DNA of 64,000 bases, taken from the NCBI GenBank assembly GCA_964016885.1, contig OZ024747.1:48236001-48300000 (forward strand). The letters run 5' to 3'. The number at the start of each line of letters is the position of its first letter. Position 1 is the stretch's first letter. Under the pieces are notes generated by a model. It saw nothing but the letters and a program-made list of their open reading frames with translations, was not told the origin of the DNA and did not search any database. A program made the translations under genes and the position numbers. The stretch comes from Eledone cirrhosa (taxonomy: Eukaryota). Positions 1 through 64,000 of this stretch are shown here, piece by piece.

Positions 1-3000
1 GGTGGAGACAGTGTAGCGGTGGAGACAGTGTAGTAGTAGAGACAGTGTAGTGGTGGAGACAGTGTAGTAGTAGAGACAGTGCAGTGGTGGAGACGGTGTA
101 GCGGTGGAGACAGTGTAGCGGTGGAGACAGTGTAGTGGTGGAGACAGTGTAGCGGTGGAGACAGTATAGTGGGGGAGAGAGTGTAGTGGTGGAGACAGTG
201 GAGTGGGGGAGACAGTGTAGCGGTGGAGACAGTGTAGCGGTGGAGACGACAGTGTAGCGGTGGAGACAGTGTAGTGGTGGAGACAGTGTAGTGGTGGAGA
301 CAATGTAGTGGTGGAGACAATGTAGTGGTGGAGACAGTGTAGTAGTAGAGACAGTGTAGTGGTGGAGACAATGTAGTAGTAGAGACAGTGTAGCGGTGGA
401 GACAGTGTAGTGGTGGAGACAGTGTAGTGGTGGAGACAGTGTAGCGATGGAGACAGTGTAGTAGTAGAGACAGTGTAGTGGTGGAGGCAGTGTAGTGGTG
501 GAGACAGTGTAGTGGTGGAGACAGTGTAGCGGTGGAGACAGTGTAGTAGTAGAGACAGTGTAGCGGTGGAGACAGTATAGTGGGGGAGAGAGTGTAGTGG
601 TGGAGACAGTGGAGTGGGGGAGACATTGTAGTGGTGGATACAGTGTAGTGGTGGAGACAGTGTAGCGGTGGAGACAGTGTAGCGGTGGAGACGACAGTGT
701 AGCGGTGGAGGCAGTGTAGCGGTGGAGACAGTGTAGCGATGGAGACAGTGTAGTGGTGAAGACAATGTAGTGGTGGAGACAGTGTAGCGGTGGAGACAGT
801 GTAGAGGTGGAGACAGTGTAATGGTGGAGACGGTGTAGCGGTGGAGACAGTCTAGTAGTAGAGACAGTGTAGTGGTGGAGACAGTATCGTGGGAGAGAGA
901 GTGTAGTGGTGGAGACAGTGGAGTGGGGGAGACAGTGGAGTGGGGGAGACATTGTAGTGGTGGAGACAGTGTAGCGGTGGAGACAGTGTAGCGGTGGAGA
1001 CAACAGTGTAGCGGTGGAGACAGTGTAATGGGGGAGGCAGTGTAGTGGTAGAGACAGTGTAGTAGTAGTAGAGACAGTACAGTGGTGGAGACAGTGTAGT
1101 GGTGGAGGCAGTGTAGTAGTAGAGACAGTGCAGTGGTGGAGACAGTGTAGTGATGGAGACAGTGTAGTGGTGGAGACAATGTAGTGATGGAGACAGTGTA
1201 GTGGTGGAGACAGTGTAGTAGTAGAGACAGTGTAGTGGTGGAGACAGTATAGTAGTAGAGACAGTGTAGTGGGGGAGTCAGTGTAGTGGTGGAGACAGTA
1301 TAGTAGTAGAGACAGTACAGTGGTGGAGACTGTAGTAGTGGAGACAGTGTAGTGGTGGAGACAGTGTAGTGGTGGAGACAGTGTAGTAGTAGAGACAGTA
1401 CAGTGGTGGAGGCAGTGTAGTGGTGGAGGCAGTGTAGTAGTAGAGACAGTGCAGTGGTGGAGACAGTGTAGTGATGGAGACAGTGTAGTGGTGGAGACAG
1501 TGTAGTGATGGAGACAGTGTAGTGGTGGAGACAGTGTAGTAGTAGAGACAGTGCAGTGGTGGAGACAGTGCAGTGGTGGAGACAGTGTAGTGGTGGAGAC
1601 AGTGTAGCGGTGGAGACAGTGTAGCGGTGGAGACAGTGTAGCAGTGGAGACAGTGCAGTGGTGGAGACAGTGTTGTGGTGGAGACAATGTAGTGGTGGAG
1701 ACAGTGTAGTAGTAGAGACAGTGCAGTGGTGGAGACAGTGTATTAGTAGAGACAGTGTATCGGTGAAGACAGTATAGTGGGGGAGAGAGTGTAGTGGTGG
1801 GGACAGTGGAGTGGGGGAGACATTGTAGTGGTGGATACAGTGTAGTGGTGGATACAGTGTAGTGGTGGAGACAGTGTAGCGGTGGAGACAGTGTAGCGGT
1901 GGAGACGACAGTGTAGCGGTGGAGACAGTGTAGCGGTGGAGACAGTGTAGCGGTGGAGACGACAGTGTAGCGGTGGAGACAGTGTAGCGGTGGAGACGGC
2001 AGTGTAGCGGTGGAGGCAGTGTAGCGGTGGAGACAGTGTAGCGGTGGAAACAGTGTAGTAGTAGAGACAGTGTAGTGGTGGAGACAGTGTAGTAGTAGAG
2101 ACAGTGCAGTGGTGGAGACGGTGTAGCGGTGGAGACAGTGTAGCGGTGGAGACAGTGTAGTGGTGGAGACAGTGTAGCGGTGGAGACAGTATAGTGGGGG
2201 AGAGAGTGTAGTGGTGGAGACAGTGGAGTGGGGGAGACAGTGTAGCGGTGGAGACAGTGTAGCGGTGGAGACGACAGTGTAGCGGTGGAGACAGTGTAGC
2301 GGTGGAGACAGTGTTTTGGTGGAGACAGTGTAGTGGTGGAGACAGTGTAGTAGTAGAGACAGTGTAGTGGGGGAGGAAGTGTAGTGGTGGAGACAGTGTA
2401 GTGGTGGAGACAGTGTAGTGGTGGAGACAATGTAGTGGTGGAGACAGTGTAGTAGTAGAGACAGTGCAGTGGTGGAGACAGTGTAGTGGTGGAGACAGTG
2501 TAGTAGTAGAGACAGTGTATCGGTGGAGACAGTATAGTGGGGGGAGAGAGTGTAGTGGTGGAGACAGTGGAGTGGGGGAGACATTGTAGTGGTGGATACA
2601 GTGTAGTGGTGGAGACAGTGTAGCGGTGGAGACAGTGTAGCGGTGGAGACAGTGTAGCGGTGGAGACGACAGTGTAGCGGTGGAGGCAGTGTAGCGGTGG
2701 AGACAGTGTAGTAGTAGAGACAGTGTAGTGGTGGAGACAGTGTAGCAGTAGAGACAGTGCAGTGGTGGAGGCAGTGTAGTGGTGGAGACAGTGTAGTGGT
2801 GGAGACAGTGTAGCAGTGGAGACAGTGTAGCGGTGGAGACAGTGTAGCGGTGGAGACAGTGTAGTGGTGGAGACAGTGTAGTAGTAGAGACGGTGTAGCG
2901 GTGGAGAGAGTATAGTGGGAGAGAGAGTGTAGTGGTGGAGACAGTGGAGTGGGGGAGACATTGTAGTGGTGGATACAGTGTAGTGGGGGAGACATTGTAG

Positions 3001-4065
3001 TGGTGGAGACAGTGTAGTGGTGGAGGCAGTGTAGTAGTAGAGACAGTGCAGTGGTGGAGACAGTGTAGTGGTGGAGACAGTGTAGTGGTGGAGACAGTGT
3101 AGTGGTGGAGACAGTGTAGTGGTGGAGACAGTGTAGTGGTGGAGACAGTGTAGTGGTAGAGACAGTGCAGTGGTGGAGACAGTGTAGTGGTGGAGACAGT
3201 GTAGTGGTGGAGACAGTGTAGCGGTGGAGACAGTGTAGCGGTGGAGACAGTGTAGCGCTGGACACAGTGCAGTGGTGGAGACAGTGTAGTGGTGGAGACA
3301 ATGTAGTGGTGGAGACAGTGTAGTAGTAGAGACAGTGCAGTGGTGGAGACAGTGTAGTGGTGTAGACAGTGTAGCGGTGGAGACAGTATAATGGGAGAGA
3401 GAGTGTAGTGGTGGAGACAGTGTTATGGGGGAGACAGTGTAGTGGTGGAGGCAGTGTAGTAGTAGAGACAGTGCAGTGGTGGAGACAGTGTAGTGGTGGA
3501 GACAGTGTAGTGGTGGAGACAGTGTAGTGGTGGAGACAGTGTAGTGATGGAGACAGTGTAGCGGTGGAGACAGTGTAGCGGTGGACAAAGTGTAGCGGTG
3601 GACAAAGTGTAGCGGTGGAAGCAGTGTAGCGGTGGAGACAGTGTAGTAGTAGAGACAGTGTAGCGGTGGAGACAGTATAATGGGAGAGACAGTGTAGTGG
3701 TGGAGGCAGTGTAGTAGTAGAGACAGTGCAGTGGTGGAGACAGTGTAGTGGTGGAGACAGTGTAGTGGTGGAGACAGTGTAGTGATGGAGACAGTGTAGT
3801 GGTGGAGACAGTGTAGTAGTAGAGACAGTGCAGTGGTGGAGACAGTGTACTGGTGGAGACAGTGTAGCGGTGGAGACAGTGTAGCGGTGGAGACAGTGTA
3901 GCGGTGGAGACAGTGTAGCGGTGGACACAGTGTAGCGGTGGAGGCAGTGTAGCGGTGGAGACAGTGTAGCGGTGGAGACAGTGTAGCAGTGGAGACAGTG
4001 TAGCGGTGAAGTCAGTGTAGTGGTGGAGACAGTGTAGCGGTGAAGTCAGTAGAGTGGTGGAGACA
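1..4065. repeat. 17-bp G-rich minisatellite (GGTGGAGACAGTGTAG[C/T]), intronic, runs off the window start
   Basis: Direct tandem repetition with recurring variant units (AGTAGAGAC, GGGGAGAGAG, GACGAC). Confidence 0.97.
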
Positions 4066-4330
4066 GTTGAGTGTTGTAGTGGTTTAGACTGCGTAGGGGT
4101 GGAGACATTGTAGTGTCAGGCAAATGCTTAGCAATATTTGTTTAAGCAGCTTTACATTCTGAATTGACCCTGTCAAGAATGAAAAACCTTGTAGCAGGCC
4201 TGCTAAACCCCATCCAGTGTGTTGTGTAAATTTCATATTTTGTTTCATAGATTCAGAGCATTTTTTGCGTGGGTTTGTATCAAGAGTGTTAAAGTCACTA
4301 CTTATCAATCTTTTATCATTGTATTTGTAG

Positions 4331-4450
4331 AGGTTGTGAACGGTCAGACATCTCCAAACATGTTCTCATCCATGACGAACCAAAACACATCTGTGAGGTT
4401 TGTGGAAAAGCCTTCCGACACATAAAGAACAAAGAATTACATGTGAAAAG
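4331..4450 (+). CDS. Internal exon of a C2H2 zinc-finger protein gene
   Basis: AG at 4329-4330 and GTAAGG at 4451; translates GCERSDISKHVLIHDEPKHICEVCGKAFRHIKNKELHVK(R); phase 2 joins the next exon. Confidence 0.9.
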
Positions 4451-4750
4451 GTAAGGTTCAATCTAGCAAAGTATACATGTTATAAGGTAGGAGGGTCATG
4501 TGGGAATGAAGTCTGGAGCTTTTAATAGGTGGGTCTGAAAGAGTGTGATTGTGAAATGAGTCATTTCCCACATGATAAGTGAAGTTGTATTACTTATATA
4601 TATATATTTATATATAAGCAGAAGGGATATTCAATTTGTTGGTAATTCAACAAATATAAATGTTTATAACTGATTCAGAGCACTCAAAAGATTTTCTGGA
4701 GTATAATATACAATGATATTAAATAAATGGAAACTATATTTATAAAACTA

Positions 4751-4811
4751 TATTCTATTATATATATTTCAAGGGTACCAACATTTTGGTACTCTATCAT
4801 CAGATAAAATA
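4751..4811 (-). ncRNA. Minimal type I hammerhead ribozyme (family A, inverted arm)
   Basis: Reverse strand reads TATTTTAT CTGATGA T AGAGTACCA..TGGTACCCT T GAAA TATATATA ATAGAATA. Confidence 0.78.
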
Positions 4812-4924
4812 TGAAGTGTGTTTTATAAATTTTGACATAACCAAGGAGAATATACCTTAGGGATAACTTGAACCGTTAAGGTATATTCTCCTTGGTTATG
4901 TCAAAATTTATAAAACACACTTCG

Positions 4925-4985
4925 TATTTTATCTGATGATAGCGTTCCAACATTTTGGCACCCTTGAAATATATATAATAGAATA
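4925..4985 (+). ncRNA. Minimal type I hammerhead ribozyme (family A)
   Basis: TATTTTAT-CTGATGA(4933)-stem II-GAAA(4966)-TATATA-TA^-ATAGAATA; stem I pairs; palindromic stem III; stem II partly mismatched. Confidence 0.75.
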
Positions 4986-5334
4986 AATATGGTTTTATAA
5001 ATATAGTTTCCATTTATTTAATATCATTGAATATTTATATATATATATTTCTTGTTTATGTTTCCTAATATTAAATTTTTCGACTTTGTATCACAAATCA
5101 GATTTTATTTGCTTGCATATATGTATATATGCACGAACCTCGTTATGTATGTATGTGCATATATTAGAGGCCGGTTGAATGCTTCGTTTGGCGTGAATTC
5201 CTTTGTTTGAATTCAACCACCAAACTGTGTGTTTAAATCTATGATAGAACCTTCTTCTTTTCATTAGAGGCAGAGTGAGGGAATACCGTGAACTGCTAGA
5301 TAGCTTATCCAGTAGTGATGGCTAACTCACACAG

Positions 5335-5482
5335 CATGGGCCTATGGTATGATTTGGGCAACCCTGCTGAAGATGTGTAATAGTCACGTAAATATCTGCT
5401 GATTTTGCGGGATTTTCTGAACATTGCAGACGTAATATCTGCATTTTCGAAGTTATATTACACAGAAACGACGTTGTCCATG
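5335..5482 (+). ncRNA. Hammerhead-like RNA with ~90-nt branched stem II
   Basis: CTGAAGA 5367, TGTGTAATA/TATTACACA stem II base, GAAA CGACG TT; stem I CATGGGC/GTCCATG is separated from the core by ~25 nt. Confidence 0.55.
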
Positions 5483-5711
5483 AGATAAGATATTTACTTG
5501 TGTCCCTACCTAAACAGAGCCAATGTATCTGCTATTAACTAAATGTGTGCACTCCGAACTGTTGATTGCAGCTGCATTACTGCAATTCGCCAGATTCATT
5601 GAGTAAGCTAGACGGTGGCCGGAGAATGCTGAATTTATACCAGCGATCTTCGTTACTTTTATTATATATATATATAAAGATACTTTTATTATATATATAT
5701 ATAAAGATCTG

Positions 5712-8272
5712 GAAGCTGAAAGTCCCCTCAACCAGTAACAGATTTAAAGATATTTTACTCAACGCCTACGACAGTAAAGAACAGATAGAGACATTTAACG
5801 TAGAAGAGAACTGGGAGTTCCTAAAAAATAACTTACTAGAGGCGACGGATGAGGTTTGTGGCTGGAGTAAGACCTCAAGCAGGAGGAGAGTGACTTGGTG
5901 GTGGAACAATAAGGTAGATGAAGCAGTCAAGGCCAAGAGACAGGCATGGAAAGAATGGAAGAACGGGGGGAGCAGGGTACATTACATAGAGACCAAGAGG
6001 GAAGCTAGGCGACAAGTATACTTAGCTAGGAGGGAAGCAGAGGATAGAAAATTCAAGCATGTTTTACAACGTGAGGACCAGAAACAGGAGGTATTCAAGA
6101 TTGCGAGGCAGTGTGTCAGAGATAGTTGTGATGTCATTGGAGAGAAGTGTATCCGGAATGATAAAGGTGAGCTTGCCCTCACAAGTGCTGAGAAGAAAGA
6201 TGCATGGAAGAGTCATTATGATAGATTACTAAATGAGGAGAATGCATGGGAAGAAGAGACCCTACCCCACGTAGACCCTATAGAGGGACCAGCAGTACAA
6301 GTCAGCGGCAGCGTAGTAAGTAAGGCAATCAGAGATATGAAGATAGGGAAGGCAACCGGTCCATCGGGTATAGCTGCCGAGATGCTGAAGGCATCTGGGT
6401 CTGTAGGTCACACTATAACCACACGTATCGTTAACCAGGTAATACTAGAGGGGGCCATACCAAAAGATTGGTGCAGTAGCATCATTGTCAACTGCTACAA
6501 AGGTAAAGGCGATGCACTAGATAGAGGAAACTATAGAGGTATAAAGTTGATGGACCAGGTCATGAAAGTAACAGAAAGAGTTATAGCACAGCTGATTAGG
6601 GACCGGGTGAATATAGACGAGATGCAATTTGGGTTTGTACCAGGGAAAGGCACCACTGATGCCCTCTTCCTTGTGAGGCAATTACAGGAAAAGTACCTAG
6701 CTAAAAGTAAGCCACTCTACTTGGCATTTGTCGACCTTGAGAAAGCCTTTGACAGAGTTCCACGTGCAGTAATCTGGTGGGCTCTTAGAAAACTAGGAGT
6801 AGATGAATGGCTTGTGAAAGCGGTACAAGCCATGTATAGGGGAGCAGTCAGCAAAGTTAGGATTGGCAATGAGTATAGCGAGGAATTTAGCGTACAGGTT
6901 GGGGTCCACCAGGGCTCTGTTCTTAGCCCTCTCCTGTTCATCATAGTCCTGCAGGCAATAACGGAGGAGTTTAAGACCGGATGCCCATGGGAACTCCTGT
7001 ATGCTGATGACCTCGCACTCATAGCTGAATCTATGGTAGAACTAGAGAATAAATTCCAAACCTGGAAGCAGGGACTAGAGAGAAAGGGCCTCAAAGTCAA
7101 CATGACAAAGACTAAGGTCCTTGTAAGTAGACGAGAAAACAGAATCCAGATCCCCTCAGGGAAATGGCCTTGCTCAGTATGTAGGAAAGGTGTAGGTAGG
7201 AACTCCATTCTCTGCCCCAAATGCAAACAATGGGTACACAAGAGATGTAGCGGGATCTCAGGAAGCTTAATTAAGAATGTAGGATTCACATGCAGCAGCT
7301 GTGCTGAAACAGCAAGCAAATAGCCACAGGAAACAAGTACCACCAATCTCTGGGAGGGCCCTGTAGAAACAGTAGACAGCTTCTGCTACCTAGGTGACCG
7401 AATTAGCAACGGAGGTGGGTGCTCAGAAAGTACAATAACTAGGGTAAGAACGGGATGGAAGAAGTTTAGGGAACTACTACCACTGCTAGCTGCAAAAGGC
7501 TTCTCCCTCAGAATGAAAGGCAGACTGTATGATGCGTGTATCCGAACAGCGATGTTGCATGGTAGTGAGACCTGGGCGCTGAAGGTGGAAGACTTACGTA
7601 GATTAGAGAGAAACGAAGCCTGCATGCTCCGATGGATGTGTAACAGTAATATACGTGAATGACAAAGCATAAAGGAATTGAGAGAGAGACTGAGCATAAG
7701 AGGAATCAAATGCTGCATGCAGGAGAGGCGGTTACGCTGGTATGGACATGTGATGCGTATGAAGGATGACAGCTGCATAAAAAGGTGCAGAGCACTAGAA
7801 GTTGATGGAAACCGCGGAGTGGGGAGACCCAAGATGACTTGGGATGAGGTGATAAAAGCCGACCTTACCCAACTACACCTCTCAAAGTCAATGAGACACG
7901 ACCGTGACTTCTGGCGTCACGCAGTAATACAGGGTACCCGACCTCCCATGGGTACATGCTGAAGCATATAAACAATATGCCCCCCCCCCCCCCCCCCCCG
8001 CAAGGTGGCCGTGGAGGTGCCACGGCAAAAAAGCACCCAGCCCACACTGTAAAGTGGACGTGTAAGCGCCACGAAAAAGCACCCAGCACTCACTGTAAAT
8101 GAGGTTGGTGTTAGGAAGGGCATCCAGCTGTAGAAATCAAGCCAGATCAGTTCCTGTATGAGCAAGGCATGGTCAGCCGACCAGACACTGCCCACAACAG
8201 GACAACCCGTCTAACCCATGCTAGCGTGGAAGAACGGACGTAAAACGGTGATGATGATGATGATGATGATGA
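5712..8272 (+). mobile_element. RTE-clade LINE, 5'-truncated, disrupted ORF, (GAT)n tail
   Basis: RT motifs NYRGIKL, QFGF, FVDLEKAFD, GVHQGSVLSP, LLYADD, FCYLG, RRLRWYGHV; in-frame stop at 7321; 3' UTR GTTAGGAAGGGCATCCAGC then (GAT)n. Confidence 0.93.
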
Positions 8273-8543
8273 TATATATATATATATACATACATACATA
8301 CATACGTACACACACACATACACACATATACACTCATACATGCACATGTACACACATACATAGATACGCAAATATATATATATATTATATATGTGAGTGT
8401 ACGTATGTATGTATGTATATATATATATATATTATATATATTATATATATACATTATATATATTATATATATATATATATATATAAATAGTCAAAGAATG
8501 AAGAGTAACATGGTTGGCTGTACAACAAGGGACTTTATTTTAG

Positions 8544-8654
8544 GTATTAACTATTGTTTCATTGATCAGGTGAGTCTAGAGGCTGCTAATCGCTCGAAGT
8601 TGCGTCACTTGATCTCTATTACATTATTTACCTCTGACCAAATCCTCAGAATAC
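8544..8654 (-). ncRNA. Type I hammerhead with ~80-nt stem II domain
   Basis: Reverse strand: GTATT CTGAGGA TTTGGTCAG...CTGATCAAT GAAA CAATAG TT AATAC; stems I and II pair. Confidence 0.68.
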
Positions 8655-8899
8655 GAATAATTCATACATGGCAAGATATATATAGAGAAATAGCATATAA
8701 TCAAAACAATAACAACAATAATAGCAATAATAAAATATATGATAAATAGGTAGAGAAGTTACAGATGTAAAAAGTAAAAAATAAGAAAAAAGGTACAGTA
8801 AAAAAGTAAGAAAATGGAAAAATAATAAAAATATAAAGAAATAAGAATAAGTGAGAGCATATAAGTACAGAATATGATTGTGGTGGTGGTGAGTAAGTA

Positions 8900-10878
8900 T
8901 CCGTTTAAGGATGCTGAGGTTTGCTCTCACCACCTCTGCCCATGTTTTTCGTGGTCTTTCTCTGCTATGTCTTCCTTGAACTGGCATTTCTTCACCCATC
9001 GGTCATCCTCCATGTGTATCACATGTCCATACCATCGCAGTCTCCTCTCCCGCACACTACAACCTATCCCTCTCAAACACAGTTTCTCTCTCAACACATC
9101 CAGGCTCGGTCGTTCACGCACATTGACATTGCACATCCAACAGAGCATGCTTGCCTCATTTCTCTCCAGCCGTCGCATATCCTCTGCTGTTGTTGCCCAT
9201 GTCTCACTACCATGCAACATCGCGCTCCTCACACAGCATCATATAACCGGCCTTTCGTACGCAGGGAGAAACCCTTCTTCATCAGCAGAGGAAGCAGCTC
9301 CCTAAACTTCTTCCAACCCATCCTTATTCTAGATACTATGGCCTCGGAACACCCCTCTCCCATGCTAATCCGATCACCTAGGTACCGGAAGCTATCAGCC
9401 ACTTCTATAGCACCCACCTACATTTGAAAAATGTGTCTATCAATGCGACTTCTACTAAATTTCCTTGTACATCTACTGCATATGTATTTCTCCCTACCTG
9501 TTAGTTTGCCTGCTATCCCACTACATCTCTTGTGTACCCAAGATCTGCATTGTGTGCATTTTATAGAATTTATGCCAGTTCCTTCTCTGCATATCGAACA
9601 TGGCCATTTCCCTGACAGAATCAAAGTTCTGTCCTCTTTTCTACTCATCAACACTTTTGTCTTAGCTAGATTCACTCTCAGTCCTCTTGATTCCAACTGT
9701 TGTTTCCATAGCCAGAATTTATTCTCTAGCTCCTCTACTGATTCTGCTATAAGAACCAGATCGTCAGCATAGAGAAGTTTCCATGGACAGCCAGTCTTAA
9801 ACTTCTCTGTTATAGCTTGGAGGACTATAATGAACAAGAGCGGGCTGAGGACCGAACCTTGATGTACTCCTACTTGTATCTGGAATTCCTCACTAAACTC
9901 CATTCCTACCCTGACTTTACTGAGAGTACCTCTGTACAAAGTTTGCACTGTCCTCACAAGCCATTCCTCAACACCTAGTTTCCTTAGGGACCACCAGATG
10001 ACAGATCGGGGTACCCTATCAAAGGCCTTCTCTAGGTCAACAAAGGCTAACTATAGTGGCTTATTCTTCTCTAAGAACCTCTCTTGTAATTGTCTCACCA
10101 AGAAGAGGGCATCTGTTGTACTTTTCCCAGGCACAAAACCAAACTGCATCTCATCTAGTTTGACCCTTTCTCTAATTAGTTGTGCTAATATCCTTTCTGC
10201 CACTTTCATAGCCTGATCCATCAGTTTTATACCCCTATAATTGCTCCTCTCCAGAGCATCCCGTTTACCTTTCTAGCAATTTATGAGAATACTGCTGCAC
10301 CAGTCTTTGGGTATGACACCACCATATATAGCCTGATTGATGATGCGTCCAACCAGTTTAGTGCCTTCGTCCCCTGATGCCTTCAGCATCTCAGCAACTA
10401 TCCCCAACAGCCTTACCATTTTTCATTTTCTTAATCGCCTCTTGGACCCTATATTCGTCAATCTCAATAGCTGGTCCCTCTGTCAGATCTACTGAGGGTA
10501 ATTTCTCTCTCTCCCATTCATTCTCCACATTCATCAGTCTCTCATAATGACATTTCCAGGCCTCTTTTTTCTGATCATTCATGACACTAAGTACACCGGC
10601 ATCATTCCGGACACATTTATCTCCAACAACATTCTGATTTGCATTGACACACTGCCTTGCAATGTGGAACACCACACGCCTCTGATCTTCCCGTCACAGA
10701 ACATTGGCAAACCCCCTACTCTCAGCCTCCCTCCGTGCTAAGTACACCTGGCGTCTAGCTCTCTCTTAGCGGCTGTATATCCTTCTCTACTCCCACCCTT
10801 TTTCCAAGCCTTCCATGCTAGTCTTTTGTCTCTAATGGCCTTATCTACTGTGCTGTTCCACCACCAGGTCACTCTGTC
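8900..10878 (-). mobile_element. Second RTE-clade LINE fragment, frameshifted
   Basis: ORFs 10391..10675, 9418..9957, 9229..9417 and 8927..9232 are colinear homologues of the 5712-7962 element (QGSVLSP, LLYADD, FRYLG). Confidence 0.92.
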
Positions 10879-10896
10879 TGGTTAGAGCTCTGTTTC

Positions 10897-10935
<39 letters not shown>

Positions 10936-11111
10936 GTATATATATATATATATACAAATGGATATATGAGAGGGATGAACACTGTTACAAGTATTGCAAA
11001 TGACCAAGTTAGCTAGGTTGAAAAATACTAATTTAAAATAATACGGTTTGCCTGTCTTGATTTAAAATAATAAATCAATAAAAATAACAAACCTCTATTG
11101 GCAATGGCTGT

Positions 11112-11210
11112 GATACCCGGACAAATTTTTAATTTGTTTCGCAACAATTAAGTGAAAGTTACTATTCCTGTGCTCTTCTGCGAGTATCCAGAAATTGGTA
11201 AGTTTCACTT
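11112..11210 (-). ncRNA. Type I hammerhead (core U4A variant) with loop II/5'-flank pairing
   Basis: GATACTCG CAGAAGA GCA..TGC GAAA CAAATT AAA AATTTG TC CGGGTATC; upstream AAGTGAAACTTAC is complementary to loop II GTAACTTTCACTT. Confidence 0.7.
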
Positions 11211-12061
11211 CAAAATACTTAAGAAGACTGAGAAATATGTGTTGTTGAACGCACATGTGTCACAGCGCCTAACTCGTCTATATATGTATATATATATATA
11301 TATTTTCTGAGTAAATCATTCATCAAATTTAACGGTTAACAAACAAGATTGGAGTTATCTTTCCCTTTTCAATTATGCAAACATAAACATATTATATGTA
11401 CGATAAACTATATAACTTCGCTAAATTAACAATATTCTGAAAACATTTTCAATGTTGGAACAAAATATTCGAATCTACAATTGTTCTCCTCTTACAACTT
11501 GAATCACCTGTTTTTTTATTTAAAATGCAAAATCAACATCCTATAACTCATAATAGAAATATAAACAACTAATAATTGTAAATTATTTCTATTTCTATAA
11601 TACTTATACATGCACAAGTATTAATCTATATAGATATTTATACACTTATAACCTATTGTAATGTAATAAGATAAAATATACTTACAACCATAATTCTTCA
11701 TATAATCTAATTGATTATATATACAATATTATAACTCATAATATAGCTAAATAAATTTAAATTCTGGAATCATATTCCACCATTCCCCCAAATTGTTAAT
11801 TCCTTTTAAATTAACGTAAATACAAGCTCTTCTTTCTTTTTTCTTCTTCCTACTCATACATACATATATCTTAATTATTTAAATTCTGCATAGCGTCTAA
11901 AATAACGTTTTTTCAGCCCTATACCTCAACCTCATTTGCATACTCATCTTAATAATTTGAAATATCTGACTTTTCTTCTCTTTCCCTTCACTATCCAAGG
12001 AAAACTTGAACCGTTAAGGTATCTTTCCTTGGTTATGTCAAAATTTATAAAACAAACTTTG

Positions 12062-12122
12062 TATTTTATTTGATGAAAGCGTACCAAAGTTTTGGTACCC
12101 TTGAAATATATATAATAGAATA
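12062..12122 (+). ncRNA. Family A hammerhead copy (C3U core change)
   Basis: TATTTTAT TTGATGA AAGCGTACCAAA GT TTTGGTACCCTT GAAA TATATATA ATAGAATA. Confidence 0.7.
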
Positions 12123-12174
12123 AATATGGTTTTATAAATATAGTTTCCATTTATTTAATATCATTGAATATATA

Positions 12175-12252
<78 letters not shown>

Positions 12253-12801
12253 TATTTATATCTTCTTCATTGAATGACTGAATGGCCATCATCAAAATCA
12301 TTAGAGATTCATTTATCTTCACTTTATTTATTGCTTATACACCAGTGACCTTTAAATGAAGTCAATGATGATGATGATGACGATGAAAGATATTTTCAAT
12401 TAAAATTGTTAGAAGGTAGAAATAGTAGCTCGTTGTAGAAATAGTAGCCTGTTGTTTACTGAAGTGTCATAATAAATATTTTCAGTTGTGTATTGAAACC
12501 ATAACTGTTTATTTATTCAGTAATACTTCAGTAATTCCATAACTACAGCCAGGATTTTTAACAAGTTTTCGAGTAAAGTATTGTTTATTGAAACATCTCA
12601 ATGGCCCTTCACTGAATCGTAACCACTTAACTATGGAAATGTTATAACATATAATTCTTTACATTTATACATGCTTGAATGATTTCCTTGTTAATGTTGC
12701 TATCTACTGAACCATAATTGTATTCTTCTTTTTCTTCTTCCTCTTCTTTCTTTCCCCTGCTCCACCACCACAACCATCATCAACATCATGGCACTAAACA
12801 G

Positions 12802-12958
12802 ACACAAAGGTCAACGAGATTATAAATGTGGAGTCTGTGATTTCTTTGGCTACACTTTCACAGATATACGGAAGCACATTGAGAGGAAACATTCTGACAT
12901 GAAGACTTTGGTTTGTGATAAATGTGGCCAAACTTTCCGGAATGAGAGTTTACTCATT
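12802..12958 (+). CDS. Internal exon of the C2H2 zinc-finger gene
   Basis: CAG acceptor after pyrimidine tract, GTAAGT donor; (R)HKGQRDYKCGVCDFFGYTFTDIRKHIERKHSDMKTLVCDKCGQTFRNESLLI completes the upstream finger in frame. Confidence 0.92.
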
Positions 12959-13109
12959 GTAAGTCTTGGTATCTTTTTGTTTTTGTTTTATTGATATTTT
13001 CCATTTCATTTTATATTTTTCGTGTTCCATTCTTTTATCAGTTTCAGTTGGGCCCCAATTTCAATGAGTTCTAGTCAATTATATCAACCCCTATTACATA
13101 TTCTTGGAA

Positions 13110-13159
<50 letters not shown>

Positions 13160-13165
13160 TATATA

Positions 13166-14050
13166 CAGGGTGCGGACGATATTTGTTTGCAAGATTACTG
13201 TCTAGGAAAAAATAACACAGTAGTTTTATTTTTTAAGATATATTTATCAAACTTGGGTCAGTTTGTCTTCATGACTTGTTCTTTCGATCTCACTCGATAA
13301 ACCCGCCATTGGCTTTGATGATGGCCTCAAGGCAGCCTCGGATCCGGCTACAGGCCTTCGTCACTGTCCCCCGACTTAAAGGCACTTGTGATCCTGGCCT
13401 TCAGATCGTCTTTCGTATTGCAGCTAGATCTGTTGGTGTCTCGTTCCACTGTGCCCCACACAAAGAAGTCAAGAGGTTCACAGTCAGGTGAGCTGGGAGG
13501 CCAGATGTCAGGTGAAGTGTGGTCGACGAAGTTCTCTGACAGCCAGGCTTGGGTCTTTCGGCTGGTATGGCAGGGCACTGAGTCTTGCTGCCACATGTAT
13601 GGCCTACCTGCAGCTACCTGGTCGATCGAGGGCTTTACTACCTTGCTCAGAATGCGGATGTAGCCATCGGTGTTCAGCTTGAGGCCCTCAGGGTAGAAGT
13701 GAGGTGGCATGACGTCACTTTGACTGCTGACGACACCTAAGACCAATGTTGTCGCTGGAAACTTTATCTGCATGACTCTGAGCACGTCTTTGGATGAGAC
13801 AGCGAACCACCTGTTGTTCTGGGAGTTGATCTTCTGGTCCTTATTTGTCCTCCTGGCGCGGATTCCAAGAAGAACTCCGTGTCTTTTCCACAAATTTGGA
13901 GGTTCAAAATTATTCATAATCAATTATTCTGAAAATAAATAATGGAAATATAGTCACTGTTTTTATGAAGACAAGAGTGACAACGGAAGTAAAAAAAATT
14001 TGCATAAAATTAGCAGTTGAAAATTGCGAACAAATATCATCCACACTCTG
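13166..14050 (-). mobile_element. Tc1/mariner-superfamily DD37D (maT) transposon, internally deleted
   Basis: ~27-bp TIRs CAGGGTGCGGACGATATTTGTTTGCAA, TA flanks; ORF 13348..13923 has WQQD and SPDCEPLD with 37 residues between the last two Asp. Confidence 0.9.
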
Positions 14051-14439
14051 TAACTTCTACAGCTTTAACCGATTTTCTTCAAATTTGGCACAAACATGCG
14101 TTATCCTCCTGACCTTCATACAAACTTATTACATTTTCAAATTTGTGTCTACTGCGCCCTCTATAAGAGAAAAACTGACTTAAAAAAATCATTTTTAAAC
14201 ACACAGAGGGAGAGTTAGAAAGAGGGAGATAGGCCGTTATACAGACAGAGATACAATTAAAGTATTAGATATTCCAAGAGAGAGAAAGAGTGATGTCCCA
14301 CACCGGCTTAAACTATAGATCAGAGTATATCAATTGAAGGTTTAACAATAAGTCGTTTTACAGTCTTTGATTTTACAGAACAAAGAAAAATTGAAATTAT
14401 TTGAAATTATTGTTGCAAACATGTGAATTGTTAATCCTT

Positions 14440-15890
14440 CGTATTTGTGGTTCAAGTACAGAGATGATCTTTCTGAGGATTTTAAACGTCTGGCACAACT
14501 GCAGTACCCTGACATGGAAGGTACCAGCGATGAGGTCTCCAACAGAGCACTGATTGACATTGAAGACAGGATTGTTTCACTTGGTGGAAATGATTTGCCC
14601 ACATATGGCCTGCCCCAAACATTCTGAACAGGGTCAAATGTACTTCCCACAGCCATCCTACGACATTGATGCTCTTTCCCAATATGTTATCGACACTGAA
14701 CCACAACTGCTTCCGAACCAACAACCGACTTACAGCACTATTATCGACCATGTGCGCCACCAAAAAGGAGGTATCTTCTTTCTGGAGGGACAGGAAAACA
14801 TTTGTAACGAAGCTCCTCCTTGCAAAAGTTAGGCAACATGGGGATATCGCGGTAGCTGTTGCCTCCTCTGGGGTTGTTGCTACTTTGCTGCCCGGTGGCA
14901 GCACAGCGCACTCGACTTTTAAACTCCCCCTGAATTTAGCAACATCTGAAACGCCTACCCTGCAACATCAGTAAAAACTCAGACCAGGGTCAGGTCCTCA
15001 AACGGTGTCATCTCATTGTGTGGGATGAGTGCACCATGGCCCACAAAGGAGCTCTGGAAGCAGTAGATAAAACCCTTAAAGATATCAGAGATTGTCATGC
15101 TCCAATGGGAGGTGTAATGCTTCTGTTGTCTGGTGATTTCAGACAGACTCTTCCTGTCATTCCCAAAGGTACCAGAGCAGATGAAGTCCAGACGTGCCTT
15201 AAATCCTCTCCATTTTGGCGACACGTTACGACCTCTGACTCTTACCACTAACATCAGAGTTCAACTACACGGTGACGACATGTCCGCCAGGATTACACAG
15301 GACATTTTGACACTTGGCGATGGCAAGGTACCTCTCGACGCTGCCGGAGAAATGGACGTCTGGCCATTTTGTACCATTGTTAATTCTGTGGAGGAGCTGA
15401 AAGAGCAAGTGTTGACAGAAAATTACCAAAATCACAATTGGCTGTGCGAAAGAGCAATAATGGCTCCAAAAAACATTGCTGTTAATAAACTCAACGAACA
15501 CTTAATGCTGTCTCTTCCAGGAAATCTTCACACTTACAAGTCTGTCGACAATCTCGGATCACAATGAAATGGTGAACTAACCTCGTGAATTTCTCAATTC
15601 ATTGGAGCCCCACATATTAGGACTTAAAGTTGGAACTCCTGTAATGCTGATTAGGAATCTAGATCTGCCAAGACTGTGCAATGGGACATGACTGGTGGTA
15701 AAGAAAATGATGTCACATGTTATCGAGGCAACAATTCTTTCTGGATGTGGAAAAGGTGATGACGTCTTCATTCCAAGAATCCCTCTCACTCCATCAGGAG
15801 CAGAAATTATCTTTTCATTCAGACGTCTGCAATTTCCAATTCGTGTCAACTTTGCAATGTCCATTAACAAATCCCAATGTCAGGCCCTGT
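14440..15890 (+). mobile_element. Helitron Rep/Hel relic (PIF1-like helicase, many frameshifts)
   Basis: Motifs AVASSGVVATLLPGGSTAHSTFKLP, WDECTM, GDFRQTLPV, RAIMAPKN, FIPRIPL, RRLQFPIRVNFAMSINKSQ. Confidence 0.9.
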
Positions 15891-16128
15891 TTACGAATCT
15901 TATTGTTACGAATCTGAATAATTCAGCTAGTATATAACTAAAAAAACAGTTATCGCTCTACATGGCTGAATACAATAAATGTAACATTAGTGACTGCAAT
16001 TCTGTTTACATGCCAACACAAGAGCAAGAATGAGGGGCTCATTCTACTGACATGGCTTGAAAGAGGCTTGTTTGCATAATTGTAAACAAATCAAATATTA
16101 TTATTAATATTCGATAAACTCAGATTAC

Positions 16129-16220
<92 letters not shown>

Positions 16221-16488
16221 AGAGCGAGGGAGAGAGAGAGTTTAATAACAATATCATTAAAAGAATTTCTTATATTAATAATCAAGACTCTGGTAATCTG
16301 CTTTCTATATTATTTTTTATATTAATTTATATATAATAAAAATGTGGTAGGTCTTATTTTCGGGGTAGGGTTTATAAAAGGGGAAAAATGGTACTACAAC
16401 TATTATCATTTCTCTATTCACTAACCAAATGTTGTTTGTTTATCTATGTTTATTACTCTCATCTCTGTCTTCTCTCACCTGTGATTAG

Positions 16489-16690
16489 GAACATCAAAAG
16501 CAGAAGTGTGAAGAGACGATGATTGAGCAGGCATTAACCATTGCCACATCAACGGGGACAACAGAGGCTCGTATCCAGATCCCTACTTCCTTGTCTGTTG
16601 ATGGCCAACACATCACTATAGGGGCTCAGCAGATACCTATGGTCACAGCACAGCAGATGAACATCACTGTGGAACAGCTTAACCTTACAG
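16489..16690 (+). CDS. Internal exon of the zinc-finger gene (finishes a C2HC finger, EHQKQKC...)
   Basis: Pyrimidine tract plus TAG acceptor, GTAAGT donor, 202 nt open frame; phases match both neighbours. Confidence 0.85.
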
Positions 16691-16704
16691 GTAAGTAATA
16701 GCTA

Positions 16705-17340
16705 TAGTGGTGGTGGTATGTTGATGGTGGTGGTATGGTGGTGATGGTATGGGGTTATGGTGGTAATAGTGGTGGTGGTGGTATGTTGATGGTGGTGGTG
16801 GCAAGGTGGTGGTGGTGGTGGTGGTATGTTGAAGGTGGTGGTGGTATGTTGATGGTGGTGGTATGGTGGTGATGGTATGGGGTTATGGTGGTAATAGTGG
16901 TGGTGGTGGTATGTTGATGGTGGTGGTGGTATGTTGAAGGTGGTGGTGGTATGGTGATGGTGGTGGTATGGTGGTGATGGTATGGGGTTATGGTGGTAAT
17001 AGTGGTGGTGGTGGTGGTATGTTGATGGTGGTGGTGGCAAGGTGGTGGTGGTGGTGGTGGTATGTTGAAGGTGGTGGTGGTATGGTGATGGTGGTGGTAT
17101 GGTGGTGATGGTATGGGGTTATGGTGGTAATAGTGGTGGTGGTGGTATGTTGATGGTGGTGATGGTGGTGGTTTGGTAATGGCAGTGGTGGTGGTGATAG
17201 TGGTGGTAGTGGTCACTGGTGGTGGTATAGTGCTGGTATGGTGGTGTGGTATGGTAGTAGATTGGTAGTGGTGGTGGAGGTATTGATGGTGGTACTGATG
17301 ATGTTTGTGGTGTTGGTTGTGATGGTGCTGGTACTGATGA
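16705..17340. repeat. (GGT)n-based compound repeat with higher-order units
   Basis: Direct inspection. Confidence 0.9.
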
Positions 17341-17394
17341 TCTATTTGTTTGTCTCTTCTGTGGTTCATTTTATCTTAGTTTCTCCCATTCACT

Positions 17395-18030
17395 TGTCTG
17401 TCTGTCTATATGTTTGCCTGCTTGCTTGCCTGCCTGCCTGTCTGCTTGCCTGCCTGCCTGTCTGCTTGCCTGCCTGCCTGTCTGTCTGCTTGCCTGCCTG
17501 CCTGTCTGCTTGCCTGCCTGCCTGTCTGCTTGCCTGCCTGCCTGTCTGCTTGTCTTTCTGTCTGTATGCCTGTCTGTCTGCCCGCCTGTCTGCCTGTCTG
17601 TCTGCCTGTCTGTCTGCCTGTCTGCCGGCTTGCCTGTCTGCCGGCTTGCCTGCCTGCCTGTTTGTTTGTTTGTCTGTCTGTCTGCCTGCCCGCCTGACTG
17701 TCTGTCTGTATGCCTGCCTGTCTGCCTGTCTGTCTGTCTGCCCGTCTGTCTGTCTGTCTGTCTGTCTGTCTGCCTGCCTGCCGGCTCGCCTGCCTGCCTG
17801 TTTGTTTGTCTGTCTGCCTGCCTGCCTGTCTGTCTGCCTGTCTGTTTGCTCGCCTGTCTGTCTGTCTGACTGTCTGTCTGTCTGCCCGTCTGTCTGTCTG
17901 CCTGTCTGCCGGCTTGCCTGCCTGCCTGTTTGTTTGTTTGTCTGTCTGCCTGTCTGTTTGCCCGTCTGTCTGTCTGACTGTCTGTCTGCCTGTCCGCCTG
18001 CCTGTCTGTCCGTCTGTCTGCCTGCCTGCT
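17395..18030. repeat. (CTGT/CTGC)n tetranucleotide repeat
   Basis: Direct inspection. Confidence 0.93.
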
Positions 18031-18101
18031 TCCCTCCCTCTCCTCTGTCTGTCTATCTGTGTGTCTTCCTTTGGATAACTCTGTCCTCCTTTCACTTGCA
18101 G

Positions 18102-19003
18102 GAGACCCAGAAGATGGTGAAATCACGCTGGCCGAAAGCAACCCGATGGGTGGTGCTGAAATAGCAGTTGCCTCTCAGACAACAGAACAATTTGGGGACA
18201 TAGGTGAGGACCCAGGCTGTGTACTGACAGAAGGGACAGAGGCAGTAGAAGGAGGGGAAACTGAAGAGAGCCAAGAGGATGTAACAGAGAGGGTGCTTGA
18301 TGTGAAGGAGCTTGAACAGAATCTGATAGAGAACCTGATGATGACAAAGCACCACATTGCTGTGCCTATGAGCAAGGTGATGACGTCTGATGGACATGTG
18401 ACGTTTGTCAACAGTGATGTGATGACCACGTCAGTGATGACACCAACAACATCTATTGTCGGACAGTCGCTGTCTGAGCTTACGGAAGGGGTTGTGCAGG
18501 GTTCAGGTTTAACACTGGGTCTGCAGGTTGAAGAGGCAACGGTAGAATCAACTGAAGCAACTGTAGCAACAGAAGCAGCAACAACAGAAACAGAAACAGA
18601 AACAGAAACAACAATACTAGCAACAGCAGCAGCTCTAGCAACAGAGACACCAACGTTAACAACAACAACAGCAACAACACCATCAGCTTCAGAAGCAATA
18701 ATGCATGCAGTTGCAGAAGTAACAACAACAACAACAGCAGCAGCAGCAACAACAACAACATCAACAACACCAGAAGTTGAAGAAGCAATAGCAATGACAG
18801 CAGCAAAAGTTGAATACACAACAACAACAACAACAACAACAACAATAACTGCAGCAGTAGAACAATCAGAATCTGCAGCTATGAATGAAACAATGAACCA
18901 ACAGCAGCAAATTACTGTACTAGCATCTGAGGATGTTGCCTTAACTGATCTTGACACTTCGTCTGCTGATGGTGAGCCTGCTGCTAACTTGGTCATCAGT
19001 TGA
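18102..19003 (+). CDS. Terminal coding exon of the zinc-finger gene (acidic, Thr/Ala-rich low-complexity tail)
   Basis: TTGCAG acceptor, phase 1 join (G/GA), open frame to TGA 19001-19003 (ORF 18059..19003). Confidence 0.85.
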
Positions 19004-19134
19004 TGACACTGGACATCATTTAGACTCCCTCCTTCACCTATCCTATCATCTACCCATTGTTCATTACAAACTCCACCCTAGCTTAATCCTATGTTTATCT
19101 CTATCACCTGTCTCTGATTCATGAACTTGTCAGC

Positions 19135-19665
19135 TAGTCAACTAGCAAACCAGCCAGCTAGCAATCCAGCCAGCCAGCCAGGCAGCTAGCAAACCAGCCA
19201 GCCAGCCAGCTAGCAAGCCAGCAAGCCAGCAAGCCAGCCAGCCAGCTAGCAAGCCAGCCAGCCAGCCAGGCAGCTAGCAAACCAGCCAGCTAGCAAGCCA
19301 GCAAGCCAGCCAGCCAGCTAGCAAGCCAGCCAGCCAGCCAACTAGCAAACCAGCCAGCCAGGCAGCAAGCCAGCAAGCCAGCAAGCCAGCAAGCCAGCCA
19401 GCCAGCCAGCTAGCAAGCCAGCCAGCCAGCTAGCAAGCCAGCCAGCCAGGCAACTAGCAAACCAGCCAGCCAGCTAGCTAGTCATCCAGCCAGTCATCCA
19501 GCCAGGCAGCTAGCCAGCCAGGCAGCTTGCCAGCCAGCCAGCCAGCCAACCAGCTAGCAAGCCAGCTAGAAAGCCAGCCAGACAGGCAGCTAGCCAGCCA
19601 GGCAGCCAGCCAGCCAACCAGCCAACCAGCCTGCTAGCCAGGCAGCCAGCCAGCTAGCCAACCAA
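19135..19665. repeat. (AGCC/AGCT/AGCA)n compound repeat downstream of the stop codon
   Basis: Direct inspection. Confidence 0.9.
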
Positions 19666-20109
19666 ACCACTCAACTAATGTCATGTATCATCAGGTCATT
19701 TGGGATGTTCTGCTGGGCTGTTTTGTGACACCTGACACCAGGAAGTCATCTGCTGTGTCACATTGAGCACTAGCTCTGTTTTTGTGTGACAGCTGACTTC
19801 AGGCTATAGTCTGCTGTCTTACATCTATGGCACTATTGTGTGACAGATGACATCAGATTACTGCCTCTGTTGTGTGACATCTGGAATTAAGCCACTATCT
19901 CTATTGTGTGACAATTGACACCAGATCTGTTTTTGTTGTTGGGGCACTAGATTGTTCCTGTAGTGTGATAGCTGGCATCAGACTTATTGTCTCTGTTGTG
20001 GGACATCTGCCAAATCAGTCTCTGTTATGTGGCATCTGCCAGATCAGTGTCTGTTATGTGACATCTGCCAGATCAGTATCTGTTGTGTGGATCTGCCAGA
20101 TCAATTTCT

Positions 20110-20480
20110 GTTGTGTGACATCTGACACCAGACTATTGCATCTGTTGTGTGACATCTGGTACTAGACTATTGCATCTGTAGTCTGACATCTGATACTAGA
20201 CTATTGCATCTGTTGTGTGATCTCTGACATCAGACTATTGCATCTGTTCTGTGAGATTTGATACAAGACTATTGCATCTGTTGTGTGACATCTGATACTA
20301 GACTATTGCATCTACTGTGTGACATCTGGTACTAGACTATTGCATCTGTTGTGTGACATCTGATACTAGACTATTACATCTGTTGTGTGACATCTGACGC
20401 CAGACTATTGCATCTGTTCTTTGAGATTTGATACTAGACTATTGCATCTGTTGTGTGACAAATGATACTAAACTATTGCA
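20110..20480. repeat. 34-bp minisatellite (TCTGATACTAGACTATTGCATCTGTTGTGTGACA), degenerate units back to ~19720
   Basis: About 11 tandem units without spacers. Confidence 0.9.
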
Positions 20481-21142
20481 TCTGCTGTGTGAGATCTGGT
20501 ACTAGACTATTGCATCTGTTATCAGAGGGTGATAACTATTGTGCATCACACACATCTTTAATTGGCATAATTGCATGTCTGTAACTCTAAAAGTGGGTGC
20601 CAGTGTCTTGTCTCTAATCCTTAATTAGGGTGTCACTATTTTGGTTTGTAACTCTTAAATCTAGTATTAGCTGGCTCCAGCCTGTTGTCTGTAGCTACTA
20701 ATACAGTTGTCACTAATATTCTGTTGCTGGTACCATACAGTTGCTTCACTAATTTTATGGAGCTAGTGCCATGCAATTGTCACCGGTCATCTGTCTACAA
20801 CCAGTATTTGTTTATTGCTCTCTATCAAAATTGTATTATAAAATTAAAATATATGAATATATTCTTTAGTGTTTTGGTTATTTAAAAAAAATTGATATCA
20901 TTCATGTATTCATGAGTTTTATATCGAATAATGATATTTGCTTTGTTTGCAAACAAACAGCCTCATAATGCTATGTTTTTCAAAAATTATTATTAGATAT
21001 AAAATTCACGAATACATTTTACGTTATCTGCTGTGTTAGAGTGAAAAATCAAATTCTAATTTTGATATTTTGACTGTTGGCTACTTCATGTGTGATGGAA
21101 GTGATTCCTTCCATTTTCAGGGATCTCTGGGAGAAATGTTGA

Positions 21143-21520
21143 CCCTTTTGTTACCATATTTCTAAGGAATTACACTATCTTTCCAGGAATTTTGGATAAT
21201 TAGAAATTTGGAAATATTTATTTAAAAAAAAGGCAAAATGTTTTATTAATAACTTGCTTGGAAATAACTGAATAAAAATATTCTGACATAAAATTATGAT
21301 GGGAGGTTTTAATTTAATCCTTTTGATACCAGCGTATCTAAAACTGTCCCTGGTTCTATGAAATAGATCACCCACTTTAAAGGGTTCATATTTACATTTA
21401 AAACTTCCAACAGTATTTAAGTTGTTCCAACTGTTACAATAATGAAATAATTTTAGAAATCCCTTTGTTAATTAAATGAAATACAGTATCTTTCATTAGA
21501 AATAGGATCATCAAAGGGTT
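21143..21520. mobile_element. Degenerate piggyBac-like MITE
   Basis: TTGA-CCCTTTTG...CAAAGGG-TTAA termini. Confidence 0.5.
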
Positions 21521-21589
21521 AAAGACGAACACTCTAAAAAGATATATATGTATAATTTTTATCATAGAAACAGAAGTGATCTCAGGTAG

Positions 21590-22065
21590 TAGGTGTGTAG
21601 CATCATGGTTAGGGCATAGGCTCCTGATTGTAAGGTCGTGAGTTCAATTTTCAGACCAGGCAACCACTGTCATTGAGCAAGACACTTTATTTGATGCTGC
21701 TCCAGTCGATTTAGCTGGCAAAAATGAATTGTACCTGTAATTCACTGAATTTCCCTGAGAAATATGTTAAGGGTGCACGCGTCTGGAATGTTCAACCACT
21801 TTAACCCTTTAGCATTCACATTACTCTATATATACTATTATATTTTCATGGTAAAGGCTTTACCTCGCATAATTATCTCACATAATATCGAATCTATGAG
21901 ATTTTGAAAGTTTTTATTTTGAGAACAATACCTTAACATCAGTATGAGCGACCAGTTACAGCCAGTTTCAACAGAATTCTGGCCGGTTTGAACACTAAAG
22001 GGTTAATGTTAATTTCATGAGCTGGCAGTTCTGTTGATTGAATCAACTAGAGCATTTGTTGTCAT
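21590..22065 (+). mobile_element. tRNA-derived SINE interrupted by a piggyBac-like MITE
   Basis: Pol III A/B-box-like head (TGGTTAGG...GAGTTCAATT); homologous to 35745-36046; resumes after 22006. Confidence 0.7.
21805..22002. mobile_element. piggyBac-like MITE
   Basis: TTAA on both sides; TIRs CCCTTTAGCATTCA / TGAACACTAAAGGG. Confidence 0.82.
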
Positions 22066-22300
22066 AAACAATGGAGGTCTAACAACTGCTTCATTGCACA
22101 GATGCTGTGAAGGGACATCACTATGTGTGATGGAACTGATTTCTTTCCGTTTGCAAAGAACTCTGGGTGAAATGTTAATAGAATGTTTTATTGCAAAGCT
22201 CGAGTGATGACTCAAGGGGGACTAGCCATCATGTTAATGGGTTATGTCCCTTGTCAAGCCAAATAAAAATATTCCAGGCTATATAACGATTCTTTTTTTT

Positions 22301-22600
22301 CTTTCACTGGTTTAAGTTACTAGACTGTGGCCATGTGGGAGCACCACCTTCTTTCACTGGTTTCACTCATTAGACTGTGGCCATGATGGAGCACCACTTT
22401 CTTTCACTGGTTTCACTCATTAGACTGTGGCCATGATGGAGCACCATCTTCTTTCACTGGTTTCACTCATTAGACTGTGGCCATGATGGAGCACCACCTT
22501 CTTTCACTGGTTTCACTCATTAGACTGTGGCCATGATGGAGCACCATCTTCTTTCACTGGTTTCACTCATTAGACTGTGGCCATGCTGGAGCACCACATT
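22301..22600. repeat. Six tandem 50-bp copies of a SINE terminal segment
   Basis: Period exactly 50 (CTTTCACTGG at 22301, 22351 ... 22551); the last unit runs on into a minus-strand SINE body to ~22700. Confidence 0.88.
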
Positions 22601-22759
22601 GAAGGGATTTACTCAATTATATTGAATCCAGTACTTATTTTTTAAATTTAAGTCTGGTGCTTATTTCATCAATCTCTATTAGTCTAACCGCTATGTTACA
22701 CAGCATAAACAGACATGCATCCAATATGGATACATATATGCATGCATACATACATACAT

Positions 22760-25105
22760 ACAGAAGAATTACAACCACAATGCAGTGTGCCTAAAAGAAA
22801 TCCAAAAGAACTATTGCTCCTACACTACAACAAAAACATACGAAATAAATGAGGATACCCTTGAGACTGTGATAGGAAAACACCAGGAATAGACATGATA
22901 GTCGGCGACTGGTTAAAAAATACTGATATTCTATCGGAGGTATCTTATCGACCTCTACCAACAAGTTCTCAAGGGAGACACACATATACCAGAATGGTTG
23001 ACATTAGCACAAACGATACTGGTTCCCAAGAACAAAGACACCCACTTGGCACAAATCTACCGACCCATTGCATGCCAGAACCTGATGTATAAGTTGTATA
23101 CAGCCTGCCTGAACCTATTCCTCCAAGATCACTGTGAAAATAATAACATCATCACAGATGAACAAGCAGCTGGAAAGAAAGGTGTTTGGGGTGTGCTGAA
23201 CAACTCCTAATCAACAAAACTGCGATGTTGGAGGTGCGACAACTTAGGAGGAATATGGCTATAGTCTGGCTGGACTACAGGAAAGCTTTTGATTCTGTTC
23301 CCCACTCTTGGATGATAGAGGCCCTCTGACTTGTTAAAGTCCCAGTCATTATTATCAGAGCCACAGAGAAGCTGTCTTCTTCTTGGGCTACTATCCTAAA
23401 GTTAAAGACAGAGAAGGAGGACTCTATTTTCACTGATAAAATAAAATATTGCAGGGGTATATTTCAGGGAGACAGTCTCTGTGATATTATTCATCCTGTC
23501 ATTAAACTCCTTGTACTTTCTGCTCAAGAAATGTGAGGGATACATCATTGGCTCACAGGAGGACAGAAATACAAACTTAACCCATCATTTCTTTGTGGGT
23601 GATCTGAAACTCTATGCAAAGAACATAGATGGGATGAAGAAAAATCTTGACCTGGTTACAACATTCTCAAAGGATATAGGAATGGAGTTTGGCCAAGATA
23701 AATGCTCATATATGACTGTAAAGCGGGGAAAAACAACAACCCAATCTAGCAACATTTTTATCAATGGCCTAACTGTTTCACCGATATCTGATGAGGACTG
23801 CTACAGATACCTGGTGATAGATGAGAACATATCCTATAATGGTATCTGTAATAAGGAATGCATAACCAGGGAATATTACACCTGATTAAGAAAAATATGG
23901 TCATTAGAACTGTCTGTGCACAATAAAACAGTAGCTTACAGTGTGTTTGCTGCGCCTGTCCTAACACCAACGTTTGAAATACTTGATTGGATGATAGATG
24001 AAATCTGAACAATTGATGTTGGAACTCGAAAAATACTAAACAACACCGGAAACTTCCACATCAACAGTGACATAGACCACCTCTACTTGAAATATAAACA
24101 GGGAGGCAGAGGCCTAACATCAGTCCAGTACGTATTTGAGTGTCGCATCATATCCCTCCGACAACATTTACGAACCTCCAAGTGTAGGAGCACATTTATT
24201 GAGCAAGTCTGCCTGAGACAGATAAGATCATGAGAGTTGGGAAGGAACTCCTTGAAATATACTCCCTGCATGATAATCAAAACCTCACACCCAGGGAAAT
24301 TGCCCAGCAGTACCGCAGTGAATTCAAGGATGAAAAACTGCATGCCTATGAGCAAAAAATCATGCATAGACATGTTGCCAGGAAGTTCCAGAGTGAGAGT
24401 AATATAGATCAGCAAAGTACTCTATCTTGGACCAACAACTGCTATATTGGCTCCCACTTTGAAGGATATGCTTTTACTATCCAAGGAAAGGAAATCAACA
24501 CAAAATACCTGATTCACAAAAGAGATAGAGATGCAGGCAAAACACCTAGATGTGACAACAAGTGCAGACTCTGCAGAATTAACATTGAAGATGTCACCCA
24601 TGTCCAAAGATGTCAACACTACTATCTACCTATGAGGCATGATGTAGTGGAGAAAACACTATGTAATGCAATCCGTAGAAAAGATGGCCCCGGCAATAAC
24701 TGCATTAAAAGCTACAGCAATGTGGAAGACATACATATACAAAATATGAAAGAGTACTGGTGAAATGTTCCAGTAAAAACCCCAATAAAATGCAGACATA
24801 ACAGACCAGATATTATGATATGGGACAGGGAAAAGAAGGCATGCACAGTAGTGGAAGTTAGCTGCCCAGCAGATGCGAATATAATATTAAAGATCAGCGA
24901 AAAGGATAATATCTATGCAGAACTGATGAGAAATCTACAGATACTCCACCCTGACTATACCTTCAGATTTATACCTGTCATTATTGAGGCACTGGGATAT
25001 GTTAGTAACTGCCCCAATACAGACCTTGAGAAGCTGGGCTTCACAGAAACAGAAAGAACACAACTAGTTAGGAAATTACAAGTACAATCCATGGAACAGT
25101 AAAAA
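22760..25105 (+). mobile_element. R4/Dong-like RLE non-LTR retrotransposon, degenerate
   Basis: YRPIAC, WLDYRKAFDSVPHSW, GIFQGDS, GDLKL, CRLC knuckle, RPDIMIWD..VEVSCPAD nuclease. Confidence 0.85.
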
Positions 25106-25127
25106 TATGTAAAATATATATATATAT

Positions 25128-25318
25128 AGGGCCGTGGTAGAGGGTCGGGCGCCATGCTTTGCAGCATAGAGTTATGGCCCTTTATGATCTGAGTTCAAAT
25201 CCCGCCAAGGTTAACTTTGCCTTTCATCCTTACGGGGTCGATAAAATAAAGTACTGGGGTCGATTTAATCGACTTTTCCCTCCCCCAAATTACTGGCCTT
25301 CTGCCTATACTAGAAATC
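25128..25318 (+). mobile_element. tRNA-derived SINE (GTTCAAATCCCGCC...CTTTGCCTTTCATCC family)
   Basis: B-box; homologous to 41582-41770 and 58950-59137. Confidence 0.8.
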
Positions 25319-25330
25319 ATTATATATATA

Positions 25331-25396
<66 letters not shown>

Positions 25397-25415
25397 AATT
25401 GAATATAAAAGAGAG

Positions 25416-26190
25416 ATAAACACAGATATATACATATATGTGTTCAAATCGTAAGGAACCAGATTCGCTAGGGTGGAAAAAAACTAACCATGAACAATAG
25501 GGTTTGCTAGACTCAATTTAAATGAATCAAGAAAAGAAATACAAACCGATATTGGGGCAACTGCCAGACACCCAGCTTTTGGTAATGCTGTTTCGCAGTT
25601 TTAGTGAAGGGAGTTACCAATTCTTTTGCTCATCAGTGGGTGTAAAATTAGTAAACCCTTCACTCCTAAGTATCTCAGAAGACTGAATAGTGTGCATATA
25701 AAAAGTAATGCACATGGCATCAGAACCTAGCATGTCTCATAAACGTATAGTACTAAAAATAGCAGCCAAGTTTACTCGACATTTAAATTAGCTCTACAAA
25801 TTCAAGGAGCCGAATATATCAAAGGTATATATTGAGTTAGAAACTCAATACAGTCTCTTACAATTAAATAGCTCAAGGAAAGAGATTTTTCCAGGCCGTG
25901 TAATATAAACACAGATATATACATGTATGTATTCAAATCGTAAGGGACCAGATTCGCTAGGGGGAAAAAAATACTAACTATGAACAATAGGGTTTGCCAG
26001 ACTGAATTTAAAAGAATCAAGAAAAGAAATACAAACCGATATTGGGGCAACTGCCAGACACCCAGACAGCTTTTGGTAATGTTGTTTCGCAGTTTTAGTG
26101 AAGGGAATTACCAATTCTTTTGCTCATCAGTGGGTGTAAAATTAGTAAACCTATTTTGAGTTTCTAACTCAATATATACCTTTGATATAT
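25416..26190 (-). mobile_element. Retrozyme/PLE-like element: two ~240-bp direct repeats each with a hammerhead, plus a short inverted piece
   Basis: Repeats ~25416-25657 and ~25904-26151; cores 494 bp apart; 26152-26190 is inverted relative to ~25814-25850. Confidence 0.78.
26058..26137 (-). ncRNA. Type I hammerhead ribozyme, intact core
   Basis: ACACCCA CTGATGA GCA..TGC GAAA CAAC ATTACCAAAA GCTG TC^ TGGGTGT; the sister copy 25568-25643 lacks 4 nt at the cleavage site. Confidence 0.85.
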
Positions 26191-26245
26191 ATATATATGT
26201 ATATAAGTTATTCCAGGTTGAATCGGAGGTAACCACAGGAGGTAA

Positions 26246-26285
<40 letters not shown>

Positions 26286-26464
26286 ATGCTTTGGGAGGGT
26301 CATGTTGCCAATAAGAAACACACGCACCAGTTGCTTTCACTTCAATTTATTATAAATTAAATTTATAAACAGCGATGTATTCATGAATGTATGTATAGTA
26401 TATTTGGTAATATACTGCATGTTTAATTAAAAACATTTTGAAGACCTTGCGCTTTTATTTTAAA

Positions 26465-26504
26465 GCTGACAGATCTGTTTCACACTGTTGGTGTTCCTCA
26501 GAGC
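26465..26504 (-). ncRNA. Minimal hammerhead inside a fold-back (arms ~26371-26465 and ~26562-26657)
   Basis: GCT CTGAGGA ACAC CAACA GTGT GAAA CAGATCTG TC^ AGC; palindromic stem III. Confidence 0.78.
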
Positions 26505-26790
26505 AGCGTACTCCCCGACATCTGCCGTGGTGAAAAAAAGAAGTAAGTCTCATCGTCACTACTTTAAAATAAAAGCGCAAGGTCTTCAAAATGTTTTTAA
26601 TTAAACATACAGTATATTACCAAATATACTATACATACATTCATGTATACATAGCTATTTCAGAGCACCAATTCTAATATATATATATATATATATATTT
26701 ATTATTATTATGTAATAAACAACATAAGGCAATTATTTCCATTTACCATATGGATTCTAGAATCCATATTCAATAAACAAACCAGGATTT

Positions 26791-26848
26791 TTCATTCTGA
26801 GGATTGAAAGCAAAACCTTTTGCTTTTAAGAAACCACTGGTAAATGGA
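26791..26848 (+). ncRNA. Type I hammerhead inside a fold-back (arms ~26701-26748 and ~26838-26884)
   Basis: TTCATT CTGAGGA TTGAAAGCAAAA CC TTTTGCTTTTAA GAAA CCACTGG TA^ AATGGA. Confidence 0.8.
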
Positions 26849-26948
26849 ATAATTGCCTTATGTTGTTTATTACATAATAATAATAATTAAGCTCTGTTGC
26901 TTACATAGAGCACTCTTTTTTCCTGGACTTTTCCGATGGAATTACTTC

Positions 26949-27024
<76 letters not shown>

Positions 27025-27094
27025 TATATTTATATATATTGTATGCATATATAAATATGTATGAATATACACTTGTATACAGTTGTGAGTATAT

Positions 27095-27166
<72 letters not shown>

Positions 27167-27596
27167 GTATACAGATTTTGAGTTGTATGTTTGTATATTT
27201 ATAAAACCATGTCAACCCAATTGTTTTTTTTTTTTTTTTTTGTTACCTATCTACCTACCTACATAAATATATACATACATACATACATACATACATACAT
27301 ACATACATACATACATACAATAACATCTATACCTGCACACACATGCATGCAGACATATCTACCTAGTTGATGTTGTGTAAATTCCAATGAGAGAGTCTTG
27401 TATCTCTGTTAGAAACCGACTCTCTCTCTATTGGCAAAAAATTTGTGAAATTATAAAACCAGAAGAACATATATATACATACATATCTACATACATACAT
27501 ACATACATATATACATATGTGCATACATACATACATACTGGTTGATAAGCATGTTTCCAGCTGGCACTTTCGATCGTAGTGCAGAATTATGTCAAA

Positions 27597-27981
27597 TCTC
27601 CTTATAATATATAACCAGCAATTTCTCTGTCTGTCTGTCCGACAGTGGAAACACGTGCGAATGTTTTTTGCGCACGCGTAGAGAGAGAGAGAGTGAGAGA
27701 GAGAGAGAGAGTGAATAGACGCTAAAACACGTGCGCGCGTGCGAATGTTTTTTGCGCACGCGTAGAGAGAGAGAGTGAGAGTGAAAGAAAGAGACAGACT
27801 ACAAGAAGGGGATAGTGGGAGGGAGAGAGGGGGAATTGAGGAATGCTACAGAAACATATATACATTTCTGTGTGTATGTAATATATATATATATACACAC
27901 ACAGAAATATATATACATTTCTGTGTGTGTAATATATATATATACTAGCAGAAAACCGCCTACCGGGTGGTTTTCTGCTAG
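27597..27981 (+). mobile_element. Non-autonomous Helitron-like element
   Basis: A^TCTCCTTATAATATATA...CTGTCTGTCTGTCC 5' end; hairpin plus CTAG^T 3' end. Confidence 0.6.
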
Positions 27982-28298
27982 TCTCTATATATAAAAGCAA
28001 GTCGGTCTGTGTGTGTGTGTGTCTGTCTGTCTGTGTACAAATACTAGGCTCCTTTTAACTTTTGAAGTACTAGGCCGATTTCAACCAAATTTGGCACACA
28101 TGTTGCTTATATGCCAGAGCAGGTTTTGGACAAAAACAAATTTGAAAAAAAAATCGATATTGGGGCTGAAAAATCAATTTTGTGTGTGTATCTGTCTGTG
28201 TACAACTACTAGGCTCCTTTTAACTTTTGAAGTACTAGGCCGTTACGGACAAACAGGCTGTCATTCATTTCCCGAGCAACGCCGGGTACATCTGCTAG
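27982..28298 (+). mobile_element. Non-autonomous Helitron-like element, tandem to the previous one
   Basis: TCTCTATATATAAAAG 5' end; CCCGAGCAACGCCGGG hairpin then CTAG^T. Confidence 0.75.
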
Positions 28299-28399
28299 TT
28301 GTTAATATAAATACTTACCTTTTACATGATGTGTTGATTGCTCTTTTTTTTCGTTTGTACTCACACCTGTTCAATAACCAGAAAGATTGGCCTAATTCA

Positions 28400-29310
28400 A
28401 TCGGACTCCAGTTACGCCGTTATCAGTTGGTTTCGCCACATCAATAATAAAGCAGCCTGCAGATTCACCTAGTTATTTGATATCGTGGCCTTTTATCCTT
28501 CCATATGGAAACCCCTCCTACTCAAAGCCTCAGATTTTGGAAAACAATTCACTAGGGTCATCAACCTCGATATCAGAATTATTCTGAACGCCAGGAAGCC
28601 ACAGGTATTCCAAGGTCATTCATTCTGTAAAAAAGGTGAGTCGCTGTTCGACGTATCTATGGGATCTGACGTCGGGGCTGAGGTCGCTGACCCCCCCCCC
28701 CCGGGAAACAAATGCACCCTCATAGCCCAGCCCTGTACTGAGACGACGGCCTGGTAATCTCAAGCCATATGAATAGCTTCACCTTGGATAAGTTTAAAAA
28801 AGATCTTACGGAGATCTTTAAGAGTTCGGTCTAAACGTTAGTCATCGTCAACCTGACCAAGGTCGACTTTCTGGATCATCATTCTCACCTCAAAATTGGA
28901 AAACACAATTCATCTAGCAGGTCTAATGTGGAAACCGTTTCCTTGAAGAGAAACCCTTACATTACCAGACGGTTTCCAGAGGAACTATTCGAGCCTGAGA
29001 GCCAATGAAATCATGGGCAAATTTATCCATCACATACACTCACTGAACTGTAGTATCAGGGAGAAATCCACCTCCTTGTCCTGTTTCATATGGAGTCTCC
29101 GTGACCAAGGGCAAAACAACCTCAGCAACAAATGAAGAATTCTTGACAAAATCCCGCAACCCCATAGTATCCCGAAGTCTGCAAAATTCAACTCTGCTTC
29201 CGTAAGACATTGCATATACTACAGCAACCTACGCTATTCATCACCAGAGAAGCCCTCTATTAACCAACTTCATACCATTGGTCTCGTATACCGCACAAAG
29301 TCCATCCTAG
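28400..29310 (+). mobile_element. Penelope-like element RT and GIY-YIG relic (Naiad-like)
   Basis: FYPSI...IILNARK...KKG..LFDVSMGSDVGAEVAD RT segment; EKSTSLSCFIWSLRD endonuclease-region motif near 29070; heavily decayed. Confidence 0.72.
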
Positions 29311-30047
29311 TTCCACCAGACTCACGTGTGTGGGGCGGGGAAGACAGTTCAAACCAATTCGCCTACCATGAAAATACCAGCATCACACTTACCAAAAATC
29401 ACCACAAACATCAACGTCGCTGGATTCTACTGAGATGAATGATGCCACCGAGACGCAAACCTTCTCGTACTGTCGATGATTATCAACACCACCATATGAC
29501 TTGAAGCAACCAATAGAGGCCCTGAGCTGCATGGTTCCAAACTCAATTCTAGATTACTCACTCCTAAGCAGTGATTAACGGCAACAGAATAATTCAATGA
29601 ATGAAACGTCGTCACCTTATTTCGTTTCTCTTTGAAGTGCAAAGCCTTAGGTGGATTTTGCCTCAAGGTCCCAGTAAACAGGATTGTGAAAGCGTTACAC
29701 CGAAGGTTAGCAAATGAGATGCGCTGAAGGAGTCAGTCCAACTCGCAGGGCTCACATATTTAATACGATTGTTAAAGGTTTCACATTGAATATATTGTTT
29801 TGTGAAATTTATTAAATGTAGGAAACATTTGTTGAAGTTGTAGAAGAATTCCAATTTGGGCTTCTGGCCAGCTCATGATATAAGGGGGAACAATAAACAA
29901 ATAAACAATCTATTTAATAACTCCCTATACCCCACCCACCACATATGGCTCAGTGATTAAATATAAAAGACTTCCGAATCCAATACGTCCCTGAGGAATC
30001 AACATGTTAGGTAAGGTTATTTAGATGCACAACCTCGCTCTCCCCTC

Positions 30048-30081
<34 letters not shown>

Positions 30082-30095
30082 TGTATATATATATA

Positions 30096-30191
<96 letters not shown>

Positions 30192-31055
30192 TCAGAAATG
30201 ACTTCTACAGTTATGCTAAGTCGATAACACCCTTCTCAATTCCATTTTAGTGAATACAATTCTTTAGGATCTCATTTGGTGTTGGATAGAGTCACTTACC
30301 AACTTGAAAATCATTCTGTTTATTTATTTTTAACATTCTTTAGCAGTAAATATATAGCATAACATATACAGAATATATAAAGGTTTTTCCTTTCTCTGCC
30401 TCAACTAACTACTTGTTCTGTCTCTCTGAAGAACAAAACTTCAGTTGGATGTTACTTCATAGTCCCAGGCCAAAGAAGGAGATAGACTGAAAGTGTTACA
30501 CCAACTTGCGAGGCTCATTCTTGAGAGTGGCCAACTCCGTCTTGATCGCAGTATATAGGAATGTACTTCTGGAAAACAGGACATCAGACGTTTCTAAGTT
30601 TTCGTAAACTGTTTTCATTTCAACTAATCAACTGTTGATATGTCAACGAGTTCACAATTACTTACAATTGTCAATTTTTTTGTCTTTCATGTTTAATATT
30701 TGAATAAATATGAAACAAAGATACTTCACACAGAAATGTATTTCTAAAACACAACAACATTTAATGTCAAGCATCCATCAACTGTGCTTATTTTGACAAC
30801 ATTGAAGATTTGTTCGATTTTAACACAATTGTTAATATCATCAGTATTCTGCACCTGTAAATCACCAATACCCGAATCAAAGAACGTTTCCAATTTTACA
30901 TATTTTTATGTTATTTACATAAAATGAGTAAATCTTAAAAATACACTTTCAGAAATCTTATCAAGATCATTAACTTTGAACTTGCCTTAATATATTTTCT
31001 AATTCTTCATAATTATTATGGTTTGTATTTGAAGTTAAACTCATCTTTTCAGAGT

Positions 31056-33529
31056 TATAACAGGACACTGGGTTGTATGTACAATATTTATTTACGAAGA
31101 TTGAGCTGAGTAGAGCTGAATAGCTGACATGCCAAGAGAGATGAAACAATGAATTAAGGAATTCAGGAGGCACGGTCTACTGGCGGAAATGTTGCCAAGC
31201 CGTGGTTAAGTTGCTGTGTTACATGTTGGCTAGTGATTTCACGACGAAAGAAAGTTAGTTGTTTACCTTTTCACAGTCAGGCAGCGAGAGAGCAAGAGGT
31301 CTTTACATTACCATGTTCAGGTTGCAAGAGAGTATACCTTCGGCGGAACGCGCCTGGCCGAAGGCCAGCAGCCAAAAGTTGAAAAAAGAGGAAGATAGCT
31401 TCAGCTCTCTCCTTTATAGTTCCCTGGACGGAAGTCACAAAGAAGGCTCTGCAACCTCAACGGGAAGTAACTCCAGCTACTTCCTGTCTAGAGAACGCTA
31501 CAAGACGAGAAGTCGAATGACCAAATGAAATCATTGTAGCGAGAACACGAGGAGCAAGGCAAAAGGTACAAGAACATAAATGAACAAAACATGAGCAAGT
31601 AAATAGCAAAATGAGCATGCAAAAATTAATGATAGATATCAAGGTAGCCAACCGCTCTTGGCCAGAGAACATCTATCTATCCATCAGACAAAGATACAAT
31701 GTAATCAACCTAAAAGAAGAGGTCAAAGGAGTAAAGAAACGTGCTCGAAGATAGTTATTTAAAAAAAGTTCAAATGTCAAAAATAATGTCAACAGGTATG
31801 TAAGCACATGACAGCAGGAAAGAGAGTGTGTCCTCCAGAGAATGTATGCAGGTGGTTTCTGGACTGTGGTACAACGTGAAATTCCCAACCTCACAGGAAG
31901 AGTGCTGCAAAAATAAATTCTCTGTGTCTTGTTCTGCTGGTTTTGGTTGTTGATAAAGCAAAGATGAAGCTGTGTTGTTGTTGTCTCGCGGAGTGAGATA
32001 GCCTATTGGAAGTTGTTTCAATTCACAGTAAAAAGTTTCCCAGAAAAAATGAGTTGCTCAAAGTGCTAGAAATAACAGCCAAAATTGATGGTCGATGTTG
32101 AGAACCTGTTGACCTGGATGGGTCAAGAGGCCAGCGACCATAGAAATAAGTATTCTGAATAAATGCGCAGTTTTCAACGGCAAATTTACGTGGTAAATTT
32201 TTAAACCGGCAAATAGGAGAATATAGCTTAAGGCTGGAGAATCCTTGGCAAGAAACATTATCTATAGCGTGTGTTATCTCAGTGAGTCGAGATGTGTGCT
32301 CCCACACACGTGCCGAAACAAGGTTAAAGTCAAGTTGAATAAAAAAAAAAATTTCTATTGCGCGAGAAAATGATAGTGGAACAGGTCGTTGGCAGCCATT
32401 TTGAAAAATTTGTGTGTGAACGTGATAATATGATGAAAAAGAAGGAAAAGCTATATTCACTTTGTATAACAAATATGGCGAGAGTTCAATTTTTTTGTGA
32501 AAGTGATGAAAAAGTAGCGAAAAAGGCTTAGTTGAATGAATAAGCGAGCTGTGATGTTCATCAAAATTGACATGTTGAATACAGGAGTCCAAGTCTTTTT
32601 GAGTGTTCGTTGTGAGAAGAACGAAGGATATATCCAGTGAGTGAAACACATTTAAACGATGTAAGCACGTGAGGCGAAGAGTAATTTTTTTTCTTGTTTG
32701 TTTGCTCCTGAGAAAAAGATTACTTCTATTTTTCGTTGTAGACAGTTTCGGAGAAAAATATCCATGTGGAATGTTGTTAGAGGAACTTTTTCTTTTTGAA
32801 ATACTGTTAATTAATTTTCTTTTTTCCATATTCACACAACACCGAATCCTATTATTTTTTCTCGGGGTCACCAATTATAACAGGACACTGGGTTGTATGT
32901 ACAATATTTATTTACGAAGATTTAGCTGAGTAGAGCTGAATAGCTGACATGCCAAGAGAGATGAAACAATGAATTAAGGAATTCAGGAGGCACGGTCTAC
33001 TGGCGGAAATGTTGCCAGGCCGAGGTTAAGTTGTTGTGTTACATGTTGGCTAGTGATTTCATGACGAAAGAAAGTTAGTTGTTTACCTTTTCACAGTCAG
33101 GCAGCGAGAGAGCAAGAGGTCTTTACATTACCATGTTCAGGTTGCAAGAGTGTATACCTTCGGCGGAACGCGCCTGGCCGAAGGCCAGCAGCCAGGAGGC
33201 ACGGTCTACTGGCGGAAATGTTGCCAGCTCGTGGTTAAGTTGTTGTGTTACATGTTGGCTAGTGATTTCACGACGAAAGAAAGTTAGTTGTTTACCTTTT
33301 CACAGTCAGGCAGCGAGAGCAAGAGGTCTTTACATTACCATGTTCAGGTTGTAAGAGAGTATACCTTCGGCGGAACGCGCCTGGCCGAAGGCCAGCAGCC
33401 AAAAGGTGAAAAGAGAGGAAGATAGCTTCAGCTCTCTCCTTTATAGTTCCCTGGACGAAAGTCACAAAGAAGGTTCTGCAACCTCAACGGGAAGTAACTC
33501 CAGCTACTTCCTGTCTAGAGAGCGCTACA
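31056..33529 (-). mobile_element. Non-autonomous LTR retrotransposon (Gypsy-like PBS)
   Basis: LTRs 31056-31502 and 32876-33529 (the latter with an internal duplication); TSD GAGT at 31052-31055 and 33530-33533; PBS TGGTGACCCCGA (tRNA-Trp 3' end) at 32862-32873; TATAAA and AATAAA on minus strand. Confidence 0.85.
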
Positions 33530-33856
33530 GAGTTCATAAAAAATATAAAACGCGCGTGGGATCAGTTTTTTTATGAAGTTAGTTATCTCCAAAGTTAATT
33601 TCATTTAAAATATATTTATGGAAGTGTTCACGTCTCTTACGTTTCTTATTGCAACATCTGCTAAAAATGGCAATTTTCATAACCATTTCTAGACTTCAAG
33701 ACTTCAAATATAGATTCTGATCTTTTCTGCCATTAAAAAAAGAAAGACAACTTTTGATATGTGGCAAAACTGTCGATGTACTGCTTGTTGATGTATTATG
33801 GAGCAGTAAACAACTCTTATGAATTTTATTGAAGTAATATTTACCTCTACAACAAC

Positions 33857-33911
<55 letters not shown>

Positions 33912-34140
33912 TAGCTGTCGAAACGGCCGGAACTCAGCCGTCGGTGTTTCGACTCTTTTCCTATATATATATATATATATACGGCAACACTCATCTTTTT
34001 CCATTTCTCCGAGGGTTATAAACCCCACTAGAAATTTCTTTAGTCTAAAATACGGTGAAAACTTATAATTTCTAATTTCTAATTTCAAACTCGCGCACCG
34101 TTTCAAAAACATACTTACATGTTTACGTTTATAATTTGCT

Positions 34141-34171
<31 letters not shown>

Positions 34172-34209
34172 TTACGAGGTTTTTGATATGAAATCGTATG
34201 TCGAAACAA

Positions 34210-34483
34210 ATATTGTTATACTTGGGGAGGGTCATATAACCACTGACGATGTTGCAGATGTGCAACGAAAGAACTTTGTTAGACTATATATATGTGTTTG
34301 TGTCTATATTGTATCTGTATTTTTGACCGTTGGTCAGTCAATGGTAACATTGAGGACCGAATAAATTAAATTAACCGATATAAAAGACACAGAAGCGAAA
34401 ACCAACCAAACAGTGAGTGTGTTCTGTTATTAATTTTGGCAATATTATTACACAAATATGACCCTCCCCAAGTATAACAATAT
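34210..34483 (+). mobile_element. PLE pLTR-like element with 28-bp terminal inverted repeat and hammerhead-like core
   Basis: IR 34210-34237/34456-34483; CTGACGA T GTTGCA GATG TGCAAC GAAA GAACTT at 34243-34276. Confidence 0.6.
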
Positions 34484-34764
34484 ATATACTCTATACTATT
34501 CCGTCTGTCCCCTCACCTCCTGATTCCTCTCTCTCTATACTAGTAAATACAATTCCAAATAAATGTTTTTCTCTATATATTAAGAATTATTTCAAGAGTA
34601 ACTTACTATTTTGAAAATTTGGACTGTGAACAACAATTATAATTGAGTGGCTGCTATTTGCAGTATAGCAATATAAGGTTGCACTTACCAATGAAACGGT
34701 CGTAAATACCTGGATAAAATCCTTCTCTTAATGCTTACCTGTGTTTTCTCTTTTATATATATAT

Positions 34765-35250
34765 ATATTGTTATACTTTGGGAGGGTCATGTTGCCAATA
34801 AGAAACACACGCACCAGTTGCTTTCACTTCAATTTAATTTATTAAATATTTATAAGTTTACAAATTTATAAATTTATAAATTTCTGGTTGGTTGGTTGGT
34901 TCCACAACCAGATAGTTGTTTATATATATATAGTCATAGTTCTTTCGTCACACACTCTGTGACCTCTTCAGTGACTGGGGATTTCTTTCTTCGTTTCTGT
35001 GCCTTTCCTTTCTTCTATCCTACGCCATTTTCTATTTTATCAGAAAAAGAGGTCACAGAGTGTGTGACGAAAGAACTATGACTATATATATATAAACAAC
35101 TATCTGGTTGTGGAACCAACCAACCAACCAGAAATTTATAAATTTATAAATTTGTAAACTTATAAATATTTAATAAATTAAATTGAAGTGAAAGCAACTG
35201 GTGCGTGTATTTCTTATTGGCAACATGACCCTCCCAAAGTATAACAATAT
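34765..35250. mobile_element. Long fold-back PLE pLTR-like element with hammerhead (34932-34976, minus)
   Basis: ~204-bp near-perfect arms 34765-34968/35047-35250; AGTCA CTGAAGA G GTCACA GAGTG TGTGAC GAAA GAAC TA^ TGACT; partial copy at 26281-26370. Confidence 0.8.
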
Positions 35251-35642
35251 CGGTTTCAACACACGATTTCAGATAAAGAATCTTGCTAAACAAATTCAGA
35301 AACGAAATATATATATATATATATATAAAAAAAGTAAACAGAAATAACAACACAATCGGTACAGTATATGGAAGGAATATATTAAGTTAACGCTTGAAAT
35401 AGCAGGAAGATTGTCATAACGTTTCGGACAATAGTCCTTCATCACAAGAAAGAATGAGAAATTAGATAGATTGAAGGTACGGACGGGGTGGAATTGGAAA
35501 AAATGTTTTAGATAAAAATAACAGGTCCATTCATGTTGCCATTACTTAGAAAACTGTTGATGCTGGCGTTTTGTGTATGATACATTTTTTTAGAAAAGTG
35601 GATGATGGAGTGCGTCTACCTGAAATGGAAAAAAAAACCGTT

Positions 35643-35718
<76 letters not shown>

Positions 35719-35744
35719 TACATACATACATGCATACATACATA

Positions 35745-36046
35745 CGACGAGTGTTTCAGTTGATCCGATCAACGGAACAGAGTGTTCGTGAAATTAACGT
35801 TCAAGTGGCTGAGCATTCTACAGACACACCTGTACTTAACGTAGTTCTCAGGAGAGTCAGCGTGACACAGAATGTGACAAGGCTGGCGCTTCGATCAACA
35901 GGTACAACTCATCTTTGCCAGCTGACTGAGTGAACTGGAGCAACGTGAAATAAAGTTTCCTGCTCAACATAACGCACCACCGGGAATCGAACTCACAACC
36001 TAACGATTGTGAGCCGAATACCCTAACCACAAAGCCACGCGCCTTC
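35745..36046 (-). mobile_element. tRNA-derived SINE
   Basis: GGCGCGTGGCTTTGTGGTTAGGG...GAGTTCGATTCCC A/B boxes; (TATG)n tail. Confidence 0.82.
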
Positions 36047-36149
36047 ACATTAATTTATTCATACATACATACATGCATGCATGCATGCATGCATACATAC
36101 ATACATATACATGAATTTATACATTCATACATAAATACATACATATTTT

Positions 36150-37405
36150 TCTGATAAAATAGAATATCACAGGGGTATATTTCAACGAGAGTCTCTCGGT
36201 CATTAAAACTCTTATACTTTCTGCTCAAGAAATGTGAAGGATACATAATTGGCTCACAGGAGGACAGAAATACGAACTTAACCCATAATCCTTTTATGGA
36301 TGACTTGAAACTTTATGTCAAGAACATAAAGAGGATGAAGAAAAATCTTTCCTGGTTACAACGATTAAGAAAAATATGGTCATCAGAACTCTCTGCGCAC
36401 AACGTGTTTGCTGTGCCTGTTCTAACACCAACGTTTGGAATCCTCAATTGGACGATAGACGAAATCCAAGCAATTGATGTTAAAACCCGAAAAATCCTAA
36501 ACCACACCGGAAAGTTCTATATCAACAGTAACACAGACCGCCTTTACATTGAAACGTAAGCAGGGAGGCGGAGGCCTAACATCAGTCCAGACAGTATTTG
36601 AGTGTCGCATCCCTCCGACAACATTTACGAACCTCCAAGCATAGGAGCCCATCTATTGAACAACTCTGTCCGCATGATAAGTTCATATGAATTAGGAAGG
36701 AAATCCTTGAAAGACACAGTAATACCGCAGTGAATCAATGAATGAAAGATTACATGCTTATCAGCAAAAAATCATGCATGGATATGTTGCCAGGAAGCTC
36801 CAGAGTGGGAGTAATATAGATAAGTAAAGTAGTCTATCTTGGACCAACAACCGCTATATTGGCTCCGACTTTGAAGGATATGCATTTGCAATCCAAGAAC
36901 AGGAAATCAACACGAAATACCTGATTCACAAAAGAGATAGGGATGCAAGTAAAACACCTAGGTGTGACAACAAATGCAGATTCTGCAGAATTAACATTGA
37001 AGATATCACCGATGTCATAAGCAGCTGTCCAAAGATGTCATCGCGGTACTATCTACATATGAGGCAGAGTGTAGTTGCCAATTTACTATACAATGCAATC
37101 CGTAGAAAAAAGATAGCCCGACAATAAACATATAAAACGTTACAGCAAAGTGGAAGGCATACACATACATAATATGAAAGAGTACCTGTGGAATGTTCCA
37201 GTAAAAACTCCAATAAAATGCAGGCATAACAGACAAGATATAATTATATGGGATAGGGGAAAGAAGGCATGCACAGTAGTGGAAGTTAGCTGCCCAGCAG
37301 ATGCCAATATAATATCAAAGAGTAGTGAAAAGGAGAATATTTATGCAAAACTGATGAGAAATCTGCAGATATTCCACCCTGATTACACCTTCAGATTTAT
37401 GCCTG
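36150..37405 (+). mobile_element. R4/Dong-like RLE LINE fragment, same family as 22760-25105
   Basis: MDDLKLY, VLTPTFGILNW, KCRHNRQDIIIWD..VEVSCPAD; internal deletions. Confidence 0.85.
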
Positions 37406-37429
37406 TGCGCGCCCCAGACGATGGACATT

Positions 37430-37600
37430 CCAGCACTCTGCGCTACGCAGAAAATGCACATGCTTGATACCCTGCACGTCGTGTTTCTTCACAAGAACAT
37501 AGTCGATCAGATGTCACACTTTCTACCCAGGGTGCATCCATGTTGTCTTGTCCTTTTGCTGGAACATCATGCTTGCAATGAACAAATCTAACTCCACACA
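37430..37600 (-). mobile_element. RTE/BovB-type AP endonuclease fragment
   Basis: Reverse translation KDKTTWMHPG*KV*HLIDYVLV...RSAECW. Confidence 0.6.
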
Positions 37601-37659
37601 CATCTGTAGCAAGAGGAGAATGTCAGATATGATGGACCCATAAAGAAGAAGCGAACCAG

Positions 37660-38900
37660 CACTGAATATCTCAGGAGAGTAGTAATGAAAATGTGGTCAT
37701 CAGAATTATCAGCGTACAACAAATACATTGCCCACAATACTTATGCTGTGCCAATCCTAACACCAACATTTAGCCTGCTGAACTGGCCATTGCAAGAACT
37801 AAGTGAGGTGGATGTAAGAACTCGCAAGCTTCTCAGTGTTACAGGAAACTTTAACATCAATGGTGATATGGATAGGCTATACTTCTCACGCAAGGAAGGT
37901 GGCCGGGGTCTCAAATCCATATTAACATCATACGAGACCCGAATAGTAACACTGAAGCAACAACTTCAACAGAAGAAAAAGGTCGGCAACCATCTTGCCC
38001 AGGTCTATGAGCGCGAAGAAAATAATATCATTAGAATAGCCACTGATCTGGAGGAGAGATATGGAATAAGGTCTGATATAAATCTCTCTCCCAGATACAT
38101 TGGAAGATCCTATTCAATGTTCGAACAAGATTAAAAAATGGACCAATTTTCAGAGAAAGTTGTGCATGGGTACCTGAGACGAAAAACCATAGAGGGAATA
38201 CATCATTCAAAAAGCCTAGCATGGAGTTCCGACAAGGTTATAACATCCCACCTTGAAGGATATCTCTATGCAATACAGGAACAAGAAATCCCTACCAAAT
38301 ATCTACTACACAAAAGAGGAGGGCCATCAGTCGACAATAAATGTAGGCTTTGTAAAACATAGATCGAAGATGTTAGCCACATTCTTGCCAACTGTGAAAG
38401 AATGAGGTCTCGTTACTCTCTCCCTATGAGACACAATGTGAGAGTGCATTTAGGAAAACAAAATTAAAAACAAATGGGGAGGAATATGTTGAGATAGATG
38501 GCACCAAAGAATACTGGTGGAACCTGAATATAAAAACTGCCACCAAATTAAAGCACAACCGGCCTGATATTGTTGTTTGGGACCACACATTGAAAACGTG
38601 CTCTGTTGTAGAGATCAACTGTCCACTTTATGTCAAAGGTGTAAGAAAACTACAGGAGAAGGAGAACATCTACGGGCCATTGATGAGGAGTTTGCAGAAC
38701 CAGTATCCAAGATACACCTTTAGCTTCATGCTCATCATTATTGGAGCTACAGGTTATATACCAACCCGCTTGGACCAAAGTATGACTGAACTCGGATTTG
38801 TGAACAAAGAGCGCGGCTCCCTAATTCATAGTCTACAAATGGCTGCGATAACTGACACCTTCAAAATTTGCAAAACATTCTTGCGATTCAAGGAATGACA
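37660..38900 (+). mobile_element. R4/Dong-like RLE LINE 3' fragment (different subfamily)
   Basis: RLYFSRKEGGRGL, AIQEQEI, KCRLC, RPDIVVWD..VEINCP. Confidence 0.85.
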
Positions 38901-39495
38901 ATTTCTTTTCTTTTACAATCTTGCCACCAGGAAGGTGGCCGGTCAAAAATGTACTCGAAATTAAGAGAAAGAGAAACATACATACATACTCCATTTCTTC
39001 CACTCGTTTATTTTTCAGTCTACCATACAATCGTATATCATCATTGTACTGTATTGTTCTTCCGTGATATTTTTCCATTGTTGACATTCCTATACATATA
39101 TTAATATACACTATATATTTCTCAGTGTTTGTATGGGTCCGTCTCATTTACTCCTTGATTTCTGCATTCAGAACGCTAAAAGACCAGTTCGACAATAAAA
39201 AAAGAAGCAAAACGAAAGATCGATAAAATGAACACCATACTTGAAAAAATAAGTGCAGGCGTCAATATGAACGTCTAAATCAAGGCAACACCCCAGCATG
39301 GTCGCACGCTACTGAATGAAACCAGTAAAAAAGTAAAAAAATATATATAGTACACCCACACGCTCATATATATATATATATATATATACACAGATAAATC
39401 AACCAATTAATGGTAGGGTCCAAGCCTTATGAAGAACTCAATGTTATCCGTATGTAGAAGATGTCGTGAAGCAAAGTTTAAAATACAAAATTTTC

Positions 39496-39738
39496 AAATA
39501 GTGAAAACAATGAAATTAAACAAAAAACGGTTAATTCATAGTAAAACTCATTATTTTACGATCGTTTCTGGGGGGTAGTTCCCCGTATGTCCATTCTATT
39601 ATTGATCTATGTAAAATATATTACAAAATATCATAGTAAGAAAATATACATACGTCTTCACTACCCGCCGTCTTCAGAAATAATGAGTTTTACTATGAAT
39701 TAACCGTTTTTTGTTTAATTTCATTGTTTTCACTATTT
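39496..39738 (-). ncRNA. Hammerhead with 61-bp perfect stem I and ~100-nt stem II domain
   Basis: CTCATTATTT CTGAAGA CGGCGGGTAG...CTACCCCCCA GAAA CGATCG TA^ AAATAATGAG; arms 39496-39556/39678-39738. Confidence 0.8.
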
Positions 39739-39759
39739 ATATATATATATATATATATA

Positions 39760-39995
39760 TTAGAATAGGTGCTCTGAAATAGAGATATATATATGAATGT
39801 ATATATAGTGTATTTTTCAATACACTGTATGCTTAATTAAAAGCATTTTGAAGACCTTACGCTATTGTTTTAAAGTAGCGAGTGTCACTTACTTCAATTT
39901 TCAGCAAACAAGGGGAGATAAGTCGACAGAACTCTGTTTCGTACTTGTTGGTACTTATCAAAGCTCACCACTCCCCCCTGCACGCTGAAAATGAT
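39760..39995 (-). mobile_element. Diverged copy of the 26371-26680 HHR element with decayed core
   Basis: Shared flank CATTTTGAAGACCTT..TTTAAAG; core TTGATAA GTAC..GTAC GAAA CAGAGTTCTG TC. Confidence 0.6.
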
Positions 39996-40288
39996 CAATG
40001 TTGGATTCTTATAGAATTCCAGTAATAAATTCTATAAGAATCCAACATTCATATGTCATACATCAATTTATGTATTTTATCTGAAGAGGACCTCTTGAAA
40101 AAACAGCACAGTAATATATATATAAAACAGTAATATATATAAAACATATATTTTGATTACGTGAATTTCTCCATTTATTAATATTTTGAATAATGTTAAT
40201 AACTTCAGAAAACTTCTTTGTTGAGTGCTTTTAATCTATTGTAAAACTATATTCATTGAATAATCAATGAACCTTGTGTAACATTTGG

Positions 40289-40319
<31 letters not shown>

Positions 40320-40321
<2 letters not shown>

Positions 40322-40601
40322 TAGAAGGGATATTTAATTTGTTGGAAGTCCGACAAATATAAATGTTTATAACTGATTTAGAGCACTCAACAGCATACTG
40401 GAGTAAATATTAAACTATCCAGTGAATTTCCAACCGATAAGGTGTGATTTTCATGGGTACGTCTCTATTTATAAAACAAACTTTGTATTTTACCTGATGA
40501 AAGCGTAGCAATGTTGTCTTGGTATCCTTGAAATATATAAAATATATATAATAAAATAAATATGGTTTTATAAATATAGTTTCATTTATTTAATATCATT
40601 G
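40320..40601 (+). mobile_element. Family A PLE-like element with hammerhead (40486-40558)
   Basis: CTGATGA 40494, AAGCGTA..TATCCTT, GAAA 40530; flanks homologous to 4620-5030. Confidence 0.68.
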
Positions 40602-40728
40602 TATATATATATATACATACTGTATATATATATACATACTGTATATATATATATATACCTGTTTGTACAGATCCCGTATATTTCCTTGCCTTTATTATAT
40701 TATGTGTACTTATTTTATTTGTCTACAC

Positions 40729-41392
40729 CACAGGTTCTCAATCCATTTAGGCCAAACGCCTCCTTTTGTCCCTCGAAATCATGAAACGCCCCCCCCCCCC
40801 CCGCCACCCTATTTTTTCACTTTTTCAATATACTACTGATTTTTATATCAGTAGATTACTAAAAAATTGATTAACAATATTCCAAACATGTGTGTATTAT
40901 CTGATTATGTGTTGTATGTGGTCCTAGATGTGTGTTCTACTCGCTTCTGTTTTTTTCTTTTCTTGTTTTTATTTGTAATATTATTTATACAATAGGTAAT
41001 AAAATAGATCTCCATAGTGTTAACTCGTTACGGTTGAGTCAATAATTTCAGACAAGATTCTAACTGTCTGTGCTCAAAGTGTCTTTGACCCAGTTGACTG
41101 TGGGTTTTTCCATTTTTAGGATCTCAATTACCGGACATGCCTGCACACCTGCTCACAGCTGCAGACAGCATAACTATAGTCTGACCGCAGCTGTGAGCAG
41201 GTGTGCAGGCATGTCCGGTAATTGAGACGTTAACCGGTAATTGAGATCCTAAAAAATGGAAAAAACCCAGTGCCCCCCTAACCCCCTCCCCCAGCTCCAA
41301 ACGCCCCCCTAACACGACCTTGCTCCCAAACGCCCCCCTGGAGTTCTGAAACGCCCCCCGGGGGTGCATATGCCTCCCGTTGAGAACCTTTG
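40729..41392. mobile_element. hAT-type MITE
   Basis: 8-bp TSD GTCTACAC (40721-40728, 41393-41400); TIR CACAGGTTCTCAA / TTGAGAACCTTTG. Confidence 0.88.
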
Positions 41393-41581
41393 GTCTACAC
41401 CATATCTCTTTATCTCGTATATTGTTGCATCCTATGTTTTTCTCTCTCTTCTACTGCACGACTGTACACCAACTCTAATTAACCCAAGCTTTAACTTTAA
41501 TTTATCTCTTATTCACCCTCATCTGTCTCACTCTTGCTATTTCCTTTAAGTTACCTTAAGTTAGACTACACCTAATTTAAT

Positions 41582-41772
41582 TGTTTCTACTTTTGGCACA
41601 AGGCCAGCAATTACTCAGTACATTACTGGTACTTTATTTTATCGACCCCGTAAGGATGAAAGGCAAAGTTAACCTCGGCGGGATTTGAACTCAGAATGGC
41701 AAGGGCCGTAACTCTATGCGTCAAAGCATGGCGTCCGACCCTCTACCAATACTGCCAATCTACCGCCCTACA
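41582..41772 (-). mobile_element. tRNA-derived SINE with TSD
   Basis: TSD ACTACACCTAATTTAAT at 41565-41581 and 41777-41793; homologous to 58950-59137. Confidence 0.85.
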
Positions 41773-42666
41773 TTACACTACACCTAATTTAATGTATTTA
41801 AATTTATCTCTAAACCTTCTTCACGTGTCTTATTTTGATATTCGCTTTAAGTTACCTTTAAGTTAAGTTAATTGGCAAGGGAACAACCTAATAGCTCCAT
41901 CCCGGTCAGGCATGTTGGTCCGGGGACCTTGATCGGTTTCATGGATATTTGACATAAGCTGCGGGGAACAATCCTACTGCCCAATCCCCTCCCGGACATT
42001 CCCTTTATATGTCGTAAGATTTCACTCTGACGTCCCGCTCATCGAGTGCTTAAATTTCCAATCGGACATCTAGATACGACCCATAGAGCTTGTTCAAACT
42101 GGGAACTGGCGAGGAGTACGGACGGCTACCATGCCTCCAATAATTTCGAACCAGTTAAACTATAACTATACAACATCTACGTTATATTCTCTAGTTTTAG
42201 CAGGCCTACAGGCATCTCATTTTCTTCATGGTATCGGTTATAATACTCACAGTTGTTGCAGACCTGTGGATAATATGGGGTTGGGAGGAGATGCATGTCA
42301 GTACTATTATAGCAGCCGCTGTCACTACTACTACAACAGTTACTGATAGAGGGAGGAGGGAGAAGGGCTACCAGCCGTTTTCGTTCCTTCATAAACTGAC
42401 CAACACTTCCGCTAAAATTCTTAGGTTCATATATGGGCCGGCTGTCGAGGAAAACAACACCACACGTTCGGCCATCCTGCTGTATCATGAAAAGAAAATC
42501 TTTTTCGGGGAAATTATTGGATTTTTCCAAATTTATAGGTTTCTTAGGAACTTTCAATGTTTATTTTAGGTTTTGCCCTCTAAAGAACTCAGGCTATCAT
42601 AACTGATAGTCCCCAGGGAAATATTAATAACGGAGTTTTAAATAAACCTGAATCAACTGAATACGG

Positions 42667-42794
<128 letters not shown>

Positions 42795-43156
42795 TGGAAT
42801 TGGAAATATCATGTAAAATATATTTAAGGATCTACTTTTCTTTTTTTCTTCTTTAATTCGTCAAAGTGACATTATTGAAAAAAAAATCAGAGGAACAATT
42901 CTTTTTTAAAAAAGGAGTTTTATAATGTATATAAAATAGATAAAATATAATCGGTTGTAAACCATCTTATCAAATGTTGAGTATTACAATTAAAAAGAAT
43001 TAAAGATTAAACATTTAAACTTAAATTTTAAAAAGGTCTGTTCATCTTTCTTGCTGCGAAGACTTCGCAGATCCTTAAATATATTTTCCATGCTATTTCC
43101 AGTTCCACTTTTTCTTTATAACCCCTGTTTTGTATAGAACCTTACTCCCCTTTCAA

Positions 43157-43206
<50 letters not shown>

Positions 43207-43440
43207 TTGAGTATATATTTATTTATTTATTTATATTTCCCTTAAGTCAGTATTGTTTGTTTGGGTATGGTTGTTGTTATTTCATTCGTTCTTTCTGTTC
43301 AACTTCGATCTTCTTTGTTCTATCCCAGCTGCTTCTCTGATTTGCCACCTACCTGTAGAGTCATTTCTATGCTTAGATATTATTTTTATTTCTATGCTGT
43401 CTATATTACCGTCAGGTCTTTGTCTGGCGTGTTCATATAG

Positions 43441-43476
<36 letters not shown>

Positions 43477-43483
43477 GTGCGTG

Positions 43484-43515
<32 letters not shown>

Positions 43516-43770
43516 CAGGGTGTCCCCAAAAATGTGTACACATATTTATTAGAATACTGTCGAAGTGTGTATATATTTTTTGTGACATCCTGTATACAGT
43601 GAAATTCTTTTATAACGAAATTCACGGAGTATAAAAAAATTCGTTGTAACGAAAAATTCTTTATAACGGGATCGACGTAATACACAGAGCGTGTGGCCGG
43701 GGATTGAAAAAAAATCCGTTATACTGAAAAGTTCGTTATAATGGTATTCGACATAACGGAATTTTACCTG
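43516..43770. mobile_element. Two abutting Tc1/mariner- and pogo-type MITEs
   Basis: TA-CAGGGTGTC...GACATCCTG-TA followed by CAGTGAAATTC...GAATTTTACCTG-TA with TTATAACGAA subterminal repeats. Confidence 0.68.
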
Positions 43771-44440
43771 TATATATATATATATATGTACACACACACA
43801 CACACATACATATATATGTGTATATATTTATACACACAGAAATCTAACCCCTCGCTCTCTTTCTCTCTCTCTATATATATATAGACATACACATACACAT
43901 TCACGCACATGTGTTTATCTATTCATCCACTTATTCAAAAACACACACACACATATACATACAAAAAAACACACACACATACACACAATTTAAAAACTCC
44001 ATCCTGAGGGAAAAATATTCTCAGAATGGTTAGAAAATGTTTATTTTAAAAGAATGTTTCGTTTATTCCTTAACTAAACCCTTATTTCCGATGACGGGAA
44101 CTAATAGATTATACAGTTATTCTCCAGTATAAACTCTCTGTATGGCGACACCCATGTGAGTCAAACCACGTGACCACACACACACCTGACACCCTCTATT
44201 TATACGGATTATTATGCTTATGCCTAAGTTTTGATGACATGCATACACATACAGATATGCGTGTGGCCATAGACACTCATACACACACATGTATATCACT
44301 ATATATATATATATACAGTGATACATATATATATATACTAGACCACCCGTGACCCGTTCGGTCACGTTCATTTAAAAATAATTTTAAAATAATTAAAATA
44401 TACGCAGACATGTTTATAATGTAAAATGAAATTGGAAGGC

Positions 44441-44488
<48 letters not shown>

Positions 44489-44672
44489 GAAAAAGTATGA
44501 CCCCGATGGCAGAGCTCAAGCCGTTTCGACGGCTATTTCTGAAAATAGCCGTCGAAACGGCTTGAGCTCTGCCGTCGGGGTTATACTTTTTCCTATTACC
44601 CACTCTACTACCCTAAGTATTGAATACTCTGGTGCGTTATGGCCCATTTGGTTCCTTACCACAATTCCTTCG

Positions 44673-44717
<45 letters not shown>

Positions 44718-44837
44718 CGCGTGTGTGTGTATACATACACACACACATATATATATATATACACATATATATCTTTGTAAACATATATGTGTGTGTGTAT
44801 ATACGTCTGTGACCTATATACACTGGTCACTCCCCCC

Positions 44838-44875
<38 letters not shown>

Positions 44876-45906
44876 CACACACACACCTTGTCCTAACTCA
44901 AGTTATATGATACATATGACTTAATATTCAGTCACCAAATTCGAGTTAAATACAGTAATGTTGTATTCGATTCTTTGAAGTCCCCTGTTATAATTTGATT
45001 CAAAACACCACCTGCTCTCCCCTCTTCCATTTTCTTCCCCTGTCTCCTTCTCTCTCCCTCTCTTTCTGTCTCTCTTTCAATCTACTCACTCACAACCACT
45101 ATTTCTTTCTCTCACTATCTTTCTCTTTATATATTTATGAAGGTACCCGGAAAAACCCTGTATCTAGGGAATCCATTTCAGGGGCAACTTCCTTTCAAAG
45201 TATTTTCCCATTATGCGCCGTTTTGGCTGTATTAAATTACAGACTAGCACACAATCACAGAGTTTTAGTAGTATATAGATATATAGTTCAAGAATAAAGG
45301 ATTAATACGAGAAATATAAGAATAAACGAAAAATACAAGAGTTTCGCTATGAATGTTTTAAGCTATAGTTGTGTCATAGCTATTTCGGTGGCCGTGTGAG
45401 AATGTCAGACATGTTTTGAATTTCTCTCCATCTTCAGTGGCATTTACTCCCTCGGTACCGAGAAAAGAATAAGTGGTATAGGGTTAGTAGAGTAGATGGT
45501 GGTAGTGGTTGCGATGGTTGGGATGGTTGTTGTTGCAGCTTTGGTAGTTGTGATGGATGTGAGCCTTTAACCCTTGATGGATTGTTAGAGGCGCCATCTT
45601 GACACACAGCGTGTCTGGGACATCTTAAACCCGGCGGAGCACACCGCTCCCCAGATCGGAACACAGCCGAGTTCTTCCAGAGAAAGAAAAAGAGAGCAAT
45701 GATAAAAAGAGGAATGATAAAGGAAGAATCATACTCCAATACTGGAGAGGCACTTTATTTATCGACCTTGAAAGGATGAATGGCAAAGTTGACCTCGGTG
45801 GGATTTGAATTCAGTGTGCAGTGAGCCGTGGTGATTGTAATGGTTTAAGCGGATGTGAGGTATCTGGTGATTATAAGGCTGTGGTAGTGGTGGCGATGAT
45901 TGTGGT

Positions 45907-46157
45907 TGTTGGGATGGGTGTGGTGGTGTCGATGGCCATGGTACTGTGTTGGGATGGGTGTGGTGGTGTCGATGGCCATGGTACTGTGTTGGGATGGGTG
46001 TGGTGGTGTCGATGGCCATGGTACTGTGTTGGGATGGGTGTGGTGGTGTCGATGGCCATGGTACTGTGTTGGGATGGGTGTGGTGGTGTCGATGGCCATG
46101 GTACTGTGTTGGGATGGGTGTGGTGGTGTCGATGGCCATGGTACTGTGTTGGGATGG
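45907..46157. repeat. 40-bp minisatellite, six near-identical units
   Basis: TGTTGGGATGGGTGTGGTGGTGTCGATGGCCATGGTACTG tandem. Confidence 0.93.
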
Positions 46158-46499
46158 TTGTGATTGTAATGGCGATTGTTGGGATTGTGGTTGTTGGGAT
46201 GGTTGTGATTGCAGTGCTGTGGCTGTGGGGGTGGTGGCGATGATTGTGGTACTGTGTTGGTGTCACGAGACACTGGAATGACGTCACAGTTATGTAGCTG
46301 TTGCTTGCCCTATTAACTGCACATTTCAAATGAACATCTCCGTGTATAAAAGGGGTTGAATTAGTAGACGTTGCATTTAATGAAATTACATAAACTTAAC
46401 CCCATGAAGGACGGAGTTTAGTAATTACGAATTAGTTAACAGACTGCAATATGATATCATTAAGGGCGGAGCTACATTATAAAGCACGTACTCAGCAGA

Positions 46500-47300
46500 C
46501 AGCAGTTAATATTATTAAGCGGACCTGTGAGTCGTTAGCGAATCGGATTAAATACTTCACAGTATTAGTTCCGAATCTCTGCACTCTGGGTTCAAATCCT
46601 GTTAAGGTCAACTTTGCTTTTTATCAACGCCAGCACGTGACTGATATTCTATATTTTATCGTCGTTACCGGAAGAATGGAAGGCAAAGTTGACTGAGAGT
46701 ATAGAGAGCTGGAACAGAAAACTTTGGGCCCTCCTCCACCACCACAACCACCACGCTCTAACGACTTTGCTAATTCCGCCGCCTTACAATAAAAGTACAC
46801 CAGAAAACATTTCCTATTTCCAGAAAATCCCATAATCCCACAGGATATGAAATTCATTGAACACAATATGAACAATATTATTAAATAATTCTTAGAAATT
46901 GTTTCTAAATGATTCTAATTTTAAATAAAGGAAAACTGAAATAAAGAAACAATGACAAAAAGAATAACAATAGTTTCTAATTTTGGTACAAGGTCAGTTA
47001 TTTATGGACAGAGTAAAGTTGATTACATTGACCCCAGTACTTGACCTATCGACCTCGGAAGGATGAAATGCAGAGTTGACCTCAGCAGGAACAAATAGCG
47101 TTAAGCATTTGTGCGACGCTCTACCGATTCTTACAATCCACAATCCTTATGTAAACAATTTTTAATTTGGGCACAAGGCCAACAATTTATGGGAAAGGGA
47201 AAGTTGATTAAATTGACTTGTGCGTTATTTTATCGTCGAAAAGTTGACCCCTGCGAAAAGTTGACCTCTTACTCAGAAAGTAAAGCGCCATAAATAAACG
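46500..47300. mobile_element. Cluster of degenerate tRNA SINE fragments in both orientations
   Basis: Repeated GGCAAAGTTGACC / GGTCAACTTTGC motifs of the 25128 family. Confidence 0.6.
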
Positions 47301-47317
47301 CTATAACCATTTTGCCA

Positions 47318-48155
47318 ACCCATCATCCAATAATACTTTCTTTATGACCCATCATCCAATAATGCTTTCTTTATGACCCATCATCCAATAATGCTTTCTT
47401 TCTTTATTATATTTATCTTCATTAATAATGCTTTCTTTATGACCCATCATCCAATAATGCTTTCTTTATGATCAATTATCCAATAATGCTTTCTTTATGA
47501 CCCATCATCCAATAATGCTTTCTTTATTTATTATATTTATCTTTATTAATAATGCTTTCTTTACGACCCATCATCCCAAAATGCTTTCTTTCTTTCTTTA
47601 TTATATTTATCTTTATTAATAATGCTTTCTTTACGACCCATCATCCCAAAATGCTTTCTTTCTTTCTTTATTATATTTATCTTTATTAATAATGCTTTCT
47701 TTACGACCCATCATCCCAAAATGCTTTCTTTCTTTCTTTATTATATTTATCTTTATTAATAATGCTTTCTTTACGACCCATCATCCCAAAATGCTTTCTT
47801 TCTTTCTTTATTATATTTATCTTTATTAATAATGCTTTCTTTACGACCCATCATCCCAAAATGCTTTCTTTCTTTCTTTATTATATTTATCTTTATTAAT
47901 AATGCTTTCTTTACAACCCATCATCCAATAATGCTTTCTTTCTTTCTTTATTATATTTATCTTCATTAATAATGCTTTCTTTATGACCCATCATCCAATA
48001 ATGCTTTCTTTATGACCCATCATCCAATAATGCTTTCTTTATGACCCATCATCCAATAATGCTTTCTTTCTTTACTATATTTATCTTTATTAATAATGCT
48101 TTCTTTACGACCCATCATCCAATAATGCTTTCTTTCTTTCTTTATTATATTTATC
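47318..48155. repeat. Satellite of ~28 and ~68 bp units (GACCCATCATCCAATAATGCTTTCTTTA)
   Basis: Direct inspection; reverse strand carries TAAAGAAAGCATTATT in every unit. Confidence 0.9.
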
Positions 48156-48254
48156 GTACTGTTCTGTGCCTTCTGTAATGTTTTTCTCATGTTAGCCCTT
48201 GTGGCCAATAAAGAAACCATTATTGGATGGTGGGTCATAAAGAAAGCATTATTA

Positions 48255-49400
48255 ACTGCCTGCCCTTCCTCCTCTTTAAAGGAGGATGGCGGGGCTATCT
48301 GTACAATGGAGTCAGTCGATAACCGGATCCGTCCTACACGTGACAGCAACTGTTCGACATAGCTCCACAAGTCAGCAATCCTCGGACACTGAACGAGTGC
48401 GTGCAGGACGGTTACGTCGCTCTGTGCGCATCTCGGACAGGCTCGGCTGACGGCATCTCCGTGCCTGTAGAGCTTATCCCGAACCGGCAACGCTCCCCGG
48501 TAGCACTGCCAGGCCAGGGATTTCTGGAAGTTGTCCATAGGCCCTAGGCTGAAAGTTCTCTTGAAGAGAGCGAACAGCTGATCGTCTTCGACGCCCAGGG
48601 TCTCCCCGAGAATGACGTCGCTCTTTGCCTCCACTAGCCCTCTATAGAACGCCGAGGTGGATGTTCCACCGATACTAGTGCCCAGCTGGTAGAGGGCGGT
48701 CTTTTCCTGATCCAGGAATGCAGCTCCGTCAAGGAGACAAGCTGGGGAAAAGCGTGTCTGGCAAAAGGCGACCACATCTGTTCACCGTCAAGGAAGCACC
48801 AGAGATGTCACAGCCTCAGCGCATGTTTGCGCATCATCAGCCACCGCATGCCTAGTCCTCCACGCAACAGGTGTTGACAGCAAATAGATCGTCTGACCAT
48901 GGGAGCACGTCCCTTCCACAAAAAGCGGAAGAGAAGGCGCTCCATTTTGGTCAGAGTTGGGCGGGGTACGAGAGTCAGGCGGTAGCAGATGACGGACGCG
49001 ATGTACGCATTCGCCACCTTCGCTCGATCTTTCAGAGACAACCTCCTCTCTGCCCATTTCTGGGTGAGAGAGGCCACCTTGCTCGTCACCTCACTCCAGT
49101 TTTTCTCCATCTGGAGGTCCGGACCGAACCAGACCCCGAGCAATTTAACCGGTCCTTCCGTCCAGTGCCCCACGACGCTGTCGGACGGCATGGACTTGTT
49201 TCTCCAGGTGCCGAGTTGCAAGCCCGGCGTTTCCTGGTTTATCTTTGCTCCTGTCACCGCTTCGTATTCCTTGAGAGCGGTGCCGAGCATCTGGACGTAT
49301 TTGGTGCTCGACACCACCACGTCGTCAGCGTAAGCTGACACGGATCTCCCGCATCCCAGTTCGCGTGGGACGTCTCTCATCGTCTCCAATTTGTGAAGTA
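48255..49400 (-). mobile_element. Tx1/L1-clade LINE ORF2 fragment
   Basis: AYADDV, KLLGVWFG, LSLKDRAKV, GGLG, CPRC..HALVQC. Confidence 0.9.
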
Positions 49401-51415
49401 TCGGCTCGAGAGCCAGTACTGGTGGGAGAGGCGCAGACATGCGCCATTCCGGACAGATCCATCCACGACAACCTCCATCTCATGCGATACATCATAGAGA
49501 GGCTGGTTAAGGAACCTGGAACTGGTGGGGCCCTGATCAACTTCGATCAATCTAAAGCATTTGATAGGGTCAATCATCGGTACCTTGCGGCAGTCCTCGT
49601 GTCCATCTGCTCGATTGTGAAGGTGAACGGTCATCTGTCACAGCCGTTCAGCATCATGCGCTCGGTCCGTCAGTGTTCTCCCCTCTCGTCACTCTTGTCC
49701 GTATTGGACCTAGAGCCGTTACTGCACAAATTGGAGGCGATGAAAGACGTCCCACGCGAACTGCGATGTGGGAGATCCGTATCGGGTTACGCCGACGACG
49801 TCACCGCGGTGGTGTCAAGCACCGGACATGGCCAGTTGCTCAGCACCTCTCTCAAGGAATATGAAGCAGTGACAGGAGCAAAGTTACACCAGGAAAAGTC
49901 GGTGGGCTTGCAGCTCGGCACCTGGAGAGGCAAGTCCATGTCGCCCGATAGCGTCGTGGGGCGCTGAACGGAAGGACCGGTTAAATTGCTCGGGATCTGG
50001 TTCGGTCAGGACCTCCAGATGGAGAAACACTGGAACGAGGTGATGAACAGGGTGGCCTCTCTCACCCAGAAATGGGCCGAGAGGAAGCTGTCCTTGAAAG
50101 GTCGGGCAGAGGTGGCGAATCCGTTCATCCCATCCGTCATCTGATACCACCTAACCATTGTGCCTTGCCCCGGCCCAACTCTGACAAAATGGAGCGCCTC
50201 CTCTCCCGCTTTTTATGGAAGGGAGGTGCTCCCATGATCAGACGATCCATCTGCTGTCAACACCCGTTGCGTGGAGGGCTGGGTATGCCGTGGTTGATGA
50301 TGCGCAAACACGTGCTCATGCTGCGACATCTCTGGTGCTTCCTTGACGGTGAACAGGTGTGGTCGCTGTTTGCCAGACGTGTTTCCCCCAGCTGGTCTCA
50401 TTAACGGAGCTGCAGTCCTGGATCAGGAAAAGACCGAGGGATAGTGCTTGGAAGCTGGAATGTCTCCAAGCGCTCACAGCCTTCTACCAGCTGGACACTA
50501 GTATCGGTGGAACGTCCACCTCGGCGTTCTATAGAGGGCTAATAGAGGGGAAAGCGACGACGTTCTCGGGGAGACCCTGGGCGTCGAAGACGATCAACTG
50601 TTTCCTCTCTTCAAGAGAACTTTCAGCCGGGGCCTATGGACAACTTCCAGAAATTCCTGGCCTAGCAGTGCTACCGGGGAGCGTTGCCGGTTCGAGATAA
50701 GCTCTACAGGCATGGAAGTGCCGTCAGCCGAACCTATCCGAGATACGCACAGAGCGACGAAACCGTTGTGCACGCACTCGTTCAGTGTCCGAGCATTGCT
50801 GACTTGTGGAGCTATGTCGAACATTTTCTGTCACGTGTAGGACGGATCTGGTTATCGACTGAGTCCATTGTGCAAATAGCCCCACCGCCCTCCTTTAAGG
50901 AGGAGGAAGGGCAGGAAGTTTTCATCTGCCTGGTGGCCATGACGAAAGAGATTGTATGATGGACAAGGCTGACAGGATTGAATACGGACACTTTCCTCTT
51001 CGGCCAATCCCTGAGTAATTTTTTCAAGTTTCACTTGAAGAGGAAAATCAGGGTGGAGAGACAAGTGCTGTCTTCTAGTAAGTTTGTTGAAAGGTGGTTG
51101 AAAGTGGAGAGTCTGGTCCGAGTGAACGGGTCCGCTCTGAGTATGCGCCTATAGACTGAGGATGGAAAACTGAGAGAGGGCTCTTGCCCTGGTGGTCAGG
51201 GTGGCCGTGGTCTTTTGTGTGGTTTTCGCCACGAGTGACCCTTGTAAGTTTCCCCCCTATTGGGGAATTTTTGTTGTTTGAATTTTTTAAATATTTCTAT
51301 CTTCTTGTAATAACCTTTTTTACACGGCCAAAATCCACTTTGTACCGTTCTGTACCGTTCTGTGCTGTCTGTAACGTCTTTCTTCATGTTAGCACTTGTG
51401 GCCAATAAAGAAACC
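49401..51415 (+). mobile_element. Tx1/L1-clade LINE 3' half ending AATAAAGAAACC(ATT)n
   Basis: RSIHDNL, DQSKAFDRV, VRQCSPLS, GYADDV; 3' UTR to 51415. Confidence 0.9.
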
Positions 51416-51429
51416 ATTATTATTATTGT

Positions 51430-54050
51430 TCTTTGAGTCTCAGTCATTGATGTTATTTAACTGGAAAGTTTGTTGAAATAAATATCAAGCCACTACCTGC
51501 AGCCTTAGATATTCAGGACGTATCGGAGGGTTCTTGCTGTTCCAAGCAACCATGCCTTTTGAAGTGTTCCAAAACACGGGGCTGGACTAATCTTCTTTAA
51601 CCATCCTTGGAAACTCTTTGAGATAGTACCTAGTGCGCCTATGACAATCGGGACGACCTTGATCTCATGGCAATTCCAAATCCTTTTTAACTCCCATTTT
51701 AAATTGTGGTATTGGTTAATTTTCTCCCTCTCCTTTTCTTACACTCTTCTGTCAAATGGGCAGGCTACATCTACAATCAGGCACGATCTTTTTTCCTTGT
51801 CCAAAACCAGCAGGTCAGGCCTATTGTGTTCTAATTTCTTGTCTGTCTGTATCCTAAAATCCCATAGCACCTTCACCTGATCGTTTTCTATCACCGACTC
51901 TGGCTTATGCTCATACCAATTCTCAGAATGTGGTAAATTGTTTACTTTGCATAGGTGCCAGTGGATCACCCTGCCTATCATATGTCTCCAGCCTTTATAG
52001 TGAGTCTGTTGGTACCTGGATTCCGTTGCTTCTGCTCAATTACCCCTCTTCATTACTAGGACTCCACACATATTAACACCATATTCCATACATCTATCAT
52101 TGCTGAAAATACGGGCAGTGTCAACAAGTACATCCAACTCCTCACTCTTCCCAAAGAGTTTAAGATCGTCCATGAAGAGGAGGTGGTTGATAGTAAGCTC
52201 TCCTCTTCCCAGCTTGTATCCTGCTCTCACTTTTCGCAATATGACGGACAGAGGTATCAGGGTAAGGACAAACAACAAAGGAGACAAACTATCTCCCTGG
52301 AAGATACCTCTTTTGATCTTCACGCTTCCCAAGGATTCTCCACCTGATGTTAACTCTGTTTCCCAGGACTTCATACTTTTACTTAATAGCTGTCTGATGT
52401 CTGCCACCTTGAAGATTTCTAAGCTTTTGGTTATCCAAGAATGAGGTACCATGTCGAATACCTTTTTGTAATCTATCCATCCCATGGCATGACCAGTATG
52501 CCTCCTCTTGCAATTCCTCATTACCATCTTATCAATAAGTAACTGGTCTTTTGTACCACGGGACTTCTTTCGGCATCTTTTCTGTTCGTCCGGTAACAAG
52601 TTGTTTATGTGGAGGTGATGGTAGATTTCCTCAGACATAATGCTTGTTAACAGGTTCCACATTACGGACAGACATGTGATAGGCCTATAGTTGGTAACCT
52701 AATTACCCTTGATGCGGTCTTTCATTACCAGAACTGTGGTACCTTTTGTCAACCACTCTGGTACCTCACCCGACATCAAGCAGTCATTGAACATGGTTGT
52801 CAGTTTCGGGTGGAGGGATGTTATATTTTTTATCCAATATCCTGGCACACCATCTGGGCCTGGTGATTTCCAGTTAGTTAGTTTTTTGGCCTGCCCTTTA
52901 AGAGTTTCAACCGTGATACTCAAATCAGGTTGTTGGTGTGCTTGTTCACTAATCTCCTTTTAAACTGTCTCAATCTACGCTGCCTGACTGTTATGTTCAA
53001 CATCCTGCTCCCATATTCCTCTCCAGAATGTCTTAGTTTGTTCCGCCTCAGGAATCACGTCGTTGCCTCTTTCTTTCCCTTCAAGCTGTTAAAACAACAT
53101 CTTCTGGTTGTTGCCAAACATGCGGTTCTGTCTATACTGACTAACTCTGTTCTCATACCGCCTAATCTTTACACTTTTTGCTATAATGCGTTGCTTCAGT
53201 TCCTCTATGATAACATTTAGCTCTTTTCCCCTAGGTTTGTATTTTATTTTCAATCTATCTTTCGTGTCTATGTTTTGTAATGTCCCATTCAGTAAAGACT
53301 CAAGCTTTCCAATGTGTTTTCTCATTTCCTTGATTTGACCTTTCAGTCGTTTCTTCCACCAAGGTTCTGATCTTTCTTGTTTGTTGTTTCCTCTCGTTTT
53401 TATACCAAGTAATTTTTTCACCACATTTGCGGTTGCTTTGAGGATATTGTTGCATTGGTGAAGGTTCCTCGCTTCAAGGTATGGGATGACCTTGATTACC
53501 TTAGTTGTTGTTTCTTTTAACTTTTTCCTGTCTACAAATCTTAGGTTCATAGGTTTTCCACTATCATTGTTCATTTCATCTACCACTAAGTTCAGAATAT
53601 CAACCAAATCTTGCCCTAGCCCGTCAGCATTTATTTCCTCAATGGCCGTATCTTTGTTCCAGATGTTATTTATTTCAGCATTCAGATCATTGTCTGCTTC
53701 GGTTGCTTCCTCAGGTCTCTCAACTTCTTCACCCTCATTTCCAACTCAATATCTCTGCCCAGTTCCACCAGTTCCAACTCGCTTATCCATCCATTAGTTC
53801 TTATTACACGAACCTGATCGGCCAATTTTTGTCCACCTAATTTAAATAGACCAATCTCGTTCCAGATGTTATGCATCCGTTTCCTATAGTCTTTCCCCAT
53901 GGGGTTACTCTTCGGGTAACATTTCATGACAGTTCTATTCAATTCTTTCGCCCAGCTGGTTCTTGTCCCATTCCTTCTTCTTTCTCCAACACCAGCAGTA
54001 TTTGGATGACAGGCAGGTCCCTGCTGCTGGGCCAGGGAGCACTTGCTGGC
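51430..54050 (-). mobile_element. R4/Dong-like RLE LINE, internally deleted
   Basis: [62 protein letters not shown]. Confidence 0.9.
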
Positions 54051-54282
54051 TGAGAGTCTTTCACATGACGTTCCAGTCTGTGGTTTTCGCCATGAGTGAC
54101 CCTCGGAGGCTTTCCCCTTTTTGGGAAATTTTTGTTGTTTGAATTTTTTAATTTGTTTTTACACATTTCTATCTTGTTATAACCCTTTTACACGGCCAAA
54201 ACCCACTTTGCATCGTCCTGTACCGTTCTGTGCCGTCTGTAATGTTTTTCTTCATGTTAGCCCTTGTGGCCAATAAAGAAAC

Positions 54283-54353
<71 letters not shown>

Positions 54354-54354
<1 letters not shown>

Positions 54355-57300
54355 AGTTGCATTTATCTTGCTTTATGTTCATACGAGTTATCACCAAGTC
54401 ACAACAAGTGACCTCAAGAGCAACAAGGTCCGCCATGTTCAAGAAAGAAAAACATACACACACATGTATCTTTAGGTGTTTAGACTTGTGATGTACTTAT
54501 ATTGACAGAATCTTCCTTAGTATATGGGCAGTTCCCATTAGTACTGTCTTTTGTATTTCTCCTATACGCGGGCTTCCTGGGATTTGCGATAAGTAATCAT
54601 TAGACTCCTTAGGTATCATCCCTAGAGCGCCTACAACCACTGGTATTGTTTTAGTTCTCAACGTCCACATTTTTCCAATTTCTATCTCCAGGTCTTTATA
54701 CTTGCTCAATTTTTTAAATGTTTTTATAGATACATTCTTGTCTATTAGAATATACATATCAATTAGCAGGCATACCCTCTTTTTAAAGTCCTTCAGTATT
54801 ATATCAGGTCTATTTGCATCAATTTTTCAGTCTGTTTGGATGCTAAAGTTCCACAAGATTGAGATGTGATCTTTTCCAAGTCTTTTGATGGGGCAGGTCA
54901 AAATGCTTACACATTATCCAATGTATGTATTGTGCAGCTCTGTCATGCCTGTTTAGGTATTCGGTTGGAGCTATAGGACTGCACATTGAAATTATATGAT
55001 CAATGGTCTCTGGTTGTTTTTTACATACACAGCATAATGGGTTGCATCCATTTTTTATTATGTTGGCTTGGTAATTTTTTGTTGGTAGACACTGATCTTG
55101 TGCTGATATAATCAGTCCTTCAGTCTCCGATTTCAGTCCAGAGGATGCCAACCACTGATGGGTTAAAGTTTTGTCAACATCAGGATTGTTAGCTCTTTCT
55201 GGGTATTTTCCATACAGAGGCTTTTCTTGCCATTTTTTAGCCAGTCTCTGTAGCAGTTCTTTCTTTGCAGTTACTTTTACTTGCTTTGCTTTTTCTGTGT
55301 TTTTCATTTCAGCAGTAAATGGAACTTCTGAAATTTGTAGTCCATTACTGTATCTTTGTGCATCTTTTGTAATGGAGTATGATCTTTTGATGCTTTCATG
55401 TTTCAAAACGAGTTTGATCATCCAATCATGTGATTCCCTTAGATATGTAGATAATCCAATTGTTGCAGTTTTCAAAGCAATATCTAACTGGATTAATCCA
55501 CGTCCTCCTTCTTTCCTAGGGAGATATATTCTATCTGTATCTGCCTTAGGGTGATACATTCTGTGCATGGTTAAGAATTTTCTAATTTTTGTGTTGAGCC
55601 TACGGATCTCTGTGTTTAACCAGTTGATGACATTGTAGCTGTAGGTTACTACTGGTATGGCAAGCGTGTTTATGGCATCGATCCTATTCCTTGCATTCAA
55701 TTCCGTTTTTAAGATTGCTCTTACTCTGCGGTAACATTCCTTCCTTATCTTTTCCCTCATTGTCGAGTGCTTGATTCCGTCTCCTTCACAAACACCTAGA
55801 TATTTGTCAGTTTCCTCTTGGTCAAGTTCTCTTATCACATTCCACCGATCAAGATTAATGTCTGAACTTCTCAGCAGCTTTCCTCTGGAGAACGTGGTTT
55901 TGGAGCATTTGTCTAGTTCAAACTCCATTTTAATATCATCACTGAACTGCTTCATAGTGGATAATAGCCCTTGCAATTGCTCATCATTTTTTGCAAATAG
56001 TTTCAGGTCATCCATGTAGAACAAGTGATTAATGGTTTTGTCATAGACTTTATATCCATGTTTTGTTTCATTGAGCATTTTACTTAATGATATAAGTGGG
56101 ATGCAGAATAAAAGCGGTGATAAAGAGTCACCCTGAAAAATTCCACAATTAATATTAACTTCTCCAACTTCCAGTGATTTCTTTTCACTATTCAAAAGGA
56201 GTGTCGTTTACCATGTCTTCATACTGAATGACATGAACCTCCTGACAACGGGAGATATTTTGGAAATCTCTAAACATTTTTCAATCCAACTGTGTGGCAA
56301 ACTATCGAATGCTTTTTTTTATAATCTATCCAAGCAATTGATAGATTTTTGTGTCTATTATGACAATCTTCCAGTATCATTTTGTTAACCAAAAGCTGAT
56401 CCTTACAGCCATATGAGCCTCGTTTACACCCTTTCTGCTCAATGGGAAATAGGTCATTTGTTATCAGGTGGTCATATGTATATTCAGTTAGGATTGATGT
56501 TAAGATTTTATACATTGTGGTCAAGCAAGATATCGGTCTGTAATTTTTAGGATTGTTTGTCTCATCATTCTTCGGAAGTAGGAATGTAATGCTGTTAACT
56601 AGCCATGATGGTATCTTTTCTGGTTCCTTAACTATTTCATTGTAAAGTTGGGCTAACAGCTCATGAGACTCTGTGAAGGCATTTATCCAAAAATTTGGTA
56701 TTTTGTCTTTTCCTGGGGATTTCCATTAGCTGATTTTTCTAAGAGCCAAACGCAACTGTTCAACTGTTATATTTTCCCATGTTTGTTCCTCAAGGTGAGC
56801 TGTATCTTTCATTTGTCTGTCTATCCATGGGGCATGTATATTATGAACTTTTTCTTCGGCCCAGATCTTTTCCCAGAATTATTGCACTTCCTCCTTGGGT
56901 GGTATTGATTTAGCAGTTATTGTTGACTTGCCACTTTTTCTGTAGAAGTCTCTTTGGTTGTTTTTTAACATATTATTGTCCTTATAGAATCTAGATCGTT
57001 TTTCAAAGCGCCTTATACAAGCAGCTTTGGCCGACACTTTTTGCTTGATTGTTTCTATCAGCATGTCTATGTCACTTGTTGGTTTTATACTGTACTTTCT
57101 TTTCAATTTTCTAAGTTTAGTTTGTTTAACATGTTCACCTACTTTGTAGTTTGCTAAAATTTCTATGTCAGATCGGAGAAGGTTTATTTGGCGATTGATG
57201 TTCTCTTGCCAAGTAGGTTTTTAAGTGAGTGGTGACTTTAGCCGATGCATAATAGAGATGATTTAGATCAGTAATGTTTAGTTTATTTGTGATGATAATG

Positions 57301-57595
57301 CCTTTGAGAGTTATGTTAGTCTTGTGTATTATCCTTTGGTTTTGTTTGGAGTTCTGGATCTTAGGGATAGTGCCTCGTTCCCCCATGTCAGATTCTTTCA
57401 TTTTCATCCATTCGATCATAATTTCATTCTTCAATTTGGCGAGTTCATTCTCATTCCTTTCTTTACCATTTACGATCTCATTGTTTTCATTTTGAGTTAC
57501 ATCTTGAGCATGCACTCCTTCCACTTTTTCGATCCTCTCTTTAATTTGTTCTGCTGTCAGTGATTCCGCCCCAACCCTGGGATTTGAAGTGTTAC
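54354..57595 (-). mobile_element. R4/Dong-like RLE LINE, near-complete but disrupted
   Basis: [51 protein letters not shown]; bounded by (ATT)n on both sides. Confidence 0.92.
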
Positions 57596-57805
57596 AATTT
57601 ATTATTATTATTATTATTTTATATTTTTATATCTTCATTGTTAACTTAGTCTTGCCATTGTACACTTTTACTCGACCTTATTGTAACCCCCCACTGTCCC
57701 TGTCTTTGTATTGTCCCCTACATGTAGGCCCTTGTGGCTAATAAATGAAATCATTATTATTATTATTATTATTTCTTGATGTCAGCCCTTGTGGTCATAA
57801 AGAAA

Positions 57806-57840
<35 letters not shown>

Positions 57841-58923
57841 TGCATTTATCTTGCTTTATGTTCATACGAGTTATCACCAAGTCACAACCAGTGACCTCAA
57901 GAGACAACAAGGTCCGCCATGTTCAAGAAAGAACATACATACTCACACATGCATCTTTAGTGTTTAGACTTGTGATATACTTATATTGACAGAATCTTCC
58001 TTAGTATATGGGCAGTTCCCATTAGTACTATCTTTTGTATTTCTCCTATACGCGGGTTTCCTGGGATTTGCGATAAGTAATCATTAGACCCCTTAGGTAT
58101 CATTCCCAGAGCGCCTACAACCACTGGTATTGTTTTAGTTCTCAATTTCCACATTTTTCCAATTTCTATCTCCAGGTCCTTATACTTGCTCAATTTTTCA
58201 AATGTTTTTATAGATACATTCTTGTCTATTGGAACAGACATATCAATTAGCAGGCATACCCTCTTTTTAAGGTCCTTCAATATTATATCAGGTCTATTTG
58301 CATCTATTTTTCGGTCTGTTTGAATGCTAAAGTTCCACAAGATTGAGATGTGATCTTTTTCAAGTATGGGAGGTGGTTGATGCTCCCACCAATTCTTTTG
58401 ATGGGGCAGGTCAAAATGCTTACACATTATCCAATGTATGTATTGTGCAGCTCTGTCATGCCTGTTTAGGTATTCGGTTGGAGCTATAGGACTGCACATT
58501 GAAATTATATGATCAATGGTCTCTGGTTGTTTTTTGCATACACGGCATAATAGGCTGCATCCATTTTTTATTATGTTGGCTTGGTAATTTTTTGTTGGCA
58601 GACACTGATCTTGTGCTGATATAATCAGTCCTTCAGTCTCCGATTTCAGTCCAGAGGATGCCAACCACTGATGGGTTAAAGTTTTGTCAACATCAGGATT
58701 GTTAGCTCGCTCTGGGTATTTTCCATACAGAGGCTTTTCTTGCCATTTTTTAGCCAGTTTCTGTAGCAGTTCTTTCTTTGCAGTTACTTTTACCTGCTTT
58801 GCTTTTTCTGTGTTTTCCATTTCAGCAGTAAATGGGACTTCTGGAATTTGTAGTCCATTACTGTATCTTTGTGCATCTTTTGTAATGGAATATGATCTTT
58901 TTATGCTTTCGTGTTTCAAAACG
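57841..58923 (-). mobile_element. 5'-truncated young copy of the same Dong-like family with intact zinc knuckle and RLE
   Basis: ORF 57981..58943 with CRVC..ETIDH..C, NRPDIILKD, IDMSVPID, KLSKY; (ATT)n on both flanks. Confidence 0.92.
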
Positions 58924-58949
58924 ATTATTATTATTATTATCATTATTAT

Positions 58950-59137
58950 AAGGGCGGTGGATTGGCAGTAACGGTAGAGGGTCGGACGCCATGCTTTGCA
59001 GCACAGTTACGTCCCTTTACGGACTGAGTTCAAATCCCGCCGAGGTTAACTTTGCCTTTCATCCTTACGGGGTCGATAAAATAAAGTACCAGTAATACAC
59101 TGGCATAATTGCTGGCCTTGTGCCAAAAGTAGAAACA
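58950..59137 (+). mobile_element. tRNA-derived SINE inserted in (ATT)n
   Basis: GGGCGGTGGATTGGCAG..GAGTTCAAATCCC; (ATT)n on both sides. Confidence 0.85.
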
Positions 59138-59185
<48 letters not shown>

Positions 59186-59539
59186 GGTCTGTTCGGACGC
59201 TTTTTGCCTACTCCCAGTAAGTCGCTTTATTTACCTGTTATAATTATTTATTGCTTAATGTTTCTTGTTGTGTAAGGGATATAAGCCCTTGGACTTTGCC
59301 CTGTGAAGGGGAAAGTATAATATTTGGGCCTTTTGGCCCAAATATTTGATTAATATTTGAACATTTTTCTTTTAAAAATAAAAAAAAACATGGCTCAGCA
59401 ACGCCCCCAACAATATGTCTGCTGTCGTGTGACAACAGCGTAAATGTTTAGAGGAGGGTTACAGAAATTCATACAACAAACACCACCACAAACAACGTGA
59501 ACAAAGACAACAACACTGAGAACACTAATTTTTAGTAGA

Positions 59540-62340
<2,801 letters not shown>

Positions 62341-62394
62341 CTATTGCTGCCGCTACTGCTGCTACTGGTCTTGTTAGTGGTGCTGGGATCGTTG

Positions 62395-63577
62395 TTACTG
62401 TTGTTGTGGCTGTTGTTATTGTTGTTTTCGTTGATATTGTTGCTGCTGTTATTGTTGTTGTTTTCGTTGATATTGTTGCTGCTGTTATTGTTGCTGTTGC
62501 TGTTATTGTTGATACTGTTGTTGTTGTTATTGTTGTTGTTTTCGTTGATACTGTTGCTGTTGTTATTGTTGTTGTTTTCGTTGATATTGTTGCTGCTGTT
62601 ATTGTTGTTGTTGCTGTTGTTGTTGATACTGTTGCTGTTGTTATTGTTGTTGTTTTCGTTGATACTGTTGCTGCTGTTACTGTTGTTGTTGTGGCTGTTG
62701 TTATTGTTGTTGTTGTTGTTGTGGCTGTTGTTATTGTTGCTGTTGCTGTTGTTGTTGATACTGTTGCTGTTGTTATTGTTCTTGTTTTCGTTGATACTGT
62801 TGCTGCTGTTACTGTTGTTGTTGTGGCTGTTGTTATTGTTGTTGTTGTTGTTGTGGCTGTTGTTATTGTTGCTGTTGCTGTTGTTGTTGATACTGTTGCT
62901 GTTGTTATTGTTGTTGTTTTCGTTGATACTGTTGCTGCTGTTACTGTTGTTGTTGTTGTGGTTGTTGTTATTGTTGTTGTTGTTGTGGCTGTTGTTATTG
63001 TCATTGTTATTGTCTTTCTCGACCTGTTATTTTCGTTGTTGCTCTTCTTATTGACGGTGTTGATGGCGACGATGATGATGATGATGATGTCGATGATTAT
63101 GATGCTGTTGATGATGGTGGTGGTGATGATGATGATGGTTATGATGATGATCGTGATAATGATCGTGATAATGATTGTGCTGTTGATGATGATGATGATG
63201 ATGTGGATGATGACGATGATAATGATGGTGATGATGGTGATGATTGTAATGGGGATGAAGATGATGGTGATGATGCTGATGATGATGATGGCGATGGTGA
63301 GGATGGTCATGATGATGATTGTCATCATGATGATGGTTATAATGCTGATGATGATGGTGTTGAATGAAGATGATGGTGATGACGATACTGATGATGGTGA
63401 TCATGGTGATGATGATGATGACGATGATTGTAATGGTGATGATGATGCTGAAGATGATGCTGATGGTGGTGGTGATGATGATGATGATGATGACGATGAT
63501 GACGATGATGACGATGATTGTAATGGGATGGTGATGATGATGATGGTAATGATGATAATGGTGATGCTGCTGTTGCT

Positions 63578-63608
<31 letters not shown>

Positions 63609-63670
63609 ATTATGATGTTGATGGTGGTGATGGTGGTGGTGATGGTGGTGATGGTGATGATAATGATGGT
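62395..63670. repeat. (GTT)n-derived then (GAT)n-derived trinucleotide low-complexity arrays
   Basis: Direct inspection. Confidence 0.92.
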
Positions 63671-64000
63671 AAAAAATCAAATCATAGAAAGACCAAACAA
63701 TGAAGTGAGAAGAAGAAGAAGAAGAAGAAGCGCAGGTTAAATATCACCATAAATTTATTATCCAGGAATGATGATTTCCGTTAATAATCCTAGCTCCCAA
63801 CAATTTGACATAAACCTGCTAAAACTGTCAAATGAATGACTTCATTTATTTAATAAAAAGACAAACAAAAACAAAATATTTGCGGCCGTGTCTTCCGGTG
63901 TTCTTAATTCATATTTTCTATGGAGGCTTCCGGTTAAAAGAAGAACATTTTAGATGGAAAAAAATGATAAATGACTCGAGATTTGTTATTATGTGCAGAT

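Follow-up and report, generated by a model that had tools for sequence, protein, structure and literature searches.

Stem I-stem II pseudoknots of at least 4 bp are predicted in about 40% of hammerhead ribozymes and in all three hammerhead types; a 6-bp pseudoknot was required for speed in a tested construct, and the human C10 ribozyme carries one of 5 bp (Perreault 2011, PMC3088659). Whether Penelope-type elements need hammerheads for their mobility is an open question (Craig 2021). Here we describe a hammerhead from a 64,000-nt stretch of the Eledone cirrhosa genome (the window) in which loop II is predicted to pair with the 5' flank. The stem I-II pseudoknot itself is already published; the length of the helix is the new part. 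Our preferred reading, to which we assign a probability of roughly 0.6, is a type I hammerhead within a Penelope-mobilised repeat in which loop II and the 5' flank form a helix whose proximal half braces stem I against a 3-bp stem II.

A full type I hammerhead layout, open at stem I, occupies 11112-11210 on the minus strand (letters here are those of the minus strand). A 22-nt flank strand (11189..11210) ends flush with the 5' arm of stem I (11181..11188), which pairs with the 3' arm (11112..11119) over 8 bp, including one U.G pair that results from a private change in the 5' arm. Core positions 3-9 occupy 11174..11180 and include a U-to-A change at position 4 (U4A, at 11179). This change is common to the whole of lineage A, one of five deep lineages that we drew by eye from a FastTree phylogeny and of which lineage B is paraphyletic. 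The 5' arm of the 3-bp stem II follows (11171..11173, partner 11141-11143), and then a 27-nt loop II (11144..11170). Within the loop, 11150..11170 starts flush with stem II and supplies the second strand of the flank-loop II helix, and 11144..11149 is an unpaired linker returning to stem II, a segment of 3-15 nt among subfamilies. The 3' arm of stem II and the GAAA box take up 11137..11143, and stem III lies at 11121..11137 (7 bp, 3-nt loop). The GUC triplet ends at 11120, and by the hammerhead consensus the predicted cleavage site falls 3' of C17, at 11119..11120, again on the minus strand.

The blocks stand in the CGS order of an ordinary type I hammerhead, which rules out a non-circular permutation. 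An Rfam scan of the window at E<=1 found no hammerhead family, and neither did a scan at E<=10 of seven further loci, six of which have canonical cores; the models likely miss these hammerheads because of the long loop II. In a 40-row alignment, 92%, 100% and 95% of cells are paired in stems I, II and III, the value for stem II being fixed by the recruiting pattern, and six of the eight stem I pairs have two-sided changes.

Flank and loop II of the 11112-11210 copy are computed to pair over 19 bp in three segments (-16.5 kcal/mol). This pairing was matched by a fraction of 0.0006 of 5,000 loop shuffles and by 0.042 of 5,000 random window positions, the latter fraction being probably inflated by microsatellites. 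At 25568..25664 on the minus strand, a lineage B hammerhead with a canonical core has a flank-loop II helix of 20 bp (-24.8 kcal/mol), matched by none of 5,000 shuffles and by 0.005 of window positions. The earlier note on this DNA had described a hammerhead variant in which loop II pairs with the 5' flank, and this stands at both loci; it overlooked the loss of 4 nt spanning the cleavage triplet in the 25568-25664 copy.

That copy belongs to a lineage B insertion at 25396..26190 (minus strand), which comprises about 1.5 tandem units with a 494-bp period, is flanked by (TA)n tracts and includes a short inverted 5' piece (26156-26190, annotated on the minus strand). One unit upstream of the 25568-25664 copy lies a third hammerhead, also of lineage B (26062..26142, minus strand), with an intact core and GUC; its distal flank is gone at the 5' inversion. 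The window has other repetitive features. At 26370-26650, next to the lineage B insertion, lie MITE-like inverted repeats of about 100 bp with a short spacer, and a minisatellite with a 17-bp period, about 238 copies and a strong G skew fills 1-4067. On the minus strand near 10050, 49479, 52698 and 56207 are several stretches that, by their motifs, are probably LINE-like reverse transcriptase fragments.

The hammerheads are part of a repeat with a unit of about 500 bp that is non-coding and retrozyme-like and inserts in (TA)n. The lineage A copy in the window (10952..11277, minus strand; L001 1748..1423) is 5'-truncated to about 0.7 unit and has (TA)n on both sides. Two DNA searches of the animal's own genome (3.0 Gb) gave 1,905 and 2,032 candidates, 40 of which were scored from each. 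Exact-pattern motif copies number at least 1,659 genome-wide (290 + 623 with U4 + 666 with A4 + 80 with C4 or G4), against 0-1 matches for reversed-pattern controls; these counts are lower bounds because stem II and GAAA were held fixed. This family, 1,600+ motifs strong, escapes the Rfam models. The profile excludes six matches whose stem II is long and one match put down to chance. Eleven distinct tandem pairs were found, ten with a period of 492-550 bp and the eleventh with one of 379 bp, and among 60 pattern matches in viral contigs none folds as a hammerhead.

Insertion anatomy was assessed in two samples of 30 loci each, with two overlapping pairs among them. The 3' ends of the elements form two clusters within the unit and continue into (TA)n, and the 5' ends are variable. 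Inverted 5' pieces occur at 16/30 and 5/30 loci, and inserts exceed one unit at 11/30 and 16/30. Penelope-like elements show the same signature, namely an inverted 5'-truncated piece, a (TA)n target and fixed 3' ends (Craig 2021). This likeness argues that the repeat is likely mobilised by Penelope-like elements. The genome contains two abundant young Penelope-like families, with many open frames of 784 aa and 775 aa (L200, L353, L354) and weak matches to reverse transcriptase and GIY-YIG domains. Compared with these two families (30 and 24 loci), the unit gave no match beyond microsatellite, and because the two families have no sequence in common with it, we infer Penelope mobilisation rather than read it directly.

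Several further observations were made around the repeat. In a loose scan, the only core-like motif found lay at L353:9504, about 1.5 kb past the 784-aa frame, and it was weak. Just ahead of the 3' end of the unit lies a small inverted repeat (10970-11000 on the minus strand; L062:1711-1740), which lineages A and C retain and the window copy has in altered form; it is a candidate reverse-transcriptase recognition hairpin. Contig depth at 10996-11091, in the 3' part of the unit, is several-fold that of the hammerhead, a depth that is not to be equated with copy number and that is expected from many 5'-truncated copies or from a related shorter repeat. Six loci (L089, L095, L099, L108, L110, L111) fall into a second hammerhead-like class: their stem II is long, and their stem III region is short and in part palindromic. 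Fragments of Penelope-like reverse transcriptase or GIY-YIG lie close by in L108 and L127.

We then turn to the helix as a property of the family. Of 217 copies found, 213 have intact anchors, and 141 of these make up the 18 subfamilies with at least two loci. The flank-loop II helix is predicted in all 18, with 15-23 bp. In a first clustering it is flush with stems I and II in 10/17 subfamilies and at most 3 nt off in 16/17. The predicted pairing includes at least 4 bp between loop II and the stem I side that share no nucleotide with stems I-III. Across 17 subfamilies, the pairing of a flank with its own loop is stronger than that of swapped partners by 3.8 kcal/mol (permutation p 1e-5, the subfamilies being related), and two controls gave p values of 0.9 and 0.65. 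Sense-strand pairing beats antisense in 16/17 subfamilies, and the helix contains 49 G.U pairs versus 4 A.C oppositions. Among the five deep lineages, the true matching of partners ranks 1/120 for the whole helix, for its proximal half and for stem I as a control, and two further controls rank 45 and 118.

In the 40-row alignment, made with plain MAFFT from sequence only, the helix is paired in 80% of cells in its proximal and middle segments and in 84% of cells in its distal segment. Two-sided changes are seen in 6/10 proximal and middle pairs and in 3/7 distal pairs, and 88% of the whole structure is paired, versus 33-48% when it is slid. One pair table misplaces the distal anchor for subfamilies F1 and F2 and is used qualitatively. 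The support for the helix comes from its junction-proximal half: taken alone across the five lineages, the distal half ranks 18/120 and is not significant. This bears on two claims of the earlier note. The swap it took to be compensatory is real (A-U in 11 and G-C in 13 of 40 rows, columns 18-72), but amounts to one deep change plus indels. The conserved helix that it proposed in place of the usual loop-loop contact agrees with the lineage-level covariation, the strand bias and the flush fit, but the distal segment that it cited is without significance on its own.

Finer-grained tests were negative. An R-scape-like, tree-aware column G-test (161/169 copies) gave no significant pair, stem I included: the lowest E is 0.44, flank-loop II pairs are absent among the best, and with the tree null the best stem I pair reaches E 0.49, so that the test has no power even for stem I. 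Independent sister-pair contrasts favoured own partners in 2/7 informative pairs, and RNAalifold returned zero consensus pairs. We read these nulls as the outcome of low power and shifting registers, and the covariation as supported at the level of lineages only. In nested folding the hairpin is preferred over the hammerhead in most cases, and in four single units folded as circles the helix has probabilities of 0.01, 0.65, 0.79 and 0.18.

A route can be proposed by which such a helix would serve the hammerhead. It would zip first, co-transcriptionally, as a hairpin that presents the core, flanked by one arm each of stems I and II, in its loop. Docking of the downstream strand would come next and form stem II, stem III and stem I, and the RNA would be cut after GUC. 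In tandem transcripts the cut would free a unit-length RNA, which could circularise and be reverse transcribed into (TA)n. The copy in the window is a truncated insertion. Because the helix leaves all nucleotides of the core and of stems I-III unused, it is compatible with the hammerhead as a pseudoknot. By a rough estimate (2.8 A per helical step and 6.5 A per linker nucleotide), opening 0-1 bp suffices in 14/18 subfamilies, 2 bp have to open in one, and in three a linker otherwise too short calls for 4 bp. A cis-active fold would thus require 0-4 bp of fraying at the tip, and the distal half would likely be a stabiliser, though it may act also as a brake.

The same hairpin could instead be mainly a brake or timer: having zipped first, it would form a rod that the short linker is unable to span, keeping the 3-bp stem II open and making the cutting of precursors or of monomer circles slow or dependent on assistance. 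For the copies in the window the hairpin is indeed the predicted minimum, in five subfamilies it lies 4.5-16.6 kcal/mol below the flank-free fold (a figure in which the pseudoknot term is not included), in three subfamilies linkers of 4-5 nt face a span of 23-24 nt, and two-sided changes extend to the distal tip. A helix kept for inhibition is nevertheless harder to reconcile with one that takes up no nucleotide of the stems or core, starts flush with both stems, has its covariation peak beside the junction and in most subfamilies needs next to no fraying, and we consider it unlikely that braking is the main role. The earlier note had left the choice between a pseudoknot and an inhibitory helix open. 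The proximal half suits the known pseudoknot design (Perreault 2011), and of the two we consider the pseudoknot the likelier.

The core of lineage A raises a different issue. Lineages B-E have the canonical core CUGAnGA...GAAA...UH, and the 11112-11210 copy and lineage A depart from it at position 4. U4 contacts position 7 in the hammerhead crystal structure. U4A is common to the 666 exact-pattern A4 copies, about 40% of motif copies; the earlier note had recognised the change and judged the copy probably inactive, but what it took for the decay of one copy is a lineage-wide state. A core-free search of lineage A gave 972 matches, and 40 in controls; among the first 100 matches listed, 93 are element-like. 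Of these 93, read by eye, 71 have A at position 4 and 11 each have C and U; A6C occurs in 4, G10.1 is absent in 16 and CUGA is kept in 2, and G5, G8 and A9 are present in 93, 92 and 92. Like searches of other lineages, also read by eye, gave U4 in 92/100 and 93/100 rows, with N7 variable.

A tree of 83 copies places U4 at the base, followed by A4 and then by nested A6C, U4C, G10.1C without a change in its partner, and C3U or C3A; support for some of its deep branches is poor, and since these variants were fetched deliberately the tree does not yield a rate. The helices have gone on changing after U4A. One stem I pair is C-G in 34 and U-A in 29 of 72 copies, and one flank-loop II pair is U.G in 41, U-A in 17 and C-G in 14 of 75, the latter not significant (Fisher p 0.096) in copies that are not independent. 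Five tandem pairs have A4. Contigs were also read from two sequencing runs of unspecified kind that may come from the source sample; no alternative letter at position 4 reached 15% in them, an observation that we leave out of the evidence. In the most eroded sub-lineage (L219, L221, L224, L226), stem III has been duplicated together with the cleavage triplet and a portion of the loop II strand of the distal helix, and still this sub-lineage has several dispersed copies.

Low activity is reported for single mutants of the CUGA turn in a type III hammerhead (Roberts 2023). With U4A fixed in lineage A, cleavage there is likely slow or lost. Because the lineage has been amplified and its helices have been kept compensating, the fold would likely be selected while catalysis is relaxed. 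A bolder idea, which we offer tentatively and think more apt to be wrong than right, is that the two-turn helix steadies the junction enough for an A4 hammerhead to cut and rejoin, and that this drove the lineage to about 900 copies. Were it true, this would be a natural active CAGAnGA hammerhead with the longest tertiary brace described, and its sub-lineages would record a stepwise loss of catalysis with the scaffold retained. In all lineages, subfamily members lie a median 2.6-4.3% from the subfamily majority and are thus of similar age. Canonical, U4A and further eroded lineages, all amplified, therefore coexist in one genome, which makes cleavage rate directly comparable with copy success and bears on the question raised by Craig (2021).

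In another reading, the chief reason for keeping the fold would be to signal docking or priming to the Penelope reverse transcriptase, or to tether the RNA ends; cleavage would be dispensable and the U4A lineage catalytically dead. The near-complete loss of CUGA in lineage A would fit, as would the shared A6C, U4C, C3U/C3A and G10.1 changes, the last without a partner change, and the continuing compensation of the helices; Naiad elements, moreover, spread without hammerheads (Craig 2021). We find this improbable, more so than a main role in braking. A fold freed from cleavage would hardly hold G5, G8 and A9 in nearly all of the same 93 rows and retain GAAA and GUC, the other lineages hold U4 where N7 varies, and U4C and A6C are known natural variants of low activity (Perreault 2011).

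We give very little weight to a third alternative, a domain-swapped double hammerhead imposed by the rod, in which the core-bearing hairpin head of one unit would dock the GAAA-stem III-GUC tail of the next and only multimers would be cut. Two antiparallel rods of equal length would, by their geometry, join head to tail, lineages B and E have short linkers, and animal type I hammerheads are often dimeric through a stem III swap (Cervera 2014, 2020). Stem III is stable here, however, with 5-13 bp in subfamily majorities, and in most lineages the linkers reach for the cis fold. That the complementarity is a DNA-level quasi-palindrome matched by template switching, without a selected RNA function, is scarcely credible, since despite arms just 18-19 nt apart and the lack of column-level significance, the strand asymmetry, the many G.U pairs, the internal loops that persist without being perfected and a helix that stops at the edges of stems I and II whether the lineage has a stem I of 7 bp or of 8 bp all speak against it.

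With the bracing helix as our preferred reading, the repeat can be set beside the systems already described. In the open literature we found no brace of such length and no natural U4A family; subscription papers or supplements may contain one. Like the animal non-LTR retrozymes (PMC7229834; 10.64898/2026.07.22.740005), the unit is non-coding, a few hundred bases long and below 50% GC, contains a single type I hammerhead, occurs both in tandem and as solo copies, and has Penelope-like elements beside it (Cervera and de la Pena 2020; Li et al. 2026). Unlike them, it has a unit of about 500 bp found mostly as dispersed inserts of 0.7-1.5 units in (TA)n with inverted 5' pieces, has a stable stem III and no loop 1-loop 2 motif, and is known from DNA alone. 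The minimal Penelope hammerheads are likewise type I, with many consensus families per genome and inverted neighbours a few hundred bases away, but have a helix II of 7-8 bp, a short helix I and a minimal helix III (Cervera 2014), whereas here helix II has 3 bp, helix I 7-8 bp and helix III 5-13 bp.

Among pseudoknotted forms, the PK hammerhead has a pseudoknot that replaces helix II, where ours extends beyond it (Zhan et al. 2024, PMC11300833), and in the non-circular permutations, type-SGC also has a fourth helix linking stems I and II, where ours has the CGS order (Eckert et al. 2023, PMC10085705). In design there is a likeness to the hammerheads of Perreault (2011), namely the type II consensus and the human C10 hammerhead, in which a Watson-Crick helix past a very short stem II substitutes for the loop-loop contact. 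The strand after stem II finds its partner on the stem I side, so that our hammerhead would resemble the type II pseudoknot permuted into type I. The core variants named in the accessible text of that paper are U4C, A6C, U3-A8, U15-A16 and insertions, and A4 is not among these. Its pseudoknots have 4-6 bp; here 15-23 bp are predicted, in two or three segments, within a loop II of 23-36 nt, and the host is a high-copy animal retroelement. If the prediction holds, tertiary braces in hammerheads, known so far at a few pairs, would range up to about two helical turns.
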